This document shows, in pieces, positions 1 to 20,000 of a DNA stretch of 20,000 nt. Under the pieces are notes generated by a model, which ran no database searches, was not told the origin of the DNA, and was given only the letters and a program-made list of their open reading frames with translations. Within the stretch, counting starts at the first letter, position 1. Each line of letters opens with the position of its first letter. Position numbers and translations under genes: made by a program. Source of the stretch: Catajapyx aquilonaris. Lineage: Eukaryota. The DNA lies in the NCBI GenBank assembly GCA_000934665.2, contig KZ538507.1, forward strand, positions 45,602-65,601. The letters run 5' to 3'.

Positions 1-72
1 ATCAACTCTTCCTCTCCTCCTCTCTGCAGAAGTCACGCTATGTGATAAAGGCATTTTCAAAAAACATCTTAA

Positions 73-579
73 AGGGACACTCCACTCAAAATGCAAGTTG
101 GGCTCTAAAAATCGGGCAAGAAATCCTGATTCCGAGTGTATCAGCAGTTTTTCTGAGAGACGAACGGTAAGGCCAGAGCGAGCCGTCAAAGTTAGGCAAT
201 TCGAATCTGGCGCAAAACAGCAGCGCCTCCTCCGGGACTGCCCGGGACTGGGCAGAAATTTGGATATTCTTGCGCCATCTTGATCCACGCCATGGTCCGC
301 GCCATCTTTGGTCCGTCCCACAGGTTTATCCCGCCACCTCTTGACCCGACCCGACTTTCAGCACGGTATCACTTTCGCCTAGTGCCTGGTGGCGGCGCTC
401 ACGGCGGTGGCGGACTGGGCTGGCGGGGCAGCTCATTAGCAGACGACGCAAATTCTGAGTCTTTAACGCCTCGTCCTGGCTTTTCTGTTCCGCGTAGAAA
501 AAAACCGATTGCACCTTCGGAATCAGGATTTTTTGCCCGATTTTTAGAGCCCAACTTGCATTTTGAGTGGAGTGTCCCT
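73..579. mobile_element. Non-autonomous DNA transposon (MITE), Kolobok/T2-like
   Basis: Near-perfect ~63-bp TIRs AGGGACACTCCACTCAAAATGCAAGTTGGGCTCTAAAAATCGGGCAA..., flanked by TTAA at 69-72 and 580-583. AGG termini with a TTAA target are characteristic of Kolobok/T2. GC- and CpG-rich interior. Confidence 0.85.
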
Positions 580-1507
580 TTAACAGAGATTTTACCTGCG
601 AACATTTTTTTTTTTTTAATACCCTTATCTCCATATGATATTACTGTGGACTAATCAAAATTAGGTTCTGATAATACTATGTCTACATCTAATTGAAACA
701 TTTAAAATAAAAGCATAAATATGTAACACCACATATTCTCCAATTATTTACCGATTTGAAGTGAATGATGTGGCTTCATATTCTCTTCTGTGCAAAATTA
801 ACTCCCAGCCATTAGTGCTCTTTTGGCTGCTCCAACATATACATGAACTGGCACCCTGGTAAGCAATTCCATTTCTTTCCCAGTCAACCATTCTTCAGCC
901 ACCAGAAGCAACAATGAATTGTTGCCATAAAAAGAAAAAATTCAAACATCCCAATGCAGCACATTTTGTGTGCAACTGCCATGTTCATATCTCAAATGTC
1001 CCAACTGGTGACATGGGCCATGCTTGCACAGAGTGAATACCCTGAACCATATAAATAACAAATATATAACATATAACATATAACATTTGACAAATATAGT
1101 ACAGTACAGTGTGCCATCAAGAGCCTTTTAGCACAAAAGCACACTATCTCTTGTTAGAGCTGATATTAAATGGCCAATAATAACAAAAATAAAACATGTA
1201 ACATACCATATACCATGTGTTGTGTGTTATACTACAATATCACCCATGAAAATTCAAGGACAACCCTAGAGGCTCACTTCTGTGTCACTACAATGTGCTA
1301 ACAATAGTAATTACTTTTGCTGGTATCCCCTGGTGTAGTACTGCAGAAGTTAAGTCTAGATGCCTCATTATGGAAATGGGAGTGCATTATGGTGAAATGT
1401 AAAGGAGCCTACAGAAGGGCAACACTAACTATCTTCATCTCCTGTAAATAAGTACAGTGCATCATGTGGAAAGTCCTGAGAATTGTCAAGTAGCTTTAAA
1501 AACTGTA

Positions 1508-2197
1508 CAGTGGGCCCTATGTATCCATGGGGAATTGAGTCCTGCTCACCCCCCCCCCCCCAAACATCAAAATTAGTGGATGCTGAAGTCCCTCATATAA
1601 AATGGCATAATATTTGCATATAACCTAATGCACATCCTCCCATATACTGCAGATCACCTCCAGACTGCTTATAACAGCTAATACAATTGTGACGGGACTC
1701 TGTGAGTTAGGTTTCACCCAGACCCTCTCCGAGAACAGCACGCTTGCAGGATGTCTACTTCCTCTAGCAGTCATAAAATCACCAGCTCTCTCCCTCTCAT
1801 GCATTAGTTGTAGGACTTACTATTGCTGGTGAATCAGATATACCGGTATTTAGTTTTAGCGCCTCTTACAGACTCCCACTTTCACTCCTCCCAGATCTTC
1901 TCACCCTTCTTGCTCTACTCAATCTTCAACCACCACTCTCTCTCACACAAATCAAACAACTTCCCAAATACCAGATCATGGCAACCATCATATCAACAGC
2001 AACAATGAACAATGTTGGCAAAACCCATACCTCATACAGTGTAAATGATACATAATACTGTTTTGTAGTGCTTAGCACACACCAAATTCACGCTTTGCTT
2101 CTTGGAACTTCCTGGATTATTATTTTTTCCAAATATTTTTGATCAGTGGTTGATCAAATACAATGATGCAGAACCTGCAGACACAAAGGGCCCACTG
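1508..2197. mobile_element. Tigger/MER2-like MITE (Tc1/mariner-pogo) interrupted by a ~350-bp insertion
   Basis: TA|CAGTGGGCCCT...AGGGCCCACTG|TA, i.e. TIRs plus TA target duplication. Interior blocks (GGATGCTGAAGTCCCTCATATAAAATGGCATAATATTTGCATATAACCTA, AATATTTTTGATC) match the MER2 consensus as I recall it. Confidence 0.8.
1688..2038. mobile_element. TG...CA-bounded insertion inside the MER2-like element; possible solo LTR
   Basis: Host sequence breaks at TAATACAAT and resumes at GTAAATG. The insert starts TGTGACGGG and ends CCTCATACA. No clean target duplication. Confidence 0.45.
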
Positions 2198-3264
2198 TAC
2201 TTGCATGCAGTATAGGGTGACACGTAGAGAATGAAACCAAAATATTGGGGAATACAGGGTGTTCCAAGTGAAATGTTCCTAGTGATTAGAGAAGGCATTC
2301 CAATAACTTGGCAGTCACTGCACCCTGGTGTGAAGGTTATTATATCCTCTGGGTTCACAATCTTCCTATCCCCATGCAATGTCAATGCTTTTCAATAATT
2401 GTGAGAGCCTGTGCAAGCACAAGCATGAGCTAAAACTTGCAAGTTATTAGGGCCAGAGAAACGACTGATTCCCATTGTACATCTTGCTATATGAGCTTAG
2501 TAACCAAGTTCCAGTTAAGTATGTGTACAATTGGACATAGTGACCTGATAAAGCATGCCACCCTCCATTGGGAGCAACTTTGGCTTGGCAAGAAATTGCA
2601 GCAATGCAAGAAGAAAGCCTTTCTTTTCACCTCTGCTGTTGTGAGACAAAAAGGCAAGTTCCAATCTAGGTAAATGCATATACAGGCAGTCCCTGATGCA
2701 GCTCTGGCATATGTAGATTCGGATGCATGTAAAAATGTCCAATATGCACATAAAATTCTGAGATGCACACAAAATCTACTGAACATAATGGTAATGTAAA
2801 ATGCCTTCAATTGCAATAAAATGTGTCAAATTTCAGTATGTGGCAATCGAACCTGCCTCCTGAGACTCATTCCCTCACTCAGTTTACATACATATGACAA
2901 GACATTAGCGACTCATTTCAGGGCCTCACAAGGAATCTTTCATAGCCACAATGGCCTCAATTGAATGCAATGGTGACTCCAGTATTGATGTATTCGGTGC
3001 AGCATGGTATACTGTATAATCAAAATGCATGTTCAAAATTACATCAAATTCAACATTATGTACAGTATAATGTTCCGGCATGATCCACTTATGTAAGTAT
3101 GGGACTGGCTGTATTTAATTATTTTAATTTCTTTGAGTGTCTTGCACACTGAAATTACTGAACAAGTACCTAGAAACAGCCACTATAATCAGCATAAGCT
3201 GCTTTATCGGAAATACTTTGCAGTTCAGAGCTTGAATGGATGAATCAGTTCAGCCTAACACTAG

Positions 3265-3437
3265 CAGTTAATACTAATAACCGACTTCAAGGGACCACGG
3301 AAATGAGTATGTTATAACCAAGGTCTGTTATAGCCGAATACACAAACCATATATGGAAGTATGCCAGGTTCAGGTTTTCGAGTCTGTTATAACCGAAAGT
3401 CTGTTATAGCTGAGGCTGTTATATCCAGATTCAACTG
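3265..3437. mobile_element. Degenerate Tc1/pogo-like MITE with internal (T)CTGTTATA(A/G)C repeats
   Basis: CAGTT...AACTG ends with about five copies of TGTTATARC. A related end (TCTGTTACATCCAGATTCAACTG) recurs near 7606-7628. Confidence 0.55.
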
Positions 3438-3778
3438 CATAACCATTCAAAGTAACTGCTTAAAATAAGTAGTTTACAGTGAAATAATCAATAACCACTA
3501 CAACATTCAATTAAATCAGCCTGTGTAATGCGCTGGTTGAGAAAGTGTGGCAATATTCTATGAATATGTAATTCATGTTTAGTGAATTATATACATAAAA
3601 TTCTTCATTGATTATATCAATGCAGGAGCTTTCATAGTATTCCAACAACTCCTGGTTTTGTATGCTGATTATCATTTGTCACACTACACATGGCTATGAA
3701 GAAATGCTATTCTACAAATGCTCCTGGAAATTCTCCAGTTGATTCCCCTTTTCAATACGCAGACAAAATTGGACTCAC

Positions 3779-3941
3779 CTAGCCTGAGGGTAGTGCTGCA
3801 ATATTCACATCGGAAGCAACCGCGGTGAAAAAATTTGCCTTCTGCACTGAGCCTCTCCATCAGATACACACGCTTGTCGCAGAAGTGGCAAGTCTCAGAT
3901 CCACCCTGCTGTGGAAGGTGTAGCAAAGGCTTGCTTACACT
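3779..3941 (-). CDS. MICAL: MICAL exon: LIM domain, N-terminal part
   Basis: 163 nt, phase 0/1. Acceptor ttctttcactttcag|AGT, donor CTAG|gtgagt. Encodes [42 protein letters not shown](G), a MICAL-type LIM (CxxC...HxxCxxCxxC). The exon with the rest of the LIM was not found in 1-3778 and is presumably beyond the window. Confidence 0.96.
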
Positions 3942-4242
3942 CTGAAAGTGAAAGAAGAAAATGTCAAAATCTAGTGTGAAACCTGCCTCTAATGGCTCCT
4001 AGTTACAGGCTACCAAAATTATTTTCCAGTTTCTTCACAAGCACAAATTCCTTACAGCAGGAGCCAGGAGGTTAGGGGTATTCATGCACAGTGAAACCTG
4101 TGTATTGCGGAATCGCACGGGACCCTAAAGTTTTTCCGTAATGGACAGTTTCCGCTATGCATAGATCAAGGACATTTCTGAGATTTTTTTTCTGGCGAGA
4201 AAGAGAGGAAAATGGAGAAAGCAAAAATAAGCACCTTACCTC

Positions 4243-4821
4243 CAGCGCCGGATTTCCCATTAGGCCAGTGGTTCCCAACCTTTTTCGGGTCGCGACCCCC
4301 TTTTATGATAGTCAAGTAACCTGCGACACCCCCCCCCCCCCCTTCCCATCCCCGAGTGTTAGTAGATATTGAAAAAACCTTTGCGATGAAATTCCCTATA
4401 AAATTTATTTTATTAATTTTTTAATTTTTGTTATTTTTTAATGTATAAAAATAACCGTGACCTCTCATGGGCCCCCTGGACCTGCTCCATGGCCCCCTTG
4501 AGGGGTTGCGACATCCAGGTTGGGAACCACTGCATCAGGCACAGTAGGCACTTGCCTAAGGGCGGCCGCAAGTTGCAATAAATACTTTTTCCAAATAAAA
4601 TAATAAGAAATAAAGGCGAGATCCCCCAAAAAAATCACATTTTTGAGAGCTTGATTTACCGCTATAGACAGCAAAGGTAATTGATGAAGGGTGGCCGCCC
4701 TCCGGGGTGGGCATAAGTTGCAATATATTTTTTAAATAAATATAATGAAATGTGGGAGAGAACACAAGAGAAAAATAATATTTTAAAGCAGCATGGGGGG
4801 GGGGGGGGGAAATCCAGCCNG
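4243..4821. mobile_element. hAT-like MITE (CAGCGCCGGATTTCCC terminus), itself interrupted
   Basis: Left CAGCGCCGGATTTCCC and right GGGAAATCCAGCCNG are inverted. The right end includes an N and no target duplication is visible. Confidence 0.5.
4266..4532. mobile_element. hAT (Charlie/Buster-type) MITE
   Basis: Perfect TIR CAGTGGTTCCCAACCT / AGGTTGGGAACCACTG, 8-bp target duplication CATTAGGC / CATCAGGC, subterminal GGGTCGCGACCCC. Confidence 0.9.
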
Positions 4822-4843
4822 AAAAGCAGTCCATACAGTAGAG

Positions 4844-5168
4844 CAGCGGTTCCCAAACTTTTCTGAACCACGACCCACTATTTACGACAACAAATCTTCG
4901 CGACACACCAAACTTTTTTTTTGGGGGGGGGGGGGGAAGGGAGAGAGTATGTATAACTCTTATCATCATCATTATTAGGCCTACTACGTTTTAAAATATA
5001 TAAATGGAATATAATTTCGAGTCAACCACGCCTGTCCCTAGAACTTAGCATATGCCATATATGGTGCTCATTTCAGGTCTTCATACTTATAATGCAAAAT
5101 GTTCAAATTTCAAACACTTCCACGCCCCACCAGAAATCGTCTTGCGCCCCACACTTTGGGAACCGCTG
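4844..5168. mobile_element. hAT (Charlie/Buster-type) MITE
   Basis: TIR CAGCGGTTCCCAAA / TTTGGGAACCGCTG with a perfect 8-bp target duplication CAGTAGAG (4836-4843 and 5169-5176) of the NNNTANNN type. Confidence 0.92.
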
Positions 5169-6608
5169 CAGTAGAGTATTTAGGCCCTTAAGCGTTTCCA
5201 TGCTACATTTTTGTGGACTAGTCTGGTGTGTAGCACATTTAAGAAAAAAATGGCAGTTTCATTGCAGGTGAAAATGTCCTCCTTGGAATAGCCTGAACAT
5301 TATGCTCCCCTCCTTCTCCTTCCAATTTTCTCCTGATTCCAGATTCACGATACTTGAATCATCAAACACTGTTTTCCATGAAATTCTGTCTGTTGCGGAA
5401 ACTTTCCAGCCACCCATTTGAAACACTCAATTTTGGGCTATTAATTTTGCCTGCTCTATTGGACCATCGGTCCGGACACGGGCAATACGTAGAGCCTGTG
5501 TCAACCCTTTCTTCTTCTCCAACATTTTAAAACTGGACTGAACTGTGAACTAAACATACAAATCACGAGTCGCAATCTTCTTGGGTCCCCGCAAGCTGTC
5601 TTCCAACCAAAAATAGTCCCCCATTCCTCACCAATATGCGTATTTTCAAGGCCACGAGCCAGTAGCAAATCCAGCAATAATGAGACACAGTATCGTGTCG
5701 GATGGTCCAAAAAGGGTTACTCAGAGGCCTCCTGGGAGGGCCGAGAGTGAACCCAGCTGTATTTTCTATTTTTGTGACTCATAGGAGATAATGTGAACCT
5801 TTTGATTTCAGTTATGAACAGAGATTTTCTCTGAAGGGAGACAAAAATCCCTTCCGTTTCCACGTTGGTCAGGTTCCGTAATATCCGTCAAAAAATACAT
5901 TGCATGTCCTATGCATATGCCCATTCCCAGAAAACAACCCGCAATGGATAGGTTTCTGCTATACCCAGGATCCATAATGGGCAGGTTTAATTGTATTTCA
6001 ATTTGAAAATACCAGCAACAAAAATCACAGAAACACTTATAAGTTATAACTTCATTATGTCTGCTTCACTCCCTGACTGCAAGTGAACCTTGCGTTGCCT
6101 TGCAGGCCAGCCTCAGATATTCCTGAACTACTCTCACCTCTACTCTTCAATAACAACATGGCAACAGGTCTTTTTTGTTTTCTCATTTTTTCTGACCCTT
6201 CCCAAGATGAGCAAAAAAAACTTTTTAAAAAACTGTGACGCCACAATTGCATGCCTGTAATATTTAAAAAAATTAGTTATCATAGCAAGCTGATTCACTC
6301 TACTGACATCACAGTGTGAGTTACAGTCAATCTAGTGATTGCTTACCTAGCTTAAGTTCCTCTACTCTGTGTCTATCCTATACAATGTAGCAATACATTT
6401 CTTGAAAGCCACAAATAATTGTTTTTTGGTGTCAATGATATGTGAAAACTATATTGATTATTACTAACAAAAATAAATCCTTGAGCCATGGTCAACTCTC
6501 AGTGGTGTAACAGAGCAACAATAACTCCATAAATATTATCCTCAATTCCTCACCCCAATTTTTGCACAATGTTGTAACAGTATCAGAGGACTTAAATAAT
6601 GTTCTCAC

Positions 6609-6827
6609 CTTAGACACAAAATCGTCACCCTTCTTCTTCTCAAGCTTGGAGCAAAGCTGTTCTGCCATGGCAGACACTTTGTTCGAGCCTCTCTGTCCCA
6701 CTTCTAGTGTCGTTCCTTCATGAAGTTTCTTGCCGAGCTTCTTCAGGCTCTCATCTATCTCAGCATATTTCAGTATAGTCTCCTCGTCAAGTCCTTGCCC
6801 ATGTAGCTTTCGTTCCATAGCTTGATA
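6609..6827 (-). CDS. MICAL: MICAL exon: linker preceding LIM, with NKVSAMAEQL motif
   Basis: 219 nt, phase 0/0. Acceptor tggcag|TAT, donor AAG|gtgaga. Encodes YQAMERKLHGQG...GSNKVSAMAEQLCSKLEKKKGDDFVSK. Confidence 0.88.
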
Positions 6828-6998
6828 CTGCCATATTAACATAAAAATCAGGGCAAATGAAACATACCAAAAAAATTGGTGGTAATGGAGGGGCGTAAAA
6901 ACGTACCTCCTTACTACATTTTTTTCTCTGATGCAATTGTCAAGAAAAAGAGCAACACTATTAAGCCCTGAGAACATCAGTGAATGTTAAATATTTAC

Positions 6999-7135
6999 CT
7001 TATCGTCAAATGCTTCTCGACTCCACTTAGGAACTTTCTCTTCCTTTTTCTTCTTACTTCCACTCACAGCTGTCTTGCTCTCCTCAATCTTCTTTTCGAT
7101 TAACTGCACATTCCAATCACTCTTCTCTATTTTAC
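6999..7135 (-). CDS. MICAL: MICAL exon: CH-LIM linker
   Basis: 137 nt, phase 1/0. Acceptor ttttctgtcaccag|GT, donor AAG|gtaaat. Encodes (G)KIEKSDWNVQLIEKKIEESKTAVSGSKKKKEEKVPKWSREAFDDK. Confidence 0.9.
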
Positions 7136-7789
7136 CTGGTGACAGAAAATAGCAGGACATCCATTTAAATCAGGGTAGTGTAAAATGTGCTTATTGTAAC
7201 ATAAATGTTTAAGGGCTTATTCTCTTATGCTATCAAACTCACTGGGGCAGATGAACTTAACCCTCACAACTGGTGGACTATCAGACACTTGCAGACCCTA
7301 ACTTAGTGGCAGTTACGTTTCCCCTGCGTTAAAACTGGACACATTCCTGACAATGGTCATGAACTCGGAAGAAGAGAAGAACACAACTCACCAGACCAAT
7401 GTTGTTTAGAATGTGAAAATAACGTATCCATGGCAACCAATTTTCATTTGTTGTTTATTTACTGTCATGCCCTCAGTATGTTGAGTACATTGCTAAATCA
7501 GCACTGTCAGCACTGCTGAGCTCTCCTATTGGTTACTTACTGTTCTAAAAGTCAAATGTGCAGTTCTGAATAAGGATTTGTGCAGTCAGATAATAGCAGA
7601 CAAGTCTGTTACATCCAGATTCAACTGCGCTTGGACATTATTGGCACTGCTAGAAATATGAAGGGACTGATCTTTCTACTTGCTTATATCCGATGTGCTT
7701 ACAATACAGGAGGATTTCACTGTACTTTGTCAGTTATTATATTCACCTAAGATTGTGTAACCTTGAACAAAAAAAACAACAACATTTTC

Positions 7790-7939
7790 GCCTGCAGCGC
7801 CGAAAATGGTTTGAAAATGGATGAAAATGGTGGCAACGAGTTTACTCGGTTTGGGGGGGGGGGGTGGGAGGAGGAGGAAGCATGATATCTGAAATTACTT
7901 TCTAGGGGGCCCCGATGTGCCAAAGTTTGAGAACCGCTG
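7790..7939. mobile_element. Truncated hAT-type MITE end
   Basis: Ends AAAGTTTGAGAACCGCTG followed by CTCTAGGC (Charlie-like target). The left TIR was not found, so the left boundary is approximate. Confidence 0.5.
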
Positions 7940-8322
7940 CTCTAGGCAGACCTTGTTTGGCATCATACCAGGTAAGTACATGACAATTTTCATCGAGAAC
8001 TATACAATAATTTCAAAGTTATTGAGGAATGTTTGGGTTTGGATTTGAGAGAATCACCCTGTACTTTCCCCGCTCGCTACTTTCCAAGTTCAACCATTAG
8101 AGGACAGAAGTAAAAGCTATGGTAACTACTACCTAGGCGATGAGTCAACTTGTTTATAGGGTGGTGTCATACGACACACGTGTCAATTCTGTATATGATT
8201 ATTACAAGGCCTGTACCAATATTTTCTCAGATACAAGTTAGCTGCAATGATCTGAGCTACCTGTCCATATCCCCTTTGTGCTCCTATAACCTCAAAAAGA
8301 CAATCAAAGGTTAGGTAATAAT

Positions 8323-8786
8323 AGGCGTATTCGGCAATTCAGATTATTCTGAGATGCGTCACGTGATATCTGAGTTGTTAGCCCTGCCCCTCAGAAGATT
8401 ATTGCCGAACGGCCGAACTGAGAGACCCCCCTACCCGCCTGTGCTGCATCCCAGTGATATGCCAATGTTCGGGTATTTCGGTGCCGTATTTCGGACGCTG
8501 GCGGGTAATGGTGCGGGTAAAATGAAAATGCGGGTAAAATCGGGTATTTTCAGGTCCTCTCGCGGGGTTTTTGGGCATTTTGCATTGGCAACACAGCTGC
8601 ATCCATAACAGTAATTTGTTTGTTAATTGTTTCTCAGCAAGTAAGTCAGGTCAGGAGTACACTAAGTTCCTGAGCTTGGGAAGTCAGGTAGGGCGCATGC
8701 GCACTTACTTCAGGGGGCGTGGCACCTGATTTGCCGAACATCCAAACTGCCCAGGAAGTCAGATTCCTGAATTGCCGAAGACGCCT
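8323..8786. mobile_element. MITE, probably PIF/Harbinger-like
   Basis: 20-bp TIR AGGCGTATTCGGCAATTCAG / CTGAATTGCCGAAGACGCCT (1 mismatch) with AAT and ACT flanks. Internal TTGCCGAAC repeats; CpG-rich. Confidence 0.75.
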
Positions 8787-8887
8787 ACTATTTAGCAAGC
8801 TTTTTCATTTCTTTAAATAAAGTGAAAAAGATTTCACATAACGAGAAGCCATGCATCATGGGGTGTTGCAACCTGCAGTCCCTCAAA

Positions 8888-9230
8888 GGGGCCGTCCATA
8901 ATCCGCGCGGACAAGTGAAGGGGGGGAGGGGGGTTGCACTTTGTCCGCTCTTGTCCGTACAGGGGGGTGGGGGTAGAAGGCAGTTGTACGCGCGGACAAT
9001 AAACGTCAAANNNNNNNNNNNNNNNNNNNNNNNNNNNNNNNNNNNNNNNNNNNNNNNNNNNNNNNNNNNNNNNNNNNNNNNNNNNNNNNNNNGGGGGGGG
9101 GGGGTCAAGGAGGCCATGTCCGCGCAATTTTTAGGGGGGGAGGTAAGAAATTGTCCGCTTCTGTCCGCAAAGGGGAGGGGGGGAGGTAAAAAAGTGAAAA
9201 AATCTGTCCGCGCGGATTATGGACGGCCCC
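8888..9230. mobile_element. PIF/Harbinger-type MITE spanning an assembly gap
   Basis: Perfect 26-bp TIR GGGGCCGTCCATAATCCGCGCGGACA, 3-bp AAA on both sides, internal TGTCCG repeats and G-runs. Confidence 0.88.
9011..9092. other. Assembly gap (N run)
   Basis: 82 N characters adjoining a poly-G tract. Confidence 0.99.
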
Positions 9231-9340
9231 AAAGCAGATTTTCAATGGTACACGAACTCATTTGTGATGCAAGTGTGTGTTTTGAAATCACATTACTACA
9301 ACTAGTAGTGCAGTGGATATGATGCTAAAATATGTCTTAC

Positions 9341-9485
9341 CTATTGACCTTATGAGATCTTTGGGTTTTTTCTCCTGTGCAGCGCCACCCTTTAACTTCT
9401 CCTCCAAATCCTTCACCCTCCCTGAAAATTTCTCCTTAGAACCATCAGCTCCCTTCTGTCCATCACCATTTCGGGCGTCCCGATC
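9341..9485 (-). CDS. MICAL: MICAL exon: CH-LIM linker
   Basis: 145 nt, phase 0/1. Acceptor ctctcttctttag|GAT, donor ATAG|gtaaga. Encodes DRDARNGDGQKGADGSKEKFSGRVKDLEEKLKGGAAQEKKPKDLIRSI(G). Confidence 0.88.
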
Positions 9486-11704
9486 CTAAAGAAGAGAGCA
9501 CCATCTTAAGAGATGTTCTATTCCACAAACAAGTAACCATAACTACAGAAACAATCAACAAACAAGTCACAGGGAACAAACTGGACATAAAACTGGAAGC
9601 AAAAATATGTTAGTAAAATGTTATATAAATCTGATTAAAAACTGAAAGGCTGTGTAAGTCACATGGGCTTTTCATTGCAACTGTTTAATATTTCATTACA
9701 ATGGGTGACACTGGCCAATGGGATGGCTGAATCCACACCCCATGACTTTCATTGGCTTACTCAGAGATTTTGAATTACTCTCTCTTTAACACAGCAGTAA
9801 TGACAATGAGAGTTCATTGCTTACCCATAAATGTAATGGAATTTGACAGTAAAACATTTTTTCTTTACATTTTCATCTAAAATGAAACTGAAATTGACAT
9901 TCATATCACCAGTAGGAAATAATCCTGATTGCTATCATCCTCACTGCCAAGGTAATAATCTAATTTTGAAAAGAACAAAAGAACTCAAATTTTGTGATAC
10001 GATATAGCAGTCATGTACAGTATATGTGATCATTTAAGTTAAGGGTTATTAAACCTTTGTCTCCTGCTAGATTATGCATTCTTTGGGTGGGGGGTTTAAA
10101 AATAGCGCCCTAGGTGAAAATCGCTGGATCTGGCACCATTGGTTTCGCTCTCGATTCATGCACAAGATGGGGCTGAAGCATCCGAGACCTGTGGCACCCC
10201 TCAACATAAGCTAACAGATCAATATACTATATAATCAATCATTCAAATCGTGTGCATACACACACGAGATCCCGGGTTCTATCACCGCTCGGGAGTTCCC
10301 TTTCGCCTGCGTCAGGAGGGTCTCTGACCAGCACTTTGGAGGCATCTGGCAACCTACCTCCAGGGAGACTGCACATGGCCCATTTTCCAACATTGCACTT
10401 GCACCTGTGTCTCCTCCCCAAAATCCCCATCCTTACCCCCTTTCCCTTCTTCCCTGCACCAGTGTCGAATAAAAATTAGAAAATTCATCACAAATGGTGG
10501 TGTTCCACCCCCCAAAAAGAGCTATGTTCTCTATCACAGGGTTTTTTGTTACTTTTTTATTCTCAGTGGGAGTCTTTTGGCACTACTCCTGTGTGTGTGT
10601 GTATGCACATGATTTTTCATCCTGTATATCAAATTCTGAGACTGTCGAGCCACCATCACATTCCCTTCGACATACCATGACTCTGCTGGAAAAGTTGCTT
10701 TCCCCCAAAAAGTGGAAAAGGGAGCCAAGAAATCACTCAGAGGATTATAGGTGATAAGGCAACAGCTGCAAGTGGAGAGCTGCATTGCCATATTGTATGC
10801 ATTTTACCCTCTCTCTTCTTGGCATGCACGCCGTCTGTTTTTTAATTGCCCCGGATGAATGCTTTACCCTAGGATATTATCACTTTGAGGGAGAACAGTT
10901 TAAAAATGTGGGCACCGAATTGTTTTGCCCCCATTTTGATAGCCACACCCGATAGAAAGTTGTTGCTTCCGGATGATGCAGAGATGTTTCTCGCCGTAGT
11001 ACAGTAGGTTTTCGTCGTAGAGGAATGGGACCAGGTCCATTAATAGCTACTGAACCCTTCTCAACATGATGCAAAAAGAATCGTGGCCATAATCCAAAAT
11101 GAACGCCCACAGTCAAATAGAAACTTGCATTTCGAATTCAAGAGCGCGTCGACTGCAGCGCTGTCAGGGAGAGAAGTCATGCACTACTTACCCCCAGCAG
11201 GGCTGTAAAAGCTCCGGTTTGTATCATCAACTTATATCCCTATTATCTCCACTATGGACCTCTTGATTTTATTCAAACCAACAGCCACCTGCACCCAAAA
11301 ATTGTGAAAGTGAGATGACTAGAAGGACTTTTTCTGCGAATATCTAGTCTACTAATGGCAACATTTTTCATTTTCATCCCAGTTTCCTGCCTGTTTGGCA
11401 CCCTAAATGTTGATTATTATAAATAATTTGCAAAATGTAATACACTCATCTCAATTTCCTACTCATGCTGAATGGATTAAGATATAGTTGACAAGATTAC
11501 CATAAATAGTGTAAGAGAAAACAGGGATATAAGTTACATGGGATACGGCTATTCCCACTCCGGGGTGATACACAGCCTTAAGTACAAACTAACTTCCTCT
11601 TGTTATTTCTAAAGTCTTGTCATGACGATGGGATTAGCATACACAGGGAACGTCACACAAGACACACTAAGACATAATCCATGCTTCAAACTCGGCTTAT
11701 TTAC

Positions 11705-11965
11705 AGGATAGAACAACTTTTGTTCCAGTTCCTTGACCCTGTCATCAAAATTGGGGGCAGTCTGTCTGTAGATAAAGATGGAGGTGTCTTCAAAGGGAGC
11801 CTGCTCCCCACCATCATCATTGTTGTTATCCCTCGAGGTGCTGGCCTGTAGCATCTGCATACTCTTAAGGAACTGCAGGGTAGCCAGCATACGCTGTTCC
11901 CTCCGCTTACGCTGCCTCTCAATGCGGTTCTGGCATATCTCCTCCCTGCGCTTCCACTGCTCTTC
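11705..11965 (-). CDS. MICAL: MICAL exon: CH-LIM linker, charged helix
   Basis: 261 nt, phase 0/0. Acceptor gtccag|GAA, donor CCT|gtaaat. Encodes EEQWKRREEICQNRIERQRKRR...QFLKSMQMLQA...PFEDTSIFIYRQTAPNFDDRVKELEQKLFYP; resembles the arthropod MICAL linker (from recall). Confidence 0.85.
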
Positions 11966-12711
11966 CTGGACCCACAATTTCACAATTTACTTAAAAAGAC
12001 TAAGTTATATTTCTAACTCCTCAGCCAATTTTGATTGTTTTTCATGCCAAGACTTGATATACTGTAGTTTCTTAGAATACCTGCCTAATACTACCCCGCT
12101 GAAAAGTGACATTATGGTTTCAATAACAAGGGACACCTCAAGTTCCATTTGCCATTTATATCCATCATTCGCTACCTGCCTAGATTTTCACTTACATGCA
12201 TGTTGTCTAGATTTATTCACCTGTTAAAAATAGGGTAATAAGTATACTCCAATTGTTTAAAGATCCTACCTTGTATAATTTTGTGTTATGTGAATGCACA
12301 GGTGAGCAAGGGCCCATCTCGTGGGTGATTAATTACAATTTAAAAAAATCAGATTTAATAAAGCTAGATTTCAATTACCACTGAAATACACCTCCAGGTG
12401 TATGAATATTCGCGTGGTGATAATAGAAGCTGGAACTTGAAAACATCAAGGCAGAGAATACAAAACTCTTGAAACATCCACCGTAAACAGGCAGCTGCAT
12501 GATGAAGCTAGGTGACACACATGAAAATTTTATAGCTTTTTTGCAACAAGACTGGTGGAGATCAAGACAAACTCTTCCACTTGGCATCTTAATATGCACT
12601 GATATCAGAGGTCAATTTTTGTGCCAAATGCAGTGTTTCATAAACTTGATTTATGCCATTCTCTCTACTACACTTTACTTTTCTCCCAAAGACAGTGTAT
12701 GAGATACTGAC

Positions 12712-12966
12712 CAGGGCCTTCTCCTTGTCTCCACTTCTCCTTCTCCGAGCTCTCTTGAGTGTTCCTCCTCCTCCACTCCCACCAACTGCAGTGCTCTCCC
12801 CCCTCTCCCCGGAGTACCTCTTCTTCCCTCCACTGGATTTAGAAGCTCCGATCTTAGCAATAAGGCAGGCACGCAGGGCGCGTTGGTGAGCTGCAGAGGT
12901 CACCTGGTGCTGGGCAGACGTCTGGACTGATGGGACTAGTTCCTTCAGGCAGAGTTCAGGATCATC
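12712..12966 (-). CDS. MICAL: MICAL exon: CH-LIM linker, basic and Gly-rich
   Basis: 255 nt, phase 0/0. Acceptor aatgcag|GAT, donor CTG|gtcagt. Encodes DDPELCLKELV...GGKKRYSGE...TLKRARRRRSGDKEKAL; a GC-rich open island in AT-rich intron. Confidence 0.82.
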
Positions 12967-13065
12967 CTGCATTACATTCAAATAATAGTTCAAATGTAAG
13001 CTAGTCATTACATTACACAGATGGACAACTGTTTCCATACCTCCATCCAACCTTATACTCTTTAA

Positions 13066-13130
13066 CCCAGATATGCCGAGTGTCCCCTATAGGGGACACC
13101 TGCACAGTTGTTGCATTTTAATTTTTTTGC
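13066..13130. mobile_element. Possible piggyBac-type terminus with a 20-bp palindrome
   Basis: TTAA|CCC start followed by GTGTCCCCTATAGGGGACAC (13080-13099). No convincing matching right TIR; the end coordinate is approximate. Confidence 0.35.
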
Positions 13131-13792
13131 GCAGGTTCTTCTGCTGCTAAAGAGCTGGCAGTAGTGACGGGAGCTTCAGGAGAGTCCCAGCTAACGATAC
13201 AAGTTCAAACCTGCTCACTATTGCTTCAGATTTTTAAGATACAGGTGTTTGAATTTTAACTCAGGAAATAATGGCTGCACCTCCACGTTCCGAAGACGAT
13301 TAGTAATTAATTCTCGAATGTTGATTAGCATTATGAGTTATTTTTTGTTTGTAATACTTAGAAAACTTATGAATGATGATGTCGATGTGGAAATATAGGA
13401 ATATTTTTTACTTTCCTTGTCTGAGAGTAGTGCTGAAATCTGGCGTCCCTTCGGGGGAACGCAATAAGAGGCAAATGCACCCACATTTGGACAAGTAAAG
13501 TATGTGTGTGAATTTTGTATGATTTGTTGAACTGTATTTTAATGAATCCATACAATTAAAACGAGATTACATGCCAATTGGTTAACATAGCAACCGTTGC
13601 AACAATCCTTGATTGTTGTTGATTGTTACTCAATTACAACCCATTCTTTGCGCGGCCTGTTTCCAATGGTAATGCAATCGACGACAATCAATCATCGATG
13701 ATATTATGAAACTATGGATATTGCTGAATGTCACTGTTGCCGTGGTAATGTAATCAACAACTGTTATAGCCATACTAGGTTACATTACCGAA

Positions 13793-14089
13793 GCAGTGGT
13801 GGCGGAGGGGATATGGTATCCGACTGCTAATCGGGAGGTCCTGGGTTTGAATCCCGGTGCCGGCAACTCTAACCGTGGTTTTCTGTGGTTTCCCACGGTT
13901 CCTCCAGGAGAATTCCGGAGTTGTTTCCTAAAATAATAGGCCACAGCCGCCTCCTTCCTTTCCTATCCTATCTCAAAAAGCGCAGTAAAATCGAAACGAA
14001 GAGTTCCTGTCAAAAAAAAAAATCCTCCCTAAGGAGCCGCCGGCTGATAACGGGGTATGAATTATTATTATTATTATTATTATTATTAT
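13793..14089 (+). mobile_element. tRNA-derived SINE with (ATT)n tail
   Basis: A-box-like TGGCGGAGGGG (13800), anticodon-like stem-loop TCCGA-CTGCTAA-TCGGG, B box GGTTTGAATCC (13844-13854), a body (GTGGTTTCCC...CCTCCAGG...TAGGCCACAGCCGCCTCCTTCC) resembling insect SINE central domains, and an (ATT)9 tail. Confidence 0.85.
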
Positions 14090-14998
14090 GCCATCAAAGC
14101 ATTTCCATAACAATTGACAGATGGGCCCTTATTGCAGTGTGGTCTTCAATCGCTCCATTTCACTAAACCCTCAATGACCTATCTTCTGTGGTGCAACCAA
14201 GCCTAAATACTAGTTGTACCACTCATGGTGTATCTCAAATGGTGCATTGAGCCTTATTATTGTTGTTTCAAATATAACTACCAACAACGAACAACAAGGG
14301 TGACCTTGTTTTGGATTTACTATCAATATTATTTTACAACTCATTGTAAAGCACTTTGAAGGACTGCATTGTTAGATGCAAGATATGATACAGGTGAAGA
14401 ACAATACAGTATTATTCTGTGCCAAGGGTGGAAACCTTGGTGAAAACAGTAGAATAATCATGCTCCCTTAATTGCCTGATATACAAATCAGTAAGTCATG
14501 AATGAGTTCAACGTTTCAGTTGCACTTTAACCTATACAACTATCTTCCCCCACAGCACCTTCAAAGCAAGTGTGAACACCTACAGTAACTTATAAAGTCT
14601 ATTTGAACTCTTGCTGAAAATATTGCATGCAATAAATGCACCATGGAAATAAATGAATTCAGTCACACATTTGCCTTAGCAATTGCAGTCATTTCTCCAG
14701 GTCACTATCAACATACTAGGGTCTCTCACTGTAGAGTGTAGAGTAAATTAAATATCTGAATGCACTGTTCTTATTCTAGTTACAATTACACATACCACAT
14801 GGACAGCTTGGTTCCAAAGACCTTGCCACAACCTTGCTTTGGTGAGTTAAGGGTGGCAGCATGTGGAGATGGAGCAGGAGAGGGGTGAAAGAAATTGAGG
14901 GTTGTGACAATTGTTCTAGGAGCTGAGAAGGTGTCAGTTGCCAAATATTTAGTTCATAATAAATCTGTACATATATTATGTTTTGGAAATATCACGGG

Positions 14999-15262
14999 GG
15001 GAATACACGAGAAATCAACTAAATCACAAAGACCCGTTTTGAGATATTCGCAGGCAAAGCTTTGACCTCGTACTTGTTTACATGCTACTGATGATATAAA
15101 ATCCTGGCTTCATGGTTCATGGTTCATTATGAATCCTTATGACCTTATGACCTTATGACCAAATGCACTTCAAGCAATAGAGCTGAAAAAATGCTCTTTG
15201 TTAGTGGTGTAAATGACTCAAAAACCCCTAAAATTGAACTACTGGATTTCTCGTGCATGCCC
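14999..15262. mobile_element. Small MITE with internal tandem repeats
   Basis: Imperfect TIR GGGAATACACGAGAAATC / GATTTCTCGTGCATGCCC; internal CATGGTT and CCTTATGA tandem units at about 15106-15160. Confidence 0.6.
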
Positions 15263-15271
15263 ATAATACTA

Positions 15272-15858
15272 CGAGGGCCATACTAAAATGATTTACAATT
15301 TATTTTTTTACCACAAATACACTGCCCGTACAGGTCGGCAGATAGTCACATGTTATAGATAGAATCCTCTTGGAGCCGAATACACAGGAGTCATGGGTGT
15401 GAAACCTCTCCGTGCCCTCCAGGACCCATTTTTTGGAGGTTCGGCGCACCCCGTCCCAGACAACTGATTACAGTCAACAATGTCCTTGAAATTGCATCAG
15501 CGAAGGAGTTTTTTTCATGGATCTGAACAGGTGAAAGTCACTGGGGGCCAAGCCGGGTGAGTGCATCAGGTGTGGAAGCACCCAAACCCAGATCCATGGA
15601 AAAAACCCTTCACCTACGCCATTTCAAGGACACTGTTGACAGTTGTTTACATTGTTGATTGTGCACAGTTGTCTGGTATTGGGTGCGTCGCACCTCCAAA
15701 AAGTGGTTCCTGGAGGGCCTGGAGAGGTTGACACACCTGTGGTGGTAGTGAATTCAGCTCCAGGATTCTATTTATAATGTGTGACTATTTGCCGACCTGT
15801 ACAGGCACTGTATTTGTGGCAAAAAAATTAATTGTAAACCATTTTAGGACAGCCCACG
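15272..15858. mobile_element. Foldback (palindromic) mariner derivative made of two 3' ends
   Basis: TA|CGAGGG...CCCACG|TA termini with inverted arms 15272-15525 and 15589-15858. Minus strand 15581 to about 15510 reads VLPHLMHSPGLAPSDFHLFRSMKK, the mariner transposase HPPYSPDLAPSDF motif. Confidence 0.88.
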
Positions 15859-16582
15859 TATATTGTAACCCATATTAATGATCATATTGGGTACACCCTT
15901 CGGGTCAGGTTGCACCATTGATGGTAACTTGATGACTGAGCTGCATGAATGGTGCTACCTTGCCTGTCACTTTTTCTAAATAGAACCACTGAGTAGCTGC
16001 AAATAGCCTCCTTCAACATTGTTACGGTATCGCTAAAAATTCATAAGTGCCATCTGGCCCCTGAATTGCTGGTTACTGCATTTGAGCCTTAGACCAAATC
16101 ATATGTAACACCAGTAAATGAATACCGGTGACACCAAGTAGACAAAGTCCGGAGCAGCAGCTATGCCATTTTCAATGGATTTCAGGCAGACTCAAAGAAA
16201 GGGGTGTTGTTTAATTTTATAATATAATCAATAAATAAATAGCAAATCAGTCACTTAGTAAGTACCAAATCTGACTTATAGATATCACAGTAGAAACCAG
16301 TAGTGCATGATCATCAATCAAGTGACCAATATGCAACTCTTAAAAATTGGATTCCAATTAACATTGCTAAAAAAATATCACAAATTCTACACTCACCCCC
16401 CACCCCTCATGTGGCCACTTGAAAGATGAAAAAATGACAAAATTATACACACAGATTTTCACGGATCAATAGGAAAATACACATTCGCTTTTGCTTTTTA
16501 TATGATCAGCCCCAAACTTAAAAAATTAACACAGAACTTTGCAAACCATCCCTTGCTTGCATAGTTTCAAACAAATACTTAC

Positions 16583-16705
16583 CAGTTTCGGATGTTTCAC
16601 ATGTGGAATTTCTCCACGGAACACATCATATATTTGGGAAAGGTAGGACACCATCGTCAACTTGTCTACCACTTCACACTCTGCCATTTCTTTTCCTGTC
16701 ATTAC
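16583..16705 (-). CDS. MICAL: MICAL exon: CH domain, second part
   Basis: 123 nt, phase 0/0. Acceptor ttttgttttag|GTA, donor CTG|gtaagt. Encodes VMTGKEMAECEVVDKLTMVSYLSQIYDVFRGEIPHVKHPKL, the CH C-terminal helix. Confidence 0.95.
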
Positions 16706-16774
16706 CTAAAACAAAATAATAACTGCAGAATTCAAGACAATAGAGTAAGGTGTAACACTTGGAAGTCAACTTAC

Positions 16775-17007
16775 AGGTGGTATCCCCATCTCAGTCTCAA
16801 GGACGTCAAAAGCTAGCTGATTGTTGCCTGCTGCATCATCCCTATCCAGCTCATGGAAATTTATGAGGTCCGGTCGAAAATAATGAATGAGGGCACATAT
16901 AGCAAGACCACTGCGAAGGGATGCTGCCACATCGTCAAGAACCAGGTCATAGCCAGACACCTGCTTCTGCAGCCATGCCAGAAGAGTCTCTGGGTTGACT
17001 AGAGAAT
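16775..17007 (-). CDS. MICAL: MICAL exon: calponin-homology (CH) domain, first part
   Basis: 233 nt, phase 1/0. Pyrimidine-rich acceptor tttttctgaag|AT, donor CCT|gtaagt. Encodes DSLVNPETLLAWLQKQV...SLRSGLAICALIHYFRPDLINFHEL...NNQLAFDVLETEMGIPP, a type-2 CH domain. Confidence 0.96.
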
Positions 17008-17126
17008 CTTCAGAAAAATAAGAGAGGAGAGGAAAACTGATGAATCGGACTGACAGTTTCATAATGGCATATTAATGTATGCCATTCGACACACCAAAGG
17101 ATAAGAAATTTTCTAGTAGTAGAGTA

Positions 17127-17807
17127 TTTTCACACTTAAGCCGCTTGTTTTTAAGCATATACTTTGGAACAGCTACTTTTGAGGTGAAGAAAAATTTACA
17201 GGGTGGCCACGAAGAAAGGGGCACATGTTTGATAAGCAATCAGTCACCTTCCTAGCCACCAGAGGATCAACTTATGTAGAGGAGTCATTATGTCTGGGCA
17301 GCCTCATTACTGAGATACACTCTTTAGCGATTTTTGCCTAATCGCTCCTTCTGACTTTCAAATAGAATTTTCTGGTGTAACTAGCCAAAGAGGCCTTACC
17401 ACCTGTGGGCAACAAACCAACAAAGTCCGGCCCCCAGACCTTCCAGAGCCTTCTGACTGGGGGAGGGTTCGATGGGTGGCCTAACCGACAGGATATTTTG
17501 TACTACATGTTTGCGGCCAATTATCTCAGTAATGCGGCGGCCAGACATAATGACTCCTATACTTAAATCGATCCTCTGGTGGCTAGGAAGGCAGTCATAT
17601 ACGTCGGGGCACTGAGTTCAGATACACCCTGTATACATGTTTTCTTGTAGTTTTATTTGCCTTAATGGAATTTTCTTATTGACTGATTCCTCATCAAACA
17701 TGTGCCCCTCTCTTCTCTCTCTCGTGGCCACCCTGTATATTTTTCTTCACCTCAAAAGTAGCTGTTCCAAAGTATATGCTTAAAAACAAGCAACACAAGT
17801 GTGAAAA
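17127..17807. repeat. Long inverted repeat extending outside the MITE
   Basis: 17143-17212 and 17722-17791 are reverse complements with one mismatch over 70 bp, plus TTTTCACACTT / AAGTGTGAAAA further out. Confidence 0.92.
17199..17735. mobile_element. Tc1/mariner-type palindromic MITE (CAGGGTG termini)
   Basis: TA|CAGGGTGGCCACGA...TCGTGGCCACCCTG|TA; inner inverted arms 17248-17318 and 17522-17591; an extra CACCCTG|TA terminus at about 17625-17633. Confidence 0.8.
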
Positions 17808-18087
17808 AATGTCTAACCATTCTTAGAATCCATTTGGAATACACATTGTGAGAAGTGCAACCTGGTCTGAGAAAAAAATAGAATCATAGTGAAAATTATT
17901 ATTATTAGAGCAACTTCTCTTTAACTATAGGTGGCTATGCAAAAGAAATTAATAAGACTCTTTGCTGTAACACTATTTTGAAAACTGTCTCAAAGACAAA
18001 CCCCAGTTGAACAATAAACCATTGTAACTGTTACAGAAAATGTAGCTACCGAAGCTACAGAATGTAACACTCATGGCAAACACTTAC

Positions 18088-18093
18088 CTTTCC
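18088..18093 (-). CDS. MICAL: Candidate 6-nt microexon of MICAL (GGAAAG, adds Gly-Lys)
   Basis: Minus strand reads ...ttttttcttttcaatgtgttcctgctatcaccttcatatctacag|GGAAAG|gtaagtg. Consensus donor, CAG acceptor, phase 1/1, frame-preserving. Confidence 0.55.
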
Positions 18094-18485
18094 CTGTAGA
18101 TATGAAGGTGATAGCAGGAACACATTGAAAAGAAAAAATGAATGTTTCAATAATATTTACTGGCAGTGGGGGCTGCATGCAAGAAGTTGGGAGGTATTAG
18201 AAATAAGGATGTGTTGAAGTTGAACAGTCTTACAAAATTTCTGTATTTTTCAATCTCAAGGCATGGCAGGCAGGAAAAAAACATATATTATTTCTGCTCT
18301 AATGGTCATGTGACTAATAATTATCAGCGGCTCTTATCCCAAGATCTTGCTCTCACAAAATGAATCCTAGATCTCAAGGCAACTAAGTATGACAAGGGCC
18401 AGTAACTTGAATTCAATTCTCTGTAGTCACAGGTACACATTAGGCTTTTTAAAAATATAATGCCAGAGCATCTATCCAGGCTCAC

Positions 18486-18570
18486 CTCTTCTCCTCTTCT
18501 TCTTGACTGGCTCAATTACTTGTGGCTTCTCAATAGCCTCAGGGTTGTCACTATTATACAGTGACCTCAT
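18486..18570 (-). CDS. MICAL: MICAL exon: MO-CH linker with basic cluster
   Basis: 85 nt, phase 0/1. Acceptor tattgcag|ATG, donor AGAG|gtgagc. Encodes MRSLYNSDNPEAIEKPQVIEPVKKKRRR; phases fit both neighbouring exons. Confidence 0.88.
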
Positions 18571-18659
18571 CTGCAATACAAGGCACCAGCAATCAGCACA
18601 TTAATCTTGGACCATATGCAACAAAACCAATACTGAACATAATTTTTCATTTACTTTAC

Positions 18660-18905
18660 CTGAAATGAAAGTACACTCCTGACATTGAGATTGGGATATC
18701 TGGTATGGGGATCTAGTGTATATGCAGCATGCTCCTTATTCAGATTCTCCGGGGTCGTCTGTGCCAGGAGACGATATATGGACTCACGCTCAGCCAGCAC
18801 TTCCAGTGGTGTCATCTTCCCTGAAGACCAGCTTCTTACCATCCAGCATGAATCCATGGAACTAAGAAAGCCTCTGGCACATCCACTCCCAGTGGGCCAG
18901 AATGG
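18660..18905 (-). CDS. MICAL: MICAL exon (first in window): C-terminal part of the flavoprotein monooxygenase domain
   Basis: 246 nt, phase 0/0. Acceptor tcctctttag|CCA, donor CAG|gtaaag. Translates [26 protein letters not shown]...[19 protein letters not shown]...[13 protein letters not shown], recognisable as the end of the MICAL MO domain. Confidence 0.96.
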
Positions 18906-19094
18906 CTAAAGAGGACAAATAAAATTTGCTTATCAAATCCACCAAACAAAATACTTCTTGAACATTCCAGACATTCTGAGCCTGAAACTTTCCTTGCCTG
19001 TTCCCAACTAGCAACCACCTGTCTGGTACTTTTCTTGTTGGTCTTGTCAAACCCCTACTTAATAATAATAACTTATATATAATAATAATATATA

Positions 19095-19640
19095 CAGGGT
19101 GAAGGGAAAGGACCTCATGCATTAAGCATAGTAAAAAGGATCCCAAAATTGATTTCTTCGTGCTTCGGATATGTTGCTGGGGGTGGCGAGTAGGCCCCGT
19201 GTGCAAAAGGAGCGGCCTCGATTGGCCGCGGTTAGGCTTGTAGGCAGGTCACGTGACCTAGCCTTTCAAAAATCACCACGCCCAAACGACTTTGATTTAA
19301 GAAATTATTTTTGGCATGGAGGTATATCTAGCCTAGTACTATCTAACGCTACAATAGAATTCCATCTAGCCCGTCTCTGATTGGCCGAAATAGACGAGTG
19401 AAAAAGAAGTGGCTTTTTTACCAATTTAAAGCTGGCCGCCCAACATGACGTATACCTTATTTGACAGCTCCAAAGAAGTTTTACACCATATTAAAAAATC
19501 AGACAATTCTATCCGTGGACCGCTATATTTTATTTAGTAACAACCAAACACCACCCTTATAATTCACACAAATGTACTACTACCCACTTTTATACTATTT
19601 TGAGCCATTCTTGGAGTTCATGAATCTAAAAATTACATGA
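19095..19640. mobile_element. Probable Tc1/mariner-type element fragment (CAGGGTG terminus after a TA run)
   Basis: TATATA|CAGGGTG start with a CpG-rich interior. No clear right TIR, so the right boundary is approximate. Confidence 0.4.
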
Positions 19641-19922
19641 CGAAGGTCCCGGGTTCAATCCCCACCCGGGGTTCCCACCTTTATCCGTGCAGAGTTGTGC
19701 CATCTCTGGCTTCATTTCGGGTGGAAATTTCCTAAAGACTAATCCACCCGGGGGAGTTCACAAAATGACTGTTAGTGACATTGCACATGCACTTTGCACA
19801 TCCCCTCCTACATACCCTTGGAGTAATTAATAAGATTCTCTTAACATGCTCCAAATAAATACAAATGGTGGTAATCCACCCCCCCTAAGGAGTAGATAAC
19901 TCCCCCCGTGGGGTAATGAAAA

Positions 19923-19930
<8 letters not shown>
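19641..19930 (+). mobile_element. 5'-truncated tRNA-derived SINE-like sequence ending in poly-A
   Basis: GAAGGTCCCGGGTTCAATCCCC B-box/T-arm at about 19642-19663 and an A-run at about 19919-19931. Confidence 0.45.
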
Positions 19931-19953
<23 letters not shown>

Positions 19954-20000
19954 TACAGGGTGTTTATTGTAACTCTGCAAAGACTTTCATGGGTAATAGA
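19931..20000. repeat. (AT)n microsatellite followed by another CAGGGTG transposon terminus running off the window
   Basis: (AT)12 then ACAGGGTGTTTATTG. Confidence 0.6.

Follow-up and report, generated by a model that had tools for sequence, protein, structure and literature searches.

In Catajapyx aquilonaris, Mical, whose product dismantles actin, contains a 6-nt exon that is spliced in frame into the message, where it lies between the exons for the linker and for the CH domain. It was found in a 20,000-nt stretch of contig KZ538507.1 (positions 45,602-65,601 of the forward strand; hereafter the window, to which all coordinates refer) and is recovered exactly in a spliced contig from a public run. 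We would give about even odds to the reading that this is a genuine internal exon included in most Mical transcripts, either constitutively or at high inclusion, and acting as a broadly used spacer; broad use looks more likely than use confined to nerve cells. As a class, microexons are well known, and what is new here is a transcript-supported instance at the junction of the monooxygenase (MO) and CH domains of Mical. A literature search found no earlier report of a microexon at this junction, and it is absent from the 11 Mical rows of the PMC8797185 supplement and the two Mical rows of the PMC8042270 supplement. The coordinates of the features are collected in Table 1.

Table 1. Features of the Mical microexon and its surroundings, in window coordinates
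Feature	Positions	Strand	Basis
Exon A: end of monooxygenase domain	18660..18905	-	tblastn with named Mical proteins, 74-79% identity; X1 joint
Exon B, 85 nt: MO-CH linker, basic cluster at end; donor GAG/GTGAGC	18486..18570	-	sequence, X1
TGCATG, upstream of AG-free zone	18176..18181	-	sequence
Microexon 3' splice-site region: CAG, 64-nt AG-free zone, TGC, T-rich tract	18094..18159	-	sequence
Microexon, 6 nt, phase 1-1, adds Gly-Lys	18088..18093	-	sequence; inclusion in spliced X1 contig
Consensus 5' splice site of microexon, GTAAGT after AAG	18082..18087	-	sequence
Nested inverted-repeat (foldback/MITE-like) element, ~680 nt, in intron downstream of microexon	17127..17807		fold, X1 cover
Exon C: first part of CH domain, AAG acceptor	16775..17007	-	Pfam PF00307, X1
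Exon D: rest of CH domain	16583..16705	-	sequence, X1, tblastn

By its sequence matches the host gene is Mical, with a monooxygenase followed by CH and LIM domains, and tblastn and Pfam agree with the original prediction, which had placed the exon between the MO linker and the CH domain of this gene. The CH domain of exon C scores 52.9 bits against PF00307 (cut-off 26) and the LIM domain lies above the Pfam cut-off of PF00412, whilst the end of the monooxygenase was matched by tblastn, the 82-aa piece by itself having no Pfam match. Nine exons, from 18905 to 6999, splice to a stop-free frame of 497 aa, and the gene extends past the window. In a quick tree the Catajapyx protein fell outside 18 neopteran insect rows (support 97) and was joined to those rows only at 88, a placement that probably marks it as the protein of a non-neopteran hexapod. 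Two further observations concern the more distal exons. A 255-nt in-frame exon with a GTCAGT donor and basic runs lies in the CH-LIM linker (12966-12712, minus strand) and was matched in tblastn by none of the insect proteins that were tried. For the exon that follows 6999 (6999-7135, 6830-6610, minus strand), the tblastn match begins at 6830, and no clear pyrimidine-AG acceptor is found just upstream.

The microexon itself (18093-18088, minus strand) splits the 1478-nt intron between exons B and C into 392 and 1080 nt. The predicted arrangement, tctacag-GGAAAG-gtaagtg, is present in full on the minus strand, with its CAG acceptor, six nucleotides and consensus donor; this short segment with canonical AG and GT flanks falls within the definition of a microexon as an internal exon of at most 30 nt. 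The donor, AAG/GTAAGT, is the only AG/GTAAGT on the minus strand of the window, and the hexamer GGAAAG has no second copy in the 1478-nt intron. The claim of a phase-1 intron with a Gly-Lys insert and no frameshift also holds, since the flanking exons (18570-18486 and 17007-16775) join in phase 1 and the inclusion and skip forms are both stop-free. Gly-Lys is placed directly after the basic cluster that ends the MO-CH linker. The classical monopartite nuclear localization signal has the consensus K-K/R-x-K/R, which is present in both forms, and the basic cluster is conserved across arthropods, although a literature search turned up no paper about it; an effect of the microexon on nuclear import is possible but unsupported, because the cluster is unchanged by it.

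The intron downstream of the microexon also holds a nested inverted repeat (Table 1), with outer arms of 86 nt at 94% identity and an RNA fold z of -25, over which cover in run X1 (see below) is deep and divergent, with many divergent copies. Folding of this element would reduce the effective length of the intron from 1080 to ~400 nt. Elsewhere, a long GC-rich inverted-repeat element was seen by eye near the start of the window (86-654, arms at ~85-200 and 470-580), and a termite-like Mical locus (L002, positions 1-750) carries a tandem array of ~30-nt units in the intron upstream of its CH exon.

Evidence that the microexon is used comes from X1, one public run that covers the stretch, with no recorded kind, library or tissue, aligned over 16000-19500. 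The original prediction called for a search in RNA for the junction of exon B, GGAAAG and exon C, and an exact match exists in a spliced contig of 1021 nt (depth 4.33), which has no other letters over three aligned pieces and a fourth at 16582-16701. The contig is spliced at all three of its listed joints; two of these are the GT-AG introns A-B and C-D, which is why we regard it as spliced. As aligned, the third joint runs from 17010 to 18485 with two letters between, so that in the output of the read aligner it looked like a 1474-nt skip, non-canonical and with two stray letters. When rebuilt, this joint equals the inclusion form exactly and differs from the skip form and from both 6-nt site shifts, thereby placing the microexon between its two flanking exons in this one contig. 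At the joint, chance accounts for one matching base at the donor and for three at the acceptor, the latter because the acceptor of the CH exon ends in AAG (17008-17010, minus strand), identical to the last three bases of the microexon; it is this identity that leads aligners to misplace the junction. No joint that skips the microexon (17007-18486) is among the X1 joints listed for 16000-19500, in what is one low-depth contig set; contigs drop rare forms, and a single junction-crossing contig is compatible with some skipping. X1 cover is absent over 17755-18105, which is evidence neither way. A second X1 contig, of 312 nt at depth 2.9, is unspliced over 18201-18512 and runs from exon B into 285 nt of the intron upstream of the microexon, reflecting either slow splicing of that intron or DNA.

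Taken without the transcript, the motif would be only suggestive. When the 20-kb strand was resampled 300 times under a first-order Markov model, YAG-N6-GTAAG occurred at least once in 37% of the resamplings and any frame-preserving YAG...GTAAGT of 3-27 nt in 72%; the exact version with the perfect donor occurred in 1%, a pattern picked post hoc, after the site had been seen. The motif by itself is thus not convincing, because look-alikes are common by chance and the rare version was chosen afterwards, and it is the transcript that decides. The same figures of 37-72%, together with support from a single low-depth contig, are what would favour a non-functional origin, with a chance motif and a contig that represents rare mis-splicing or an assembly artefact. 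We regard this as very improbable: the contig, free of other letters, carries in full a hexamer that is unique in the intron and lies between a YAG and a perfect donor, a rare form is what contigs would lose, and even a retrocopy presupposes a spliced mRNA. Other ways of producing the joint were rejected. An alternative donor or acceptor 6 nt away is ruled out, as neither equals the joint of the contig, and a zero-length recursive site is ruled out since exon B followed by the microexon creates no AG/GT.

An exon of this size would be too short for U2AF/U2 and U1 to sit side by side. Recognition may instead go through its perfect U1 site, with a long AG-free zone that places the pyrimidine tract and the branch point 35-50 nt upstream. 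The AG-free zone of 64 nt is the longest among the nine acceptors of the gene (15-52 nt in the other eight), and the pyrimidine content at -50 to -21 (0.77) is the highest of the nine. The upstream elements that had been predicted, namely a TGC, a T-rich tract set further back and TGCATG, were all found: the TGC starts 23 nt upstream of the microexon (18116-18114), the T-rich tract spans about -45 to -34 (18138-18127) and TGCATG, which we take to be an Rbfox-type motif, stands at -88 (18176-18181). The A at 18139 is a possible, suboptimal branch point. No YTRAY branch motif and no CUAAY lie inside the AG-free zone, the nearest CTAAT being at -104, beyond two AGs, and inspection of the 100 nt upstream of the microexon found no UCUC or CUCU.

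These signals bear on a doubtful, though the strongest, alternative to broad inclusion, in which the microexon would be a neural cassette dependent on the eMIC domain (Srrm234), skipped by default and included in neurons, with X1 rich in nervous tissue. The acceptor architecture of eMIC targets has been described as largely eMIC-specific (PMC8797185), and the acceptor here appears partly eMIC-like, with a long AG-exclusion zone, top-ranking pyrimidine content and a UGC between the pyrimidine tract and the AG. Of the eMIC-type combination of pyrimidine tract, UCUC and strong CUAAY branch point, however, the tract alone is present, the other two being absent from the 100 nt upstream and from the AG-free zone, respectively. 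Neither is the TGC distinctive. It is present at -23 as predicted, and some three quarters of human SRRM4 targets have a UGC, which is not strictly required (bioRxiv 2024.09.17.613571), but a TGC within 25 nt of the acceptor also occurs at 5/8 other acceptors of the gene and at 35% by chance. The donor argues both ways. The view that eMIC microexons have strong donors is borne out for mammalian SRRM4 targets (bioRxiv 2024.09.17.613571) and fails for fly eMIC exons, which have weak 5' splice sites (PMC8797185); judged by eye, the consensus donor here fits the mammalian exons and not those of the fly. Further points in favour of a neural cassette are the eMIC-sensitive 33-nt exon that Drosophila Mical has elsewhere in the gene (PMC8797185 Table S2), the finding that, from one insect to another, neural exons turn up repeatedly in the same genes (bioRxiv 2026.09.05.749416), and the unspliced contig of exon B and intron, which fits the order reported for SRRM4 exons, whose downstream intron is spliced first (PMC10250204), this being one record that could be DNA. 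Against it stands the lack of a skip form among the X1 joints listed. Control in another tissue or stage (e.g. muscle), possibly through Rbfox at the upstream TGCATG, seems a good deal less probable again. The motif at -88 and the optional Lycorma exon at this junction (see below) are consistent with it; set against them, the motif occurs 13 times on the minus strand, so that a single copy has a chance of ~6% per 100 nt and its predicted role as an Rbfox site is weakened accordingly, and no TGCATG is found in the first 60 nt downstream of the microexon.

Comparison with relatives indicates that the position of the intron is ancient: ant and termite-like loci and that of another insect share the boundary, and four vertebrate-like loci have the acceptor at the same position. 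In most arthropod Mical models the basic cluster runs straight into the CH exon. The models also point to repeated lengthening of the MO-CH junction in insects. In Schistocerca americana and S. piceifrons (XP_046997628.1, XP_046997629.1, XP_047116333.1-335.1), 5/5 full-length models from the two species have two extra residues at the same site as here, after the basic cluster and before the Asp with which the CH exon opens. The second residue is likewise Lys, whereas the insert is Val-Lys instead of Gly-Lys and is known from protein models, so that either a microexon or a tandem acceptor could encode it; a donor ending in AAG gives Lys in that frame by itself, and orthology with the microexon is no more than a possibility. 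Lycorma delicatula has an optional in-frame insert of 8 aa at this junction in 3/4 models (X1, X3 and X4: XP_075230339.1, 342.1 and 343.1), encoded by 24 nt of unrelated sequence, with the skip form annotated as model X2 (340.1); the Asp-to-Tyr change at the end of the insert, worked out from codons, is better explained by a cassette exon than by an acceptor shift. In bees, ants, wasps and sawflies the same junction carries ~4 extra residues, which lengthen the linker as here, but in two ant loci (L003 and L005) a 184-nt intron is followed by a CH exon with a fixed extension at its 5' end, which encodes this insert, and an orthologous microexon is thereby ruled out. One model of Ixodes persulcatus has a single extra Ala at the junction, possibly from a tandem acceptor.

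No insert was seen in the gene models of Periplaneta (7/7), a Thrips cluster (12/12), Nasonia (8/8 full-length), Orussus (4/4) or Procambarus (3/3), in which 6-nt exons can be missed, and no Gly-Lys insert is in the junction tally of the pattern-matching proteins retrieved; 24 proteins without the junction pattern, mostly fragments, were left unscored. A metagenome scan gave 44 loci from 151 pattern matches, many of them unrelated CH proteins that were not used. No candidate 6-nt exon was found in five termite-like loci (L001, L002, L004, L006 and L007; 0.45-2.2 kb, stopping short of exon B), or in the 68-nt intron of a further locus (L008).

The length of the linker gives a measure of what the two residues might do. 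From the RYPN motif to the first tryptophan of the CH domain, the Catajapyx protein has 54 aa without the microexon and 56 aa with it, as compared with 57-65 aa in the named insects listed, 54-55 in spiders, 53 in a MICAL1-like protein, 56 in chicken MICAL2 and 57 in a MICAL3-like protein. A span of 54 aa or less was found in only 5/229 proteins with the basic cluster, a redundant set. The short form is nonetheless probably functional, because spiders manage with spans of 54-55 aa. In MICAL1 the linker has no density in crystal and cryo-EM structures and is unstructured and variable in sequence (PMC4792234, PMC11557892). According to modelling, MO and CH cannot come into their tightest contact in cis with the linker that MICAL-1 has, which is too short, but might do so in MICAL-2, MICAL-3 and fly Mical, whose linkers have 4-11 more residues (PMC4792234). 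The microexon would lengthen a flexible linker that is otherwise among the shortest in arthropods, and Gly-Lys may be a spacer that slightly alters the way in which the CH domain seats against the enzyme domain, and not an on/off switch. It is also conceivable, although we think it unlikely, that the end of the linker is a length switch, adjusted repeatedly by insect lineages at one ancient intron (+2, +8, +4 and +1 aa), with a neuron-enriched 6-nt exon in Catajapyx that lengthens the span from 53-54 aa, like that of MICAL1, to 56-57 aa, like that of MICAL2/3, and so alters the stimulation of the enzyme by F-actin. This idea arises because the modelling, performed on another protein, suggests that tight intramolecular MO-CH contact comes within reach in the 56-57 aa range (PMC4792234); if the Schistocerca insert were orthologous, such an exon would perhaps date from early insects.

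Broad inclusion remains the reading that we prefer. The single contig that crosses the junction has the exon, and no skip joint is listed; of two forms it is the commoner that a contig retains, and in most samples an exon confined to neurons would presumably be in the minority. Such an exon would rarely be the sole contig form unless the sample were neural, and broad inclusion is therefore favoured over a neural cassette. In addition, the Schistocerca insert is in every model and ends in Lys, the ant insert is fixed, the 54-aa span without the exon is both rare and short in a linker that is unstructured and poorly conserved (PMC4792234, PMC11557892), and 128/411 internal microexons of Drosophila are constitutive (PMC8042270). 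On the other side, the other 283/411 fly microexons are alternative (PMC8042270), the Lycorma exon at the same junction is optional, spiders have spans of 54-55 aa, and the transcript evidence is one contig at depth 4.33, from a run with no recorded tissue or library, where contigs lose rare forms. A 6-nt exon is of the kind that aligners misplace, and Mical gene models of other arthropods may lack such an exon. Should the microexon prove constitutive, it would amount to a correction of the annotation and to one case among several in which the linker has grown at the same intron; if the length switch were real, two residues would change the F-actin stimulation of the enzyme. A natural two-residue variant also bears on the way in which the CH domain links the binding of F-actin to the enzyme activity of Mical.

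With the neural microexons governed by eMIC (Srrm234) and SRRM3/4 (PMC8797185; bioRxiv 2024.09.17.613571) the Catajapyx exon shares a very short, frame-preserving length, a long AG-free zone, a set-back pyrimidine tract, UGC before the AG and a strong upstream donor. It differs from them in having no UCUC and no strong CUAAY in the zone, and its donor is mammal-like and not fly-like; the likeness is one of sequence features. Within Mical itself, the Drosophila microexons of 27 and 30 nt (PMC8042270) are ruled out as orthologues by their location at the far 5' end. Another short exon of the same gene is the 33-nt, eMIC-sensitive Drosophila exon DmeEX0005126 (PMC8797185 Table S2), which is ruled out as an orthologue by its position: it lies 3' of a 5090-nt exon, near the C-terminal end, and hence, to judge from its coordinates, away from the MO-CH junction at which the Catajapyx microexon is spliced.
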